Assembly (NCBI GenBank): GCA_021789915.1
Contig: JAJYIV010000002.1
Coordinates: 613-64,612 of the forward strand
Source of the DNA: a bacterium
GTDB taxonomy: Bacteria; Patescibacteriota; Patescibacteriia; UBA9934; GWF2-40-263
DNA: 64,000 nucleotides
Direction of reading: 5' to 3'
The notes beneath the pieces are model-generated. The model was not told where the DNA came from. It did not search any database and was given only the letters and a program-made list of their open reading frames with translations. This document shows, piece after piece, positions 1 through 64,000 of this stretch. The position numbers and the translations under genes were made by a program. The number at the start of each line of letters is the position of its first letter. Position 1 is the stretch's first letter.

Positions 1-23
1 GCACGGACGCCGCGCGCACGCAG

Positions 24-1502
24 GTGAAGGATCCGGCGAACTGCCCGGCCGGCTCGGCGGCGCAGACGAAGTACGTCTGCACGAACGGTCAGACGGTCGA
101 CGACCCGTCCGCGTGCGAGCACGTCTGCCGCGGCGGGTACGCGCTCGACGAATCGACCGGCGCGTGCGTGAAAGTCTGCCCCGAAGGGCAGACGCTGGAT
201 TACGCTGGCGACTGCGAACCGCTGCCGCCGAACGACTGCCATGCGGACGCGGACTGCAGCGCCGGCGAGCGCTGCAACGTGAATGGCCACTGCGTCGTCC
301 CGTGCCATCGGGACGCGGATTGTCATGATCCGTCGCTCTGGTGCAACGCGCCGACGATCGTCGGCGACGACACGATGGGAAGCTGCCAGCCCGCCCCGTC
401 GGAAACGACGGGGACGGGGAAGCTCACCGTCACGACGGACGGAACGTCGCCGAAGTCGTCCATCGTGCTCGGCGGCAGCACGAGCGTTCCCGCCGCCGTG
501 TACGCTTTGGAAGCGACGAACAAGAACGCGACGATCCGCGGTCTGACGCTGTTCAACTGCGTCGGCATGCAGCCGGAACCGAAAGACGACTGCAGCGGCG
601 CAAACGAAAGCCACGAGGACGACGCGGCCGTCGAGGCCGTGTATCTGCACTACTTCGGAGCGGACGGGAATTCCGTAACCAAAACGGGGTTCCTGCAGTT
701 CGGCAAGGTGACGTTCGTCGGGCTCGACATGCCGGCGAACGTCGACGTGCACACGCTGCTGACGGTGACGGTGGACGCCGGCCTTGTTTCGTCCGTGAAC
801 GGCGTGCCGTCCGGCACGAAGTTCCAGCTGAACCTCGTCGCGACGGACTTCGATGCCGTCGCAACGGACGACGGGACGCCGATCCAGGCGACGTTCACGG
901 CCGCCGGCGACGCACAAGCGGTCGCCAGTCCGATGACGTTGCGCAAGACCAAGCCGACCGTGACGCTCGCCTCGGGTTCCCCGAGCGGCGCCGGAGTGCC
1001 CGGGTTCTCCGAGGTGCTTCGGTACAACGTGTCGGCGGCGTCGACCGGCTTCGTCGGCCTCGACATGATCACGTTCAAGCTCACGTCGACGGACATGGCT
1101 GGCAGCGGCTGGAACACGGACGCCCGGCTTGAGGGCAAGTTCCAGTTGTACGACATGGCGGATCCGTCGGCAGCAATCGGCGCGGCCGTGTGGCTGCACA
1201 ACTCCACCGGTGCGGTGGCGGGGCCGAATGACGTTGTGACCTACGTCACGTTCGTCTTCGACCCGGGCGAAGTACAAGTCTCCGCCGGCATGACGTCCAC
1301 CTTCTCGCTGAAGATGGACACGACGGGCGCGAACTCCGCGGACAACGACATCATCCGCATCGACATCCCGGCCCAGAGCGAGCTCGACCAGCTCGCGACG
1401 CCGCAGACATCGATCCGGTGGGAAGATGATATCGAAGCGCAAAGCCTCGACGGGACGCTCGTCAACAATCTTCCGATGACGGGCGGAACGATCGTCTTCT
1501 AA
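24..1502 (+). CDS. Cysteine-rich secreted/surface protein, hypothetical (N-terminal Cys-spaced repeats then Thr/Val-rich beta region)
   Basis: 492-aa ORF with GC3-rich codons; repeated C-x-C spacing in first ~110 aa; no family recognised; upstream context cut by window start. Confidence 0.5.
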   Translation: MKDPANCPAGSAAQTKYVCTNGQTVDDPSACEHVCRGGYALDESTGACVKVCPEGQTLDYAGDCEPLPPNDCHADADCSAGERCNVNGHCVVPCHRDADCHDPSLWCNAPTIVGDDTMGSCQPAPSETTGTGKLTVTTDGTSPKSSIVLGGSTSVPAAVYALEATNKNATIRGLTLFNCVGMQPEPKDDCSGANESHEDDAAVEAVYLHYFGADGNSVTKTGFLQFGKVTFVGLDMPANVDVHTLLTVTVDAGLVSSVNGVPSGTKFQLNLVATDFDAVATDDGTPIQATFTAAGDAQAVASPMTLRKTKPTVTLASGSPSGAGVPGFSEVLRYNVSAASTGFVGLDMITFKLTSTDMAGSGWNTDARLEGKFQLYDMADPSAAIGAAVWLHNSTGAVAGPNDVVTYVTFVFDPGEVQVSAGMTSTFSLKMDTTGANSADNDIIRIDIPAQSELDQLATPQTSIRWEDDIEAQSLDGTLVNNLPMTGGTIVF

Positions 1503-1508
1503 GGCGCG

Positions 1509-1576
1509 AACCCCTCCGCCTGCCAAAAAGGAAGCCAGCAGGCATCCTCCCCTTGGCAGGGGAGGTTCTGCCGCGG
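1509..1576. repeat. GC-rich palindromic repeat (family P, reverse orientation), intergenic copy downstream of CDS 24..1502
   Basis: rc reads CCTCCCCTGCCAAGGGGAGG-ATGCCTGCTGGC-...-TTGGCAGGCGGAGGGG, matching copies at 15583, 52544, 60812, 62622 and 63803. Confidence 0.7.
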
Positions 1577-1696
1577 ACACTCTCTGCCGGCTCACGTGCG
1601 TGCAACGCGCGCGTGGGCCGGTTTTTCTTTTTGCCCACGTCAGTCTTGCCAATCGCCCTTTTTCCGGCTACATTTCCGTCCGTTCCCGCCTTGCGT

Positions 1697-1767
1697 TCGG
1701 GGGTCGTCTAACGGCAGGACAGCAGCCTTTGAAGCTGTGAATCGTGGTTCGATTCCACGCCCCCGAA
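1697..1767 (+). tRNA. tRNA-Gln (anticodon TTG)
   Basis: Cloverleaf folded by hand: acceptor TCGGGGG/CCCCCGA, D-arm GTCT-AACGGCA-GGAC, anticodon arm GCAGC-CTTTGAA-GCTGT, T-arm CGTGG-TTCGATT-CCACG; CCA not encoded. Confidence 0.8.
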
Positions 1768-1782
1768 CGTAGAGCAGGAACG

Positions 1783-1814
1783 CATCCGACCGGACAACCG
1801 GCCGGATGTTTTCG
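1783..1814 (+). terminator. Hairpin plus T-run downstream of tRNA-Gln
   Basis: CATCCGACCGG-ACAA-CCGGCCGGATG followed by TTTTCG. Confidence 0.5.
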
Positions 1815-2117
1815 TCGCCTGTTGATATCTCGCGCCGACGGGAAAAATGCGGCTTGTGGATAAGGTCGCCGACCGTCCGTTTTTCAAGCATTGACGGCAC
1901 GTTGAGAGGTTGCACGCGCGGCGGTATCCTAAAGAGTGTTCGATGCGATGACGCCCCGTCGTCCGATGGCCGCTGCCGCTCATGCGTGTTTCCCGCCGAG
2001 GAACGCCGCGGAGCGTTGGCTTGAAATCGCCCAGGGAGGCACCGCGAAGGTTCCCCTTGTTCCTCTGGCGGTTTTTTTGCGCCGCCGATTCCCCTTTTTT
2101 CCGCGTTTATTCATCGT

Positions 2118-3944
2118 ATGTCCACCCAGACCCTCGTCCATCAAGACCCCGTCGTCTGCTCCATCGACCCGATCTCGACCATTGACGAGTATATCCACCA
2201 GGCCGACTGGCGGGTCAACGCGAACGCCAACCAGGGGTATTCGCTGGGCGGCATGATCCTGAACACCGTCGGCAAGGTGGTGGCGAATTACTGGCTTAAC
2301 AAGATTTACACCAAGGACATACGCGACGCGCATGTCCAGGGGGATTTTTACATCCACGATTTGGACGTGTTCGCCGGCTACTGCGCGGGGTGGAGCCTGC
2401 GCCAGCTGCTGGAGGAGGGCTTCAACGGCGTGCCGGGCAAGGTGGAATCGCTGCCGCCCAAGCACTTGGAGACGGCCGTGGCGCAGATGGTGAACTTCTT
2501 CGGCACGCTGCAGAACGAATGGGCGGGCGCCCAGGCGTTCTCCTCGTTCGACACGTACCTGGCGCCCTTCGTGAAGAAAGACCAGATGACCTACGAGGGC
2601 GTGAAGCAGTGCATCCAGCAATTCGTCTTCAACCTCAACGTCCCGTCGCGCTGGGGCACGCAGACGCCGTTCACCAACATCACGCTGGACTGGGTGTGCC
2701 CGGAGGACATGCGCGAGCGCCATCCGCTGGTCGGCGGCGAAGAGCAGCCGTTCACGTACGGCGATTGCCAAAAGGAGATGGACGCCATCAACAAGGCCTT
2801 CATCGAAGTCATGATCGCAGGCGACGCCAAGGGCCGCATCTTCACCTTCCCCATCCCGACCTACAACATCACGCGCGATTTCGACTGGGAAAACCCGAAT
2901 GTCCAGGGCCTGTTTGAAATGACGGCCAAATACGGCACGCCGTACTTCCAGAACTTCATCAATTCCCCGCTCAATCCGAGCGATGTGCGCAGCATGTGCT
3001 GCCGCCTGCAGCTCGACCTGCGCCAGCTGCGGCAGCGCGGCGGCGGCCTCTTCGGCTCGGCGGAGATGACGGGCTCCGTCGGCGTCGTCACCATCAACAT
3101 GGCGCGCCTGGGCCACGTTTCCAAGTCGAAAGAGGAGTTCTTCACGCGGCTGGACCGGCTGATGAAGCTGGCGAAAGAATCGCTGGAGCTCAAGCGCGAG
3201 ACGGTGGAGGACAATGTCCGACGCGGCCTGCTGCCGTTCACGCGCCGCTACCTGCCGTCGCTGCACAATCATTTTTCGACGATCGGCTTGAACGGCGTAA
3301 ACGAGGCGTGCCGGAATTTCTTCGGCGGCGACACGGACATCGCTTCGCCGGAAGGCAAGCAGTTCGCCGCGGACATCCTGGACTTCATGCGCAAGCGCTT
3401 GGCCGATTTCCAGGAAGAGACGGGGCACTTCTACAATCTCGAGGCCACGCCGGCGGAGGGCACGACGTACCGCTTCGCCAAGGAGGACCAGAAGCGCTTC
3501 CCCGACATCATCCAGGCCGGCACGACGGAGAATCCGTACTACACCAATTCGACGCACCTGCCCGTGACGCACACGGACAATCCGCTGGAAGCGCTGGACC
3601 ACCAGGACAGCCTGCAGACGATGTACACCGGCGGCACCGTGCTGCACCTGTTCCTCGGCGAACGCGTGCAGGATTGGAAGACGTGCCGCGCATTCGTGAA
3701 GAGCGTCGCCTACGGCTACCGCCTGCCGTATTTCACGATCACGCCGACGTTCAGCGTCTGTCCGTCGCACGGCTACCAATCCGGCGAACACCAGTGCTGC
3801 CCCACCTGCGGAGCCACCTGCGAAATCTGGTCGCGCATCGTCGGCTATTTCCGCCCTGTCGACCAGTGGAACCGCGGCAAGAAAGGCGAGTATGCCGAAC
3901 GCAAGGAATACGCGGTGCCGAACGCGTGCGAGACCTGCGTATGA
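2118..3944 (+). CDS. nrdD: Anaerobic ribonucleoside-triphosphate reductase (class III RNR)
   Basis: 608 aa; C-terminal glycyl-radical motif RIVGYFRP and a CxxC...CPTCG zinc site; stop overlaps the nrdG start (ATGA). Confidence 0.9.
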   Translation: MSTQTLVHQDPVVCSIDPISTIDEYIHQADWRVNANANQGYSLGGMILNTVGKVVANYWLNKIYTKDIRDAHVQGDFYIHDLDVFAGYCAGWSLRQLLEEGFNGVPGKVESLPPKHLETAVAQMVNFFGTLQNEWAGAQAFSSFDTYLAPFVKKDQMTYEGVKQCIQQFVFNLNVPSRWGTQTPFTNITLDWVCPEDMRERHPLVGGEEQPFTYGDCQKEMDAINKAFIEVMIAGDAKGRIFTFPIPTYNITRDFDWENPNVQGLFEMTAKYGTPYFQNFINSPLNPSDVRSMCCRLQLDLRQLRQRGGGLFGSAEMTGSVGVVTINMARLGHVSKSKEEFFTRLDRLMKLAKESLELKRETVEDNVRRGLLPFTRRYLPSLHNHFSTIGLNGVNEACRNFFGGDTDIASPEGKQFAADILDFMRKRLADFQEETGHFYNLEATPAEGTTYRFAKEDQKRFPDIIQAGTTENPYYTNSTHLPVTHTDNPLEALDHQDSLQTMYTGGTVLHLFLGERVQDWKTCRAFVKSVAYGYRLPYFTITPTFSVCPSHGYQSGEHQCCPTCGATCEIWSRIVGYFRPVDQWNRGKKGEYAERKEYAVPNACETCV

Positions 3945-4627
3945 GGATCGCTGGGTTCCAGCCGCTGTCCCTGCTCGATTTCCCCGAACGCCCCTGCGCC
4001 GTCGTCTTCACGCAAGGGTGCCCCTTGCGCTGCCCGTTCTGCCATAATCCGGGGCTCATCCCGAACGGCCCGGGGAAGATGCGCGCGGACGAGGTCCTTT
4101 CCGAGCTGGAACGCCACGCGAACACCGTCGCCGCCGTCTGCGTCACCGGCGGCGAGCCGACCGTGCAGCCGGACCTTCCGGCCTTTTTGCGCCTGCTCAA
4201 GCTGCGCGGCTTCGCCGTGAAGCTTGACACCAACGGCGTGCACCCGCGCATGGTCGCCCGCCTGCTCTCCGACCGTCTGGTCGACTACGTCGCCATGGAT
4301 TTCAAACACCGGTGGAGCGCCTACGCGGGGCTTACGAAGGCCGCGGCGCCGGCCGTCGAACACATCCGCCGGACGTTTTCCCTGCTGCAGCAAAGCGGCG
4401 TTCCGCACGAGTTCCGCACGACCGTCGTCCCCGCCTTCCACACGGCGGAAGACCTTGAACGCATGGCCGTGGAGCTTGCGCCGGGAACGTCGTGGGCCTG
4501 GCAGCCGGTGCGCTACGGCATCACGTACGATCCGAACCTCCCGAAGGGGGAAATGCCGCCGCTGGAAGAGATCCGCAGCCGCATCCTGGCGGCGCATCCC
4601 GATCTCTCGATTACGATTCGCCGCTGA
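3941..4627 (+). CDS. nrdG: Anaerobic ribonucleotide reductase activating protein (radical SAM)
   Basis: CPLRCPFCHN radical-SAM cysteine motif; translationally coupled to nrdD. Confidence 0.85.
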   Translation: MRIAGFQPLSLLDFPERPCAVVFTQGCPLRCPFCHNPGLIPNGPGKMRADEVLSELERHANTVAAVCVTGGEPTVQPDLPAFLRLLKLRGFAVKLDTNGVHPRMVARLLSDRLVDYVAMDFKHRWSAYAGLTKAAAPAVEHIRRTFSLLQQSGVPHEFRTTVVPAFHTAEDLERMAVELAPGTSWAWQPVRYGITYDPNLPKGEMPPLEEIRSRILAAHPDLSITIRR

Positions 4628-4666
4628 CAAAAACGGATCCGCGCGCGGATCCGTTTTTGTTGCCTT

Positions 4667-5584
4667 TCACACCCGCAGGTACCGCCGCATGGCAAGCGAC
4701 GTCGCGATCAGGTTCAGGATGGCGAGCGCGGCGAATTGCCCGCCGAAGATGAGCAGCCAGTTCTGCTGGAAATACGCGACGAGCCCCGTCTGGTAGCCGG
4801 CGCCGAGGAACACGTCGAGCTTCGGCTCCATCACGGCCACGGTCGGCAGCACGATGGCGACGACCACGAGCGTCGCGAGCAGGCTGTAGAACACGGCCTC
4901 GGCCAGGAACGGCCCCTTGACGAAGCGATCGGTGGCGCCTACCAGCTTCATGATGCCGATTTCCTCGCGGTGGATGAAAATGCCCATGCGCACCGTGTTG
5001 AACACGATGAGGACGGCGATCGCGAGGAACAACGCGGCGATGCCGATGCCCAGCGCGCGCGCCCGGTCCGTCAGGAAGCGGATGCGGTCGATGAGCTGGG
5101 AATAATTGCCGAAGTCCTTCTCGCGGATCTGGTCCTGGAATTGCGGATCCTGCAGCGCCTGGAGGATCACCGGAAAATCGTCCGCCGCGCGCGCCTTGAC
5201 GATGAGCGACGGCCCGAACGGATTGCCGCCCACTTCCGCGAGCGATTTCATGATGGCGTCCTCGCCGGCGTGCCGCGCCTTGAACTGGGCCAGGGCCTGA
5301 TCCGCCGTGACCGTCTCCACGTCCCGCACCTGCGGCAGGTTGCGCAGCTGCCCGGCGGCGGCCGTCAACTGGTCCGTCGTCACCTCCGGCTTGAAGTATA
5401 CGGACACTTCGACGCGGTCCTCGACCGCCTGGATGGCTTTCTGCGCCACGTGGTTCAGGACGACGAGGATGTTCACTGACAGAAGCGTCAGGGCAAGCAT
5501 GCTGACGGTGACGACGGACAGCCAGAAATTGCGCCAAAAGTTCTGGAACGCGAATTTCAGCACGCGCAGGAGGGGCGCCGTCAT
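4667..5584 (-). CDS. ftsX: Cell division ABC transporter permease FtsX
   Basis: 305 aa; 4-TM FtsX-like architecture; overlaps ftsE by 4 nt. Confidence 0.8.
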   Translation of the reverse strand: MTAPLLRVLKFAFQNFWRNFWLSVVTVSMLALTLLSVNILVVLNHVAQKAIQAVEDRVEVSVYFKPEVTTDQLTAAAGQLRNLPQVRDVETVTADQALAQFKARHAGEDAIMKSLAEVGGNPFGPSLIVKARAADDFPVILQALQDPQFQDQIREKDFGNYSQLIDRIRFLTDRARALGIGIAALFLAIAVLIVFNTVRMGIFIHREEIGIMKLVGATDRFVKGPFLAEAVFYSLLATLVVVAIVLPTVAVMEPKLDVFLGAGYQTGLVAYFQQNWLLIFGGQFAALAILNLIATSLAMRRYLRV

Positions 5585-6261
5585 AGTCGGTATTTTCCCT
5601 CTTCGACGTCCGAGACGATCCGGCCGCCGTCGAGGGCGATCACGCGCTTTTTGAGGCCGTTCACGACTTCGCGATTATGCGTCACCAGCACGACCGTGGT
5701 GCCGAACTCGTTGATCTTGCGCAGCAGCTCCATGATTTCGCGCGTGTTGATGGTGTCCAGGTTGCCGGTGGGCTCGTCGGCCAGCAGGATTTTGGGGCGG
5801 TGGACGAGCGCGCGGGCGATCGCGATGCGCTGCTGTTCGCCGCCGGACAGCTGCCTGGGGAAACGGTCGGCCTTGTCCTGAAGGTTCACGATGCGCAGGA
5901 CCTGCGGGACGATGTCGCGCACGCGCTCCAGCGGCAATCCGGAGACTTCCAGCGCGAACGCGATGTTCTCCGCCACCGTTTTGCGCTGGAGGAGCTTGAA
6001 ATCCTGGAACACGACGCCGATCTGCCGGCGCAGGAGCGGAACGTCGCGCTCGCGGATGCGGGTGATGTCCCAGCCGCCGACCACCACCTGACCTTCCGTC
6101 GGATGCTCCTCCGCGAACATGAGCTTGGCGAGCGTCGTCTTGCCCGTGCCGCTTTGGCCCACGATGGAAACGAATTCCCCGGCCTTGATATGCAACGAGA
6201 CGTCGCGCACGGCCGCGACGTTCGGATGGTAGATTTTGGTGACGTTCTTGAAGCGGATCAT
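5581..6261 (-). CDS. ftsE: Cell division ATP-binding protein FtsE
   Basis: Walker A GQSGTGKTT, ABC signature LSGGEQQR, Walker B ILLADEP; start taken at MIRFKNV. Confidence 0.85.
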   Translation of the reverse strand: MIRFKNVTKIYHPNVAAVRDVSLHIKAGEFVSIVGQSGTGKTTLAKLMFAEEHPTEGQVVVGGWDITRIRERDVPLLRRQIGVVFQDFKLLQRKTVAENIAFALEVSGLPLERVRDIVPQVLRIVNLQDKADRFPRQLSGGEQQRIAIARALVHRPKILLADEPTGNLDTINTREIMELLRKINEFGTTVVLVTHNREVVNGLKKRVIALDGGRIVSDVEEGKYRL

Positions 6262-6311
6262 GCCGTCTTGCGATTGGTCGGAACGTCGGCTATTATAGCG
6301 CACGCCATCGC

Positions 6312-6385
6312 GCAGGTATAGTTTAGTGGCAAAACGACTGCTTCCCAAGCAGTAGTCGCGGGTCCGATTCCCGCTACCTGCTCCA
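6312..6385 (+). tRNA. tRNA-Gly (anticodon CCC), CCA encoded
   Basis: Acceptor GCAGGTA/TACCTGC, D-arm GTTT-AGTGGCA-AAAC, anticodon arm ACTGC-TTCCCAA-GCAGT, T-arm GCGGG-TCCGATT-CCCGC. Confidence 0.8.
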
Positions 6386-6510
6386 AAAATCCCCGACTTG
6401 GTCGGGGATTTTTGCTTGTAAACGGGATGGGGGGCGCAAAAAACGCCGCCTGTTCCAAGAGGGGAACGGGCGGCAGCGTCAGTCGGCGGAGGGCGGCGGC
6501 CGCAGAAACG

Positions 6511-7686
6511 CTATGGTTCGCCGCGCGGGCGCAACAGCCACAGGACGGCGGCGACAGCCGCGAGCAGCGCGCCGCAAACCGTCCATGTCAATCGGATCGT
6601 GTCCGGCCCGTCGAGAAAGCGGCGGTCGGCAAGCCACAAGACAAGCGGCACGACGGTGAAACCGGCTTTCGCGGCGAATGAATGAAGCGATCCGGCGGTG
6701 GCGCGGTAGGCGCTTTCCACGCGACGGTGGATGAAGCGGTCCGTAAGCGGTTGGAAGGATCCGCGCGGCAGCTCGTGCAGCGCGAGCAGCGCCAGGAAGC
6801 CGACGCGGCCGCCGGAGAGCGGCAAGGCCAGCATTGCCAGCCCTGCGACGCCCATCGATACCGCCGTCGCGGCCGCGTCGTGCATGCCGGCGTCGGCCAA
6901 CCGCGGCATCAACAGGCCGCCGATGGAAGAGGCGAGGCACATTCCCGCAAAGACCAGGCCCAGGCGCGCGCGGCCGAACAGCCGTTCGGCATACGGCGCC
7001 CAAAAATAATTGATCCCGGCCACGAGGCCAAACGCGAACAGGCAGGCGGCGATCCATCGCAGCGCGCGCTGCGCGCGCAGGGCGCCGATCGCGCGTGCGA
7101 ACGCCTCCGTGCATGGCAGGCGATGCGCCGGATCGCCACGTCCGCGCATGCGCGTGCGCACGAACGCGACGAGTACGGGCGCGCACAAGAGTTCGGGAAC
7201 CCAGATCGCCCGTAGATGCCATGCGCCCAGCCAGCCGCCAAACGCGCCACCGGCCATCATGGCCAGGCCGCGCGCCGCGGACGCGCGGCCAAGAACGCCG
7301 CCGATATTTTCTCCATGGCCTTCGGCATGCAGCGTATCTACGAGCCATGCCTGCAGCGCGCCCGACTCGAACGCGAGACCGGCGCCTAGGACGATCTCCG
7401 CCGTCAGCGCCGAACCGAGCCCGCGCGCCAGCAGGTACGCGAGCGCGCCGGCGAACCGGATGACAGCACCCACGGCTAGCGTTCGCGCGCGCCCGAAACG
7501 ATCCGCCGCGAGACTCGTCGGAACGTCCATGGCAATCACGGCCGCACTGAAGAAACCGTTGATGAGCGCCACCTGGCCCAAGGTCAGGCCGATGGATCGC
7601 AGGAACGGCACGTAGTCCGCCATGGACATGGCAATGCCGAACGTGCTCAAGAATGCGAACGTCACGTACGTGCGCGCAGCGCGCAT
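6511..7686 (-). CDS. MFS transporter
   Basis: 391 aa, about 12 predicted TM helices, typical MFS loop composition. Confidence 0.7.
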   Translation of the reverse strand: MRAARTYVTFAFLSTFGIAMSMADYVPFLRSIGLTLGQVALINGFFSAAVIAMDVPTSLAADRFGRARTLAVGAVIRFAGALAYLLARGLGSALTAEIVLGAGLAFESGALQAWLVDTLHAEGHGENIGGVLGRASAARGLAMMAGGAFGGWLGAWHLRAIWVPELLCAPVLVAFVRTRMRGRGDPAHRLPCTEAFARAIGALRAQRALRWIAACLFAFGLVAGINYFWAPYAERLFGRARLGLVFAGMCLASSIGGLLMPRLADAGMHDAAATAVSMGVAGLAMLALPLSGGRVGFLALLALHELPRGSFQPLTDRFIHRRVESAYRATAGSLHSFAAKAGFTVVPLVLWLADRRFLDGPDTIRLTWTVCGALLAAVAAVLWLLRPRGEP

Positions 7687-7883
7687 GGTTCCTCCTTGGA
7701 AGGATCAAAAACGGCCGGGGGGTTTCCCGGCCGTTCGGGTCCTGATGCGCGTCACGCGCCCATCAGACCCCTGCCGCCGGGAAACGAAAAACACATAGAC
7801 GGGCGTCAAGAAGAATGGTCAGATCTCTCAAACGGCCCTTGTCCGACCGGACGTTTCTTGATATGGTGCCCGCGCTCAAGACG

Positions 7884-7905
7884 GGTCAGTATATACATAC
7901 TGACC
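7884..7905. promoter_or_regulatory. Perfect 9-bp inverted repeat GGTCAGTAT-ATAC-ATACTGACC in the divergent region between the MFS gene and tRNA-Lys (operator-like)
   Basis: seen directly; AT-rich centre resembles a -10 element. Confidence 0.35.
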
Positions 7906-7926
7906 TCTCGTCGTTCGGGCACGACT

Positions 7927-7945
7927 AATGCGTTTAGAACGCATT
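7927..7945. promoter_or_regulatory. Inverted repeat AATGCGT-TTAGA-ACGCATT just upstream of tRNA-Lys
   Basis: seen directly. Confidence 0.3.
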
Positions 7946-7965
7946 GGTCGCACCGCTCACTCCTT

Positions 7966-8040
7966 GGGTCAGTAGCTCAGTGGTAGAGCCAGGGCCTTTT
8001 AAGCCCGCGGTCGTGGGTTCGATCCCCACCTGACCCACCA
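7966..8040 (+). tRNA. tRNA-Lys (anticodon TTT), CCA encoded
   Basis: Acceptor GGGTCAG/CTGACCC, D-arm GCTC-AGTGGTA-GAGC, anticodon loop CTTTTAA, T-arm GTGGG-TTCGATC-CCCAC. Confidence 0.85.
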
Positions 8041-8041
8041 G

Positions 8042-8165
8042 AAAACCGCCTAAAGCAGCGATCTATCGGCTCAGGCCTCGCGTGCTCGCTCACCGTACAT
8101 ATCAGTACGGCTCGCTGCGCCCGCTTCGGCCTTCACCGATATCTCATCTGCTTTAGGCGGTTTTT
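8042..8165 (+). ncRNA. Structured element immediately 3' of tRNA-Lys, closed by a 17-bp perfect inverted repeat (AAAACCGCCTAAAGCAG ... CTGCTTTAGGCGGTTTT) and ending in a T-run
   Basis: Long-range perfect stem enclosing internal hairpins (CCGTAC-ATATCA-GTACGG; UUCG-containing stem); could be a compound terminator or a small RNA. Confidence 0.4.
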
Positions 8166-8408
8166 AAGATGGGATCGAACCGGAAGCCGGAGAATGGTCG
8201 AGTCTTGCAACGGTCTCAGTGCAGAAGCTTGACGGAATCCTCATTCCTGGTATCTTTCGTCCTTGCTCTTTTTATGTTTTCAACGTTTGATTGAGCCATG
8301 AGGCAAGCGTTTTTCCGATCTTTTCGAAGGCCGGCAAGCCGCTTGTCTCATGGAAATGAGTCAGCCGCACCGGGAGTCCCCCGACTGCGAAACAAAAGGA
8401 GAATGACG

Positions 8409-9296
8409 ATGCCGGCCACGCCGATCACGTCACCTCAGAAGCGCAAGATCGCAGCCCTCGTCTCCGAAGCGACCGAGAAGGTCATCGAGGAGATGGGACT
8501 CGACAAGGAAGGCGCACAGTGGGTCATAGAGATGAACGGCGACGAATTCGCCGCCGCCGTGCGCGAGAAGGTTCGCGAGCTGCTCACCCGTCTCTCCGTC
8601 TCCGACCAGTTCGCCGACGAGGAAGTCGCCTCGAACTACGGCTATCTCTCCGGCTACAAGCAGCCGAAAGGGATCACCGAGCAGACCAACCGCCTGCGTG
8701 AGCTGATCCGAGGCGTCGGGTTCGCGGACGAGAAGTTGGCGGAGCTCCCTCTGCCGAAGCTCGCGGAAGGCTTCTTCGCCATCCCGAAGTGGGAGACGGT
8801 CGCCCCGACCTACGGCGAGGCCGTCCAGAAGGTGCAGGATCTCCTGAGGGCCCAGCGCGGCGGCAAGTTCTACAGCTACCGCGAAGGCCAGCTCGGACCC
8901 CTGCACCTCCGGCAGAGCGCCCGCTCCGTCGCGTTCTGGAAGCGGCTCGCCGACGCGCAGAAGGGCTACGACATCCTCGTCGTTCCCGCTCAGTTCGGCA
9001 AGCGCGACGGGATCTCTCGTTCCGTCCGCCGCTCTCGTGTGGTCTTCACGGCGCAGGAGTTCGGTCTCGGGGCGTTCGCTTCCGGGATCATGCTCCTCAC
9101 CCACCCGGAGCGTCTGCAGCACTACGACGATCTCTGGATCGACTGTGCCGGAGACGAGTACGCTCCGGGGGCTGACGACCAATTCGTCAACGCGCCGTAC
9201 TTCTACTTCGACGTTGACGGGCTCGAGTTCGACGCGTTCGGTGTCGGCAGCTACTACGACTTCTGCGGGTCTGCGTCGGCCTTCTCCCCGGAGTAG
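8409..9296 (+). CDS. Hypothetical protein (about 296 aa)
   Basis: GC3-rich ORF with SD AAAGGAG 7 nt upstream of the ATG at 8409; GC slightly lower than neighbours; no family recognised. Confidence 0.55.
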   Translation: MPATPITSPQKRKIAALVSEATEKVIEEMGLDKEGAQWVIEMNGDEFAAAVREKVRELLTRLSVSDQFADEEVASNYGYLSGYKQPKGITEQTNRLRELIRGVGFADEKLAELPLPKLAEGFFAIPKWETVAPTYGEAVQKVQDLLRAQRGGKFYSYREGQLGPLHLRQSARSVAFWKRLADAQKGYDILVVPAQFGKRDGISRSVRRSRVVFTAQEFGLGAFASGIMLLTHPERLQHYDDLWIDCAGDEYAPGADDQFVNAPYFYFDVDGLEFDAFGVGSYYDFCGSASAFSPE

Positions 9297-9439
9297 AGTC
9301 CTCGTCCCTCAGTTCCTTTGTTACTCTTTCCGTTCTTTCCGTCTTGTCCCTTTTCGGGACACTACCGGCGTTCGTTTCAACAAACGCCGGTATTTCTTTT
9401 TCTTCGGCGGGGATCGGAGAGTGTTGTAAATCTCCTTTT

Positions 9440-9568
9440 CTCGTCATTGCGAGGAGCTGGTCCCAGTCGTGGCGACGAAGCAATCCTGCAGTTTCCTTCG
9501 AGAACGGAAGGATTGCTTCGCTCCGGCCTCCGGCTTTCGCTCGCAATGACGAGTTTTGCAACGGTCTC
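9440..9568. repeat. Nested palindromic element (14-bp outer stem CTCGTCATTGCGAG/CTCGCAATGACGAG) ending in TTTTGCAACGGTCTC
   Basis: Nested inverted repeats (GAAGCAATCCT/AGGATTGCTTC; TTCCTTC/GGAAGGA); its 3' motif matches the 3' ends of elements at 13610..13713 and 24242..24411 and the motif at 8207. Confidence 0.45.
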
Positions 9569-9659
9569 TGATCGAACGCTTGACGCGGCGCTTGACGCTC
9601 CCTTCCCTCCCGTTCAACGTCCTTTATAATGAAGGGATACTCAATCATCCTTTCATCCT

Positions 9660-9797
9660 ATGAACGATTTCGGGACGTGCGAAAACTGCGGTGCGGAAGA
9701 TCAGGAGCTTGACGAGAACGGCCTGTGTCCGGACTGCAGCGCGCAGGGACACACGGAGCGCGGCCCCGACATGGGCGACGAAGAAGAGAGCGCCTAG
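9660..9797 (+). CDS. Small zinc-ribbon protein (45 aa, two CxxC pairs)
   Basis: MNDFGTCENCGAEDQELDENGLCPDCSAQGHTERGPDMGDEEESA; GC3-rich codons; TATAAT at 9625; its stop overlaps the murG stop convergently; below the length cut-off of the ORF track. Confidence 0.4.
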   Translation: MNDFGTCENCGAEDQELDENGLCPDCSAQGHTERGPDMGDEEESA

Positions 9798-10885
9798 CGT
9801 CCGGCCAGGGCGCGCACGCGTTCCGCCAGGCGTTCCGCGGCGCCTCCCGGGAACAGCGCCCCGATCCGTTCGGACAGGCGGCGCTGTTTTTCTTTGTCTC
9901 CGACAAGCGCCGCGACCTGCGCGACGAGCGCGGTCCCGCCGCGCGCCTGCTCCACGGCCACCGCCGCCCCGCGGCGCAGGACGGCGCGCGCGTTTTCCTC
10001 CTGCGGCGAGCGCGGCAGCGGCACGAGCACGCACGGCTTGCGCAGCGCCGAGAGCTCCGCAAGCGTGCCCATGCCGGCGCGCGCGACCACGACGTCGGCA
10101 GCCGCCAAGGCGTCGGCCAAATCGCGGCCAAGGAGCAGCTCCACGGCGGCGTAGCCGGGCCCGGCCGCGCGCAGGCCCTCGGTGACTTTCCCGCGGCCCG
10201 TCACGTGGATGACGTCGGCGACGGCGCGCATGCGCTCCATCCCCGCCTCAAACGCCCGGTTGATCCACGCCGATCCGCCCCCGCCGCCCAGCACGAGCGC
10301 CACCGGACGCGCGCCGGAAAAGCCGTAGCGCGCGCGGGCGGCCGACGCATCGCCGCGCAGGATCGACGGCCGCACGGGCTGGCCGACGACGAGCGTTTTG
10401 TCCTTCGGGAACGCCGCGGCCGTCTCGGGCCACGCGACGGTGATGAGCGACGCGGCGCCCGCACACAGGCGGTTGGACAAGACCGGCCGCACGTCGGGCT
10501 GATGGATCCACGACGGAATCTTGAACCGGCGAGCCAGCAGGACGAACGGCACGCCGGTGAAGCCGCCGGCCGAGGCGACGACGTCCGGCCGTTCGCGGCG
10601 GAGCAGGCGCCACGCGGCGAACAGCGCCGCGGCGGCTTTGAACGGGAACACCAGCCACTCGGCGGACGCGTAGCGCGTCAGGCGCGCCACGGGCACGGCG
10701 TGGAACGGAATGCCCGCCTGCTCCACCAGCGCGCGCTCCGGCCCGCGCGCCGTTCCCGCCCACGCGAACGACGCGTCCGGATCGGACGCGCCATGCCTGT
10801 CGGCAGGCAGGCGCAACGCTTCGGCGACGGCGAGCAGCGGCGTGACGGGACCAAGCGTTCCTCCGCCGGCAAAGAGGATTTTCAT
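9794..10885 (-). CDS. murG: UDP-N-acetylglucosamine--N-acetylmuramyl-(pentapeptide) pyrophosphoryl-undecaprenol N-acetylglucosamine transferase
   Basis: MKILFAGGGTLGPV start, glycine-rich MurG N-terminus and GT28 C-terminal domain. Confidence 0.8.
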   Translation of the reverse strand: MKILFAGGGTLGPVTPLLAVAEALRLPADRHGASDPDASFAWAGTARGPERALVEQAGIPFHAVPVARLTRYASAEWLVFPFKAAAALFAAWRLLRRERPDVVASAGGFTGVPFVLLARRFKIPSWIHQPDVRPVLSNRLCAGAASLITVAWPETAAAFPKDKTLVVGQPVRPSILRGDASAARARYGFSGARPVALVLGGGGGSAWINRAFEAGMERMRAVADVIHVTGRGKVTEGLRAAGPGYAAVELLLGRDLADALAAADVVVARAGMGTLAELSALRKPCVLVPLPRSPQEENARAVLRRGAAVAVEQARGGTALVAQVAALVGDKEKQRRLSERIGALFPGGAAERLAERVRALAGR

Positions 10886-10897
10886 AGCGGTAAGCCA

Positions 10898-10916
10898 ACA
10901 GCCGTCAGCCGTCAGG
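10898..10916. repeat. Heptamer array GCCGTCA x2, left arm of the inverted repeat bracketing the four-helix-bundle gene
   Basis: AGCCGTCAGCCGTCAGG is the reverse complement of CTGACGGCTGACGGC at 11338..11352. Confidence 0.6.
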
Positions 10917-11280
10917 GATTGGCCTTCGGCCTCGAAGAACACAAGACGTTCAACATACGCAAAACTTCATGCAAGAGACAGTCGGCTCGATCGTAATCGA
11001 GTGAACCGGTTCTCGGAAGCCGCCGAGCGATCGAGAGTTGCGTCTGAAGCTCGGCCGCCGAACCGTAAGCGATCGAGAGGAACCTGGCAAACTCATTGTC
11101 GTAGCCGCGCATCTTCCCTTCCGCGATATTCGATGGAATGGAAACCGCTGCTCGTCTCATTTGGCTTGTTAAACCGAATCGTTCGTCCGTCGGGAAAGAG
11201 TCGGTCAAGAGGTAAATCTCAAGGGAAAGATCCATGGCTTTTTGCCAGACAATGAGATCTTCGTATGGTCCTGTCGACAT
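10912..11280 (-). CDS. Four-helix-bundle protein (TIGR02436 / 23S rRNA intervening-sequence protein family)
   Basis: 122 aa, MSTGPYEDLIVWQKAMDLSLEIY... with the AVSIPSNIAEG signature; local GC is lower than surrounding sequence; inserted between murG and ftsW. Confidence 0.75.
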   Translation of the reverse strand: MSTGPYEDLIVWQKAMDLSLEIYLLTDSFPTDERFGLTSQMRRAAVSIPSNIAEGKMRGYDNEFARFLSIAYGSAAELQTQLSIARRLPRTGSLDYDRADCLLHEVLRMLNVLCSSRPKANP

Positions 11281-11322
11281 ATTGGTTCGCATGGTTGGCG
11301 TCAAATACGCGAGACGCTCGTG

Positions 11323-11352
11323 CCTGATGGCTGATGGCTGACGGCTGACGGC
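11323..11352. repeat. Heptamer array (CTGATGG x2, CTGACGG x2), right arm of the inverted repeat bracketing the four-helix-bundle gene
   Basis: seen directly. Confidence 0.6.
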
Positions 11353-11360
11353 CCGCCCCA

Positions 11361-12536
11361 TCACGCTATCTTCCGATGCTTCGAAATGTTCAGCACGACG
11401 CCGATCGCCGAGAGCAGCACCGCCAGCGACGTGCCGCCGTAGGAGACGAACGGCAGCGTAATGCCCGTCATCGGCATGATGGCGAGCATGGAACCGACGT
11501 TCACGAAGGCCTGCACGATGATCCACGCGGCGATGCCGACCACAACGTATTTCGAAAACGCGTCCGGCGCGCGCTTCGCCACCGTCAGCAGGCGCTGGAA
11601 CAGCAGGAGGAACAGGCCGATCAGGACCGCGCAGCCGATCAGGCCGAGCTCCTCGCCGATGACGGCGAAGATCGAGTCGCTGACGGCTTCCGGCAGGTAC
11701 TGGAATTTCTGGCGCGAATGGCCGTAGCCGAGCCCGAAGACGCCTCCGGAACCGATGGCCAAGAGCGCCTGGTTGACGTGATAGCCGATGCCCTGCGGAT
11801 CGAGCTGCGGGTTCAGGAACGTCATCAGGCGCGCGGCGCGGTACGGCGCGATCTTTATGAGCAGCGCCAGGCCGGAGGCGCCGGAAACCACCAGCCCCGC
11901 GATATACGGCAGCGGCGCGCCGGCGACGAAATACACCGCCAGGGCCTGCACGACGACGACGGACATCGTCCCGATGGCCGGTTGCGCGATCAGCAGGAGA
12001 AGGACGGCGCCGAGCGCGACGAGGAAGGGGACGAGGCCCGTGGAAAAACGGCGCATGCCGTCGGCGCCGCGGCGCTCGAGCCAGGCGGCGAGATAAAACA
12101 GAAAGGTCAGCTTGACGATTTCCGACGGCTGGAAGGAAAACCACGGACCGATGGAAATCCAGCTGTGCGCGCCGTTGATGTTGCCGGAGGAAATACCCGG
12201 GACGAAGACGAGCACGAGGAGTCCGAGCGAAGCCGCGAAGATCTTCATGGCGTGCCGGCGCCAGAACGTGTACGGCACGCGGCTGCACGCATACAGGCCG
12301 ATCAGCCCCGGCAGCAGGCCGAACACGAACTGGTGCTTGACGTAATAGGACGCGTCGCCGAACTGGTCGAGCCCCATGCCCGTGCCCGCCGACGCGAGCA
12401 TCAGCAATCCGAAAAGAAGGAGCGCCGCGACCAGGGCGAGCAGGACATAATCGACGCGATGAGGATCTTTCAGCGGCATGAGAACGGAAAGATGCTGAAC
12501 AGGCTCTTGGGCGTTGGCTAATGGCGAACGGCTCAT
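11361..12536 (-). CDS. ftsW: Peptidoglycan glycosyltransferase FtsW/RodA (SEDS family)
   Basis: 391 aa polytopic membrane protein with SEDS conserved blocks. Confidence 0.8.
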   Translation of the reverse strand: MSRSPLANAQEPVQHLSVLMPLKDPHRVDYVLLALVAALLLFGLLMLASAGTGMGLDQFGDASYYVKHQFVFGLLPGLIGLYACSRVPYTFWRRHAMKIFAASLGLLVLVFVPGISSGNINGAHSWISIGPWFSFQPSEIVKLTFLFYLAAWLERRGADGMRRFSTGLVPFLVALGAVLLLLIAQPAIGTMSVVVVQALAVYFVAGAPLPYIAGLVVSGASGLALLIKIAPYRAARLMTFLNPQLDPQGIGYHVNQALLAIGSGGVFGLGYGHSRQKFQYLPEAVSDSIFAVIGEELGLIGCAVLIGLFLLLFQRLLTVAKRAPDAFSKYVVVGIAAWIIVQAFVNVGSMLAIMPMTGITLPFVSYGGTSLAVLLSAIGVVLNISKHRKIA

Positions 12537-12543
12537 GACTTTT

Positions 12544-13602
12544 TCAAATCAGCGCGTCCAGCAGGGCAAGGGCGACGCCCAGCGCCGCGGCGACATACGC
12601 GACGACCCACAGGCGCATGACGATTTGCGGCTCCGGCCAGCCGCGCGCTTCCAAATGATGGTGGAACGGCGCGGACAGGAAGAGCTTGCGCTTGAACAGG
12701 CGCCGCCAGGCAAGCTGGAGCAGCACGGACAGCGATTCCAGCACGAACACGAATCCGATCACCGGCAACAGCAGGGCGGCGTTCGTCAGCATGGCGATGA
12801 CGCCCAGCGTGATGCCGAGCGACATGGATCCCGTATCGCCCATGAAGAAACGCGCCGGGTGGATGTTGAACCACAGGAAGGCGAGCAGGCCGCCGATGAC
12901 GGCGGCGCAGAAGACGGCCAAATCGTATTTGCCCTGCGCGAACGCGATCAAGGCGTAGGCGGCATAGGCGGGAAACAGGACGCCGCCGGCCAGGCCGTCC
13001 AGGCCGTCCGTCTCATTGACGGAGAAGGCCGTCGCGATGAGGACGGCCATGAAGACCGGCACGTACCACCAGCCGATGTCGAAGGTGCCGAAGAACGGCA
13101 CGTGCAGGATGCGCCAATCGAGCTTGACCGTGAACCACCAGGCGCCGACGGCGGCGATGGCCGCGTAAATGAGCAGGCGGTGGCGGGCGCGCAATCCGCC
13201 GCCATGCGCGCCGATGCGGCGGATGTTGAAATAATCGTCCACCAGGCCGACCAGCGCCGAGGCGACGAGGGCGCCGAGCGGCAGCAGCGTCTGCGCGCGC
13301 GTCAGGAAAGACAGCCGCGCGAACGCCGAATCCGGCAGCAGCCAGCCGAGCAGCGCGCACAGGAGGATCACGGCGAGCACCGTTCCCCACACGAGCAGCC
13401 CGCCCATGGTGGGCGTGCCCGCCTTCCTGGCATGCAGCCTGGCATAGACCGGCGTCTCTTCCGCCAGACGGATCGATTTGCCCATCTTGTGCGATTCCAG
13501 CCAATGCAGCAGCGCCGGCGCCCACAGGAACGCCAGCAGGAACGTAAGCGAGGCGATGACCAGAAGGCGGATCAGCTGGAAAGACGCGAGAGGGAGAGTC
13601 AT
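12544..13602 (-). CDS. mraY: Phospho-N-acetylmuramoyl-pentapeptide transferase
   Basis: 352 aa; motifs DDxxN, NxxNxTDGLDGLA, HHHLE typical of MraY. Confidence 0.85.
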   Translation of the reverse strand: MTLPLASFQLIRLLVIASLTFLLAFLWAPALLHWLESHKMGKSIRLAEETPVYARLHARKAGTPTMGGLLVWGTVLAVILLCALLGWLLPDSAFARLSFLTRAQTLLPLGALVASALVGLVDDYFNIRRIGAHGGGLRARHRLLIYAAIAAVGAWWFTVKLDWRILHVPFFGTFDIGWWYVPVFMAVLIATAFSVNETDGLDGLAGGVLFPAYAAYALIAFAQGKYDLAVFCAAVIGGLLAFLWFNIHPARFFMGDTGSMSLGITLGVIAMLTNAALLLPVIGFVFVLESLSVLLQLAWRRLFKRKLFLSAPFHHHLEARGWPEPQIVMRLWVVAYVAAALGVALALLDALI

Positions 13603-13609
13603 ACACGCT

Positions 13610-13713
13610 GAGACCCCTGAAAAACCGATGGGTGTTCGTTGTCCGCCGGAGGCGGATCCGGCTCTGCCGGAAATGGACTGCGGAACCCGCGAGACGAACA
13701 GGCGCGATTTTGC
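13610..13713. ncRNA. Structured element A with 10-bp terminal inverted repeats GAGACCCCTG...CAGAGGTCTC (MITE-like or intercistronic RNA; sits in the mraY leader if transcribed on the minus strand)
   Basis: Shares architecture and conserved single-stranded segments with element B at 24242..24411; internal hairpins CGCC-GGAG-GCGG, CCGGC-UCU-GCCGG and GCGG-AAC-CCGC. Confidence 0.5.
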
Positions 13714-13720
13714 AGAGGTC

Positions 13721-14116
13721 TCACAGGTTAAGCAGCACCATGAAGGTGGACGCGATGAGCAAGACGGTTTCGACGAACACGGTCAGGCCGAGAAAAAACA
13801 AGGCGATGAGGCGCTCGCGGCGGAAGGCCCAGGCGCCCACGGCGACATTCACCGCAAGGACGGCCAAGCCGAAGGCGGCCGGCGTGAAGAGCCGCCACCA
13901 CGGCCCGAACTGGTCCACGCCGAAATAAACCGTGCCGTGCAGCGGCACGTACATGCCCGGCGTCGCGCGCGGAAAGACTTTCCAAAACGGCAGGAAGGCC
14001 GTGAGCGCGACAAGCAGGAGAGAGACGGCGGTCAACCACCGGTAGGCGCGCGAACGGGCGAACAGATCGCGGAGAGAGGCGGCAGCGGCCCCCGACGCGT
14101 GACGGAGCGCGCGCAT
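13721..14116 (-). CDS. Hypothetical membrane protein
   Basis: 131 aa, 3-4 hydrophobic helices. Confidence 0.5.
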   Translation of the reverse strand: MRALRHASGAAAASLRDLFARSRAYRWLTAVSLLLVALTAFLPFWKVFPRATPGMYVPLHGTVYFGVDQFGPWWRLFTPAAFGLAVLAVNVAVGAWAFRRERLIALFFLGLTVFVETVLLIASTFMVLLNL

Positions 14117-14117
14117 A

Positions 14118-14402
14118 CTACTCGGCCGCAGGGATTTTTCGCCCGGCAGGGCCCGGGATGCCGACGTCTTCCGCCGTGGCCGACGCCGTCACTTCCTTCA
14201 CCCACGGCAACGCTTCCTGCAGCGCCATCTCAACGCCCATCCTGAGCGTGATCGCCGACATCGGGCAGCCGTGGCAAGCGCCCTGCAGGCGGACGCGCAC
14301 GACGCCCGTGGATTCGTCGAAATCGACCAGTTCGATGTCGCCGCCGTCCATGCGGAGCGCCGGCCGCACCCGTTTCAAGATTTCCTCGATTCGTTCGCGC
14401 AT
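14118..14402 (-). CDS. NifU-like Fe-S cluster assembly protein (Nfu C-terminal domain)
   Basis: GACHGCPMS CxxC motif; start taken at MRERIEEIL. Confidence 0.65.
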   Translation of the reverse strand: MRERIEEILKRVRPALRMDGGDIELVDFDESTGVVRVRLQGACHGCPMSAITLRMGVEMALQEALPWVKEVTASATAEDVGIPGPAGRKIPAAE

Positions 14403-14482
14403 AGGCGTGCAGAGTATAGCCCGAGGCGGGTCTTTGGCGCAATCAAAACGCCCCGTCTGCATGCAGGCGGGGCGCGTTTTTC

Positions 14483-14761
14483 TTACTTCGTTTCGACGCG
14501 GGCGAAGGTGCGCGTCTGCAGCTTGCCGGCGAAATTCGGCATGCGCTTCTTGGCGAACTTCACGATGCCGTCGACGGCCGCATACAGCGTGTCGTCGCCG
14601 CCTTGGCGCATGTTGGCGCCGGGATGGATCTTGGTGCCGCGCTGGCGCACCACGATCTGGCCGGCCTTGGTGACCTGTCCGTCGGCAATCTTCACGCCCA
14701 GGCGCTGACCATGGGAATCGCGGCCAAGGGTTGTGGAACCTGTCGCTTTTTTGTGAGCCAT
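14483..14761 (-). CDS. rpmA: 50S ribosomal protein L27
   Basis: MAHKKA...[18 protein letters not shown]... diagnostic of L27. Confidence 0.9.
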
Positions 14762-14771
14762 AAAGGAAAGC

Positions 14772-14800
14772 TTTTAGCCATTAGCCTTTAGCCATGAGCC
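14772..14800. repeat. Heptamer tandem array (TTAGCCA/TTAGCCT)
   Basis: GCTTTTAGCCATTAGCCTTTAGCCATGAGCC; same family as arrays at 21876, 26863, 55766 and 59468. Confidence 0.55.
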
Positions 14801-14885
14801 GGAAAAACCGACAGACTGGCAAGCGAATGCGGGCAGTGTAGAGGAAGGACGGCCGGACGTCAAGGCACAACCTTAGAGCACAACC

Positions 14886-16211
14886 TTAGAGCCTGTTCAT
14901 CCGGCAGACGAAGCTCTTCAAATACGCCGCCTCGGGGAAATACACGGACAACGGATGATCCGGGCTCTGACGCACGACCTCGAGCACCTGCAGGTCGACG
15001 CCCGCCTGCACCGACGCGCGGCGCAGCAGGAAGACCAAGTCCTCCTCCGGCAGGAAATGCGAACAGCTGGACGTGATGAAGATGCCGCCGTCCTTCACGA
15101 GCTTGAGCGCGGCGCGGTTCAGGAAATGATAGGCCTTCTTCCCTTCCTCGGCGTCCTTCATCGACTTGATGAGCGCCGGCGGATCCATAACGACGACGTC
15201 GAAAGCGCCGGCAACCCCCTCAGACTCCCCCTTGGCAAGGGGGAGATGGTGCGGGTTGGCGAGCCACTGGAAGACGTCCGCTTTCTCCGTCGCGCAGACC
15301 TCGTCGGACAAGCCGGCCGCCGCCGCCTGCGCGCGCAGCGATGCCAGCGCTTCCTCGGATCCGTCGACGTTCAGGACGGATTTCGCCCCGCCGGCGAAAG
15401 CGGCGAAGGACGTGGCACCGGTGTATGAAAAGAGATTCAGAACCGTCTTCCCTTGCGCGAGCGCGGCGACCCGGTCGCGCAGGTCCTTCTGGTCGAGGAA
15501 GAATCCCGTCTTTTGTCCGTGAAGAGGATCGGCGACGCAACGCCGGCCGTGCTCGAGAAATTCGACTTGACCCAATGCGCGTCCTCCCCTTTCCAAGGGG
15601 AGGCTGCCTGCTGGCCGCTTTTCAGCAGGCGGAGGTGTTGCCGGCGTGTGAATTCTGACGACCGCCTCCAGGTTCTCCTCGCGCCGGCTCGGCATGTCGC
15701 TGCGCTCGACGATCGCGCGCGGCTTGAACGTCTCTTCCAGCGCGGCGACGACGTCGTCACGCAGCGCGTCGAGACCGGCGGTTGCGATCTGGCATACGAG
15801 CACGTCGCCGTAGCGGTCGACGACCAAGCCCGGAATCCCGTCGGACTCGCCGAACACGCAGCGGTAGCCGGTCGTGAACTTCTCCCCCTTTTCAAGGGGG
15901 AGACTCTGCTCCAGAGGGGGTCGAGGGCCGTATCCCATCAAAACCCGTTTCTGGTGCGCATCCGCGATCTTGGCCGCCAGCCAGGCGCGGTCGATGACGG
16001 CCTCTTTGAACGCAAACACGCGCACGGCGATGGACGAGCTGGCGGAGTACGTCCCCGTGCCGATGATGCGCCCCTGGCGGTCCGCGACGTGCACGAGGGC
16101 GCCATGCTCGGGTTTCTTCTGACCGTCGGCCAGCGCGCGCGAAAAAATCCACGGATGGCGGAAGCCGACATTGGCCTCCTTCCCTTCTTTGAGCTTCAGG
16201 ACGGGGTACAT
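14886..16211 (-). CDS. rlmI: 23S rRNA (cytosine-C5)-methyltransferase RlmI (PUA + class I SAM MTase) carrying in-frame repeat insertions
   Basis: MYPVLKLKEGKE... PUA N-terminus and an Ado-Met MTase domain; 442 aa versus about 395 typical; extra segments coincide with repeat copies at 15225, 15583 and 15882. Confidence 0.75.
   Translation of the reverse strand: MYPVLKLKEGKEANVGFRHPWIFSRALADGQKKPEHGALVHVADRQGRIIGTGTYSASSSIAVRVFAFKEAVIDRAWLAAKIADAHQKRVLMGYGPRPPLEQSLPLEKGEKFTTGYRCVFGESDGIPGLVVDRYGDVLVCQIATAGLDALRDDVVAALEETFKPRAIVERSDMPSRREENLEAVVRIHTPATPPPAEKRPAGSLPLERGGRALGQVEFLEHGRRCVADPLHGQKTGFFLDQKDLRDRVAALAQGKTVLNLFSYTGATSFAAFAGGAKSVLNVDGSEEALASLRAQAAAAGLSDEVCATEKADVFQWLANPHHLPLAKGESEGVAGAFDVVVMDPPALIKSMKDAEEGKKAYHFLNRAALKLVKDGGIFITSSCSHFLPEEDLVFLLRRASVQAGVDLQVLEVVRQSPDHPLSVYFPEAAYLKSFVCRMNRL
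15225..15245. repeat. Partial family-P hairpin (CTCCCCCTTGGCAAGGGGGAG) inside rlmI
   Basis: seen directly. Confidence 0.55.
15583..15648. repeat. GC-rich palindromic repeat (family P, forward orientation) in-frame inside rlmI
   Basis: CCTCCCCTTTCCAAGGGGAGG-CTGCCTGCTGGCC-GCTTTTCAGCAGGCGGAGGTGTTGCC; near-identical to 63803..63868. Confidence 0.75.
15882..15922. repeat. Partial family-P hairpin (CTCCCCCTTTTCAAGGGGGAG) inside rlmI
   Basis: seen directly. Confidence 0.55.
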
Positions 16212-16333
16212 AGGAAATTCGTGAAGATAGATGCGCGAGAAGAAAGCGAGTATGACAGAACGCCGCCGTCTTGTCGAGGAGAAGGCCGCGCCAAGAAAAA
16301 GCCCTCGTCCAGCGCTGGACGAGGGAGAGTCTT

Positions 16334-18099
16334 TCAAGTGGCGTTCCCGATGTTGTGCCGGCAGTGATCCGGCAGCATCGGCTGCAGCTTCCTGCGGAAG
16401 GCGGACGGCACGCGCTGCCACAGCAGGCGCGCCGCTTCGGGCTCGGCGGCGAGTCCCCAGAAGAGATCCTTCCATCCGTCGAGGCCGACGCCCTTCACGA
16501 AATCGTCCGGCTGGTCGCGGGTAAGGAACGCGAGCAGCCACGCCAGGAAGCGGAAGTCCCCGCCCCACCGGACGCCGAATCCCGGACCGACGGCCTGTAC
16601 AAGTCGGTGCGGCGTCAGAGATCCGTCGAACGCGCCGGACGCGAACAGCGCGAGGATGCCGTCGCGCAGCGGTTGTTCGCCGGCTTCCCACGCGTGCATC
16701 CAGAACCCGAGATCGAGGCGCTTGTTGTCGGGCCGCAGAATTTCCGGACCGAGATGACGCACCGCCACGTTGAGGCACGCGTGCACATCCGACGGCGGCA
16801 GATCGCTCGCGATGACCGCCGCCCACGGATACTCGTCTCGCATGCGCCGCTTCACGTCCGACGGCCATCGTTCGGCCCCGCCGAGGTATTGGCGCAGCAG
16901 CTTGGGCGGCAGTCGCAGCAGCACGTTCGCGTCCGCCGTCGCGACGACCAGGTCGGCGATCGTGCGCGACGCGCCGACGCCGTGGACGAAGATCCAGGCC
17001 GACCACGTGCGCAGCACTTCCTCTTCGCCCACGTCGATGTCGTCGCTCGCGAGAAACCGCGCCTTCACGGCGTCCACGAACGCGAGGAACGACTCCCTGG
17101 CGAACGCGACGAACGCGTCTTCGTCGCGCGAATCGTCCAACGGAACCTTGTCAAAGATGCGCTCCGGTTCCATGCACACGGTCGACAGCCGCAGCCATCG
17201 GCGCAGCGCGTCGACGGCCGCCGGCAATCGGCGCGCCACGGCCTGCGGCTCGAAGAACGTCCGCTCGACCAGATCCTTGAGCGCCAGCGGCTCGACCTGG
17301 AAGTTCAAATCCATGAAGCGGTCGAGGGACGTGCCGAGCCCGCCCGACACCGGGAGGAACAACGCATCCGGAAGCGTGAGCGCCCGGACGAAGTAGCTGC
17401 GGACGAACAGGTCCAGCAAGCCGCCGTGCGGGCACGGCGCGTCGACAGCCGGACGCCGGAACAGCCGGCGGACGTACACGTTGATGATGTCGTCGCCGCT
17501 GAACCAGCCTCGGATCGGGAACTGCTCCGCCGCCCGGCGCAGCAGCCGTTCGTTCTCGTCGCACGAAGCGACAGCGGCCAGGTACGCGGCGCGATCGGAC
17601 GGCGCGGACGCGCCGCGCGCGAGCGAGGCCAGCGCCTGCTCGCGCCCGACGCTCAGAAGCCCGAAGGCCGAGCCGCTGAGTACGACGACGTTCCGCCGCG
17701 ACAGGGACGCGGCGCGCACGGCGAGCTCCGAAAGGAGCGCGGCGCCGACACCGTACATCTCGAACAGCGACGCGGCACGCAGCATCACGACCGCGGCGTC
17801 CGCGTCGCCCTCCGCCGCTTCTTCGAGGCCGAGCGACAGGCACGCGCCGACGCGTTCCATGGCGGCGCGCCGGCCGTCCGGCTGCAGGAGATCGAGCTTC
17901 CGCTCGGCCGCCGCCTGAACAAGGCAGGCCTGCACGGCGTCCGCATCCGCGTCGCGCGCGGCGAGCTCCGCGTCCTGCCGGGCCCGCGCGTACGCGGCGC
18001 GGAAGAACGCGGAGGCGGTGCCCGGCTCTCGGCATTCGGCGCTCGGCGCGCGGAACGACCGCGCGAGCGCGCCTCCCGCTTGAACAATCGCCGTGTTCA
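16334..18099 (-). CDS. Hypothetical protein (about 588 aa), GTG start overlapping the upstream stop (GTGA)
   Basis: Long GC3-rich ORF; no motif recognised; N-terminal third Ala-rich and helical; the listed 736-aa ORF is an upstream over-extension. Confidence 0.5.
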
Positions 18100-18939
18100 C
18101 GGCCGCTCCTTCTCCGCGACGACCGCCTGCGCACGCAGCCGCTCGATGAGCGACTTCGCACTGACGGCGCTCGTGCGCGTCTTCGCTTCCTCCTGCGTCC
18201 GGCGCAGCAGCGCGGCGGCGCCCTCGGTCACCTCGACCGTCGCCGGGTGCGCGTCGAGCCAGTCGAACCGCTCTTCGAGCACGTGCAACGCGAGCGTCTG
18301 CCGATCGCCGGTGTTCATCCAGTAGACCACGGCGGAAGCGGCATTGAACGCCGCGGCGGCGATCTGCGTCACCCGCTCTTCCGCGTCTTCCGCGTCCAGC
18401 AAGGCGAGCGCCCAGTACTCGGCAGGCATCGCCTCGAGCGCCGCGCGCTTCCACGCGGCGTCGTTGCCGCTGTCCAGGACGGCGACGAGACGCTCGTACG
18501 CCTCGCTCGCGCGCACCTGGCACGGAAAGTTGCGGACGCCCCACAGCGTCACGGACGTCCCGACTGGATTGAAGTGGAGCGGGACGAGCCGGTTCCCCAG
18601 CGTCTTCACGAGCCCGCGCGCCTTGAGCGCCGCGTACTCCGCCGCCGACAGCTCGAAGTACCCGCCGTCCGCCAGCTCGTCGCCAAACCGGCCGAAGACC
18701 GGATCGAACACGTGCGCATCGCGCCGCAACACCTCTGGCACCTGCCCGGTCGCAAGCGCGGCGATGACGGCGCTGCGCGCGCTGCGCGTCGGCAGCGTCA
18801 GGAGCGCGGCGGCGACCTGCACGGCCGGCAGCGACGCGACGGCCGCCAAGCCTTGCGGCGTGTCGAGCCGAACGATCGAAACCGGCACGCCCGCCGGACG
18901 CGCGAGAGCTTCCGTCTGGTTTTGAAGGGTCTCACCCAT
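18097..18939 (-). CDS. Hypothetical protein (about 280 aa)
   Basis: Start MGETLQNQ preceded by GGAGGAAG SD; translationally coupled to the downstream 588-aa gene. Confidence 0.5.
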   Translation of the reverse strand: MGETLQNQTEALARPAGVPVSIVRLDTPQGLAAVASLPAVQVAAALLTLPTRSARSAVIAALATGQVPEVLRRDAHVFDPVFGRFGDELADGGYFELSAAEYAALKARGLVKTLGNRLVPLHFNPVGTSVTLWGVRNFPCQVRASEAYERLVAVLDSGNDAAWKRAALEAMPAEYWALALLDAEDAEERVTQIAAAAFNAASAVVYWMNTGDRQTLALHVLEERFDWLDAHPATVEVTEGAAALLRRTQEEAKTRTSAVSAKSLIERLRAQAVVAEKERP

Positions 18940-19051
18940 CTGTCTTCCTCCGAGGAAGCCTGGGCACCCGGGAATCGGATGCGCAGGCGGCCGAAGGAAG
19001 ACGGCGGACCATAACAATAAAACCGCCGCGTGTCAATCAAAAGCCGTCCGC

Positions 19052-19477
19052 TTACGACGCCAGCCCGAGCTTTGCCTCGACGACCTGCAAACGCCCCTCG
19101 AAGCGATCCATCCGCAAGGTCGGCGCGACCAGCTCCTGCTCGATCGTCAGCTGCAGCCGCGCCACCTGGTCGCTCACGGCAAGGACTTCCTGACGAACGT
19201 CTTGAAGATCCTCCTTTGTCGCGAAACGGTCGAAATCGTCTTTCGTGGCAAAGTTCTGCAGATCGTCTTTCGTGGCAAAGTTCTGCAGATCGTCTTTCGT
19301 GGCAAAGTTCTGCAGATCGTCTTTCGTGGCAAAACGGTCGAAATCGGCCTTCATTGCCACATTCTCCTTTACGAAACCGATGAATTCGTGCATTTCCGAC
19401 GTTAAACCTTCGACCTTCCGTTCAAGGCCATCGAACTTCTGCGCCAGCTGATTTGTCGTCAGGTGTTCCTCACTCAT
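19052..19477 (-). CDS. Coiled-coil protein with four tandem 9-aa repeats (FATKDDLQN), low-GC gene
   Basis: 141 aa; encoded by 27-nt tandem DNA repeats; GC clearly below flanking sequence. Confidence 0.6.
   Translation of the reverse strand: MSEEHLTTNQLAQKFDGLERKVEGLTSEMHEFIGFVKENVAMKADFDRFATKDDLQNFATKDDLQNFATKDDLQNFATKDDFDRFATKEDLQDVRQEVLAVSDQVARLQLTIEQELVAPTLRMDRFEGRLQVVEAKLGLAS
19215..19345. repeat. 27-nt tandem repeat (GATCGTCTTTCGTGGCAAAGTTCTGCA, about 4.5 copies) inside a CDS
   Basis: Near-perfect direct copies seen directly. Confidence 0.8.
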
Positions 19478-19595
19478 ATATCGCTTCGAAGTATACGTCC
19501 TGAATTAAATCGCTTCAAACGAAAAGATCCCGCGTCTGTTTCAGACAGGGGATCTTTTGTCTCTGTGTGCATTTAAGCGGAAAAAACGGGTTTCG

Positions 19596-20252
19596 TCAAT
19601 CGTCGTGTGTGGATATCTTCCGCTCCTTCAACAAGATAAGCGCCCGTCCAGACAACGGATTCTTAAGAATGCCTTCGATCTTCCACGCCGCCTCCTTGAA
19701 ATGAATGCCTTCCCCTTCCAATTGCTTCTTCCATCGAGTGAGCGGCACCGCATGCAGTCCGCCGTCTAAAGCGGCGGCAGGCGCATCGATTTCTTCCAGG
19801 TCCATCACGTGAATGGCGATGCCGCCTTCCCGTAACGCATTCCATGAATTCATCAGGACGTCCCACTGCTTTTCCGTCTCGATGAACTTCAAGAAGACGT
19901 GCGCGTACGTGATGTCGTACGGCCCGCCGGGGAAAGGTTTTGTCGCGTCATGTCGAATGACGCCAGGCGCCCCAGCAAGATGCTCGATAGCAATGTCCGA
20001 GGTCGTGAGATCGACGTCTCGACCCAACAATGACGAAAAGATGCGACGATGGTGATCGATGAAGCGCCTGTCCCCGCATCCGACGACGAAGATGCGAACG
20101 TGTTCATGCGCAGGATGACAAGGAACAACCGAAAAGATAGTTTTCAATTCCCGTTCCTTGATGTCTGCTCGGCGTTGAATTTCCGCATCGGACAGCGCCG
20201 CATACTTTTTGTGATAGTCGGAGAGGGCCATATGAATTTTTCTATTGCGCAT
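19596..20252 (-). CDS. Class I SAM-dependent methyltransferase-like protein (low-GC)
   Basis: Motif I VVGCGDRRF, acidic end of beta-2 (DLTTSD), motif IV-like DITYAHVFL. Confidence 0.5.
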   Translation of the reverse strand: MRNRKIHMALSDYHKKYAALSDAEIQRRADIKERELKTIFSVVPCHPAHEHVRIFVVGCGDRRFIDHHRRIFSSLLGRDVDLTTSDIAIEHLAGAPGVIRHDATKPFPGGPYDITYAHVFLKFIETEKQWDVLMNSWNALREGGIAIHVMDLEEIDAPAAALDGGLHAVPLTRWKKQLEGEGIHFKEAAWKIEGILKNPLSGRALILLKERKISTHDD

Positions 20253-20253
20253 T

Positions 20254-21864
20254 CTATTTCGCGACCGCCTTCAGGAACGCCCTGAACAGCGGATGCGGCT
20301 TCAGGGGCGAAGACTGGAACTCGGGATGGAATTGCACGCCGACGAAAAACGGATGATCCTTCAGCTCGATGATCTCCACGAGCTGACCGTCCGGAGACGT
20401 GCCGGCGACCACCAGCCCCGCCTTCGTCAGCGTCTCGCGGTACGCGTTGTTGAACTCGTAGCGGTGGCGGTGGCGTTCGCGGATCGCCGCCGTCCCGTAG
20501 GCGTGGCGGCTCACCGTCCCGGGCTTCAGCGCGCAGTCCCAGCTGCCCAGGCGCATCGTCGCGCCGTATTCGCGGTTCAACAGCTTTTTTTCCTGATCAG
20601 GCATGATGTGGACGACGGCGTGCGGCGCCTGCGGATCGATTTCCGTCGTATGCGCGCCCTTCAGTTCGCACGCGTCGCGGGCGAATTCGACGGCGGCCAG
20701 CTGCATGCCGTAGCAGAGGCCGAAGTACGGAACTTTTTTCTCCCGCGCGTAACGGATCGCCGCGATCACGCCTTCGATGCCGCGCGAACCGAAGCCGCCC
20801 GGCACCAGGACGCCGTCATAGCCCGCAAGGATTTTCTCCGCTCCGTGCTTTTCGATGTCCGCCGCGTCGATCCACGTGATCGCCGGCTTGCGGCTGATGG
20901 CCCACGCGGCGTGCTTCACCGCTTCGATGACGGAGATGTACACGTCGGAAAGCATGAAATCGCCGACGGCGAAATACTTGCCGACGATGGCGATCTTCAC
21001 GTCCCTCTTTGCGCGCCGGATCGCGTCGACGACGTCGCGCCACGGCTTCAAATCGGCGCGCTTCGGCTTGAGGCCGAGCCGCGCGAGCAGCCGCTGCGCG
21101 AAGCGCTGGTCTTCCAGGATGAGCGGCACCTCGTAGATCGATCCGCAATCCGGGTTGCTGATGACGTCCTCCTTGGCGACGTTGCAGAACAGCGCGATGC
21201 GCTCCTTGCGGCGGCCGTCCATCGCCTGCGACGAGCGGCCGACGACGAAATCCGGCTCGATGCCCATGCCGTTCAGCATGCGGACGCTCTGCTGCACCGG
21301 CTTCGTCTTCATCTCGCCCAGCGCGCCGGGAATCGGCAGGTACGCGACATGCACGTGCGCGACGTTCTTCGGCTCGCGGCGGCCGAGCAGGCGCGCCGCC
21401 TCGAAGAAGATGCCGTTCTGGTACTCGCCGACGGTGCCGCCCAGCTCGACGACGCAGATGTCGGCGCCCTGCCCGCCCAGCTTGAAGCGGCGGATGATCT
21501 CGTCGGTGACGTGCGGAATCGCCTCGACATCTTCGCCTTCGTAGGCAAACGCGCGCTCGCGGCGCAGCACTTCCGCGTACACCTGGCCCGTCGTCGCGTA
21601 CTGCGCGCGATGCAGCGGCCGGCCGATGAAGCGCTCGTAGTTGCCCAGGTCCTGGTCGGTTTCCAACCCGTCTTCCGTGACGAACACTTCCCCGTGTTCC
21701 GAAGGGCGTATGGTGCCGGCGTCCTGGTTCAGGTACATGTCCACCTTCATCGGCGCGACGCGGTAGCCGCGCGCTTCCAAGAGCGCCGACAACGACGCGG
21801 CGGTGATGCCTTTGCCGAGGCCGGAGATGACGCCGCCGGAGACGAACACGTACTTGGTGGGCAT
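20254..21864 (-). CDS. pyrG: CTP synthase
   Basis: 536 aa; N-terminal synthase domain plus C-terminal glutamine amidotransferase (GLCYGMQ, HPEF). Confidence 0.9.
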   Translation of the reverse strand: MPTKYVFVSGGVISGLGKGITAASLSALLEARGYRVAPMKVDMYLNQDAGTIRPSEHGEVFVTEDGLETDQDLGNYERFIGRPLHRAQYATTGQVYAEVLRRERAFAYEGEDVEAIPHVTDEIIRRFKLGGQGADICVVELGGTVGEYQNGIFFEAARLLGRREPKNVAHVHVAYLPIPGALGEMKTKPVQQSVRMLNGMGIEPDFVVGRSSQAMDGRRKERIALFCNVAKEDVISNPDCGSIYEVPLILEDQRFAQRLLARLGLKPKRADLKPWRDVVDAIRRAKRDVKIAIVGKYFAVGDFMLSDVYISVIEAVKHAAWAISRKPAITWIDAADIEKHGAEKILAGYDGVLVPGGFGSRGIEGVIAAIRYAREKKVPYFGLCYGMQLAAVEFARDACELKGAHTTEIDPQAPHAVVHIMPDQEKKLLNREYGATMRLGSWDCALKPGTVSRHAYGTAAIRERHRHRYEFNNAYRETLTKAGLVVAGTSPDGQLVEIIELKDHPFFVGVQFHPEFQSSPLKPHPLFRAFLKAVAK

Positions 21865-21875
21865 AGGGGGAAGCG

Positions 21876-21912
21876 GTTAGCCATTAGCTGTTAGCCGTTA
21901 GCTTCTAACTGT
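21876..21912. repeat. Heptamer tandem array (TTAGCCA/TTAGCTG/TTAGCCG/TTAGCTT)
   Basis: seen directly between pyrG and rplI. Confidence 0.55.
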
Positions 21913-21950
21913 TGACGAGAAACGGAAACACCTGCGGCGAGCGCAGGTGG

Positions 21951-22397
21951 TCAAGGAGACGGTTCGACAATGAGGGTGAATGAGGCTTCCGCCGTCGGGG
22001 CGAGGCGTGCGACGATCTTCGAGGTACCGGCGTTCTTCACGGGCTTGAACCCGGCGAGCGCGTGCTCGGGAACGGCGAACCCGGCTTTCGCGAGCGCCTC
22101 CGCGACCGTGCGCGGCGTGACGGCAGCGTAGAGATGTCCGGTTTCGGTGGCGGATTCCTTGAGGACGAGGCGGAACCCGTTCAGCCGCCGCGCCGTCTGC
22201 TGCACGGTCCCCGTCGCCTGCTTTGCCCGGCGGGCTTCGGCGTCCTTCTTTTCCTTGAGTCGGCGCCGCGCGTCCGCCGATGCCGGCACGGCCGCGCCCG
22301 AGGGGAGCAGCTGGTTGCGCGCCTGGCCGTCGGAGACCGTCACCATGTCCCCGGCCCGACCCAATCCTTTGACGGCCTTCACGAGAATGACATCCAT
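21951..22397 (-). CDS. rplI: 50S ribosomal protein L9
   Basis: MDVILVKAVKGLGRAGDMVTVSDGQARNQLLP... L9 N-domain. Confidence 0.85.
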   Translation of the reverse strand: MDVILVKAVKGLGRAGDMVTVSDGQARNQLLPSGAAVPASADARRRLKEKKDAEARRAKQATGTVQQTARRLNGFRLVLKESATETGHLYAAVTPRTVAEALAKAGFAVPEHALAGFKPVKNAGTSKIVARLAPTAEASFTLIVEPSP

Positions 22398-22485
22398 AGC
22401 ACGGCGGCAGTATACGCCCGCGCGGCGTCAGCGGGAAATCGCGGGCGGTGGATAACGCGGACGGGGACAGTTCTATTTCCGTTTG

Positions 22486-22652
22486 ACATCTGCGTGTTCG
22501 CCGGTCTTCCCGCCTTCTGTACATCCGAGAAGGACGGCATGGTCGTCACCCTCCCCTACCCGTTAGCGAACGGTCGGGAGAATTCTGTCAGCTTCCGACT
22601 CCGCGGGAAGACAACGGTCCTCGCCGCGCCGCACATCGTCTACGTCCACTGA
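22486..22652 (+). pseudogene. 3' fragment (about 55 codons) of a paralog of the small membrane protein gene at 24740..25207; no plausible start codon
   Basis: ICVFAGLPAFCTSEKDGMVVTL...APHIVYVH aligns with ACVFGGLPAICETSKRGTDVAVFL...APHIIYVP; the downstream 81 bp is nearly identical. Confidence 0.55.
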
Positions 22653-22706
22653 CGCACGCGCGTCCGCGCGGTTCGTGAGCCCGACGCTCACGGCCGCCGC
22701 GGGCGC
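22625..22706. repeat. Left copy of an 81-bp direct repeat (4 mismatches to 25181..25261)
   Basis: GCGCCGCACATCGTCTACGTCCACTGACGCACGCGCGTCCGCGCGGTTCGTGAGCCCGACGCTCACGGCCGCCGCGGGCGC; contains palindromes GTGAGCCCGACGCTCAC and CGCGCGTCCGCGCG. Confidence 0.8.
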
Positions 22707-22749
22707 GATCTTTTTTGTAAACCAAACCCCGCCAGGTTTCTTTTTTGCC

Positions 22750-23205
22750 TCATGTCACTTCGTCGCGAACCGCCGCCAGCAAATCTTCCAACCGCGCGAA
22801 CAGCGGCAACCGGAACCGGTCGCAAACCATCTCGACGTTTCCCTTGCGCCAGAATCCGTCCGGGCAGCACACCAGGACGTGCTTGTCCTTCACCAAGCCG
22901 AGCTCGAGCAGGCTGATCGGACTCTTGGTCGCCGGATCGAAATAAAACGCGACGACGTCCGCCCGGTCGAGTCCGTCCATCTCCCACGTGACCTGCCGGT
23001 TGAACTCGGGGTTCGCCATGGATTGCTTCCAGGAGGCGTCCCATGCGGCACGCCGCGGATTCAGCACGGTCGCGTCGGTGTCCGCGAGCGCGGCGACCGC
23101 TTTCGCCTGCCAGGGTTCGGCGGCCCCCATCTCGATGCTGCCGGCGAGGAAGACGACGGGGGACGCGGCGTCGGCGAAGGAATCGGGCGGCTGGATGTGG
23201 CGCAT
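22750..23205 (-). CDS. Nucleoside 2-deoxyribosyltransferase-like protein
   Basis: 151 aa, PVVFLAGSIE...VCCPDGFW Rossmann-like NDT fold; the rest of the listed 487-aa ORF is GC-driven read-through. Confidence 0.55.
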   Translation of the reverse strand: MRHIQPPDSFADAASPVVFLAGSIEMGAAEPWQAKAVAALADTDATVLNPRRAAWDASWKQSMANPEFNRQVTWEMDGLDRADVVAFYFDPATKSPISLLELGLVKDKHVLVCCPDGFWRKGNVEMVCDRFRLPLFARLEDLLAAVRDEVT

Positions 23206-23343
23206 AGGAAGGAGACGGCCGTCTTTGTACCACGGCGCCCCGATCGGCGCGAGCCGCGGATGGCAGGCGGCGATTGACAAGGTGCGAAAAAAGACCGAAG
23301 GTACCCGCGGTTCATCGCGGCCGCAAGCCGCACGGAGGGAACC

Positions 23344-24144
23344 ATGATTTCCGAGACGAAGATCGAGATCGTCACGCACGTAACGATAGAGGAACAGCCC
23401 GGCCGGAACGTCTGCGCGAACGACTATCGCAGCATTCTGCCACGACCCAACGACGACGGCATCCTGCTCGACCGGGAGACGGTCGAGCGCTTGTTCGCCG
23501 CGACGGATCTCGATGCGTTCCTCTCGTCCCTGCCGGGAATCTCGACGGATACGTGGCACCGTCACGCCGTCCTCGCGAACGTCATCAAGTTCTCGGAACC
23601 GACGGACGGAAACGCGTTCGGCATCGTCCTCGCCTGGACGACGAAGCGCCACCCCGCCTTCGGCGGCGATCCGACGAGCATGATGGATTACGCCATCGGC
23701 GTGCTCCCCGTGCCGACCGAAACGGCGGCGGTGGCCGCGAAGCTCTTCGCGCGCCGCTCGCTCCTGGCGGACTTGAAACTCGACGACCGCGGCCAGCGCG
23801 AACGGCAGGAGGAAATCCTGAAGGCCATCGGATGGGACGACGGAGCCGAGACCGCGCAGGCGCTGCGCGCGCTGCGCGAGGAGATGATGAGACGCTTGGA
23901 CGAGCTCACAAAAGCGCTCGAGGCGCGCGAGCGGGCGCGGGTGCAGGCCGTCCTCGGCTTGGCCGGCGTGTCGAGCGCTCAGCTCGACGCGCGCGTCGCG
24001 GACGTCGATGGTCAGCTCGACGCGGCGTTCAATGCGATGGCGACGGATCCGAAGCGGCTCGAACCTACGGCGCTCGCGAAGTGCGAGCTCGACATCTACG
24101 GCGCCGTTCCGCCCATCCTGCACGCAAGACTCACGGCCCAATAG
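23344..24144 (+). CDS. Hypothetical protein (266 aa)
   Basis: SD GGAGGG 6 nt upstream of ATG; GC3-rich; no family recognised. Confidence 0.5.
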   Translation: MISETKIEIVTHVTIEEQPGRNVCANDYRSILPRPNDDGILLDRETVERLFAATDLDAFLSSLPGISTDTWHRHAVLANVIKFSEPTDGNAFGIVLAWTTKRHPAFGGDPTSMMDYAIGVLPVPTETAAVAAKLFARRSLLADLKLDDRGQRERQEEILKAIGWDDGAETAQALRALREEMMRRLDELTKALEARERARVQAVLGLAGVSSAQLDARVADVDGQLDAAFNAMATDPKRLEPTALAKCELDIYGAVPPILHARLTAQ

Positions 24145-24241
24145 CCGTTCTCGACGCCTCTCCGCGAGGCGTTTTTCTTTTCGGGTTCGAAAAAGCTCCA
24201 ACGGGATCGCCACCGCGGCGGGTATCGCTTTCTTTGGAGCT

Positions 24242-24411
24242 AAAGAAAGATTGAGACCTCTGAAAAACTGATGGATTTTCGTTGTCAGCCAAAGGCTGAT
24301 CAGCCTCTGGCTGAAATGGGCTGCCGAGCCCCGCGAACCCTACTGAAACGTAGGGAGAGCGGGGTCGGCGGGCGCCCATGAAACGAAAAGACGCCGTTTT
24401 GCAGAGGTCTC
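24242..24411. ncRNA. Structured element B with 10-bp terminal inverted repeats GAGACCTCTG...CAGAGGTCTC (homologous to element A)
   Basis: Compensatory changes relative to A: CAGCC-UCU-GGCUG versus CCGGC-UCU-GCCGG, and UUUUCGUU/AACGAAAA versus UGUUCGU/ACGAACA; conserved CUGAAAAAC-YGAUGG, AAUGG and UUUUGCAGAGGUCUC segments. Confidence 0.55.
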
Positions 24412-24420
24412 GATTCTTTG

Positions 24421-24456
24421 CAAACCAAACCCCGCCTGGCCTGCAGGCGGGGCGGT
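24421..24456 (-). terminator. Rho-independent terminator on the minus strand (CCCCGCCTGCAGGCCAGGCGGGG + UUUGGUUUG)
   Basis: Perfect GC stem followed by a U-rich tract on the minus strand. Confidence 0.6.
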
Positions 24457-24467
24457 TGGTCCCGGGT

Positions 24468-24543
24468 CGTGGTGGACCTGATGGGAGTCGAACCCACATC
24501 TTATGGTGCTAACTCAGGCGAGGTTACCGTTTCCTCCACAGGC
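24468..24543 (-). ncRNA. tRNA-like element with encoded CCA and a non-canonical anticodon arm (tRNA pseudogene or tRNA-like small RNA)
   Basis: Acceptor GGGCCUG/CAGGUCC (one GU pair), D-arm GAGG-AAACGGUAA-CCUC, T-arm GUGGG-UUCGACU-CCCAU, discriminator A plus CCA; the 21-nt anticodon region cannot form a 5-bp stem. Confidence 0.45.
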
Positions 24544-24654
24544 CCCTATCCCTTCCCCGGGTCATTGGATAACGAAAAATCCCTCAGGCCCTTTCGGACC
24601 ATGGGGGATTCTTCTAGCACCAGGAGCAAGCCGTATGCTCACCTGAGTGACTCA

Positions 24655-24683
24655 AGTAAAACAGATATTTCCGTATTTGTCAA
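24655..24683 (-). promoter_or_regulatory. Sigma-70-like promoter on the minus strand (-35 TTGACA, 17-nt spacer, -10 TTTACT) driving the tRNA-like transcript
   Basis: seen directly; predicted transcript about 220 nt, from about 24648 down to the terminator at 24421. Confidence 0.45.
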
Positions 24684-24739
24684 TCGTCGCGTGTGGACAA
24701 AATGGCGGGCGGAGGTTGACAAATGACTGGGAAGGGGCC

Positions 24740-25207
24740 ATGTTTATGCGTCCCACGCTCGGCGTTCGGGACGAACAAGCCACCTTCCGGCCCTGCGGGG
24801 GCCTCACACAGAAGGAGAAAGCCGTGATCCACAGAATCGTGATTGGAACAGTCGTCGCCGTCGGTGTTCTCTACCTCGCAAAGCCCATCGTCGGGTACTT
24901 CCACGAACAGGACGTGAAGGTACGCGCCGAGACCGACGTCGTGTGCGCGCACGTGACCCCGGCCAACTGGGGCGGCGAGGACAGCGCAACCTGCCGTAAG
25001 CTCGTGGCCAAGTTCATCAACATCGACCTCAAGCCGAAGGCCTGCGTCTTCGGCGGACTCCCGGCCATTTGCGAGACGTCGAAGAGGGGCACCGATGTCG
25101 CCGTGTTCCTCAAACGAAAAGACGGGCCGCTCCAGTACAGCCTGCTGCCCATCATGACCAAGGAACAGCTGGCGAACTCGGCGCCGCACATCATCTACGT
25201 CCCCTGA
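24740..25207 (+). CDS. Small membrane-anchored protein (155 aa)
   Basis: SD GGGAAGGGG upstream of ATG; single TM segment IVIGTVVAVGVLYLA; its 3' end and downstream 81 bp are duplicated at 22486..22706. Confidence 0.55.
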   Translation: MFMRPTLGVRDEQATFRPCGGLTQKEKAVIHRIVIGTVVAVGVLYLAKPIVGYFHEQDVKVRAETDVVCAHVTPANWGGEDSATCRKLVAKFINIDLKPKACVFGGLPAICETSKRGTDVAVFLKRKDGPLQYSLLPIMTKEQLANSAPHIIYVP

Positions 25208-25261
25208 CGCACGCGCGTCCGCGCGGTTCGTGAGCCCAACGCTCACGGCCGCCGCGGGCGC
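25181..25261. repeat. Right copy of the 81-bp direct repeat
   Basis: see 22625..22706. Confidence 0.8.
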
Positions 25262-25604
25262 TTCTTTATTTTGAATCGAGAGATCCCTTCGGCGCCATGC
25301 TCCGTCCGCCGTATCATTCAGTCCCGCGGCACCATTGCCCCGCGGACGGAACGGGCCCGGCACAAGCGAGCCGTTCAGAGCCGCATCGGCCCGGCTCGCG
25401 ATGACGGAGACCGTCCGGCCAAGCGGGGCCTGGTGCCAAGATCTTTCTTTCTCCGGTTTCTTGGGATCGGCCAAGAAACCGGACCGCCGGAGGCTTCCGG
25501 CTTAAGAGGGTCTCGTGATCCCTCGCCCCGCCTGCATGCAGGCGGGGTCGGGACGACACAAGAAGGATGGCGCGCGTCGCCGGAGGCCTCCGGCGAAAAA
25601 AGAT

Positions 25605-26861
25605 TTATTCATACCGCAGCGCCTCGACGGGATCCAGGCGCGCGGCGTTGCGCGCGGGCAGGACGCCGAACACGATGCCGATGGCGGCGGAGACGCCGAC
25701 GCCGAGCAGGATGGCGGAAGGCGGGACGGCGAAGGTCCATGCCAACTGGTTGGCGCGCGCCACGGCGGCCACGATCCACCCGAGCAGGGCGCCCCAGGCG
25801 ATGCCCAAAGAGCCGCCGAGCACGGTCAGCAGCACGGCTTCCAGCAGGAACTCGCGCAGGATGGCGCCGCGCGTGGCACCGACGGCCTTCTTGAGGCCGA
25901 TCTCCGCCGTCCGTTCCGTCACGACGACGTACATGATGTTCATGATGCCCACCCCGCCCACCAGCAGCGAGATGGCGGCGATCGCGATCAGCAGGGCCGT
26001 GATGCCACTGAAGATCACGTTGAACGTATCAAGCGCCTGCGTCTGCGTCTGCACCTCGAAATCGTCCTTCGCCGGATCCGTGATCCGGTGATTGCGCTCC
26101 AGCGTGCTCCGGATTTCCGCCGCCGTCGCGTCGCCGAGCGACGTGTCGCGCATCTGCACGATGCCGACCGAGAGATAGTCGATGCCGAGCATCTTCTTCT
26201 GCGCCGTGGCGAGCGGGATGTAGGCGGAGCTGTCCGCCGTTCCGCCGAACGCCAGCCCGCCCTGCGGGGCGTACACGCCGATCACCTGGAAATTCAGCGT
26301 GCCCAGACGCACCAGCCGGCCGACCGGCTCGTTCTGGCCGAAGAGATCCTTGGCCAGGTCGCTGCCGAGGATGATGACCTGCGCCGCGCCCGCATCCTCC
26401 GCGGGCGTGTAGAAACGCCCTTCCTGCAGCGTGTGCTGGTCGATGCGGAAGCGCTCGGCCCCGGCGCCGTAGTAGATGACGCTTTTCTGATGGTTGCCCT
26501 CGCTGGCCTCCGCCTGGCCCGTCACCATGCCGTAGGCGTCCACGACATTCGGCAAACGGCGGATATCGTCCAAATCGCGCGTCTTGAACGTGTTGATGAC
26601 GATGCCCGTCACGCCGCCGCCCACGCCGGCCGAGAACTTCTGCGCGCGGCTCTTCGTCGTCGGCGGCACGCGCGTGCTGACGAACAGCGTGTTGCTGCCC
26701 AGGGCGTTCACCTGCGACGTGACGAGGCTGCGGAAGCCCGCGCCCGCGGACAGCACCAAGATCACCGTCGAAATGCCGATGACGATGCCGAGGGTCGTCA
26801 AGACCGTCCGGACGGGATTGGACGCGAGGCCGCGGAGGGATTGGCGAAAGGCGGGGAACAT
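25605..26861 (-). CDS. ABC transporter permease, MacB/FtsX-like (YknZ-like)
   Basis: 418 aa; N-terminal TM segment, large extracytoplasmic domain, C-terminal FtsX 3-TM bundle. Confidence 0.75.
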   Translation of the reverse strand: MFPAFRQSLRGLASNPVRTVLTTLGIVIGISTVILVLSAGAGFRSLVTSQVNALGSNTLFVSTRVPPTTKSRAQKFSAGVGGGVTGIVINTFKTRDLDDIRRLPNVVDAYGMVTGQAEASEGNHQKSVIYYGAGAERFRIDQHTLQEGRFYTPAEDAGAAQVIILGSDLAKDLFGQNEPVGRLVRLGTLNFQVIGVYAPQGGLAFGGTADSSAYIPLATAQKKMLGIDYLSVGIVQMRDTSLGDATAAEIRSTLERNHRITDPAKDDFEVQTQTQALDTFNVIFSGITALLIAIAAISLLVGGVGIMNIMYVVVTERTAEIGLKKAVGATRGAILREFLLEAVLLTVLGGSLGIAWGALLGWIVAAVARANQLAWTFAVPPSAILLGVGVSAAIGIVFGVLPARNAARLDPVEALRYE

Positions 26862-26862
26862 A

Positions 26863-26943
26863 GATGGCTGTAGGCTTTTAGCTTTTAGCTGTTAGCCGAA
26901 ATAGTTCCCATCCGGCCAGTAGCCAATGGCTAATGGCCAAAAG
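26863..26943. repeat. Inverted heptamer arrays (GCTTTTAGCTTTTAGCTGTTAGCC ... GCCAATGGCTAATGGCC) forming an intercistronic hairpin between the two permease genes
   Basis: seen directly; arms are reverse-complementary heptamer runs with a 23-nt spacer. Confidence 0.6.
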
Positions 26944-26949
26944 CCTCGA

Positions 26950-28212
26950 TCATTCATATCTCAGCGCCTCGATCGGATCCAGCCGCGCGGCCTTGAGCGC
27001 CGGATACAATCCGAAGCCGACGCCGGTCAGGACGGAGATGACCAGCGCCAGGACGACGGAAAACGGCGAGACGACATACGCCCACTCATAGCCCAGCGCG
27101 TGCATGACGAGAGCGGCTGCGAGCGCGATCGCGGCCCCGAGCGCGACGCCGACGAGCCCGCCTGCGCCCGTGAGCGCCGCGGCCTCCAGCAGGAATTGCC
27201 GTGCGATGGCGCCGTTGGTGGCGCCGACGGCCTTGCGCAGCCCGATCTCGCGCGTGCGCTCGGCCACCGTCACCAGCATGATGTTCAGGATGCCGACGCC
27301 GCCGACCACCAGCGAGATGGCCGCCATCGCGGCAAGGAACAGGCTGAGAGCCGACGTGATGGATGACAGGATGTTCATGATGTCGGCCTGGCTGCGCACC
27401 GTGAAATCCTCCTGGTCCTGCGTCCGCACGTGATGGCGTTCGTCCATCACCCGCGTGACGTCCGCGATGGCCTGCGGCACGTGCGCGGCGGCGTCGACCT
27501 TCAGGTCGATGAGCTGCAGATGGCGGATGCCGAGCAGCTGCTGCTGGCCGATCGGCAGCGGGAGGAAGACCTGGTCGTCCATGTTCACCACGGCGATGTT
27601 GCCGCGCGGATTGATCACGCCGACGACGCGCAGCGGCACGCCGCCGGCTTGCGCCTGCGCCGCGTTGCGCACCTTGATGACCTGCCCCACCGGATCCACG
27701 CCGCGGCTGCCGAACAATTCGTCGGCCACGGTGGAGCCGAGCACGGCGACGTTGGCGCCTGCGTCCGCCTGGGCGACGCTGAAATACGTCCCTTCGCGCA
27801 TGGTGAACGTCAGCACGTCCGGATGATAGCCGTCCGTGCCGAAAAAGTTGGTGTCGATGCTCTGATTGCCCCACGTCACCGTGGCCGTCCCGAGCACCAT
27901 CGCATCCGCCGCCTTGATGTGAGGCACGCGGCGCAAGGCGTCCGCGTCCGCGTTCGTCAGCGTCGTGACGACGATGCCGAAGAGCTGGACGGGCGGGCCC
28001 TTCTCGTTGCTCTTGCCCGGCTGCACGCTGAGCAAGTCGCTCCCAAGCTTGGTCACCTGCCCCAGGATGAGAGACTGCGCGCCGGCGCCCAATGCCAAAA
28101 TCACGATGACGCCGGAGACGCCGATCACGATGCCGAGCATGGTCAGCAAGGACCGCCCCTTGCGCGCCAACAGGGTGCGGGAGACGAGGCCGAACGTGTC
28201 GCGGACGTTCAT
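26950..28212 (-). CDS. ABC transporter permease, MacB/FtsX-like (second copy)
   Basis: 420 aa, same architecture as 25605..26861. Confidence 0.75.
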   Translation of the reverse strand: MNVRDTFGLVSRTLLARKGRSLLTMLGIVIGVSGVIVILALGAGAQSLILGQVTKLGSDLLSVQPGKSNEKGPPVQLFGIVVTTLTNADADALRRVPHIKAADAMVLGTATVTWGNQSIDTNFFGTDGYHPDVLTFTMREGTYFSVAQADAGANVAVLGSTVADELFGSRGVDPVGQVIKVRNAAQAQAGGVPLRVVGVINPRGNIAVVNMDDQVFLPLPIGQQQLLGIRHLQLIDLKVDAAAHVPQAIADVTRVMDERHHVRTQDQEDFTVRSQADIMNILSSITSALSLFLAAMAAISLVVGGVGILNIMLVTVAERTREIGLRKAVGATNGAIARQFLLEAAALTGAGGLVGVALGAAIALAAALVMHALGYEWAYVVSPFSVVLALVISVLTGVGFGLYPALKAARLDPIEALRYE

Positions 28213-28225
28213 AGACAGGAGTCAA

Positions 28226-28939
28226 CTATTTTCCCAACTCCCCTCGGTCCCCTGCCCGCGTGCGCTTTTTCACGACGACGTCCGAAACGACGAGGCCGTC
28301 CTTGAGGCGGATGATGCGCTTGGCGTGGTTGGCGGTGTCCGTCTCGTGCGTCACCAGGATGATCGTGCGTCCCTGGTCGTTCAGCGTCTGCAGGATGTCC
28401 ATCACGACGTTGCCGGATTTGGAGTCCAGATTGCCCGTCGGCTCGTCGGCGAAGATCACGGCCGGATCGCCCACGAGCGCGCGGGCGATCGCCACGCGCT
28501 GCTTCTCGCCGCCGGAGAGCTGGTTGGAGAGATGGCCCAGCCGATGCGTCAGCCCGACCGCCTCCAGCGCCCGGCGCGCCAGCGCGTCTTGGTTCCTCTT
28601 CGTCCCGTACAGCAGCGGCAGGCGCACGTTGTCGAGCACGGTCGTGCGCGGCAGCAGGTTGAACGCCTGGAACACGAAACCGACCCGCTCGTTGCGCAAG
28701 CGGGCCAGCTCGGCGTCCGTGAACGTGCGCGTGTCGCGGCCTTCGAAGAAATACGCGCCCGCCGTCGGGCGGTCCAGGAACCCGAGGATGTGCATCAGCG
28801 TGGATTTTCCAGAACCGGACGGTCCCATGACGGCGAGAAATTCGCCCGGCTCCACGGTGAAGCTGACGCCGTGGAGCACGGGCGTCACGACGTCCCCGTT
28901 GACGTAGTCCTTGCGCAGGTTTTCGACGCGGATGAGCAT
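28226..28939 (-). CDS. ABC transporter ATP-binding protein (MacB/LolD-type, YknY-like)
   Basis: Walker A GPSGSGKST, signature LSGGEKQR, Walker B IFADEPT, H-loop. Confidence 0.85.
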   Translation of the reverse strand: MLIRVENLRKDYVNGDVVTPVLHGVSFTVEPGEFLAVMGPSGSGKSTLMHILGFLDRPTAGAYFFEGRDTRTFTDAELARLRNERVGFVFQAFNLLPRTTVLDNVRLPLLYGTKRNQDALARRALEAVGLTHRLGHLSNQLSGGEKQRVAIARALVGDPAVIFADEPTGNLDSKSGNVVMDILQTLNDQGRTIILVTHETDTANHAKRIIRLKDGLVVSDVVVKKRTRAGDRGELGK

Positions 28940-28947
28940 GGGGGGAG

Positions 28948-30501
28948 TCAGTCAATCGCCACCACGACCGTCTGCCCTTCCGACAGGCCGCGGACAATCT
29001 CGTCCAGACCGTCGTCGGCCATCAAGCCGACCGTCACCGGCACCTCGTGGTAGGCGCCGCGCGCGGCATCGTCCACGACGCGCACGACCTGGGAGCCGTT
29101 GCGGTCGATCACCGCCGCCGACGGCACGGCCAGAACCTGCGAACGCTCGGCCGTGAGCACCGTCAGGTTGGCGGTCATGCCCGGCTTGATGTCCGGCGCA
29201 CCCTCGATGGACGCCTTCACCTTGTAGTCCACCACGCCCGCGATCACGGTCGAAGCGGGATTGATGGACGTGACGACGCCGGAGAAGTGCCGGTCCGGGC
29301 CGAGCGCGTCGAACGTGTCGTCGACGCTCTGGCCGACCGCAAGCGACGCGATGTCGGCCTCGCTGACCTGCGCTTCGGCGTACAGGTCGCCCACGTCCTG
29401 CAGCACCATCGCCTCCTGCAGCGCCGTCGCCTGCTCGCCCGCCTTCACGCTGACCGACGTGATCGTGCCGTCCGCCGGCGAGGCCAGCACCGTGTTGTCG
29501 AGCGCGGATTGCGCCGTCTCCACCTGGCCCTGGGCCGACAGCACGGCGGCGGCGGCCGCGGCGAGATCCGCCTGCGTCGGCGCCGCCTGCGCCTGCGCGA
29601 GCGACGCCTGCGCCTGCGCGCGCGACGCCTGGGCGGCGTTCACGCTCGCCTGCGCCGCGGCGACCTGCGTGTCGCGCGTCTTCTGCGCCGCGTCATACGC
29701 GTTCCTGTTCGTCACGTACGAGGCGTCCGTCGTGTTCGGCACGGCGATGGTCCAGGTATCGTTCGAGGAAGGCGACGACGTGCTGAATTTGATGAACAGC
29801 CCGTGCGTGCCGAGCGCCACCGGCTGCGTGCTGACGAATCCGTTGGCCGTCTCGAGGCCGGTCGCGTTGAATTGGATGCCGTTGCCGGTCTGGTACAGGA
29901 CGACGTCGTACGTCCCCTGCGCGGTACCGGCGTACGTGCCGCTCACGGTGATGGCCGCGCCGTCCGCATTGGCCGTGCCCGGCACGGCGGTGAACGTCGT
30001 GTTCATCAGCGCGGCTTGCGCGTTGGCGACGGCCGTGTCCTGCTGCGCCTGGACGGCCGCCAGATTGTCCTGCGCGTTTTGCAGCGTCACGTTGGCCGCA
30101 TCGACGGCTTTCTGCGCCACGGCGATCTGCTCGCTCGTACTGCCTTGCCGCACCTTCTCTTCGTTCGCCTGGGCCTGGGCGAGCGCGCCTTGCGCCGTGG
30201 TCAGCGCCGCGTGCGCGGACGCCTGGTCGATCACGGCGAGCGTCTGTCCCTTTTTCACGCGGTCGCCTTCGGCCACGTCGACCTCCCGCACCAGGCCGCT
30301 CGTCTGAAACGCCAGCGACAAATCAACCGTGCTCGTCACCTGTCCGGTGGCGAGAACCGTCGCGCGCAAATCCTGCCGCGTCACGGCGGCCGTCTGCAGC
30401 TTCGGCGCCTTTCCGCGGCGCGCCCAAGCGGCGATGCCGCCGCCGGCGACAAGGACGACGAGCATCCAAAACCACCAACGCTTGAGGAAGGAGAACTTCA
30501 T
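28948..30501 (-). CDS. HlyD/YknX-like periplasmic adaptor with a long Ala/Gln-rich coiled coil
   Basis: Start MKFSFLKRWWFWMLVVLV (TM anchor); biotinyl-lipoyl-like segments (GQTLAVID, GMTANLTVL) and beta-barrel C-terminus; the listed 710-aa ORF is over-extended upstream. Confidence 0.7.
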   Translation of the reverse strand: MKFSFLKRWWFWMLVVLVAGGGIAAWARRGKAPKLQTAAVTRQDLRATVLATGQVTSTVDLSLAFQTSGLVREVDVAEGDRVKKGQTLAVIDQASAHAALTTAQGALAQAQANEEKVRQGSTSEQIAVAQKAVDAANVTLQNAQDNLAAVQAQQDTAVANAQAALMNTTFTAVPGTANADGAAITVSGTYAGTAQGTYDVVLYQTGNGIQFNATGLETANGFVSTQPVALGTHGLFIKFSTSSPSSNDTWTIAVPNTTDASYVTNRNAYDAAQKTRDTQVAAAQASVNAAQASRAQAQASLAQAQAAPTQADLAAAAAAVLSAQGQVETAQSALDNTVLASPADGTITSVSVKAGEQATALQEAMVLQDVGDLYAEAQVSEADIASLAVGQSVDDTFDALGPDRHFSGVVTSINPASTVIAGVVDYKVKASIEGAPDIKPGMTANLTVLTAERSQVLAVPSAAVIDRNGSQVVRVVDDAARGAYHEVPVTVGLMADDGLDEIVRGLSEGQTVVVAID

Positions 30502-30596
30502 AATGAATGCGCCCATTCTAGGCCGGCGGGCGGCCAAAAACAAGACGCCGGATCGCTCCGGCGCCTTGGGAATCCGTTCTTCTTCGTCCTGCGCGC

Positions 30597-33353
30597 TCAC
30601 GGCCTGACATTGCGGCTTTCCAACGCCTGCGAAAGCGTACGGATGTTCCGTTCGTTCATGTCCACCAGGTTTTGCCAGTCGGCCTTCAGGGTGAATGGAG
30701 CGGATGCCAGGGATCGTTGCGCTTGAGCCAATTGCTGATGGGCCGTCTCCAATGCCTGTTGGAGATGCGGCACCGTCCATGCGGAGATGTCTTCGCCGGT
30801 GCGCTGAGTGATGTCGGTAACCCCCATGGCCTGTTCCGCACCGCTTGACGTCTGCGTCTCGACGACCTTGTCGCCTGACACGCGTGACACAGCCGTTGGG
30901 CGTTCGAAGAATGAAGAGCTGGCGGCATGTCCAGCTGCTGTGTGCGCGGCCGCGGTTTCGGCGACAGGATGCGCGGCGGCAACCGTCTCCGCGGCGGTCT
31001 GCGCGCGCGCCGCGACCGCGGCGGCCGCCTGTTCGTGGAACGGCGCGACGGCGGGAATGCGCGCCAGCCTGTCCTGCCATCCTTGCGGAAGCAGACGGCC
31101 GAACGGCCCATGTTGCAGCGCGAGGACTTGCTGCGTCAAGGCATCGACCAACGGTTCCCTTTGACCAGGCGCGGCGGCAGTGGCCTGCTCCAGCGTTTCG
31201 CGGACCTCCATGAGCTGTTTTCCGAAGGCGGCCTGATCCGCGGCGGACAGATGCTCGAACGCGTTCTTCCCCAGCATCGCCTCGCCCGCGGCATGCTCGT
31301 GCGCGGCGACCTGCGCCAGCACTTCCGCGTGGTGCTGCGCGAGCTGCGCGGCTTCCGCAGCCTGGTCAATGGCCGCGTGCGGCACGGGCGCCGCCGTCTC
31401 TACGGCTGCATGCGTGGCCGTTGCTGTTTTCGCCGCCGTCTCCACGGCTGCCTGCGCGTGCGTTCCGACGGCCGCCGCCGCTTCGGCCGCGTGGCCTTGG
31501 AGTTCCGCCAGGGTCTTCCCCGGCGCCAGGAATCCTTCCTTGACCGCTTCGGCGACGCTCATGCGGACGCCCTTGGCCGATTCCAGCACCAGCTTGCCGC
31601 CGACTTCGCCGACTTGGAAATTGCCGATCGCCTTGCTCGTGAGAAACAGGTCCGGCACGCCGCCTTTGCCCCACGCGCCGGCCGCTTCGACGACGTCGTG
31701 CGCGTGCTGCGCCGCGTCGATGTCCGTCGGATGCAGGCGCTCGATGATGCCGCTCAAGCTGTCGCCCTTGTGCACCATGACGAAGCCCTGGGCGCCCGCC
31801 TCGACATGCGCGCCCGCCGCGGCCGCGCCGGCCTCCGCGGCATGATGCGCCGGCGCACCGGCCGCCGCACCCGCCTCGCGGGTGTGACCCAGCAGACGAT
31901 GAAGCGTGTCGCCCAAAACGCCGCCGCCGACGAAGAGGCCCATCATGGTGCCGAAGAGCTTGGCGCGGCGTTCGTTGACGTTGTTCTTTTCACGCAAATC
32001 CGCCATCTGCCCGTCGGTTCTGTTCATCGCCTCGGTCATCTGTCTTTCGGTGCCCTGGAATGTTTTTTCCGCGAGCGCTTGTTCGAGTTTCCTGTACTGG
32101 GCGCGGAAATGTTCCTGGGTTGCATCGACTTTGCCTTCAAGGCCTTCTTTTGGTTCCCCAAGACTTACACCGTCGAAAACCGCGCGCTCGTTCATCCGCG
32201 TGAGCCGCGTCATGATGTCCTCGGCGCTCATCTTTGAGATATCCGCATCGGTAAACTTCTCGGCGTCGCGATTTTCGCCCGCTCTGCGGACGGCGTCCAT
32301 GCTGCCGTAGCCCATGCCGAGCCCGGAAGCGGCGCGGTTCATGGCCATGATGCCTCCCGTTACCGCAAGTCCGGCGCCGCTCACGGCAGCAGCGCCCATG
32401 AGTCCGTAGGTAATTGCCGTGCGCGCGTTCAAGGCCTTCTCACTGATTTTCGTGATGCCGTATCGAAGCGCTTGCGCGTACATGAGCGGATTGAACCAGC
32501 TCTTTTCCCTGATATCCGCCCGCACGTTCCGCATGCTCTCCTCGTACAGTTCCTTCTGTCTCTTTCCAAACAAATTCGAAATATTGAACGCACCGAGCTT
32601 GCGATAGCCCTCGTAGAATTTGCGGCCGAATCCTTTGTCCTTGCTCAATTTCCCGGCACGGACATCCGCGAGTTCGCGCAGTTCTTCGGTAAACTTTTTG
32701 GCATCGGCGCCAATCGCTTCCGAGCGCATGCCGAGATATTCCTGGCGCGCCGCCTCGAGCTCCGCTTGCGCCTGAACGTATCCCTTTTTCGTCTCTGAGA
32801 AAATGCCTCGGCGCACGCCGCCGGTTACGCCGCCGTATGTCTTTTCCATCTGGGCAAGCAACGTCGCATAGCGGTCGCGAGCGTTGGAAAGACTTTCACG
32901 CGACGGCTTGGGGGGTTCTCCCTCAATGACGTCCACATATCCAGGCGGATGCGGATCGCGCCCACCTCCAGGGGTCGTCTCTCCACCTCCGCCTTGCGGC
33001 TCGACAATGGTTGGCGGCTCTGTCTCTCCGCCTCCGCCTGGCGGCGTAGGTTCATCTTGTTTCAACGCCGACTTTTCCCGCGCCGTGGCAATCTCATCAT
33101 CGATTTTGGCAAGCGCAATTTCATAGCTCAGCACGTCCTTGAACAGTTCCGTGTGTCCGTAGATCTCCTGTCGCCGCTTGTTCAATGCATCCATTTTCGC
33201 CTTGATGGCGTCTGTCGAATCCTTCGGCCTTTCCGCTTCGTCCGCCTTAAGATCCGGCGCTTCCACGCCGTTCAACTCCCGCGGATCCCCGAATTTCCTT
33301 CCGGGCTCCAAATCCGGGGCCATCCCCATGTTCGGTCCCTCGTACCCTGCCAT
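30597..33353 (-). CDS. Large hypothetical protein (918 aa): low-GC N-terminal half, two central TM helices, LysM-like segment (VMVHKGDSLSGIIERL), Ala/His-rich C-terminal half
   Basis: Continuous GC3-consistent ORF; strong composition shift at about 32.4 kb; Gly-rich PGGGGETEPP repeats. Confidence 0.55.
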   Translation of the reverse strand: MAGYEGPNMGMAPDLEPGRKFGDPRELNGVEAPDLKADEAERPKDSTDAIKAKMDALNKRRQEIYGHTELFKDVLSYEIALAKIDDEIATAREKSALKQDEPTPPGGGGETEPPTIVEPQGGGGETTPGGGRDPHPPGYVDVIEGEPPKPSRESLSNARDRYATLLAQMEKTYGGVTGGVRRGIFSETKKGYVQAQAELEAARQEYLGMRSEAIGADAKKFTEELRELADVRAGKLSKDKGFGRKFYEGYRKLGAFNISNLFGKRQKELYEESMRNVRADIREKSWFNPLMYAQALRYGITKISEKALNARTAITYGLMGAAAVSGAGLAVTGGIMAMNRAASGLGMGYGSMDAVRRAGENRDAEKFTDADISKMSAEDIMTRLTRMNERAVFDGVSLGEPKEGLEGKVDATQEHFRAQYRKLEQALAEKTFQGTERQMTEAMNRTDGQMADLREKNNVNERRAKLFGTMMGLFVGGGVLGDTLHRLLGHTREAGAAAGAPAHHAAEAGAAAAGAHVEAGAQGFVMVHKGDSLSGIIERLHPTDIDAAQHAHDVVEAAGAWGKGGVPDLFLTSKAIGNFQVGEVGGKLVLESAKGVRMSVAEAVKEGFLAPGKTLAELQGHAAEAAAAVGTHAQAAVETAAKTATATHAAVETAAPVPHAAIDQAAEAAQLAQHHAEVLAQVAAHEHAAGEAMLGKNAFEHLSAADQAAFGKQLMEVRETLEQATAAAPGQREPLVDALTQQVLALQHGPFGRLLPQGWQDRLARIPAVAPFHEQAAAAVAARAQTAAETVAAAHPVAETAAAHTAAGHAASSSFFERPTAVSRVSGDKVVETQTSSGAEQAMGVTDITQRTGEDISAWTVPHLQQALETAHQQLAQAQRSLASAPFTLKADWQNLVDMNERNIRTLSQALESRNVRP

Positions 33354-33385
33354 AGGACAAGAACATTAAAAAGTAAGGTCTGCTC

Positions 33386-33721
33386 TCAGACGGCCGGATG
33401 ATGTTCGGCGTTTTCCACCAGTTCGGCCTTGACCTTTTCGGTTTCTTCGGACAGGAGTCTTGGCATGTCGAACCTTTCGCTTAAAAATGCCATGAGCTTA
33501 TCCGAATCATCCGACAGATCCTCGGCTTTTTTGGCGTCCGCCCCATCGAGCTGGGTCATGACGTCCAGCATCACCCGCTTAAGGACGAGATCGGCCATCT
33601 GATCCAAAAGAGCGACTTTCTTCTCATCTGGCAAGGCCTCAATTCCGAGCAAAGCAATGATGTTTTGGTTTTCCGTGCTCGTTTGTTCGGTCATAAAATG
33701 AGAGAGTGAATAAGTTTCCAT
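33386..33721 (-). CDS. Small acidic helical protein (111 aa, low-GC)
   Basis: METYSLSHFMTEQTS...; first gene of the minus-strand operon; chaperone-like composition. Confidence 0.5.
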   Translation of the reverse strand: METYSLSHFMTEQTSTENQNIIALLGIEALPDEKKVALLDQMADLVLKRVMLDVMTQLDGADAKKAEDLSDDSDKLMAFLSERFDMPRLLSEETEKVKAELVENAEHHPAV

Positions 33722-33766
33722 TAAGATTAAACTGGCACATTGTCGGGAAACGTTAAGAATGCCCGT

Positions 33767-33795
33767 ATGGTAAAACAGCCGCGCGGACTTCGCAA
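33767..33795 (-). promoter_or_regulatory. Putative sigma-70-like promoter (-35 TTGCGA, 17 nt spacer, -10 TACCAT) for the operon 33721 down to 25605
   Basis: seen directly in an AT-rich leader. Confidence 0.35.
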
Positions 33796-33833
33796 TGGAA
33801 AAGACGCAAACGGCGGCGCACGGCGGTCTTCCG

Positions 33834-34736
33834 TCACGCCTTGGTCGCGTGCCCGCCGAATTGGCCGCGCAGCGCGGAGAGCAGCCGGCCGGCATAGCTC
33901 GGCGCGGCGGCGGAATCCTTGCGGAATTGCAGGGCGTCCGCAATGACGGGCACGGGCACGCCAAGATGCCTTGCCGCCTCGACCGTCCATGCGCCTTCGC
34001 CCGTGTGCGCGACGGAGCCCGTGACGCCTTCCATGTCCGGTCCGTAGGTTTCAAAAGCGGACTTCATCCAGCCAACGAGGCGCGACTCGACGACGCTGCG
34101 GTGCTGGTACACGTCGGCGACGCGGGCCAAGTCGAGCTGGAACGGCGCGGCTTTCATGACGGCGAAGCCTTCGGCGATGGCCTGCATCATGCCGTACTCG
34201 ATGCCGTTGTGGACCATCTTCACGAAATGCCCGGCGCCGGCCCCGCCGAAGAATCGATAGCCGTCCGGCACGGCCGCGTCCTTGAACAACGGTTCGAGTT
34301 CCGCGAACGCCGCGCGGTCGCCGCCGATCATGAGACAGGCGCCGGCGCGCGCGCCGCCGGGGCCGCCCGACGTGCCGCAATCCAGAAAGCGTATGCCTTC
34401 GGCCGCAAGCGCCGCGGCATGGCCCGCGTCATCGGCGTAATGCGTGTTGCCGCCGTCGACCACCGTGTCGCCGGGCGCGAGCAGCTCCGCCAGTTCCGCG
34501 ACCGCCTCGTCCGTCGGGGCGCCCGCGGGCAGCATGAGCCAGACGGTGCGCGGCGCTCCCAGAGCGGCGACGAGATCCTGCGGCGTACGCGCGGGGACGA
34601 GCCCTTCCGCCGCCATGCCTTCGGCGACCGTGAACGTGCGGTTCCATCCGATAACGCGCCAGCCCCGTTCCATCCAATGCCGCGCGAGGTTCGCTCCCAT
34701 CTTTCCGAGGCCGATGATGCCAAGTTCTTTGCGCAT
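33834..34736 (-). CDS. gnd: 6-phosphogluconate dehydrogenase (decarboxylating)-like, short NAD-binding form
   Basis: Start MRKELGIIGLGKMGANLA (GxGxxG) plus the 6PGD catalytic domain. Confidence 0.75.
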   Translation of the reverse strand: MRKELGIIGLGKMGANLARHWMERGWRVIGWNRTFTVAEGMAAEGLVPARTPQDLVAALGAPRTVWLMLPAGAPTDEAVAELAELLAPGDTVVDGGNTHYADDAGHAAALAAEGIRFLDCGTSGGPGGARAGACLMIGGDRAAFAELEPLFKDAAVPDGYRFFGGAGAGHFVKMVHNGIEYGMMQAIAEGFAVMKAAPFQLDLARVADVYQHRSVVESRLVGWMKSAFETYGPDMEGVTGSVAHTGEGAWTVEAARHLGVPVPVIADALQFRKDSAAAPSYAGRLLSALRGQFGGHATKA

Positions 34737-34779
34737 AGGTTCTGACAGGACCTGTCGGTCCAAGAGGTTTACGTCTCTC

Positions 34780-36015
34780 TCACACCGGTTCCGTTCCGGG
34801 CGCATACGTCCCCAGCGGCGTTTCGTTATTCCTCCACGCGCGCTCGATCGGATCCGTCCATGCCCACAATGCGTCGATTTCCTCCACGCTCAGGAACGGC
34901 GTCTGGTCGCCCGCGAAGGCGGCGAGGAACAGGGATTCGTACTCAACGACGTATTGCGCCCGCGCCTGCCTGGAATAGTCGAAGTCGAAGGTCTTGGACG
35001 AGCCGTCCTTGAAGGTGACGACGACGTCCTTTCTGGTCTCCGGCATGCGCTTGCCGGCTTCCAGGATGATCTCGACGCCCTGCCAGCGGCGCGGCGACAG
35101 CCAGGTCTTCGCGCGGAAATACGTTTCCGTGTCCGAGGCCGGGTCGACGCCGACGATGGCGCGGTAGCCTTCGTACTGCGCGCGGAACGTCTCGGCCGGC
35201 TGCGGCGGGACGAGGCCGCGCAGCAGTTCCACGCGCCGCGCGCGGACGGGGGCCGCGTCGAAGGACGCGGGCTTTTCCATCGTCGCGTACGCCAGCATTT
35301 CCAGCAGATGGTTCTGGCCGACGTCGCGCAGCGCGCCGAGGCGGTCGTAGAAGGCGCCGCGCTTCTCCACGCCGAGCGTCTCCCACAGGCGCACGCGGAT
35401 GCGCGCGACGCGCTCCGCATTCCAGCGCGGCTCGCCAGGGCCGTCCGCGAAACGGAAGCCGGCGAGCGCGCGCAGGGCGTCCTTGGCCAGATAGTGGTCG
35501 ACGCGGTAAATCTGCTCCTCCGCGAAGCAGCCGGCGAGCGCGGCGTCGAGGGCGCGGGCGCTCTCGCCGTCCCAGCCGATCGGCTTCTCCAGCATGACGC
35601 GCGTCCATGCGCCCGGCCGCCGCCCGATGCACAAGCGGGAGAACTGGGACAGGATCGGCGGCACGGACGCCGTCGGGACGGACAGGTACAGCAGCGCGTT
35701 CTGCCCCTGGATGTCCCGCCGCAGGCGGTCATATCCCTCCGGCGCTTCAAAATGCCCGCGGACATACGCGCACCGCCCCAGGAACGCATCGACGCTTTCC
35801 GCATCCGCCCGGGGCGCATGGCCGCGGAGGATGCCGCGCACGTGGACGCGGAAATCCTCGTCCGACCAGTCGCGGCGGGCGAAACCGATCAGCCGGAAAT
35901 CCGCCGGCAGGCGATGTTCCGCGTGGAGCTGGAACAAGGCGGGGGCGATTTTTCTGGCCATGAGGTCGCCGGTGGCGCCGAATACGACGAAAGCGGTGGG
36001 CAAAGAGGCAGACAT
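34780..36015 (-). CDS. zwf: Glucose-6-phosphate 1-dehydrogenase
   Basis: FVVFGATGDLMARK NADP-binding N-terminus and EKPIGWD active-site region; start at MSASLPTAF. Confidence 0.85.
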   Translation of the reverse strand: MSASLPTAFVVFGATGDLMARKIAPALFQLHAEHRLPADFRLIGFARRDWSDEDFRVHVRGILRGHAPRADAESVDAFLGRCAYVRGHFEAPEGYDRLRRDIQGQNALLYLSVPTASVPPILSQFSRLCIGRRPGAWTRVMLEKPIGWDGESARALDAALAGCFAEEQIYRVDHYLAKDALRALAGFRFADGPGEPRWNAERVARIRVRLWETLGVEKRGAFYDRLGALRDVGQNHLLEMLAYATMEKPASFDAAPVRARRVELLRGLVPPQPAETFRAQYEGYRAIVGVDPASDTETYFRAKTWLSPRRWQGVEIILEAGKRMPETRKDVVVTFKDGSSKTFDFDYSRQARAQYVVEYESLFLAAFAGDQTPFLSVEEIDALWAWTDPIERAWRNNETPLGTYAPGTEPV

Positions 36016-36598
36016 AGGCGAGAAGATGATGGGAACATCGAACCGAAACGGCATGAACGCCGGATGAAGCGGCGGAACCATTCTACCTTGCGATACGGCG
36101 GCGTCGAGGGATGAAAAACGCCCGGAAAAACCAGGCGAGACGTCCGTCGAGATACGGCGCGGCCAAGATCAGACCGGCGAGCGCATCCGCCTGGACACAG
36201 ATGAACAAAGCGTCCGGCAGGCCGGCGACGCCTCGCAAGCAGCCGCGGACGTATCGTGCAGGACGTCCACCGGCTTTTCCGGAGCGTTCGTCGATCCTCC
36301 TTGCTCCGCACGATGACGAAGCGCCCCGACCCTATGCCGTGCGCCGGGAAAAGAAAAAGCGCCGGGAACCCTTGCGGGAACCCGACGCAAGAAGCGTCGC
36401 GGCGTGAAGCGCCTAGAACTTCGGACCGCGCGGCGGGACGCCCTCCTCGCCGAAGGCGTCGCGGCGCGAACGGCCAACGGACGGCCTCGGCGGCGCGCCG
36501 GTTCCGACGAGCGCCGCCCACGGGATGGTCGCGCCGACCTGGCGCACGCCGATGACGGCAGGAAGGCCCGCTTCTTCTTCGTCGCCGAGGAAGGCCAC

Positions 36599-37354
36599 AT
36601 GGTGTGGTTCGACCTCAACCCGAATGCCGATGGTCCCCACGAGGTGGCCGCGCTTGTCTCGGCCCGGGGCGTCAACGCTCTCACGGGCCAGCGCCTGACC
36701 CCGCCGCCGCGATTGGAGCAGTACGCGCACCAGTGTCCCGTGCACGCCGTGCCGTTCACGCGCGTGGGGACGGAAACGAAGTTCTGCCCGACCTGCAACT
36801 TCGGCTGGGCGCCCCAGAACTACTTCTCGACCACGTCGGTCGGCCGCGGCCTCTTCTGGCGCGACGGCTTTCGCGGCCCCGACGGGAACACGCGCGAATT
36901 CGTCTTCACCGCGGAGCGGAATCGCGGCGTCGCGCGCGCCGTGATCGGCGACGACGCCGTGGACGCGTTCGGCGTCGCGCTGTTTCGCTCCGCGAAGTCC
37001 AAGGCGCCGCCCGTCGCATACCGCACGCCGTACGCGTTCAAGGGTTCGCCCTTTTCATTCGGAGGCGAATTCGGCGGCGTCCGACTCGAATCGTCCGCCA
37101 GTCACCGTCGGCACCTCGGGATTGCCGAACGGAACGAAGCGCTCGAGGTAGCCGCCGGCGCCGTCGTCGATCAGGGTGTCAGGCCGGACGAACACCGGCT
37201 CGACTTTTGGAGGGAAGCGCCCGACGCCTGCCTCATCCTGTACTACGTCGGACCGCATGCCTTCCGCGACATCGCCGGTTTCGACGGCACGGAAAATCCC
37301 GCCGACGAAGGCTGGCTCGGCAAAGCCGGCGTGCCGGTGGGCAACGACGCGTAG
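36599..37354 (+). CDS. Hypothetical protein (251 aa)
   Basis: SD GAGGAAGG 5 nt upstream of ATG; motifs QCPVHAVPF and CPTCNFGW; no family recognised. Confidence 0.45.
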   Translation: MVWFDLNPNADGPHEVAALVSARGVNALTGQRLTPPPRLEQYAHQCPVHAVPFTRVGTETKFCPTCNFGWAPQNYFSTTSVGRGLFWRDGFRGPDGNTREFVFTAERNRGVARAVIGDDAVDAFGVALFRSAKSKAPPVAYRTPYAFKGSPFSFGGEFGGVRLESSASHRRHLGIAERNEALEVAAGAVVDQGVRPDEHRLDFWREAPDACLILYYVGPHAFRDIAGFDGTENPADEGWLGKAGVPVGNDA

Positions 37355-37371
37355 AGCCTGTTCTCCCTTCC

Positions 37372-37398
37372 GCCCGTGCCATGTGCACGGGCTTTTTT
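37372..37398 (+). terminator. Rho-independent terminator (GCCCGTGC-CATG-TGCACGGGC + TTTTTT)
   Basis: seen directly. Confidence 0.7.
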
Positions 37399-37706
37399 AG
37401 AGCCTGTCCAGCATCTTTCTTCCAGGGACATTCGGATGACGTTTTGTGCGAAACATGTGATGGCTGACGAAGCGTAGCCAACGCTACGGTGAGGAGGCCA
37501 GCGCATGTTGCAGCCAAAACGGCGCCAAATGGAGCCGGGAGAGGAGATGTTGAACAGGCTCTTACGGACGCGCAAGACCGAAGGCTTGCCCTATGCGCGC
37601 CGATGCGCCGGCCCGCGAAGCTGCCATGGGCCGTACGGGATCGACCCGCCGCCCTTCTCTTCTCTTCCGCCGCCTCTTCCGGACCGGCGGTTTTCAGATA
37701 ACGAAA

Positions 37707-37732
37707 GGCACCCTCTCGCACGAGAGGGTGCC
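37707..37732. terminator. Bidirectional terminator hairpin (GGCACCCTCTCG-CA-CGAGAGGGTGCC flanked by AAA/TTT)
   Basis: Perfect 12-bp stem. Confidence 0.65.
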
Positions 37733-37741
37733 TTTGACAGG

Positions 37742-38857
37742 CTAGGATCGTGGCGCGGCCGCGGCTTTCACGGCGGCGTCGCGCGTCGAGCGCGCGGAGG
37801 CGAGGGCGGCTTGCTCATCGCCGTATGCCTTGGCCAAGGCCTGGCGATACGACGCCTGCGCCGACCTCACGGCGGCGAGATAGGCCTGGAGGGCGGCCTT
37901 CCGGGAAGCGGCGTCCTTCGCGGATGCGCGCGCGGCGGCCAGGGCCGTGCGGGCGGATGCGAAGGCCTGCTGTCGGGCCGAAAGAGCGGAGGCGTCGGCG
38001 CTGCGACGAGCGCTCACGGCCGCGGCGACCGCCTTTTCGAAGGCGCCGTGCGCCGCCTGAAGCGCGGCTTTGCGAGCTTGGACGGCGGCGGCAGCGGCCG
38101 TCTTTGCGGAAGCCACGGCCGCCTGCAGCGCCTGCTTCGCGGAAGCGACGGCGGCGTCATAGGCGTCCTGCGCGGCCTTCAGCGCGGCGCCGCGGGCCGT
38201 ACGGGCGGAGGCGAGCGCGGCCTGCTCGTCGCTTTGGGCTTTGGCGACGGCCTGTTGGAAAGCCGTCTGCGCCGCCTTCACCGCGGCGAGATAGGCCTGG
38301 CGCGCCGTCGTTTGAGCGGACGCGTCCGTTCCGGCGCAGGCGCTCTGCCAGGCGGCGAGCGCGGCGTCCACGGCATCTCGGCGGGCCTTCAAAGCCGCAT
38401 CCACGGCATCTCGGCGGGCGCTGACCGCGGCGTCCTGCGCCGCGCGGAACGCGTCGACGGCCGTCTTCACGGCTGCCTCGCGCGTCTGCGCCGCCGACTG
38501 GACGGCCGCCTGAAAGGCGGACACGGCCTCTCCGACGGAGGCCGGCGCCTTCGACGTCTCCCGTTTCTGCCACGCCGCCGTCAGGCGTTGCGCCAGCTTC
38601 GCGGGCGCATCCGCCGAACGCGCGTCCGCGGCTTCACGCGCCGACGCGATCCTCGCGTCGATGTCCGCGCGCCGCGACGCGAGCTTGGCGTCGGCGTCCG
38701 CGCGGGCGGCGTCAAGCGCATGTTCGCGATTCATCAGAGCCGACGGACAGGCGGCCGGAACCCTGGATGGCGCGCGCCCGGGCGGGGCCGCAAAGGCGGG
38801 AACGGCGAGCGACAGCACGGACGAAACCGTCACGATGGAAGCAAGGAGCTTCTTCAT
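37742..38857 (-). CDS. Secreted Ala-rich repetitive coiled-coil protein
   Basis: Signal peptide MKKLLASIVTVSSVLSLAVPAFA; about 340 aa of AxxAxxA helical repeats. Confidence 0.6.
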   Translation of the reverse strand: MKKLLASIVTVSSVLSLAVPAFAAPPGRAPSRVPAACPSALMNREHALDAARADADAKLASRRADIDARIASAREAADARSADAPAKLAQRLTAAWQKRETSKAPASVGEAVSAFQAAVQSAAQTREAAVKTAVDAFRAAQDAAVSARRDAVDAALKARRDAVDAALAAWQSACAGTDASAQTTARQAYLAAVKAAQTAFQQAVAKAQSDEQAALASARTARGAALKAAQDAYDAAVASAKQALQAAVASAKTAAAAAVQARKAALQAAHGAFEKAVAAAVSARRSADASALSARQQAFASARTALAAARASAKDAASRKAALQAYLAAVRSAQASYRQALAKAYGDEQAALASARSTRDAAVKAAAAPRS

Positions 38858-38932
38858 AGAAAGATGGAAACGGCCCGAAACGGGCGTATGCCATATGATA
38901 CCCGTCCCGCCGCCAAAACGTTACTGAGACCT

Positions 38933-39523
38933 CTACCGTCGGTTCCGATCTTTCGGAACGGAGGAACTTTTCAACAGCGTGGCGTCGGGCCGAGGCCCGC
39001 GATCCGGCTTCTCAAGACGGCGCCGGATGCGCACTTCGAGATCGGCCGTCGCCGGGTCGTCCCGGTCAAGCTTCGCGGAAACCGTGCGCAATCGCGTCTT
39101 GAGGGATTTGATCTCGGCTTCCGTCATGCGCGTCGATTTATGTTCGATCCGTTCCACGACGGCCTCCGATTCGCGCTTCCGTATCGTCTTCAAATAGAAT
39201 TCCGCCTTGGCATTCGGCGTGCGCTGCAGACGCTCCTCGACGGTTTCGATCTGGCGTTTGACCGGATACAGGATGGAATCGGGCCCGACCGTCGGACTGG
39301 CATAGGCGTATGCGCCCGTGGCAAAGCTCGCGCAGACGGCCAGCGAGGAAAACGAGGATATGGCCAGGCGGAAGCCGCGCGTGCGGTACCAGACGGACGA
39401 CGGCACGCGCCGCGCCTGCAGGGTCGCCGAAAGACGCCCCCACAGACGGCGGCGGAACGGGCGGGACGGGACGGCGCGGCGGCGGGCGAGCCGGAGGCGC
39501 GCGCGGAACAGCCAGGAGTTCAT
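38933..39523 (-). CDS. Putative anti-sigma factor (membrane-anchored)
   Basis: Overlaps the ECF sigma gene by 4 nt; single TM helix; Arg-rich cytoplasmic N-terminus. Confidence 0.4.
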   Translation of the reverse strand: MNSWLFRARLRLARRRAVPSRPFRRRLWGRLSATLQARRVPSSVWYRTRGFRLAISSFSSLAVCASFATGAYAYASPTVGPDSILYPVKRQIETVEERLQRTPNAKAEFYLKTIRKRESEAVVERIEHKSTRMTEAEIKSLKTRLRTVSAKLDRDDPATADLEVRIRRRLEKPDRGPRPDATLLKSSSVPKDRNRR

Positions 39524-40035
39524 ACGGAAGACCGAAGGCGCTTCAAGGCGCGGTGGACGGCGACTTTGACGGCCGTCTCCGTCATGCCGACGGCGGCGGC
39601 GACGTCCTTGTATCCATACCCGTCCAGATAGTGCATCGTTACAAGTTCGCGGTCTTTCGCGGGCAGGAGGCCCAGCAGCCAGGCGAGTTCGCGGACGGCC
39701 ACGTCGCGGGACTGGTGCAGCAGGCTGCGGGCCAGCAAAAGCCGGTCGGCCTCCAGGATCGCCTCTTCCCCGTCCGTCTTTTCCTCAACCAGGGACAAGG
39801 TCTCCTTGCGCGCGCGCCAAAAATTGATGAGATGGTTGCGCGCGATCGTCATGATCCAGGCGCTGCGGCTGATGGACGGATCATAGGCGTCGAAATGATC
39901 CAGGGCCTTCAAGAAAACGTCGGAGGTCAAATCCTCGGCTATGGCCCGGTCCTGCCCGCAGCGGAAAAACAGGAACCGATACACGCGGTCCATGTGGCGG
40001 CGATAAAACGCTTCGAACTCGCGGGCGTCGCGCAT
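39520..40035 (-). CDS. RNA polymerase ECF-type sigma factor
   Basis: Sigma-70 region 2 (FYRRHMDRVYRFLFFRC...DLTSDVFLKAL) and region 4 (LPAKDRELVTMHYLDGYGYKDVAAAVGMTETAVKVAVHRA). Confidence 0.8.
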   Translation of the reverse strand: MRDAREFEAFYRRHMDRVYRFLFFRCGQDRAIAEDLTSDVFLKALDHFDAYDPSISRSAWIMTIARNHLINFWRARKETLSLVEEKTDGEEAILEADRLLLARSLLHQSRDVAVRELAWLLGLLPAKDRELVTMHYLDGYGYKDVAAAVGMTETAVKVAVHRALKRLRSSV

Positions 40036-40114
40036 GCCGACGCATGGTCGAGGAAACATCCGGATCCGTCAAGGACGGACCAAAACCCCGCCGTCTCCGG
40101 CGGGGTCGGCGGCC

Positions 40115-40348
40115 TCAAGCCTTGGCCATCTTTGCCAGGTCGTATGTCTTTCCCTCCGCGTCCCACTTTTTGAGCGTGCGCAATCCGCGGGACGTAATGA
40201 ACACGCGGACCATCCGGCCGGTGGCCGGATTGCGCAATCTCCGCTGCTGCAAATTCGGATACAAGCGGCGCTTTGTGTGGCGGTTGCTATGGCTCACGTT
40301 GAAGCCCGTGGTGACTTTCTTGCCGGTGACGACGCAGGATTTGGTCAT
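40115..40348 (-). CDS. rpmB: 50S ribosomal protein L28
   Basis: MTKSCVVTGKKVTTGFNVSHSNRHTKRRLYPNLQ... diagnostic; the rest of the listed 617-aa ORF is spurious. Confidence 0.85.
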   Translation of the reverse strand: MTKSCVVTGKKVTTGFNVSHSNRHTKRRLYPNLQQRRLRNPATGRMVRVFITSRGLRTLKKWDAEGKTYDLAKMAKA

Positions 40349-40470
40349 AAACGTGGAACGTAGAGCGTAGAACGGCGGGACGGGGAACGGGGATGTTCGC
40401 GAATGAGATGGCGGAAGGATAACAAGAAGGAAAAAACTTGGCAAGGGGAGCAGAGATGTGAGACAGGCTC

Positions 40471-41595
40471 TCAGGAGACGAGGGGACGCGCGATCGCGGC
40501 GGCGAGCGCTTCCATCCCCTGCCCCGTCGCCGCGGACACCGGCGCCACGGCCGCGAAGGCCCCCGCGTCGAACGCCGGGCCAAGGCGTCGCCGCCAATCG
40601 GCGCCGGCGGCGTCGATCTTGTTCACCGCGAGCACGCGCGGCGTTTCCGCGGCGCCCAAGCGCTTCAGGATCTCGTCCACCACGCGCAGATGGTCCGCCG
40701 CATGCGCGTCGGCGGCATCCACGACCTGCACGAGCACGTCGGCGTCCGCCGCCTCCGAGAGCGTCGATGCGAACGCGTTCAAGAGCTCGGGCGGCAGATT
40801 TTGGATGAAGCCGATCGTGTCGGAGACGAGCACCTGGCGCGGCGGCTCGTTCTCTTTCCTTGCGACGTACAGCGAGCCAACGCGCGTGTCGAGCGTGGCG
40901 AAGAGCTCGTCGGCCGCATACTCGCGCCGGCGCGTGAGCCGGTTCAGCAGCGACGTCTTGCCGGCGTTCGTGTAGCCGACGAGCGCCGCCGTGGGCAGGC
41001 CCTGCCGCCGACGCCGTTCCTGGCGCGCGCGACGCATCGTCTGATACCGCGCGAGCTTCTCCCCGACCGCTTCGGCGCGCTCGCGCAGGTGCCGGCGCAT
41101 GATCTCCGTGTTCGTCTCGCCCTTGCCGCGCGTACCGGTGCCGCCGCCCTGGCGCGACAATTCCAGGCCCATGCCGTAGATGCGCGGGCCCATGTGCCGG
41201 ATGCCGGCCAACTCGATCTCCAGCCGCGCCTCCGTCGTGCGCGCGTGCTTGGCGAAGATCTTCAAGATGAGATCGAGGCGGTCCCACACCTGGAGGCCGG
41301 CCGGGCGCAGCGCTTCCGAGAGAAGATAGACTTGCCGCGGCTTGAGCCGGTCGTTGATGACCACGAGCGCCGCCCCGAGCCGCTTCCCTTCCTCGGCCAG
41401 CTGCTCGATCTTTCCCGTACCGAGGAATGTCGCCGGATGCGGCGCCGCGCGGCGCTGATGCGTCTTCACGACGACGATGCCGCCGTACGTGCGCACGAGT
41501 TCTTCCAATTCCTGCAGCCGATCCAAACTCTCCGCCTTCGTGAGCCGCGGCGGGATCAGATCGACGAGAATGGTTTTGAGGAGACGGTCGGCCAT
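40471..41595 (-). CDS. hflX: GTPase HflX
   Basis: N-terminal HflX domain plus G-domain (GYTNAGKTSLLN, DTIGF, NKID). Confidence 0.85.
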   Translation of the reverse strand: MADRLLKTILVDLIPPRLTKAESLDRLQELEELVRTYGGIVVVKTHQRRAAPHPATFLGTGKIEQLAEEGKRLGAALVVINDRLKPRQVYLLSEALRPAGLQVWDRLDLILKIFAKHARTTEARLEIELAGIRHMGPRIYGMGLELSRQGGGTGTRGKGETNTEIMRRHLRERAEAVGEKLARYQTMRRARQERRRRQGLPTAALVGYTNAGKTSLLNRLTRRREYAADELFATLDTRVGSLYVARKENEPPRQVLVSDTIGFIQNLPPELLNAFASTLSEAADADVLVQVVDAADAHAADHLRVVDEILKRLGAAETPRVLAVNKIDAAGADWRRRLGPAFDAGAFAAVAPVSAATGQGMEALAAAIARPLVS

Positions 41596-42074
41596 GCGGA
41601 GACAGCGTTTCAAAAAGATTGACGGGCGTCAAACGAAAAAAGCCCGGCGGTTCGCTCAACCGCCGGGGCGTGGACGTCGTCGCGGCGGTTTGCGTCATCT
41701 GCCGAACGCTCGACGCCGTTCCCGTGCCTGCGCGTTCAAAAGCGCCGTCAGCTCTTCGGCCATCGTACGATCGTCCTCGGCCACGACGGGGACTGACGCC
41801 GACGGCAGGTCCGGATGCCCCAAGTAATCGAGGAAGTGGGTTACGCCTCCGTCTCGCCGACGGACGACGGTTTCCCGCGGGACGAAAAACGTCTGCTTCG
41901 TCTTGCCCGTGCTTCGCCTCCTTTCTAGACGCGGATACGTGCCTGCACAAAGGTACCCGACGCAGCATGTTCCGACAAACTCGCGTCCGCGCCCATCAAA
42001 AATCCCCGCGCGAGCAGTGCCAAACAAAAAACGCTCCGTCCTTGTCCGGTGAGAGACGAGAACGGAGCCGTCGT

Positions 42075-42731
42075 TTAATCAGCCATGAAGACGCGGACTG
42101 TCTCGGCCAGAGACCGGCAGTCGTCCATGTCGGCGAGCCCGTACAACCGATGCCCAGTCCGCAAAACAATCAGGCAGTGGGCGTACACGTTCCCGCGCGG
42201 GCCTTGGAAACCGGGAGCGAAGTAATCACAGCTCCGATCGACCGGTTCGAGTCCCCTCGGGAACATCTCGCTCTCGAACAGCGCCCGCAGGACGTTGGAA
42301 GGCAGGCAGCGCGGCGAGCGCAGCGCCTTCACGAAGACGTCCAAGTCGAACCGACGGAGTCCCTTCGCATCGTCGAAGGGGTTGCGGGGCCAATACGCCT
42401 TGCCGTCGATGCTCACGCCAGTTTTGCCTGGCCCGATGGATTGAACGGCGACCCAGTGCGGCTCTTTCACTGGCTCATCCGGCGGATGCGGCGAACCGAC
42501 GACGGTTTCGTCGAACCACTGCGGACAATTCAGATCGACTTCCACCGTCTCCGCATCCGCGAGCCGCCACCTGGGAAAGAACTCGCGCTGAAGCGCGGCG
42601 AGCGCGCGTTCCACGCCATTCCTCCGGCGGATCTCACGGCCAAGCGCGGCCGTGAAACGGAAGTCGTGCACGAGCTGCACAACCGTTTCGAGCCCTTCGC
42701 CGAAGGGCCTGTCGAGCAGGCGTGCCGTCAT
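42075..42731 (-). CDS. Hypothetical protein (218 aa)
   Basis: SD AAGGAAGAGAGG upstream of ATG; followed by a hairpin plus T-run terminator at about 42030-42060. Confidence 0.45.
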   Translation of the reverse strand: MTARLLDRPFGEGLETVVQLVHDFRFTAALGREIRRRNGVERALAALQREFFPRWRLADAETVEVDLNCPQWFDETVVGSPHPPDEPVKEPHWVAVQSIGPGKTGVSIDGKAYWPRNPFDDAKGLRRFDLDVFVKALRSPRCLPSNVLRALFESEMFPRGLEPVDRSCDYFAPGFQGPRGNVYAHCLIVLRTGHRLYGLADMDDCRSLAETVRVFMAD

Positions 42732-42871
42732 GGCGTACCTCTCTTCCTTTGCGCATGCCGTCGGCGTACCACGGACGAGACGCATTCCCGTCGAGGTGGC
42801 GTACCCGTTTGTTGAATACGGCACCAACGTCGTATCACGACCGTGAACCTGCGTCAAGAATCGCGTCCATC

Positions 42872-42899
42872 AAAAATCCCCGCATGCGCGGGGATTTTT
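42872..42899. terminator. Bidirectional terminator (AAAAATCCCCGC-ATG-CGCGGGGATTTTT)
   Basis: seen directly downstream of hup. Confidence 0.7.
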
Positions 42900-42909
42900 C
42901 TGTCGACGT

Positions 42910-43191
42910 TTACAGCAGCGCGTCCTTGGCGGCCTTCGCGACGCGGAACTTCACCACCGTCTTGGCCGGGATCTGGATCGTGGCGCCCGTGGCCGGGTTG
43001 CGGCCCTGGCGCGCGGCGCGATGGACCTTCACCAGCTTGCCAATGCCAGGCAGGGCGAACTCGCCGGAAGACTTCACTTCCTTGTACGCCAGGTTGACGA
43101 GCTTCTCCATGAACATCGCCACGTCTTTTTTCGACATGCCGGACGCGTCCGCGAGAGCGCTCATCACCTGACTCTTCGTCATCTTGGCCAT
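42910..43191 (-). CDS. hup: DNA-binding protein HU
   Basis: 93 aa; GFGKF-type arm (LPGIGKLVKVHRAARQGRNPATGATIQIPAKTVVKFR). Confidence 0.85.
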   Translation of the reverse strand: MAKMTKSQVMSALADASGMSKKDVAMFMEKLVNLAYKEVKSSGEFALPGIGKLVKVHRAARQGRNPATGATIQIPAKTVVKFRVAKAAKDALL

Positions 43192-43262
43192 AAAGGCTGT
43201 GGATAAGATTAATTTTACGCAAATAGTATAGCAAGGCCTCTGAAAACGGGCCAGAAACGCCG

Positions 43263-43844
43263 TCAAGAGGATCTCGAGGGAACGGCCTTCCGATGCCCGA
43301 AGACGTATTCCATGCCCTTGCGCAGGATCGGGATCATGTCCGAATAACTGGAGGCCTGCAGAACCCGCTTGGCATTGACCCATCGCGCTTCGTACGCATG
43401 CTGGGTCGGATCCGGATGCAAGGCCGCCTGTTCCGGAGCCTCGAACAGATAATAATGAATGTCCTTGTGGACAAGGGCGCCGTGCTTCTCGAAGCGATCC
43501 CTGAACCAGATGTCAATCTTGCCCAGGTATTCCAGCAGGCGTATCTGCTCGAGGCCGAGCTCTTCCAAGGTCTCGCGCGCCGCGGCCTCCTCCAGCGTCT
43601 CCCCGTTTTCCACGCGGCCCTTCGGGAAGGCCCACTTGCCGTAGGAGTCGAGCATCACGGCGAAAAACACGCCGCGGGAAGTGCGCTTGAAGACGACGCC
43701 GCCTGCCGACACTTCCTGCACCGCCCGCTCGCCCGCCTGCCGGCCGCCGGACGGGCGGCCGGACAAGGAACGATCAACGCTTCCCGGCAAGGGCGGCCTG
43801 GATGATCGCAACGGCTTTTTCCTTTTGTACATCCCGCTTGTCAT
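43263..43844 (-). CDS. NUDIX hydrolase
   Basis: Nudix box GKWAFPKGRVENGETLEEAAARETLEELG; the start is uncertain because the listed ATG overlaps about 70 nt of the ctp 3' end (a GTG near 43720 is an alternative). Confidence 0.65.
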   Translation of the reverse strand: MTSGMYKRKKPLRSSRPPLPGSVDRSLSGRPSGGRQAGERAVQEVSAGGVVFKRTSRGVFFAVMLDSYGKWAFPKGRVENGETLEEAAARETLEELGLEQIRLLEYLGKIDIWFRDRFEKHGALVHKDIHYYLFEAPEQAALHPDPTQHAYEARWVNAKRVLQASSYSDMIPILRKGMEYVFGHRKAVPSRSS

Positions 43845-45030
43845 GAATGTCCTTGTCCGTGAGGGCGACGACGACGTCCGGCGTGATGCCCGTGCCGTTG
43901 ATGCTGCGGTCTTTCGGCGTGTGCCACGCGGCGATGGTGACTTTCACCGCCGAGCCGTCGGAAAGGTCGATGAGATCCTGCACGGAGCCCTTGCCGAAGG
44001 TCTGCGTGCCCACCAGGGTCGCGAAGCCGTCATCCTGCAGGGCGCCGGCGACGATTTCGGACGCGGATGCGGATCCGCCGTCCACCAGGACGACGGTCGG
44101 CAACCCTGCCAGGCGCGCCGGCCCGTGGCCGTCGTATGTCTGGTCGTCGTTCGGCCCCTTCTCGCGCACGACGGTCCGGTCGCCCACCCAAGCGGACGCC
44201 ACGTCGATGGCGTCCGTGAGCAAGCCACCCGGATTGCCGCGCACGTCGAGGATGACGCCCTTCGCTCCCTGGGCCAGGGCGTCGGTCACCGCTTTGGAAA
44301 ACAGCGATGGCGTATCCGGCCCGAAGATGGAAATGGTGATGGTGGCGATCCCGTGATCCACGTTCGACGTCACGCTGTCCACCGTGATCGTGGCGCGGGT
44401 GATCGCGACGTCCTTCGGCGCCTCCTTGCCATGGCGCACCGTCAGGGTCACCTGCGTCCCGGCCTGGCCGCGGATCTTGCTCACCGCCTCGTCGACGGAC
44501 ATGCCCTGCGTGGACGCCTTGTCGATGGCCAGGATGGCGTCCCCGGCCGCCAGGCCGGCGCGCATCGCCGGCGTGTCCGGCAGCGGGGCGATGATCTGCA
44601 GCTGGCCGTTCTTGACGCCGATCTCGGCGCCGATGCCGTCGAAGGCGCCGTCCAGATCGTCCGTGAACTGCTTCGCTTCGTCCGGCGTCATGAACAGCGT
44701 GTAGGGGTCGCCGGCGCCTGCCACCAGCCCCTTGACGGCGCTGTCGTACAGGTTCTTGTCATCGAGCGGTTTGTAGAACCGCTGTTTCAGGATGCCCCAC
44801 ACCTCCCAAAACTGGTTGAAATCGACGTCTTTGCCGAGATGCAGGGAGGCCGGAGCCGATGCGCCCTGATTCGCGACGTCCGACGGGCGGGCGGAGGCGG
44901 GGGGCGCTTCCCCGCGGCCGACGACCATGCCGCTTGCGAATGAAAGCCCGACGGCAAAAAGGACGATCAGGGCGAGGAGCGCGCGCGGGAACGGCGGGCG
45001 CGGGCGTGGAAGGAAGGCGGAGTCGGGCAT
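43774..45030 (-). CDS. ctp: Carboxyl-terminal processing protease (S41 family)
   Basis: N-terminal TM anchor, PDZ domain, catalytic GNPGG...SASASE region. Confidence 0.8.
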   Translation of the reverse strand: MPDSAFLPRPRPPFPRALLALIVLFAVGLSFASGMVVGRGEAPPASARPSDVANQGASAPASLHLGKDVDFNQFWEVWGILKQRFYKPLDDKNLYDSAVKGLVAGAGDPYTLFMTPDEAKQFTDDLDGAFDGIGAEIGVKNGQLQIIAPLPDTPAMRAGLAAGDAILAIDKASTQGMSVDEAVSKIRGQAGTQVTLTVRHGKEAPKDVAITRATITVDSVTSNVDHGIATITISIFGPDTPSLFSKAVTDALAQGAKGVILDVRGNPGGLLTDAIDVASAWVGDRTVVREKGPNDDQTYDGHGPARLAGLPTVVLVDGGSASASEIVAGALQDDGFATLVGTQTFGKGSVQDLIDLSDGSAVKVTIAAWHTPKDRSINGTGITPDVVVALTDKDIHDKRDVQKEKAVAIIQAALAGKR

Positions 45031-45108
45031 GGGCCACAGCATACCGGAACGGACGCGCTTCCGTCAAAAACTTCTCTTCTTCCCGCCGGCGCGTTACACT
45101 GCCTCGGT

Positions 45109-46440
45109 ATGTCCACGGGGATGCGCCGCGGCCTGGCTTGGGCGTTTGTCATCCTGTTCCTCATCAGCGCCCCGGTTGTCGTCCTGTACACGGCCGGGTA
45201 CCGGCTCAACCTCCCGTCCGGCCGCCTCGTGCAGACCGGCATCCTTTCCATCAGCAGCGTCCCGTCCGGCGCGCGGGTGCTGGTGGACGGCGTTTTGTCC
45301 GGCACGACGTCGGCGCTCGTCAAGAATCTGCTGCCGGGATCCCACCGCGTCGAGCTGCGCAAGGACGGCTATCTGCCGTGGAGCAAGACGCTGCCGATCG
45401 AAAGCCAGCGGACGACGTTCGTGCAGAACGCCGTCCTGAACGCGGACAAGCCGGCCGTGCTGCAACGCGCGGCTTCGGCCGGCGCGGGCGCGTTCGCCCG
45501 CGCGACGGGAAACGCCGCGTACGTGCGGCAGGGCAAGGTCTGGAATGAGATCTGGTCCTATCAGCCGCAGGACGGCGGCGACCGTTTGGTCGCGCGGCGG
45601 CCGTCTTCCGACGGCATGCCGGCGCTCGCCTGGTCGCCGGACGGCACCACGCTGGCGATTTCAACGGGTTCCGGCCCGTCGCGTTCCGTCTCGCTGGTCA
45701 ACGTGGACGACGGACGGCGCTTCGACCTTCCCGCCAAATCGGGAACGCCCGCCGGCTGGGATGCGGGCACGGGCGCGGCGTATCTTCTTTCGGCGAAGGA
45801 CGGGATCTCGAGCGCGGACGTGGACGGCGACGTGGTTTCCATCGCGCCGTCGCCCGCCCTGGCGCTCGAAACGTCCGCGGACGGCTCCTATGCCATCGTG
45901 GCGGCGGAAGGCGAGCGCCTTGCCGTCGTCCATCGGCAGGCGAACGGCGTTTCGCTGGTCGGCTATGTCCCGATGGGGAATTACCGGTTCGCGCCGGCGC
46001 CGGACGGCTGGCTTGCGCTGGACGACGCCGACCGCCAATCGCTCATCGTCCTGGACGGAAACGGATCGGGGGCCGCCGTGCTGACGGCGAATGCGTCGCA
46101 ATGGCAGTGGGAGCCGAAGGGACGCCGCCTGCTGTACACCGACGGACATGAGTTGCACCTGTTCGATCCGCTCGGCGGCGGAGACGAGACCTTGACCCGC
46201 GTCTCGGATCCCATCACCGGCATCGCCTGGCGCGTCGGGCTTGACGCCGCCTTGTACGCGCAAGGGGCGCAGCTCGTTTCGATCGAGTTCGACCGGCGCG
46301 ACGGGCGCGAAACGGCGACGCTGGCGCAAGGCAACGGCTTCCAAAGCCTGTGGACGGACCCGTCGGGAAAGACGGCATTCACGTTCGGAAGCTTGGACGG
46401 CGGAAAGACGAGCGGGCTGATCAGCCGGGGGCTGGAGTGA
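45109..46440 (+). CDS. PEGA-domain protein with C-terminal beta-propeller-like region
   Basis: TM anchor, PEGA motif (PSGARVLVDGVLSGTTSALVKNLLPGSHRVELRKDGY), then WD40/TolB-like repeats. Confidence 0.6.
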   Translation: MSTGMRRGLAWAFVILFLISAPVVVLYTAGYRLNLPSGRLVQTGILSISSVPSGARVLVDGVLSGTTSALVKNLLPGSHRVELRKDGYLPWSKTLPIESQRTTFVQNAVLNADKPAVLQRAASAGAGAFARATGNAAYVRQGKVWNEIWSYQPQDGGDRLVARRPSSDGMPALAWSPDGTTLAISTGSGPSRSVSLVNVDDGRRFDLPAKSGTPAGWDAGTGAAYLLSAKDGISSADVDGDVVSIAPSPALALETSADGSYAIVAAEGERLAVVHRQANGVSLVGYVPMGNYRFAPAPDGWLALDDADRQSLIVLDGNGSGAAVLTANASQWQWEPKGRRLLYTDGHELHLFDPLGGGDETLTRVSDPITGIAWRVGLDAALYAQGAQLVSIEFDRRDGRETATLAQGNGFQSLWTDPSGKTAFTFGSLDGGKTSGLISRGLE

Positions 46441-46600
46441 TGGAGTCAGAAGTCAGAAGTCAGAAGTCAGGGCGGAGGAGTAGCCAGGAGCATGTAGTTC
46501 GTAGTCAGGGCGAGACACGCGGGCTAAAGCCTAACACCTGCCGAATGCCGAATGCCGCCGGCTGAAACCTAGAACCTGAAACCTAAAGCCCAACGCCTCA
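46441..46600. repeat. Cluster of short tandem repeats (AGTCAGA x3-4, TGCCGAA x2-3, GAAACCT-type x3)
   Basis: seen directly in the convergent intergenic region. Confidence 0.6.
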
Positions 46601-46601
46601 C

Positions 46602-46649
46602 AAAAAATCGCCCCGCCTCCTCGTCGTGAGGAAGCGGGGCTTTGCGTTG
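46602..46649. terminator. Bidirectional terminator (A-run, CGCCCCGCCTCCTC-GTCG-TGAGGAAGCGGGGC, TTTGCGTTG)
   Basis: seen directly. Confidence 0.6.
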
Positions 46650-46659
46650 GAGCGCCGGT

Positions 46660-47520
46660 CTAGACGAGCGGCGGGAACACGTCGGGCTGCCGCGCGACGG
46701 CGCGCGTGTAGCGGTGCAGAGCCGCGAGCGTGAAGCCGTCGTAGAACGCGCCGCGCTCCTCGAGTTCGTCCGCCTGCGCCTGCGTGAAGTACTGCACACG
46801 CAGGATGGCCTCGTTGGGGTCGGTCATGTCCGGCGGCAGCGTGCGGGACGGATCGACGACGGCCGCCATCAAGTCCACGAGGTGGACCGACTGGCCGGTG
46901 TTGTCGCAGACCTGGCCGAGCGAACCGACGACGCGCACGGCCGTCCCCATCTCCTCCTGCGCCTCGCGGACGGCCGCGTCCGTACCGGCCTCGCCCGCCT
47001 TGGCGTAGCCGCGCGGGATTTCCCAGACCTCGCGGCCGAGCACGTCGCCGACGAACAGGCCGTCGAACGCCCGTCGAAACGCGCCGGCGGCGTACGCTCC
47101 GTTCTGCGAATCCGCAGCGAACGCCTTGGCGAAGGAGGAAAACCCTCCGGCCATCGCGAAATCGGCCAGCTCGCGCTTGAAACGCGCCCAAGCCGCGCGC
47201 ACGTCTTCCTCGCGCTCGGGCTTGATCTGGTAGCGCACGCGCTTCTGCAGGCCGAGCAGGCCGCCCGCTCGCACGTCGGCCTGGTCGATGAGTTTGACGA
47301 CGAGGGTCGCGCCGCCGCCGGCCTCGAGCCGCATGAGGTGCCTGTACTTGTGGCGCTCCACGCCGTCGGCACCGACGTCCACGAAGTCCAAACCGAGATA
47401 CCCCACCGGCACGGCGGGCTTCAGCAGGAGCAGAGCGGAGTCCACCCCCTCAGGACACAGCACCCACTCAGGCTTGTCGAAGAACGCATTGCCGCGAACT
47501 GCCTTGATTGCTTCCGTCAT
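46660..47520 (-). CDS. NUDIX-domain protein (286 aa)
   Basis: SD GGGAGGAACG upstream of ATG; Nudix box GEAGTDAAVREAQEEMG. Confidence 0.6.
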   Translation of the reverse strand: MTEAIKAVRGNAFFDKPEWVLCPEGVDSALLLLKPAVPVGYLGLDFVDVGADGVERHKYRHLMRLEAGGGATLVVKLIDQADVRAGGLLGLQKRVRYQIKPEREEDVRAAWARFKRELADFAMAGGFSSFAKAFAADSQNGAYAAGAFRRAFDGLFVGDVLGREVWEIPRGYAKAGEAGTDAAVREAQEEMGTAVRVVGSLGQVCDNTGQSVHLVDLMAAVVDPSRTLPPDMTDPNEAILRVQYFTQAQADELEERGAFYDGFTLAALHRYTRAVARQPDVFPPLV

Positions 47521-47655
47521 CGTTCCTCCCGTTCCATCCGGACCCCATGTCAGGACTCGGCCTGCCACTCAGGGCAAAACCGAGGCGGTACTTTAGCAAG
47601 CACGCCGAATCCGTCAATGGACAGGATGCGAGAGCATTGTTAGCATGGCCGGGCT

Positions 47656-48579
47656 ATGCGCATCATCCTTCTCGGCGCCGACGGGCGGCTCGGCACGGCG
47701 CTGCGGCGCGTGCTGCCGCAGTATGCGTGGATCGCGCCGACACGCGAGGCGCTCGACGTCCTCGACCGCGCGGCGGTCGACGCGTATCTTGCGGCGCATC
47801 CCGCGGACGTGCTCGTGAACGCGATCGCGGACAACCGCGTGGACGATGCGGAGACGGATCCGGCGCCGGCGCAGCGGCTCAACGCCGACCTTCCCGGCCT
47901 GCTCGCGGAAGCCGCGGCCGCGCACGACATGCCGTTCGTCCACTTCTCGACGGACTACGAGTTCGACGGGACGAAGCGCGACGGCTATGTCGAGAGTGAC
48001 GAACCGCATCCGCTCAGCGTCTACGGCCGCACGAAAGCGGAAGGGACGAAACGCGCGCTCGGAAAAAATCCGCGCGCGTACGTCGTCCGCCTCTCGCGTC
48101 TCTACGGCGAGCCTGGGACGTTCCCGGGCGCGAAGCGCAGCTTCGTGGAAATCATCCTGGACCAGGCCTCGCGCGAAGCGCGCTTCGAGGTGAACGACGC
48201 GGAAGTTTCCGCGCCGACGTGGGTGGATGACGTCGCGCGGCATTTGGACCAGTACATCCTGCAGCCCTCGTCCCTTCTACCCACTACCCACGACCCAAGA
48301 CCCCTTTCCCCCGGCCTCTACCACATGGCCAATCAAGGCGGCGCCACATGGTACGAGTGGGCCAAGGCGATCATCGAGCTGAAGGGGTTGCCCAACGAGA
48401 TCGTGCCGCGCGCGCCGACGGCGCGGCCGGCCAAGCGTCCGGCGTTTTCCGCGCTGCGCTCGACGAAGATTCCGCCCATGCGTCCGTGGCGCGAAGCGCT
48501 TGAGGAGTATCTTTGTTGTCATCCCGAGGGAGCACAGCGACCGAGGGATCCGCTAGATTCTTCGCTTTGCTCAGAATGA
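47656..48579 (+). CDS. rmlD: dTDP-4-dehydrorhamnose reductase
   Basis: MRIILLGADGRLG Rossmann start and the YGRTK catalytic motif. Confidence 0.75.
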   Translation: MRIILLGADGRLGTALRRVLPQYAWIAPTREALDVLDRAAVDAYLAAHPADVLVNAIADNRVDDAETDPAPAQRLNADLPGLLAEAAAAHDMPFVHFSTDYEFDGTKRDGYVESDEPHPLSVYGRTKAEGTKRALGKNPRAYVVRLSRLYGEPGTFPGAKRSFVEIILDQASREARFEVNDAEVSAPTWVDDVARHLDQYILQPSSLLPTTHDPRPLSPGLYHMANQGGATWYEWAKAIIELKGLPNEIVPRAPTARPAKRPAFSALRSTKIPPMRPWREALEEYLCCHPEGAQRPRDPLDSSLCSE

Positions 48580-48588
48580 CAAAGGATT

Positions 48589-49152
48589 ATGCCCATTCTT
48601 CCTCCCATCGAACTCGGCATCGCCGGCTGCCGGCTGGAACCCCAGCCGCTGTTCGGCGACGCGACCGGCGGCGTGCAGCACATTCTTTCCGGCGGCGAGA
48701 AAAACCCGCAATGGTTCGGCGGACCGATTCTCGACGTCTACGCCTGCTTCAGCACGCCCGGTACGTCGCGCGGCGGGCATTATCATCCCGTCCTAAACGA
48801 GCTGTTTGAAACGGTGTCCGGCACGTCGTTGTGGATCGTTTCCGATTTCCGAGACGATTCCCCGACCAAGGGGAAGACCGCCGCGTGCATCATAGGATGG
48901 AAGAAGCCGGCGGACGCGCACGGGCTTCCCTGCCACACGTTCGAAGGCGAAGGATCGCTCGCGCGCCTGCGCATCCCCGCCGGCGTGTATCACGCCGTCT
49001 TCGCGCTCGGCACCGGGCCTTCCTTGTCCGTGGCGCTCGGCACCACCGGCTTTGACGCGAACGATTACCGCTACCCCGCTCCCGAGGACGTCCCCGGCAT
49101 GAAAGAAATCCTGGACCGTTTCGGCCTGAAGATGCCGGCGAAGAAAACATAA
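48589..49152 (+). CDS. RmlC-like cupin sugar epimerase
   Basis: 187 aa cupin fold adjacent to rmlD. Confidence 0.5.
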   Translation: MPILPPIELGIAGCRLEPQPLFGDATGGVQHILSGGEKNPQWFGGPILDVYACFSTPGTSRGGHYHPVLNELFETVSGTSLWIVSDFRDDSPTKGKTAACIIGWKKPADAHGLPCHTFEGEGSLARLRIPAGVYHAVFALGTGPSLSVALGTTGFDANDYRYPAPEDVPGMKEILDRFGLKMPAKKT

Positions 49153-49198
49153 AAACCGCGTCTCTGACGATTGAGACGCGGGGAGGTTCATCGACGAG

Positions 49199-50092
49199 TC
49201 AGCCGGCGATTTTTTCGTCCGCGGACCGAACCTCGAGACGCTGCACCTCGAACAGTTCCGCTGTACGGGGACAGCGCTTCCACAGATCACTGATCAATGC
49301 GCACACATCCTCACCCTCACGGAAGAGGAGGTACGGCGGAGCGCCGTAGCGCCAGCGGCAGGCGATGATACCCGTCGTATGCCCGTGAACCGGCTGATGA
49401 CGCCGCCAACTCGTGTAACAGTAACTGTCCCAGTGTGCCTTCCGTCCATCATGCTCCGAGAGCTGTTCGACCGTCTTCTCCGGATCGCCGTCGTCGGCGC
49501 CCTGTTCCGGCAGATCGACGGCTTCGACATGCAGTTCCTCCGACGTCGGGTGCTCCACGGGCGGCGGGACGTTCAGGCTGCACACCGCGAACAGCTTGGC
49601 CGTGCGGGGGCAAAGCCTCCACAGCTTTTCGTACACTTCGTCGGGACTTTCGCCGAAAAGGAGAAACGGCGGGGCCCCGTAACGCCACCGACAGGCGAAC
49701 CATCCTTCCGCGTGTCCGTTGATCGGCCGTTGATCTCGCCACGACGCGTACTCCCTGCTGAGGTAAAGCACGCGCGTGCCGTCCTCCAAGAGCTGCTCGG
49801 TCGTCCTCTGCGGATCGCCCCTGTCGCCGCCCATGTCTGGAAGATCGACGGCTTCGACATCCATGGCATGAGCATCGTTCACGTTCACCGGCAGGCTTAC
49901 CTCGTCGCACTCGAGCCTTTCGCCCGTTCTGTGCGCCGTAAGGAAGACGCGCCAGCGCAGAACATCGACGGCGCTGTCGAGGTTTCCTTCCCTTCGCCAC
50001 ACCTCCATCATGGCCGTAACGAGGCTCTTGGTGAACCTCTTCTCGAAGAAGAGCGCCCAGAAAATCCTGACCTTCCAAAAGAACGCTCGCAT
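49199..50092 (-). CDS. Hypothetical protein with internal tandem duplication (two about 130-aa domains)
   Basis: Both repeats contain EAVDLP..G.D.GDP...EQL...W...SWR...P..GH..G..ACRWRYGAPP.LLF...RCPRTA.LF. Confidence 0.5.
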   Translation of the reverse strand: MRAFFWKVRIFWALFFEKRFTKSLVTAMMEVWRREGNLDSAVDVLRWRVFLTAHRTGERLECDEVSLPVNVNDAHAMDVEAVDLPDMGGDRGDPQRTTEQLLEDGTRVLYLSREYASWRDQRPINGHAEGWFACRWRYGAPPFLLFGESPDEVYEKLWRLCPRTAKLFAVCSLNVPPPVEHPTSEELHVEAVDLPEQGADDGDPEKTVEQLSEHDGRKAHWDSYCYTSWRRHQPVHGHTTGIIACRWRYGAPPYLLFREGEDVCALISDLWKRCPRTAELFEVQRLEVRSADEKIAG

Positions 50093-50235
50093 GACGGCCT
50101 CCAGACCGCCGGATGGCGGTCGAATCCTTCGGCTGTCGGACGACGCGCCGACCGCCTGGCCATACCGTAGAAAAAGGCGGCGGCCCTGTCAATCCGCGTC
50201 GCTTCGGTGTCGCTTCGGCCTGCCGCTGCCGGTGT

Positions 50236-51348
50236 TCACCACCTTACGATCGCCAGCACCAGCGCCTTGAAGGCCGCCAGCAGCGGATCGACCAGCGCGC
50301 GCTTCCAGGCGGGCGACACTTGCGCGGATTCCACCGTCGACGCCATCAGGCGCAGGAGATCGCGGTCAGGCACGGTGCGGATCTGCGCGGCCAGCGCCCG
50401 ACGCTCGGCGATCCACGCCCACGTACTCGGCTTCCAAAAGAACGCCCACGCCCGCAGTTTCTTGCCCGCCCAGCCGGAACGCAGCGCGAAGAGAAACGTC
50501 ACGGCGTCCGCCGCGAGCATCGGCAGCAGCAGCACGGCGAGCGTCTTCGCCTTGAGATTGGACAGCGCGCACACCCAGCGGTTGCGCTCCATCCAATAGA
50601 ACTTCTTCATGCTGCGGTTGAACTCGTAGTGATGGGACACGACCGACCGGTCCGCATAGCCGATGCCGAGCCCCGCAAGCCGCGCGCGCCACGAGAGGTC
50701 CGTGTCCTCGTGGTACATGTAGTAGCGCGCGTCGAAAATCCCGCCGATCTTTTCGAGCGCGGACATCCGCACCAGCACCGCGGCGCCGGACGCGTAGAAT
50801 ACGGGCGCCTGCCTGCCGGCAGGCAGGTCTTTGATCTTCGCCGCCGCCTCGGGCGTCAGGTTTTCGCCAAGCGCATAGCCGTAGCCCAGGATCTGCAGCG
50901 CGTTGCCGATCGAGTTGAGCTTCTCCGGATCCTGCAGCAGCATGAGACGCGACTGGATGACGGCGTCCTGGGGATGCATTTCCGCGTACGCGACAGCCTC
51001 GCGCAGAAACCCAGGATCCACCGCCGTATCCTGGTTGAGCAGATAGACGTACTCGGCGCCCCAGGCACGCGCGTGCTCCACGCCGACGACGTTCGCGCCG
51101 GCGTAGCCGAGGTCGCGCACGTTCGGATGCAGCTCCATCTCCGGCAACGTCTTCCCTGCTTTGGGCAGCCAGTCGCTCGTGAGGAATGGGATGGACGCCC
51201 CGTGCGGCGACGGATTCTCCACGTCGATGATGCGCCAACATTCCTTTGGGTAATCGACATGCTCGAGCGACGCCAAACATCGCCCGATTTCCTCCGGCGA
51301 GCTCGGCGTGTAGTACGAAAGGTAGATGACGGCGACCTTGGGAGGCAT
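50236..51348 (-). CDS. Glycosyltransferase family 2
   Basis: Start MPPKVAVIYLSYYTP; GT2 DxD region (YLLNQDTAVDPGF). Confidence 0.7.
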   Translation of the reverse strand: MPPKVAVIYLSYYTPSSPEEIGRCLASLEHVDYPKECWRIIDVENPSPHGASIPFLTSDWLPKAGKTLPEMELHPNVRDLGYAGANVVGVEHARAWGAEYVYLLNQDTAVDPGFLREAVAYAEMHPQDAVIQSRLMLLQDPEKLNSIGNALQILGYGYALGENLTPEAAAKIKDLPAGRQAPVFYASGAAVLVRMSALEKIGGIFDARYYMYHEDTDLSWRARLAGLGIGYADRSVVSHHYEFNRSMKKFYWMERNRWVCALSNLKAKTLAVLLLPMLAADAVTFLFALRSGWAGKKLRAWAFFWKPSTWAWIAERRALAAQIRTVPDRDLLRLMASTVESAQVSPAWKRALVDPLLAAFKALVLAIVRW

Positions 51349-51349
51349 A

Positions 51350-53398
51350 TCACCGCACGCGCGTCCGGAACAGCTCGTCCGGCCACTTGGCGAAATACTT
51401 GAGGAAGCTGATCGAGTGCGCGCGGGCCATCCGGTTGACGAGCAGCGTGCGCAGCAGGCTGCCCTGGCGCACCGATCCCTTGCCGTAGGCATGCTGCAGC
51501 GCCGCATCGGCCACATAGTACACCGGCCGGTGCATCGCCCACGAGCGGCGGCACAGATCCACGTCCTCGAAGTACATCCAGAAGCGCTCGTCGAAGCCGC
51601 CCAGCGCGCGCCAGTGCTCCATCGGCAGGAACAGCGCGGAGCCCTGCGCCCAATCCACCATGCGCGTTTCGCCTGGCGGCGTGTCGCGCATCAGGAAACG
51701 ATGGAGGTAGCGGCGGCCGAAGGCCGTGCCGCCGAGCGTCGTGCGCTGGACGAGCGGCAGCGGCCACGACGGGAAGCGGCGCACGGTTTCCTGCGCCTGT
51801 CCGTCGGGATAGACGATCTTGGGCGCGGCGATGCCGGCGCGCGGATGCGCGCGCATGAACGCGACGAGCTTGGCGAAGAGCCGATCGTCGACGAGTTCCG
51901 TATCCGGGTTCAGCACGAAGAGGAACTCGGCGTCGAGCTCGGCGGCGCCGCGGTTCACGGAGCTGCCGTAGCCGGCGTCCCAGTTGCGCTGGACGACCAC
52001 GCCGTCGGGAATCGCGTCCCACAGCACGGCCGCGGCATCGTACGCCGTCGACGCGTTGTCCACGACGACGACGCCGACGCGCAGGCCGGACGCCTTGCGC
52101 GCGCGATCGAGCGAACGCAGACACGCGGCGCTCAAATCGTCGTGCGAGACGATGACGACGGCGATGTCGAGGTAAGTAGCTGGCGGCTGGGGGCTGGCGG
52201 CTGGGGGAGAAAACGGGAGCGGGGCCTGCGCGCGCGCCGCGTCCGCGGGCGACGGCACGGCGCGAACCGCGCCGAACCGCGCGGCGTACGCGCGCCGCTT
52301 CGTGATCAGCTCATGCCGATGCTCCCACGTTTCCCGCCACGCCTCGGTGCACACGCGCGGCCGCATGACGAGCCAATATGCCGCCTTCGCCGCCTCATAC
52401 GGAAGCACGGCCCATGCGCGCGCCGGCGCCGAACGGAACTCCCCCTGGCTCCCTCTTGAAAAGAGGGGGAAGTGCATCGCCAGCGTCCAAAGATGGTTGC
52501 GGTACGAGTGGAACACCGGCCGCCAGGTTTGCGCGGTGCGGCCGATTCCCCCCCTGCCTGCCTCGCATACCCCCCGCCTGCCAAAATGCGGCCAGCAGGC
52601 AGCCCCCCTTGGCAGGGGGGCAATCCTGGCCGTGCCGAAGCTGCGGCGATGGTACGCGACGGCGTCGGACACGACGCCGGAGGCGAAGCCCGCGCGGCGC
52701 AATCTCCACGCAAGCTCGACGTCTTCCTTGTACGAGACGAACGACGGGTCAAACAAATTCCCGTCCAACGACGCCGCCTCTACCGCCGCACGGCGATACA
52801 TCGGCAGGCAGCCCGACACCCCGAACGCCTCGTGCACGCCCTCATGCAGCTGCGCCGTCGAAACACGCTCCCCTGCTCCGATGTCGCGCACGGCGCCCGT
52901 TGCCGACATCGCCAAGCCGAAACTGTCGATCACGTCCGTGCGCCCGCCGGACCCCTCTGCCCAGCTGAGCTGGGCCGTCCCCCCTTGGCAGGGGGGGACG
53001 ACACACGCCGCCCGATCGAAATCCCATCGATACACGCGCCCGGCGACGGACCCGAGCCGCGCGTCCGCGTCCAGCGCGGCGACGAGCCGCTCGAGATACG
53101 CCGGTTCCAGGATCGCATCGTCGTTGTGCAGCATCACGTACGCCGCCTGATGCTTGGAGAACAGCAGGTTATGCGCGCCGGCAAAGTCGACGTTGCGCGG
53201 CCCGACGTCCACGTACACGGCGCGGTCGCCGAGTTCCCGCGCGAACGCGCGCACCGCCTCGGCCTGCACGGGATCCGACGCATTGTCCGTCACGTACAGC
53301 GTCCAATCGCGGAACGTCTGCGCGCGCAGGGACGCCAAAATATGCGGCAGGTACCGCGCGCCGTCGTAGCAGGAAAGTTGGATGGCGAGTTTGGACAT
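51350..53398 (-). CDS. Tandem double-domain glycosyltransferase family 2, with in-frame family-P repeat insertions
   Basis: Two GT2 modules (LYVTDNASD...; VVVVDNASTAYD...); repeat-derived peptides VPPCQGGT and PLPRGAACWP. Confidence 0.7.
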   Translation of the reverse strand: MSKLAIQLSCYDGARYLPHILASLRAQTFRDWTLYVTDNASDPVQAEAVRAFARELGDRAVYVDVGPRNVDFAGAHNLLFSKHQAAYVMLHNDDAILEPAYLERLVAALDADARLGSVAGRVYRWDFDRAACVVPPCQGGTAQLSWAEGSGGRTDVIDSFGLAMSATGAVRDIGAGERVSTAQLHEGVHEAFGVSGCLPMYRRAAVEAASLDGNLFDPSFVSYKEDVELAWRLRRAGFASGVVSDAVAYHRRSFGTARIAPLPRGAACWPHFGRRGVCEAGRGGIGRTAQTWRPVFHSYRNHLWTLAMHFPLFSRGSQGEFRSAPARAWAVLPYEAAKAAYWLVMRPRVCTEAWRETWEHRHELITKRRAYAARFGAVRAVPSPADAARAQAPLPFSPPAASPQPPATYLDIAVVIVSHDDLSAACLRSLDRARKASGLRVGVVVVDNASTAYDAAAVLWDAIPDGVVVQRNWDAGYGSSVNRGAAELDAEFLFVLNPDTELVDDRLFAKLVAFMRAHPRAGIAAPKIVYPDGQAQETVRRFPSWPLPLVQRTTLGGTAFGRRYLHRFLMRDTPPGETRMVDWAQGSALFLPMEHWRALGGFDERFWMYFEDVDLCRRSWAMHRPVYYVADAALQHAYGKGSVRQGSLLRTLLVNRMARAHSISFLKYFAKWPDELFRTRVR
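52544..52625. repeat. GC-rich palindromic repeat (family P, reverse orientation) in-frame inside the tandem GT2 gene
   Basis: rc reads GCCCCCCTGCCAAGGGGGGGCTGCCTGCTGGCCGCATTTTGGCAGGCGGGGGGTATGCGAGG. Confidence 0.75.
52977..53000. repeat. Partial family-P hairpin (CCCCCCTTGGCAGGGGGGG) inside the tandem GT2 gene
   Basis: seen directly. Confidence 0.55.
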
Positions 53399-53404
53399 AG
53401 ATCG

Positions 53405-53535
53405 CTGGCAACCCCTCCGCCTGCCGATGGTCGGCCAGCAGGCAGCCTCCCCTTGGGGGGGCGCGTTTTTCCGCGTCCCCTCTTTTCCAAGAGCCTGTCC
53501 TGAGCGAGCGGAGCGAGTCGAAGGAAGGGGTCAAG
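53405..53535. repeat. Composite repeat (family P core plus the GCCTGTCCTGAGCGA..GTCGAAGGA.GGG module) filling the intergenic space
   Basis: seen directly. Confidence 0.65.
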
Positions 53536-53551
53536 GGGTGGTTGCCGCATT

Positions 53552-54418
53552 TTACGCTCTCGCCTTTCCCTTCAGGCCGAGCTCGTCCACGACGCAGGCG
53601 CCCAAGATCATCGGCCATCGCAGCGCGGCGAAGACGGCCGCCTGCCACCACGGATGCCACTTCGCAAAGTAGTGGACCATGCTGGCGGTGAAGATCGCCT
53701 GGGTTTCCGCGCGCGGCATCTTGGACGTGCCGCGGCCGACCAAGTCGTGGCAGGACACGTCCGCCAGATAACGGACGCGCAGCCCCGCTTCCTTCGCGCG
53801 CCGGCAATAGTCCACTTCCTCGAACCAAATGAAGTAGCCTTGGTCGAGATAGCCGACGCGGTTCAGCATCTCGCGCCGGAAGGCGAAGAACGAGCCGCGC
53901 ACCGCGTCGACGTCCTGCGATTTCGCGTAGTCGAAATCCGCCGGGATGTAGCGATCCAGCGCGTGCGGAAACAGATGCGGGATCTTGAGCAGCGTGACGA
54001 GCTGGTCGGCGAAGCCGGGAAAACGGCGGACCGACTTCAGCGGCTTGCCTTCCGCGTCGTTGAGCCGCACGCCGAGCACGCCGATGTCGCGCGCGGCCGT
54101 CAGCGTCTCGTACGCCGCATCCACGGCGCCGTCGCCCACGATCATGTCGGGGTTCAGCAGGATGACGACCTCGCCTTGAGCCAACCGCAACGCCTGGTTG
54201 TTCGCGTGCGAAAATCCGCTCCCCCAATCGTTTTGGACGTACTTTACCTGCGGAAATTCCTCGCGCACCATCTTCCCCGTCCCGTCGGCGGACGCGTTGT
54301 CCACCACGAAAACCTCAAAGGAATGCCGCGGCGGGTGCGCAAACAACCGGGCCAGGTTTTCGCGCAAATGCTCCCGGACGTTCCAGCTCACGATGACGAT
54401 CGAAATGTCCTTGACCAC
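53552..54418 (-). CDS. Glycosyltransferase family 2
   Basis: SIVIVSWNVREHL...VVDNASADGT GT2 signature. Confidence 0.75.
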   Translation of the reverse strand: MVKDISIVIVSWNVREHLRENLARLFAHPPRHSFEVFVVDNASADGTGKMVREEFPQVKYVQNDWGSGFSHANNQALRLAQGEVVILLNPDMIVGDGAVDAAYETLTAARDIGVLGVRLNDAEGKPLKSVRRFPGFADQLVTLLKIPHLFPHALDRYIPADFDYAKSQDVDAVRGSFFAFRREMLNRVGYLDQGYFIWFEEVDYCRRAKEAGLRVRYLADVSCHDLVGRGTSKMPRAETQAIFTASMVHYFAKWHPWWQAAVFAALRWPMILGACVVDELGLKGKARA

Positions 54419-54463
54419 AAAGGTGTTTGGCGTCTAGGATAAGCCTGTTATCGTCCGAATCCT

Positions 54464-55273
54464 ATGGAAACAGCCGCCGTCCGTCAACCCGTGCCCGTCG
54501 TCATTTTCTGCGGCGGCAAAGGCTCGCGCCTGAAGGAAGAAACCGATTTCCGCCCGAAGCCGATGGTCACGATCGGCGGCCGGCCCGTCCTCTGGCACAT
54601 CATGAAGGGCTTCGCCCGCCACGGGCACAACCGGTTCATCCTGGCGCTCGGGTACAAGGGCCAGATGATCAAGGAATATTTCCTGAACCACCGGCTGCTG
54701 GCGTCGGATTTTCACCTGGAAACCGGCAACGGCTTCGTGACGCTGCCGCACGGGTCGGCGCGGGATGATTTCCAGATCACCTTCGCCGACACCGGCGAGG
54801 AGACGCTGACCGGCGAGCGCCTGCTCAAGGTGATGAAATACATCCCGGGCGACCGCTTCATGGCGACGTACGGCGACGGCGTGACGGACTTGGACATCAA
54901 TGTCCTGCTCGCGCACCACGAGGCGCAGCGCACGACATACGGCACCGTCGGCATCGTCACGGGCGTGCATCCGCGCTCCAAGTACGGCCTGGTGCAGACG
55001 GACGAGCGCGGCGTCATCCGCGAGTTCCGCCAATATCCGGTGATGAAGGAATACACCAACGGCGGCTTCATGGTGTTCGAGAAGGCGGGCATCCTGCCGT
55101 ACCTCAAGGAGGGCGAGATGGTCGAGGACGCGCTGATGCGCATGGCGGCGGACGGCAAGCTCGCCCTGTACAACCATGACGGCTATTGGCACTGCATGGA
55201 CACGTACCAGGACATGAAGGAGCTCAACGCGCAGTGGGAAAGCGGGCCGAAGTGGAAAACGTGGACGGAGTAA
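54464..55273 (+). CDS. rfbF: Glucose-1-phosphate cytidylyltransferase
   Basis: VVIFCGGKGSRLKEETDFRPKPMVTIGGRPVLWHIMK matches the RfbF N-terminus. Confidence 0.8.
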   Translation: METAAVRQPVPVVIFCGGKGSRLKEETDFRPKPMVTIGGRPVLWHIMKGFARHGHNRFILALGYKGQMIKEYFLNHRLLASDFHLETGNGFVTLPHGSARDDFQITFADTGEETLTGERLLKVMKYIPGDRFMATYGDGVTDLDINVLLAHHEAQRTTYGTVGIVTGVHPRSKYGLVQTDERGVIREFRQYPVMKEYTNGGFMVFEKAGILPYLKEGEMVEDALMRMAADGKLALYNHDGYWHCMDTYQDMKELNAQWESGPKWKTWTE

Positions 55274-55319
55274 AACAACACCGCCTCTCTTCCGTGTCAC
55301 AGGGAGAGGCGGTGTTTTG

Positions 55320-55757
55320 TCATTCCAGCGGCCAGGTTTCCAGCGGCAGGTTCACGCTTTCGTCCGGCTCCCAGGCGACGGTCGCCCCGTTGCAGACGAT
55401 CGCGGCGCCTTCGCCGGCGCAGCGCCACGCATAGGCCACGCCCGGCGGGATCGTCAGCAGGAAGGACTTCCCTTCCGCCGGCGCCAGCTCGTACGTCTCC
55501 GCCGCGCCCCTGGCCGGCGAACCGTCGCGCTCGTCGCGGATCCAGAAGCGCATCGCGCCGGAGACGACCGCCATGTTGGACGTGGAACGGGCGTGCCGTT
55601 TCCATCCTTTCGTCACGCCCGGGTTCACGGTCGAAAAATACACCTCGCCGAAGCGCGTGAACGGCGCGCGCCCCTCGCGCAGGAAATGCATCACGCTTCC
55701 CCGCTCGTCGCGGACGATCTTGAGGGGCGTCAGCAGGACGCCGGGAATGGAGGACAT
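55320..55757 (-). CDS. RmlC-like cupin (sugar 3,5-epimerase/ketoisomerase family)
   Basis: MSSIPGVLLTPLKIVRDERGSVMHFLR resembles the RmlC start IPGVL...DERG. Confidence 0.55.
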   Translation of the reverse strand: MSSIPGVLLTPLKIVRDERGSVMHFLREGRAPFTRFGEVYFSTVNPGVTKGWKRHARSTSNMAVVSGAMRFWIRDERDGSPARGAAETYELAPAEGKSFLLTIPPGVAYAWRCAGEGAAIVCNGATVAWEPDESVNLPLETWPLE

Positions 55758-55765
55758 AGAAGTTC

Positions 55766-55836
55766 GCCGTTAGCCGTTAGCCGTTAGGAAAAAGGACGCG
55801 CAGCCCCCCAAAGCCAAAGGCTAATGGCTAATGGCT
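55766..55836. repeat. Inverted heptamer arrays (GTTAGCC x3 ... GGCTAAT x2) between co-directional genes
   Basis: seen directly. Confidence 0.6.
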
Positions 55837-55840
55837 TTTT

Positions 55841-56854
55841 CTACGACATCAGCGCGTCCGGGCTCGCGACCGCCGCGTGGTCCTGCGCGCGGAAATAATT
55901 CTTGTACCACTCGACCGTCTCGGCCAATCCTTCCTCCAGCGTATACGACGGCTTCCAACCGAGCAGCCGGCCGGCCTTCTCGCTGGAGAGCGTCTGGTCG
56001 TGGATTTCCGCCTTGGCCTGGTTCAGGATGACGGGCTGCAAGTCCGAACGGCCGACGGCGCGCAGGACGGCGCCGACGATCTCCGTCACCTTCATCCCGT
56101 TGCCCGTGGACAAATTGAACGCCTGGCCGGCGATTTCCGGACGATCCATGTTCTCGGCGATCGTGAGATAGCCGAGCGCCGCGTCGCGCATGAAGAAATA
56201 GTCGCGCACGAAGGTGCCGTCGGAACGAATGACCGGCGCCTCGCCGGCGAGCGCGTGCTTGATCGTCTCGGGCACCACGCGGCTGAAATTCAGGTCGCCA
56301 GGGCCGTAAAGATTGCCGCAGCGCGTGACGCACACGGGCAGCTTGTAAGTTTTGACGTACGCCTGCGCCAACAGATCGGCGCAGGACTTGGAGACGTCGT
56401 ACGGATGCCGCCCCTGCAGCGGCGCGTCCTCCGTGTACGGCAGCACCGGCTGGTCGCCGTAGGCCTTGTCGGAGGAAGCGACGAGCACGCGCTTCACCGT
56501 CGGCGCCAGGCGCGCGGCTTCCAGTACGTGGGCCGTGCCCAGGATGTTCGTGCGCAGCGTCGGCAGCGGCGCGCGGTTGGCGATCGGGGCGATGGCCTGC
56601 GCGCCCACGTGGAAGACCGTCTCGATCTCGTAGTCCGCGAGCGTGCGCAGGACGAGATCGAAATCCTCGAAGTCGCCGCGCACGACGGCGACCTCGCCGT
56701 GCGCGCCCGTCTCGAACAGGCGGCTGGTCGGGACGTGGTCGCGCTGCAGCACGACGACGGCGGCGCCGCACTCGACGAGGAACTCCGTGATGGTGGAGCC
56801 CAGCAGCCCGAAGGCGCCGGTCACGAACGCGCGCCGGCCGTTCCAGAACGCCAT
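55841..56854 (-). CDS. rfbG: CDP-glucose 4,6-dehydratase
   Basis: Start MAFWNGRRAFVTGAFGLLG (GxxGxxG) and the YDVSK catalytic YxxxK motif. Confidence 0.8.
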   Translation of the reverse strand: MAFWNGRRAFVTGAFGLLGSTITEFLVECGAAVVVLQRDHVPTSRLFETGAHGEVAVVRGDFEDFDLVLRTLADYEIETVFHVGAQAIAPIANRAPLPTLRTNILGTAHVLEAARLAPTVKRVLVASSDKAYGDQPVLPYTEDAPLQGRHPYDVSKSCADLLAQAYVKTYKLPVCVTRCGNLYGPGDLNFSRVVPETIKHALAGEAPVIRSDGTFVRDYFFMRDAALGYLTIAENMDRPEIAGQAFNLSTGNGMKVTEIVGAVLRAVGRSDLQPVILNQAKAEIHDQTLSSEKAGRLLGWKPSYTLEEGLAETVEWYKNYFRAQDHAAVASPDALMS

Positions 56855-56971
56855 CCGCTCCTTGGTTTTGAACGCGGGTTTCATGGGCATAGGAAGAAAG
56901 GAGAGTCCAACCTTAAACCAGCGGGCCGGCATCCGTCAAAAAAACGCCGCCCATCCAGAGGGAACGAGCGG

Positions 56972-57382
56972 CTAGGGATCGAAGAGCACCAGGCGCACGG
57001 CAAACTCCCACCGCTTCGGCGCTGGATCCGCGCCGGATTCCGGCGGCGGCGCGGGCGGCGTGGCATCGGCGAGCTTGAGGCGGCCGTACAGGACGGCGGC
57101 GGCGAGCCGCACGGCCGCGTCGCCGACGAGCCAGGCGAGATGGAACTCCTGGTGCGCGTCGAACGTCACGCCGGGCGGAAAGACGAAGTCGGTGTTTTCC
57201 CTCAGCACGTGGTCGAGCGCCACGTCATTGCCGCCCCCGTCCACGCGTTTCTGGACCTGCGCGTCCAGCCGCGCAAGAAAGGAGCTGAGAACGGCGAAGC
57301 GATGCCGCGCGTTTTCGATGCGTTCCTTGGCCGTGCTCCCGTACGGCGTCCCCGGGACGGGCGTGCCTTTCGTCGCGATCAT
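56972..57382 (-). CDS. Hypothetical protein (136 aa), paralog of 57474..57857
   Basis: SD GGAAGGAGGAAG upstream of ATG. Confidence 0.45.
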   Translation of the reverse strand: MIATKGTPVPGTPYGSTAKERIENARHRFAVLSSFLARLDAQVQKRVDGGGNDVALDHVLRENTDFVFPPGVTFDAHQEFHLAWLVGDAAVRLAAAVLYGRLKLADATPPAPPPESGADPAPKRWEFAVRLVLFDP

Positions 57383-57473
57383 GTCTTCCTCCTTCCGGAT
57401 CGTCTGGAAACCGGCGGACGGCATCGTGCCGCAGACGTAAAAAGACGTCAAGAAAAAACCGCCCGAAGGACGG

Positions 57474-57857
57474 TCAAGGCTCCTGGTAGAAGACGATGCG
57501 GACGGTGAAACAGCGTCCGATCGGCGTCGCTCCTTCGTCGACGAACTCCACGGCCCCGAAGAGCTGCGCCGCCGCGAGCCGAATGCGGGCAGCGGCGTCG
57601 AAGATCCACGACGGGTCGAACGCATCCTCGTCGTCGATCAGCGTCCCGTCCGGGAATCGGAAATCGACGGTCTCGATGAGGCGGAACACGTCGGCATGCG
57701 CGCGGCCTTCCTGTTGGGCGCTCTCGACGGCCCGACCAAACGTCTGGGCCGCATGGAGAGCCGTCAAGCGGCGGCGGCGCGCCTCGGCTTTGCGCTCGTC
57801 GAGCGTGGCGTCGCGCGGCAGGTCTCTCCCTCCCGGCAGAACGTGCGTGGCGATCAT
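57474..57857 (-). CDS. Hypothetical protein (127 aa), paralog of 56972..57382
   Basis: Shared F.FP.G....D..F...W...DAA.R.AAA.L.G motif. Confidence 0.4.
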   Translation of the reverse strand: MIATHVLPGGRDLPRDATLDERKAEARRRRLTALHAAQTFGRAVESAQQEGRAHADVFRLIETVDFRFPDGTLIDDEDAFDPSWIFDAAARIRLAAAQLFGAVEFVDEGATPIGRCFTVRIVFYQEP

Positions 57858-57943
57858 GGCGTCCCTCGTTTGCCGACAGCCGGCCGTCATGGCGGGCTGA
57901 TCGGAACACCCTAGAGAAAAATCCGGCCGCCGTCAATCGGCGT

Positions 57944-58354
57944 TCACGCGAGCGCGGCGCGGATCTTCGCGGCGACGTCGGATAAATGATGATCCCCTTC
58001 CGGCCCGTGCCACATCTTGTATCCGTCGGCGGCGAAACGCGGCATGAAATGGAAATGCGTGTGGAAGACGAGCTGCCCCGCCGCGCGGCCGTTGTTGGCC
58101 GTGAAGTTGAACGCATCGGCGCCGACGGCCTTCAGAATGGCCGGCGAGAGCGTCTGCGCCGCGCGCATCACCGCCGCCACGTCCTCCGGCGGCGTCACGG
58201 CGAAGGAATCGCTGTGGCGTTTCGGGATGATCAGCGTGTGGCCGGGATTGATCGGATGAATGTCGAGAAAGGCCAGCGTGCCGTCATCCTCGTATACGAT
58301 TTCGGCTGGAATTTCCCTGGCGATGATTTTGCAGAAGAGACAATCAGAGGGCAT
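57944..58354 (-). CDS. HIT family hydrolase
   Basis: Histidine triad HTHFHFMPR. Confidence 0.8.
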   Translation of the reverse strand: MPSDCLFCKIIAREIPAEIVYEDDGTLAFLDIHPINPGHTLIIPKRHSDSFAVTPPEDVAAVMRAAQTLSPAILKAVGADAFNFTANNGRAAGQLVFHTHFHFMPRFAADGYKMWHGPEGDHHLSDVAAKIRAALA

Positions 58355-58408
58355 AGGTTTCCTATATCGCGTGATCCTTCGACTTCGCTCGCCTTCGGCT
58401 CGCTGCGC

Positions 58409-58624
58409 TCAGGATGACACAGGGACGGGCTCTTCGTGAAGAGCCCCCCACCACGAGGCAAAGACGATCGCGGCGAGCAAAAACCAATGCACGGAAAAAT
58501 AATCCGAGACGAAGCCGGCGCGGATCGCGTCGCAGGCCCAGAAGACCGCGTATGAAACGATCGACGCGTAAAACCCGGTGCGGGCGACGGCTTGCTGGGC
58601 AGGGCTATCAAGGTGCAAGGTCAT
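58409..58624 (-). CDS. Small membrane protein (71 aa)
   Basis: Two TM helices; its start overlaps the upstream stop (ATGA). Confidence 0.4.
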   Translation of the reverse strand: MTLHLDSPAQQAVARTGFYASIVSYAVFWACDAIRAGFVSDYFSVHWFLLAAIVFASWWGALHEEPVPVSS

Positions 58625-59460
58625 ACGTGCAGGAGCGTTTTCAGCGTGTCGGCAAGATTCGGCCGCGTCATCGTCACGTCCATGCGGTGGATGACGAAGG
58701 AAATTGGGGGCAGGGGGGGATTCGCCACGCCGGGCACCGACAGGACGATCTTCCATGCGCCGTTCTGCCGCAGGGCCGTCTTCGGGTTCACGGTGAACGT
58801 CGCAACCGTCCAGCCGTCCACCGTCCGCGGCGTCGCGTAGCGCGCGATCACGAAATCGATTCCCGCCGCGTCCAGATCCAAGCTCGGCAGCAGGCGCGAC
58901 GCGCCGGCGGGCAGCAAGCCGTCGTAGCGGTACTGCGCCATGCGGCTCCCCGCCGGCGGATGCGCGAGGAAATCCGCGATCGACGCGTACGTCGGCGTGC
59001 GCTGCAGCAGCACGAGGCCGTCCGCATCCAGCCGATGCCACGGCGAATCGTCGATCAGGGTGTTTTCCAGCGGTTGCAAATCATACTGCTCGTCCGGTCC
59101 TGGCTTCGTCAATGCGCCCGCCTCGACGATCGGCACGCCGGCATCCTTGAACCACACGTTGACCGTGACCGCGTCGAAGCGGCGCAGCGGATGCACGAAC
59201 GTGTATACCGGATCGCCGACGACGGCCTGCGCCGCAAGATTTCCCCCCTGCCAAGGGGGGAACGCCCGGCCCGGCTGGGCAAGGGGGGTCGGTGCCTGAA
59301 CGCGCTGGTCCGGCCGCAGCGGATCGACGAAGGCGCTGCGTTCTCCCGGCTCCCAGGAGACGCGGAACGTTCCCGTCGGCACGAGGAATTGCCAGCCCAA
59401 CCAGCCGAAGATCGCGATCGGCACGGCGATGATCAGGATTTGGAACGGACGTGGGGACAT
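58621..59460 (-). CDS. Hypothetical membrane-anchored protein with an in-frame family-P repeat
   Basis: N-terminal TM helix; the repeat at 59243..59293 is translated as RAFPPWQGGNLAAQ. Confidence 0.5.
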   Translation of the reverse strand: MSPRPFQILIIAVPIAIFGWLGWQFLVPTGTFRVSWEPGERSAFVDPLRPDQRVQAPTPLAQPGRAFPPWQGGNLAAQAVVGDPVYTFVHPLRRFDAVTVNVWFKDAGVPIVEAGALTKPGPDEQYDLQPLENTLIDDSPWHRLDADGLVLLQRTPTYASIADFLAHPPAGSRMAQYRYDGLLPAGASRLLPSLDLDAAGIDFVIARYATPRTVDGWTVATFTVNPKTALRQNGAWKIVLSVPGVANPPLPPISFVIHRMDVTMTRPNLADTLKTLLHV

Positions 59461-59467
59461 GGGAAGC

Positions 59468-59530
59468 GTTTAGCCATTAGCCGTTAGCCTTTAGCATGTG
59501 TCTCTCGCCTGACGGCTGACGGCTAATGGC
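59468..59530. repeat. Inverted heptamer arrays (TTAGCCA/TTAGCCG/TTAGCCT ... CTGACGG x2, CTAATGG)
   Basis: seen directly. Confidence 0.6.
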
Positions 59531-61409
59531 TTGCAATGACATACAGCGTCTCGATCCCGAACGTCTGCACCGGCACGAACGTAAGGCCGTCGGCCTTCAG
59601 TTTGTCCGTGTTGAGATAGTTCAGATCTTGCGCCGGCAGCGTGATGCCGAAGTAGTACGTCGGCGCGTGCGCGACGAGCGCGGGCAGCAGCGCATAGGTC
59701 CGCGGATCGCGCAGCGGATAGCGCACGGCGCGATCCGGAAAGAAGATTTTGTCGTCGCGGTCAACGACGATGACGGCGTCCGCCGGCGTCAGGCGCATCA
59801 CGGCGTCATGCACGGCGCGCTCTTGCGCCAACACCTGCGCCTCAGCGAACAAGCCGTCCTCCGGGGTCAGGAACGCCGTGCGGAACCCGAGCGCCGCCCA
59901 GGCGACCCAGCCGACGACGAGCACGACGGAGCCGAGGCGCTTCGCACGCGCGGCAAGCTCGTCGAGCGCCACGGCCGCGAGCGGCACCCAGGCGACGAAG
60001 ATCGGCAGCCAGTACCGCACGTGCGAATTGCCGACGGTGATCTGCGTCGGATCCGGATTGTCCGTGAACGTCCAGCTGCCGTACATCAGCACGAGCCAGA
60101 CCGTCACGACGAGGGCGACGAGGAGATAGGGCCAAAAGCAGCTGGCAGCTGGCAGCTGGCAGCTGGGGGAAGAACCGCGACGGCGCTTCGACAAGACGCG
60201 GACGGCCAACAAGATGATGCCGAGCGCCGCCAGGACGAACTCCCACCAGAACATCCTCAAGCCATAGGCGACGAACTGCCGCCAGGCCAGGCGCGGATGG
60301 ATGCCGAAGGGAAAGACGAAGGAGAGCGCTCGCTCCATGGCGCGCCGCCACGCGGGCATGGAGGCTCCGGGGGCGAGCGCTGCCGCAGACGTGGATGATT
60401 CCCCCCCTGCCAAGCCTGTCCTGAGCGAAGTCGAAGGAGGGGGGCTGCCGGCTGACTCCATGACGGCCGGCGGGGGGGTATGCGCCACGGCTATGGCCGG
60501 CACGGAGACGAGATCGCCGCCGGACGCGTCCGCCGCCGCCTGGTAGCCCGTCGTCCACGGCGAACCGTACAGACGCTGGTTCAAAAACGGCATGGGCGAG
60601 AGGACGACGAGGAACCCAAGCACGCCGGCGGCGACGAAGCGGCGATCCAGCTGCCGCCATTGCCAGGCGAAGGCGGCCGCCGCGGGAACGACCAACCACA
60701 CGGCTTCCGACGCGCGGATGAAGAGCGCGAGCCCCAGCAGCGCGCCCGCGGCGAAACCGTCGAGCGCATGGTGCCAGCGCCCCGCGGATGCACGGGAAGC
60801 GCCCGCGAGGATTGCCCCCCTGCCAAGGGGGGCTGCCTGCTGGCCGTCATGCGGCAGGCGGGGGGTATGCGAGGTGGACGTGGTGGAAGCGTTTTGAAAC
60901 GGCCGCGCGAGGAAAAACCAGAAGGCGAAGCCCACGCATGCGAGGAACGGCACATTGGGCATGAGCGAGCGGGCCGTGTAGAACCACCACGCCGGCTGCA
61001 GCGCGAGCAGCGCGCCCGCGATCCATCCCGCGCGCCGGCCGAACAGGCGCCCGAAGACGGCCGCCCACGCGAGCACGCCGAGCGCGGAGAGCAGGATCGG
61101 CACGTACGGGATCGCCCGGGCGCCGAACGCCTTCGCCGCGACGCCGAGCGCGAGCGGCAAGCCGAGGAAGCTCGCGGGAACGAGCGCGCCGCGCGTCGCA
61201 AGCACGCTGCGCGGATGCAGCGCGTCGCCGAGCGCGGCGGCGAGCGGCTCGGGCGCGGACAGCGTCGACGTCGCCGCGTACGCCCCGGCGAAGAACGACA
61301 CGGCCGTTTCGTCCGGCGACACGAAGATGGCTCCCGACGCGCGCAGCGCGAGGGAACCGAGGACGAGCAGCAGGCAGGAAGAGGCGAGCAGCCAGCGGAC
61401 GGGGTTCAT
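59523..61409 (-). CDS. Polytopic membrane glycosyltransferase, GT39/GT83-like (ArnT/PMT family), with two in-frame family-P repeat insertions
   Basis: 628 aa, more than 10 TM helices; repeat-derived peptides HDGQQAAPLGRGAILAG and SPPPSTSLRTGLAGGES. Confidence 0.5.
   Translation of the reverse strand: MNPVRWLLASSCLLLVLGSLALRASGAIFVSPDETAVSFFAGAYAATSTLSAPEPLAAALGDALHPRSVLATRGALVPASFLGLPLALGVAAKAFGARAIPYVPILLSALGVLAWAAVFGRLFGRRAGWIAGALLALQPAWWFYTARSLMPNVPFLACVGFAFWFFLARPFQNASTTSTSHTPRLPHDGQQAAPLGRGAILAGASRASAGRWHHALDGFAAGALLGLALFIRASEAVWLVVPAAAAFAWQWRQLDRRFVAAGVLGFLVVLSPMPFLNQRLYGSPWTTGYQAAADASGGDLVSVPAIAVAHTPPPAVMESAGSPPPSTSLRTGLAGGESSTSAAALAPGASMPAWRRAMERALSFVFPFGIHPRLAWRQFVAYGLRMFWWEFVLAALGIILLAVRVLSKRRRGSSPSCQLPAASCFWPYLLVALVVTVWLVLMYGSWTFTDNPDPTQITVGNSHVRYWLPIFVAWVPLAAVALDELAARAKRLGSVVLVVGWVAWAALGFRTAFLTPEDGLFAEAQVLAQERAVHDAVMRLTPADAVIVVDRDDKIFFPDRAVRYPLRDPRTYALLPALVAHAPTYYFGITLPAQDLNYLNTDKLKADGLTFVPVQTFGIETLYVIASH
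60400..60490. repeat. Family-P repeat plus GCCTGTCCTGAGCGAAGTCGAAGGAGGGG module, in-frame in the GT39-like gene
   Basis: seen directly. Confidence 0.7.
60812..60872. repeat. Family-P repeat (forward orientation), in-frame in the GT39-like gene
   Basis: GCCCCCCTGCCAAGGGGGGCTGCCTGCTGGCCGTCATGCGGCAGGCGGGGGGTATGCGAGG. Confidence 0.75.
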
Positions 61410-61430
61410 ACCATCACTCCACCACTTTTC

Positions 61431-62012
61431 TCACAACCCATACGTGAACAAGCTGATCACGGCCAGCATGAGGGCGATCACGAGGATGGCGACGGACCAG
61501 GCGAACAGCATGGCGTTGCCCGCCCACACGGACACCAGCAGCAAACTGACGCCGAGCGCCTGCGCGAACATCTTGGCCTTGCCGAAGACGTTCGCGCGCA
61601 TGTGGCGGCCGTGCCGTTTGCCCCAATAGCCGCCCAGCGCGATCAGCACGTCCACGCCGAGGATGGACAGCGCGAAGCGCATGCCGACATAACGGGCCAC
61701 GATGAGCAGGATGACGGAGCCGATGAGAAGCTTGTCGGCGACGGGATCGTAAAACGACCCCCAGTCCGTGATCTGGCGGCGGACGCGCGCGAGGGAACCG
61801 TCCAGCGCATCCGTCAATGCCGCAAAGACGAAGAGCGGCACGCCCCAAGCCCATCGTCCGGCGACAAGCAGCGCCAGGACGATCGGCGTCAGCGCGAAAC
61901 GCAGCCCCGTGACCATGTTCGGCGTCACCGAGTCCGGAATGAACGGCAAGATCGTGCGCGCCAGCACCCGGTCGTGCGGATACAGGGCGCGCGGGTCTCG
62001 TTGCAATGGCAT
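61431..62012 (-). CDS. CDP-alcohol phosphatidyltransferase (PgsA-like)
   Basis: DALDGSLAR...G...DPVADK CDP-OH phosphatidyltransferase motif; the rest of the listed ORF is an upstream over-extension. Confidence 0.75.
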   Translation of the reverse strand: MPLQRDPRALYPHDRVLARTILPFIPDSVTPNMVTGLRFALTPIVLALLVAGRWAWGVPLFVFAALTDALDGSLARVRRQITDWGSFYDPVADKLLIGSVILLIVARYVGMRFALSILGVDVLIALGGYWGKRHGRHMRANVFGKAKMFAQALGVSLLLVSVWAGNAMLFAWSVAILVIALMLAVISLFTYGL

Positions 62013-62106
62013 ACGACGGACGTGATACACTCTTTGCGCTATGCCTCGCGGACGGTTTGTCGTTAAATCTACCACCATTTGGACGATTTTTCCATTCGTT
62101 TTTGCC

Positions 62107-64000
62107 GTGAACGCGCTTTGGGTGAAAAACGCGGCCCTGGGCCTCGTACTGCTTGCGGCGTTTTTGGCGCTGCTCGGCTCGGCCGTCGGGCGCGCGGCGG
62201 CGCCCGAGGAGGGACGCGCGGTGCGCTGGTGGCTGGGCGTCTGGCAGCTGCTGTCCGCCCTCATCATTGTCGCCGCAGCGATGTATTATGCCATGCCGTT
62301 TTCGCCGGCGGCGGCCGATGTGCTCGTCATCCTCGCCCTCGCCGCTGCCTGGACGATCCGCGGGCGCGCGAAGACGCCGCCGCCTCGCCGGGCGGACGCT
62401 CCGGCGCAGCGCGGATGGCCTTTGGCCGCCGGGCTCGCCGCGCTCGCGGGTTTCGCCTCCACGCTGTTCCTGCTGCGCGCCTCCGCGACCGTCCGCGCGG
62501 TCGCGTCGCCGTGGGACGTCGTGTCCCCGTGGACATTCGTCGCGTTCGGCGCGGGTGTCTTGGCGCTGTCCGCTCTCTGGTTCCAGGGCCGCGGACGCGC
62601 GTCCGTTCCTCCGCCGGGATCGCCCCCCTGCCAAGGGGGGCTGCCTGCTGGCCTTGCCCCCCTGCCAAGGCCTGTCCTGAGCGAAGTCGAAGGAGGGGCT
62701 GCCCGCTGTCCGCACGGCGCCGGGCGGGGGGTTCCGTCGGCAGGCGTGGGGTTCATCGTCCCGCTCACGATTCTGGCGCTGTTCGTCTTTCTCAGCGTGA
62801 ACCTCGCCGTCTTCCCGCTGGGCGCCGGCTTCGACGCCTTCATCCATCGCGCGACGGAAGCGCACATCGCCGCGACCGGCAGCATCACGCCCAAGCCGCT
62901 TTACTACGCCGGCCAGTACGCGCTCGTCGTCCTCCTGCACCACGCCTTCGCGCTGCCCGTGGACGCCGTCGATCTCTGGCTGCTGCCGCTGCTCGCCGCG
63001 TTCCTGCTCCCGTCGGCGTGGACGGATGCGGCCGACCGTCTTCTTCCCGAGCGCCGCTGGGCGCCGTTCACGCTCGCGCTCCTGTTCCTGCTGCCGCTCG
63101 GCGCGTTCGCCACGACGACGCCGCAAGGTCTGGCGGATCTTTGGATTCTGCTGCTCGTGCTGGCAAGCGTGCCGCTGCTGGCGGCGTCTCCGCTTGACGG
63201 CCCGGCGCGGCGGCGGCGCCTGTGGCTGCTCGCGCTCTCCGCGCTGGCGACCGCGGCCATTCATCCGCTCGCCGGACTGCCCGCGCTTGCCTTCGTCGCG
63301 TATCTTGCCGCCGCGCGCACGCGATGGTTGCGCCGCGCGATCATCGCCGTCGGCGCGCTGCTGCTGCCCGTCAGCTTCCTCGTGGAGAACCGCGGCCTGG
63401 GCGGACGCGGGCTGGATCTTGCCGGGCTCTGGACGAAGCTCGCCGCGCTGTTCCCCGCCCCGCCCGCGCTGGGCGCGCCGTACCATCCGGCGCTGGATTT
63501 CGCCGCGGCGCTCGGCTGGGCGGCGGGATGGATCGTCCTGCTGCTGGCCATCCTCGGCTGGCGGCGCGCGCCGAACCGCCTGCGCTGGGCGGCGGCGGCG
63601 ATGGCGGGCCTGTTGCTGGCGGATTACGTGTTACTCGGCACCATCGTGGATTTTTCGTACCTGATCGACTATGAACGCGCGAGCTATGCCGCGCGCCTGC
63701 TGCCGCTCGCGCTGTTCTTTCTCGCGCCGCTCGCCATGGTCGGGTTGGGACGGATCCGGCAGCGGCTGGATGGATTCCCCCGCGCACGGGAGTCTGCCTC
63801 GTCCTCCCCTTTCCAAGGGGAGGCTGCCTGCTGGCCGCTTTCTGGCAGGCGGAGGGGTTGCCGGCGCAGCGAACAGGAAGGAAGGAAAGCGCCGCGCGCG
63901 GTGCGCTGGTTCGCCGTCGCGCTCGCCGCGGGAGCCGTGCTCGGCGCGTGGTATGCCGCCTATCCGCGCGACGACGCCTATCTCAAAGGCCACGGCTACA
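62107..64000 (+). CDS. Polytopic membrane protein (3' end beyond the window), GTG start, with two in-frame family-P repeats
   Basis: Hydrophobic frame runs from 62107 to the window end; absent from the ORF track because no stop is reached; repeats at 62622..62740 and 63803..63868 are translated as PPCQGGLPAG...SEVEGG and SPFQGEAACWP. Confidence 0.5.
   Translation, partial: MNALWVKNAALGLVLLAAFLALLGSAVGRAAAPEEGRAVRWWLGVWQLLSALIIVAAAMYYAMPFSPAAADVLVILALAAAWTIRGRAKTPPPRRADAPAQRGWPLAAGLAALAGFASTLFLLRASATVRAVASPWDVVSPWTFVAFGAGVLALSALWFQGRGRASVPPPGSPPCQGGLPAGLAPLPRPVLSEVEGGAARCPHGAGRGVPSAGVGFIVPLTILALFVFLSVNLAVFPLGAGFDAFIHRATEAHIAATGSITPKPLYYAGQYALVVLLHHAFALPVDAVDLWLLPLLAAFLLPSAWTDAADRLLPERRWAPFTLALLFLLPLGAFATTTPQGLADLWILLLVLASVPLLAASPLDGPARRRRLWLLALSALATAAIHPLAGLPALAFVAYLAAARTRWLRRAIIAVGALLLPVSFLVENRGLGGRGLDLAGLWTKLAALFPAPPALGAPYHPALDFAAALGWAAGWIVLLLAILGWRRAPNRLRWAAAAMAGLLLADYVLLGTIVDFSYLIDYERASYAARLLPLALFFLAPLAMVGLGRIRQRLDGFPRARESASSSPFQGEAACWPLSGRRRGCRRSEQEGRKAPRAVRWFAVALAAGAVLGAWYAAYPRDDAYLKGHGY
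62622..62740. repeat. Two tandem family-P cores plus the GCCTGTCCTGAGCGAAGTCGAAGGAGGGG module
   Basis: seen directly. Confidence 0.7.
63803..63868. repeat. Family-P repeat, near-identical to the rlmI copy at 15583
   Basis: 64 of about 66 nt identical. Confidence 0.8.

Follow-up and report, generated by a model that had tools for sequence, protein, structure and literature searches.

The 8-kb stretch described here is part of a 64,000-nucleotide stretch of DNA that was analysed as a whole (the window), and it is best read, with a probability of about 0.6, as two independent units that are neighbours by chance in this genome. The first unit (33.7-30.6 kb) would be a module of two genes specific to Patescibacteria (CPR), encoding a small acidic protein and a large membrane protein. 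The second (30.5-25.6 kb) would be an ABC exporter of the conventional MacAB/YknXYZ-like kind; a terminator-like hairpin lies upstream of it, and it most likely has a transcript of its own. The six minus-strand open reading frames listed in the initial annotation are all present in the ORF listing. The exporter is ordinary, whereas the pair of small and large proteins is uncharacterised.

A two-gene module without fixed neighbours

In each of the 21 distinct related loci a homolog of the small protein, of the DUF5663 type, is encoded directly upstream of the large gene and in the same orientation; in the window the gap between the two genes is 32 nt. Several of these loci come from related lineages, so the 21 are not fully independent. 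The family was located in Patescibacteria and Ca. Magasanikbacteria MAGs, and the pair is present, in one copy per locus, across Patescibacteria with GC contents from 23% to 65%. From this distribution of the family the window itself is assigned to Patescibacteria. Its neighbours are diverse housekeeping genes, so that it is no island, and among the related loci no third gene is conserved beside the pair, adjacency to ftsA-ftsZ being limited to one clade. The comparison shows that the two genes are invariably adjacent and co-oriented, that only the core of the large protein is conserved, and that the module has no fixed neighbours. DUF5663 thus gains an obligate genomic partner, namely a large membrane protein family of Patescibacteria MAGs that has no Pfam, structural or literature match.

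Only the high-GC relatives L003, L004 and L006 have an extra ORF of 67-80 aa and the 508/526-aa-plus-Translin genes.

The large membrane protein

The large gene (30597-33353, minus strand) encodes a protein of 918 aa, or of 910 aa in the public call, which starts at Met9, and belongs to an unnamed family of Patescibacteria. Exhaustive HMMER search returned about 65 representative relatives, with all matches falling within residues ~140-540 and both tails variable. The best independent phmmer E value against the homologs is 1.7e-23, and the window ORF reaches 9e-100 against the core HMM, which was built from an alignment containing its own sequence. A scan of genome collections with a narrower core alignment found 6 genome loci and 12 metagenome loci. 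In word-indexed protein searches, neither the 918-aa query nor the core alignment brought up anything beyond the protein itself or a single fragment, so that the family is visible only by exhaustive HMMER search; at 90% identity the protein is a singleton. No Pfam, NCBIfam or PHROG match was obtained for the 918-aa protein, and no Pfam family was found in 46 full-length homologs. The core profile matched nothing among PDB sequences below E = 0.79, and a Foldseek search of the core model against the PDB gave nothing below E = 1, with generic helical matches only.

The large protein is a membrane protein with a conserved core of ~380 aa and hypervariable N- and C-terminal extensions. The family-conserved core (residues ~140-540; 31734..32936, minus strand) is outlined by the HMMER matches, the alignment, the AF2 model, hydropathy and flank charges. 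The lineage-specific, Ala/His-rich C-terminal tail (30597..31733, minus strand) has no homolog match except compositional ones and contains a 42-bp tandem repeat at 31384-31480. Several features that had been described earlier were recovered, including two copies of GGGGET, hydrophobic segments at residues 313-338 and 466-484, and Ala/His-rich sequence at residues 500-800.

The core contains a helical bundle and a KGFGxKFYxxY+KLG helix, the Gly-rich hydrophobic segment (313-338), a helical loop and the second hydrophobic helix (466-484), as well as a GDS-type motif (residues 528-545). The motifs that characterize the family are the KGFGxKFYxxYKKLGxWN helix, the SVRTAISxGLLG...RRxxxGxGxGxGSYDLM segment and the GxFVGSGxLA helix, from which the window copy diverges in the core alignment (YRKLGAFN, GSMDAV). 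Pro-rich linkers follow the second hydrophobic segment in family members. The AF2 model of the core is all-helical at a pLDDT of 63 and poor across the membrane region (pLDDT 30-50), so that the topology was read from charge bias only. Ahead of the first hydrophobic segment the K+R count is 3.8; ahead of the second, which is followed by an acidic flank, it is 6.1. Read in this way, the N-terminal 310 residues and the helical segment 339-465 would be cytoplasmic, the Gly-rich hydrophobic segment would dip into or loop through the membrane, and the second helix would cross it, which would place the variable Ala/His-rich tail outside the cell.

The region after the second hydrophobic helix had been called LysM-like. 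In the window protein VMVHKGDSLSGIIERL resembles the start of a LysM domain (PF01476; hydrophobic-x-V-x-x-GD-[ST]-[LV]-x-x-[IL]), and about 24 of the 65 family members have a comparable GDS-type motif at this place. No second half of a LysM domain, however, can be recognised in the window protein, and membership in LysM fails: neither residues 514-618 nor seven homolog segments gave a LysM match at E <= 10, and the whole 918-aa protein gave none at E <= 0.01. The motif stands as a recurrent element of the family, and the LysM assignment does not.

The small acidic protein

The gene upstream encodes a small acidic helical protein, which can be read as 111 aa with a pI of 4.4 (33386-33721, minus strand) or as 102 aa from the Met at 33694 (33386..33694, minus strand). 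Alignment with homologs favours the latter, the second Met, as the start. A promoter had been predicted near 33.78 kb, and a consensus scan found no sigma-70-like promoter there on the minus strand.

We regard this protein as a divergent partner of the DUF5663 type. It matches the small proteins encoded upstream of every large-gene homolog with phmmer E values of 1e-10 to 1e-22, and in a Pfam scan 14 of its 18 aligned homologs match PF18908 (DUF5663). The small-protein profile has 17 database matches, every one with PF18908, and gives the window protein a score of 120 bits. It aligns over its full length, with 28-45% identity, to members that pass the Pfam threshold, and it has their length, acidity and helical pattern. 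It differs from them in falling below the PF18908 model (gathering threshold 23.7 bits), which gave no match to the window protein even at E <= 10. PF18908 is a family without known function, and a literature search for DUF5663 and PF18908 found no paper in the library searched. The AF2 model has five helices, with a pLDDT of 74. The protein would thus be a DUF5663-type, all-helical, acidic cytoplasmic protein of ~100 aa.

Gene adjacency suggests that the small acidic protein may bind the conserved basic cytoplasmic core of the large protein, either as a stoichiometric partner or as an assembly factor. Our best guess is that the two proteins together would form a membrane-anchored scaffold linking the cytoplasm to the cell envelope or surface. 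With the conserved core and likely topology of the partner now defined, the pair offers a two-protein target for the envelope biology of reduced, largely uncultivated bacteria.

Possible functions of the pair

Among more specific functions, the one that survives best, while still unlikely, is that of a lineage-specific component of division or wall synthesis, in which the pair would be a membrane tether joining FtsZ/FtsA or wall synthases to the envelope in the manner of MapZ, ZipA, EzrA or FtsN. One low-GC clade includes four loci in which ftsA-ftsZ directly precede the pair; at locus L004 the pair is flanked by mraY-ftsW-murG on its upstream side and by a Mur ligase on the downstream side, and M23 peptidases, SecF and an HtrA-like protease are found among the neighbours. 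The predicted layout, in which a helical domain in the cytoplasm is followed by a membrane anchor, a linker and an external tail, is also that of MapZ, ZipA, EzrA and FtsN, although the likeness is one of analogy only and the pair has neither sequence nor fold similarity to these proteins. Moreover, the ftsAZ linkage is not general, since it is confined to that one clade and most loci, including the window, have unrelated neighbours. Profile, Foldseek and Pfam searches gave no homology to any known divisome protein, and the GDS motif, as described above, fails the LysM model. A literature query on Patescibacteria and the FtsZ neighbourhood found nothing relevant.

Another proposal, which we put forward as somewhat less probable again, is that the DUF5663 protein and its large partner could constitute a Patescibacteria-specific envelope-spanning complex acting in division or in the organisation of the wall, replacing divisome tethers that are absent from these reduced genomes. 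The core would then engage the cytoskeleton and the fast-evolving external tail the wall or a host surface.

Slightly further down the scale of probability, the large protein might serve an episymbiont as a surface adhesin or in host interaction, with a rapidly diversifying tail and the small protein as its cytoplasmic chaperone. The hypervariability of the N- and C-terminal regions relative to the core is consistent with this, as are the tandem repeats and low-complexity sequence of the tail, the mosaic synonymous GC described below, which suggests recombination, and the location of the C-terminus outside the cell that the charge bias predicts. On the other hand, no signal peptide, adhesin fold or known adhesin repeat domain was found, and the Ala/His-rich tail of the window protein is probably helical or disordered. 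The conserved part, furthermore, is the cytoplasmic and membrane part, which would be unusual for a simple adhesin. A scaffold between cytoplasm and envelope remains the reading of the pair that we prefer.

Relation of the pair to the adjacent exporter

The initial annotation had joined all six genes in one operon and had taken the large protein for a cargo or accessory of the exporter that follows. In the fuller form of this idea the small and large proteins would be cargo, chaperone or accessory of a tripartite-type exporter and the six genes would be co-transcribed, which we consider improbable. The six genes are indeed contiguous and on the same strand, and the public call starts the adaptor at GTG 30600 (550 aa), overlapping the stop of the large gene (GTGA); if that call were correct, translational coupling and co-transcription of the large gene and the adaptor gene would follow. 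The overlapping start, however, needs an extension of 33 codons whose GC3, at 0.70, is lower than that of any of the 490 equally long windows taken from the exporter genes, and the 517-aa form of the adaptor already aligns to family profiles from its N-terminus. Because the start-site analysis and codon statistics favour a spacer, the adaptor in the public gene call is probably over-extended, and we flag it as such.

The exporter does not, as had been described, follow the large gene directly. The 95-nt spacer between them holds a terminator-like hairpin (30541..30568, minus strand) with a 12-bp stem containing 8 G-C pairs, followed by TTTTT, and a predicted energy of -22.9 kcal/mol. So strong a terminator-like hairpin at this point makes it doubtful that the 8 kb form a single operon; read-through of the hairpin may occur.

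Another point in favour of the cargo or accessory role was base composition, since the small and large genes do not share the synonymous GC of the exporter genes. At fourfold-degenerate sites the small gene and most of the large gene have a GC of 0.66-0.81, versus 0.90-0.97 in neighbouring genes. A composition break within the large gene had been placed near 32.4 kb and read as the mark of a fused or acquired exporter accessory. The break is real, but its position is near 31.9-32.0 kb (residue ~480), at the point where the family-conserved core gives way to the lineage-specific tail, and the interpretation as an exporter accessory is unsupported. Fourfold-site GC goes from 0.89 in residues 481-800 to 0.66 in residues 801-918, so that GC drops again over the last 118 codons and the gene is a mosaic. 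This atypical mosaic composition goes beyond an effect of low-complexity coding or of amino acids, as judged from synonymous sites and codon-level data. The low, mosaic synonymous GC of the two-gene unit suggests that parts of it may have been exchanged with lower-GC relatives, and not that it was fused with the exporter.

The comparison of related loci bears most directly on the cargo or accessory role. According to the initial annotation itself, homologs of the 918-aa protein that never co-occur with the exporter would speak against its proposal, and in the flanks of the 21 distinct loci, at least 11 of which offer 3 kb or more of downstream sequence, not one adaptor, ABC ATPase or FtsX permease was found. 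The role of the 918-aa protein as exporter cargo or accessory is thus unsupported, and the adjacency of pair and exporter, taken from a single genome, would have misled.

It is very improbable that the pair is the remnant of a horizontally acquired mobile or phage element, with a tape-measure-like protein and its small acidic chaperone. The gene order might suggest it, since one or two small acidic proteins precede a large helical protein whose hydrophobic segments are Gly-rich, and so might the atypically low GC3 in the window. In PHROGs, however, the large protein found no match and the small one reached only E = 0.09; all loci have housekeeping neighbours, no phage genes and a consistent chromosomal context; and the pair is conserved as a single copy across Patescibacteria of widely different GC.

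The MacAB-type exporter

The identification of the exporter as MacAB/YknXYZ type held up in Pfam, NCBIfam and PDB searches, which revealed one adaptor, one ATPase and two paralogous FtsX-fold permeases. The adaptor, a MacA/HlyD-type membrane-fusion protein of 517 aa (28948-30501, minus strand), is above cut-off for Pfam HlyD_D23, Biotin_lipoyl_2 and HlyD_3, and matches TIGR01730 at 1.3e-46 (159 bits; cut-off 94.9) and MacA in the PDB at 2e-25. It fits the HlyD/MacA pattern of lipoyl and barrel-sandwich domains with an N-terminal TM anchor. The ABC ATPase of MacB/LolD/FtsE type (237 aa; 28226-28939, minus strand) matches ABC_tran at 5.6e-33, has the MacB NBD (1e-68) and LolD (2e-68) as its best NCBIfam matches, and contains in its translation Walker A (GPSGSGKST), signature (LSGGEKQR) and Walker B (IFADEPTGNLD) motifs.

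Permease 1 (420 aa; 26950-28212, minus strand) is a MacB-type protein with MacB_PCD and FtsX domains that matches MacB in the PDB at 4.6e-56, and permease 2 (418 aa; 25605-26861, minus strand), also MacB-type, is 37% identical to it. Both are above the Pfam cut-offs (MacB_PCD, 7e-38 and 2e-36; FtsX, 2e-19 and 1e-17), with the MacB periplasmic core domain between TM1 and TM2 and the FtsX domain at the C-terminus. The presence of two paralogous permease genes points to a probable heterodimer, as in LolCE.

The exporter was compared with MacAB(-TolC) of E. coli, YknXYZ of B. subtilis and Spr0693-0694-0695 of S. pneumoniae, with which it has in common the barrel-sandwich and lipoyl domains of the adaptor, a MacB/LolD-like ATPase, and permeases with four TM helices, a MacB periplasmic core and an FtsX domain; a further PDB match is to 5xu1 (1e-38). 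In E. coli MacB the ATPase is fused to the permease, whereas here it is encoded by a separate gene, as in YknY/YknZ, Spr0694/0695 and LolD/LolCE. Unlike MacAB, the window exporter has two paralogous permease genes, and residues ~166-265 of its 517-aa adaptor lie outside the MacA alignments. An exit duct of the TolC family would not be expected in a monoderm Patescibacteria host. The combination of one ATPase with two different FtsX-fold permeases is also that of LolCDE, but the window proteins score far below the Lol cut-offs (47 bits versus 362), and the Lol systems have no adaptor gene while this exporter does.

The spacer between the permease genes (26862..26949, minus strand) contains inverted arrays of the heptamer GCTAANN that form a hairpin (-36.3 kcal/mol, z = -4.3). 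The hairpin noted there earlier is real but not specific to these genes, being one copy of a repeat dispersed through the window, where GCTAANN arrays occur at six sites with 19 matches versus 0.07 expected.

Conserved gene pair and its large-protein family

Six minus-strand open reading frames extend from 33.7 to 25.6 kb, with sizes that agree with the initial annotation: a small acidic protein (33386–33721, 111 aa, pI 4.4), a large membrane protein (30597–33353, 918 aa), an adaptor (28948–30501, 517 aa), an ATPase (28226–28939, 237 aa), permease 1 (26950–28212, 420 aa) and permease 2 (25605–26861, 418 aa). The first two genes, hereafter the pair, are conserved together in Patescibacteria but uncharacterised; the small protein is of the DUF5663 type, and its partner is the large membrane protein. 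For the small protein, alignment with its homologs favours the second Met at 33694, giving 102 aa, as the start. The promoter predicted at about 33.78 kb was not recovered, as a consensus scan found none that was sigma-70-like, although the promoters of this lineage may differ from the consensus. At 33378–33391, 32 nt ahead of the large gene, a weak 5-bp hairpin with a T-run extends over the small-gene stop codon; such sites show no excess over chance in the region (11 found, 7.4 expected).

Neither protein of the pair matched Pfam, NCBIfam or PHROGs, and a word-indexed protein search with the large protein returned only itself. Exhaustive HMMER searching gave 65 representative relatives of the large protein at E < 1e-3, 27 of them at E < 1e-10, with all matches confined to residues ~140–540. 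Judged by these matches, the large protein is a member of a real, unnamed family, new to annotation and one among many lineage-specific unknowns; a Pfam scan of 46 full-length homologs matched no family (0/46). In the alignment, the core comprises from N to C a helical region, a basic and aromatic helix KGFGxKFYxxYKKLGxWN, a hydrophobic, Gly-rich segment with RRxxxGxGxGxGSYDLM at its end, a helical segment of ~120 aa and, as the last element, the second hydrophobic helix GxFVGSGxLA. Outside the core, both ends are lineage-specific: the N-terminal 140 residues, with the two GGGGET repeats noted earlier, and the C-terminal ~380 residues. The Ala/His-rich C-terminal part was likewise borne out (residues 500–800), and a 42-bp tandem repeat lies within the gene at 31384–31480.

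After the second hydrophobic helix, about 24 of the 65 family members carry a motif h-x-h-x-x-G-[DGN]-S-h-W/Y, present in the window copy as VMVHKGDSLSGIIERL. The segment had been described as LysM-like, but a LysM profile matched neither it nor seven homolog segments at E ≤ 10, which leaves LysM membership unsupported and the resemblance of the motif a lead only.

Predicted topology and possible role

The two transmembrane helices claimed for the large protein correspond to its only strongly hydrophobic segments, residues 313–338 and 466–484. Across the family, the 15 residues preceding these segments contain on average 3.8 and 6.1 Lys plus Arg, respectively, the flank after the second segment is net acidic, and Pro-rich linkers follow that segment in many homologs. 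These charge flanks and linkers fit a topology in which the N-terminus would be cytoplasmic, the Gly-rich hydrophobic segment would form a hairpin or re-entrant loop, the helical segment between the hydrophobic stretches would be cytoplasmic, and the second hydrophobic helix would span the membrane once, placing the C-terminal tail outside. In its AlphaFold model the core consists entirely of helices (mean pLDDT 63), with confident values for the first helical region (85–94) and poor ones for the membrane region (30–50). Neither this model nor the sequence profile had a significant match in the PDB.

The likeliest role of the pair is that of a scaffold anchored in the membrane, with the small protein as its cytoplasmic partner. 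Such a scaffold might act in division or the wall, or in surface interaction. A literature search on DUF5663 found no publication in the library searched.

Conservation of the pair across loci

Exact look-ups and pattern scans of genomes and metagenomes gathered 21 distinct loci encoding large-protein family members; their labels name Patescibacteria and Ca. Magasanikbacteria, and their GC spans 23% to 65%. In all 21, a homolog of the small protein (~100 aa) lies directly upstream of the family member on the same strand (phmmer E = 1e-10 to 1e-22; HMM E down to 1e-42). DUF5663 was matched by 14 of 18 of these homologs; the window small protein is too divergent for a direct match to the Pfam model, yet it reaches 120 bits with a profile that otherwise matched only PF18908-carrying proteins in the database. 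Three of the loci (L007, L009 and L010) are in MAGs labelled "uncultured Gammaproteobacteria", yet carry the Patescibacteria-type pair; these labels are probably wrong.

No adaptor, ATPase or permease homolog was found in the flanks of any of the 21 loci, so that the proposed functional link between the large protein and the exporter is unsupported. The immediate neighbours of the pair vary by locus and include UvrD, a glycosyltransferase, Translin, SecF, an M23 peptidase, LeuRS, an HtrA-like protease, GatA and a nucleoside deoxyribosyltransferase. The sole recurrent neighbour is ftsA-ftsZ, directly upstream of the pair in a single low-GC clade, at four loci (L008 6760–9203, L015 4554–7067, L026 3230–5638 and L014 1–960).

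High-GC relatives have an extra 67–80-aa ORF between the two genes of the pair (L003 548–790, L004 9793–9996, L006 503–718), and downstream L003 and L004 have in common a gene for an unknown protein of 508/526 aa and one of the Translin family; none of these is present in the window. At a further locus (L025 2729–6309), the gene after a distant DUF5663 gene encodes no large-protein family member, and none is present there. This DUF5663 gene sits between an upstream gene for a 1081-aa protein, which matched nothing in Pfam except FtsK_gamma, and a downstream gene for a UvrD helicase, with a LysM-M23 peptidase gene nearby.

Exporter and its probable separation from the pair

The assignment of the downstream genes to a MacAB-type exporter was confirmed. 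Pfam identifies MacB_PCD and FtsX domains in both permeases, ABC_tran in the ATPase, and HlyD_D23, lipoyl and HlyD_3 domains in the adaptor; NCBIfam groups the proteins with MacA, MacB and LolD, and the nearest solved structures are MacB (4.6e-56), MacA (2e-25) and the pneumococcal Spr0695 permease (1e-38). By these matches the exporter is a conventional, ordinary one. The permeases are paralogs with 37% identity, so they likely form a heterodimer that works with an ATPase encoded by its own gene, as in LolCDE or YknYZ. At the position of the MacA coiled-coil hairpin, the adaptor carries an insertion of ~100 aa rich in Thr, Gly and Ala (residues ~166–265, window 29700–30000) and containing TFTAVPGTANADGAAITVSGTYAGTAQGTYDVVLYQTGNGIQF; the main alignments to MacA and TIGR01730 leave it uncovered.

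Between the large-gene stop codon and the adaptor ATG at 30501 is a 95-nt spacer. It contains a hairpin with a 12-bp stem, of which 8 pairs are G-C (−22.9 kcal/mol), and directly after it TTTTT. In the public gene call the adaptor begins instead at a GTG at 30600 (550 aa), overlapping the large-gene stop (GTGA). The 33 extra codons have a GC3 of 0.70, whereas none of 490 windows of equal size from the four exporter genes falls below 0.76 (mean 0.92). Both this low GC3 and the hairpin within the extension point to the ATG at 30501 or 30516 as the true start. The low GC3, and the alignment of the 517-aa form to adaptor family profiles from its N-terminus, argue against the longer form, and two transcription units, with the large gene and the adaptor gene apart, are favoured over the single operon proposed initially; read-through of the spacer hairpin may occur.

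Composition break and dispersed repeats

Fourfold-degenerate sites have a GC of 0.90–0.97 in eight neighbouring genes, 0.81 in the small gene and, along the large gene, 0.68 (residues 1–140), 0.78 (the core, 141–480), 0.89 (481–800) and 0.66 (801–918). Given this lowering across the pair, the reported composition break is real at synonymous sites, but its position is near 31.9 kb, not 32.4 kb. The break belongs to a mosaic and falls where the conserved core gives way to the variable tail. The GC3 of the pair is only slightly under that of its neighbours in L003, the 65% GC relative, and equal to it in L004. Exchange of segments of the pair with lower-GC relatives is a reasonable inference from these compositions. 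Low GC3 (0.63–0.70) is also seen in two further minus-strand ORFs at 19052–20252, of which one encodes a methyltransferase domain, and no other kilobase of the window has a GC as low as that at 19–20 kb (0.53); the six-gene region is therefore not alone in its heterogeneous composition.

Strong folding of the inverted heptamer hairpin in the permease-gene spacer was borne out (z = −4.3). It is made of inverted GCTAANN arrays, which appear to be a dispersed, genome-specific repeat and not a feature of the exporter operon. Intergenic tandem arrays of 3–4 copies occur at 12517–12532, 14770–14799, 21873–21902, 26867–26944, 55766–55835 and 59466–59530, mostly just 5' of start codons, and array matches number 19 in the window against 0.07 expected by chance. 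Inverted pairs at three sites (the permease spacer, 55.8 kb and 59.5 kb) would form long hairpins.

ARAGORN also reported a 94-nt tRNA-Ala(GGC) at 40523–40616, absent from the Rfam results, and a tRNA-Ala at 24470–24545 with the unusual anticodon AGC and a weak Rfam score of 39.8 bits.
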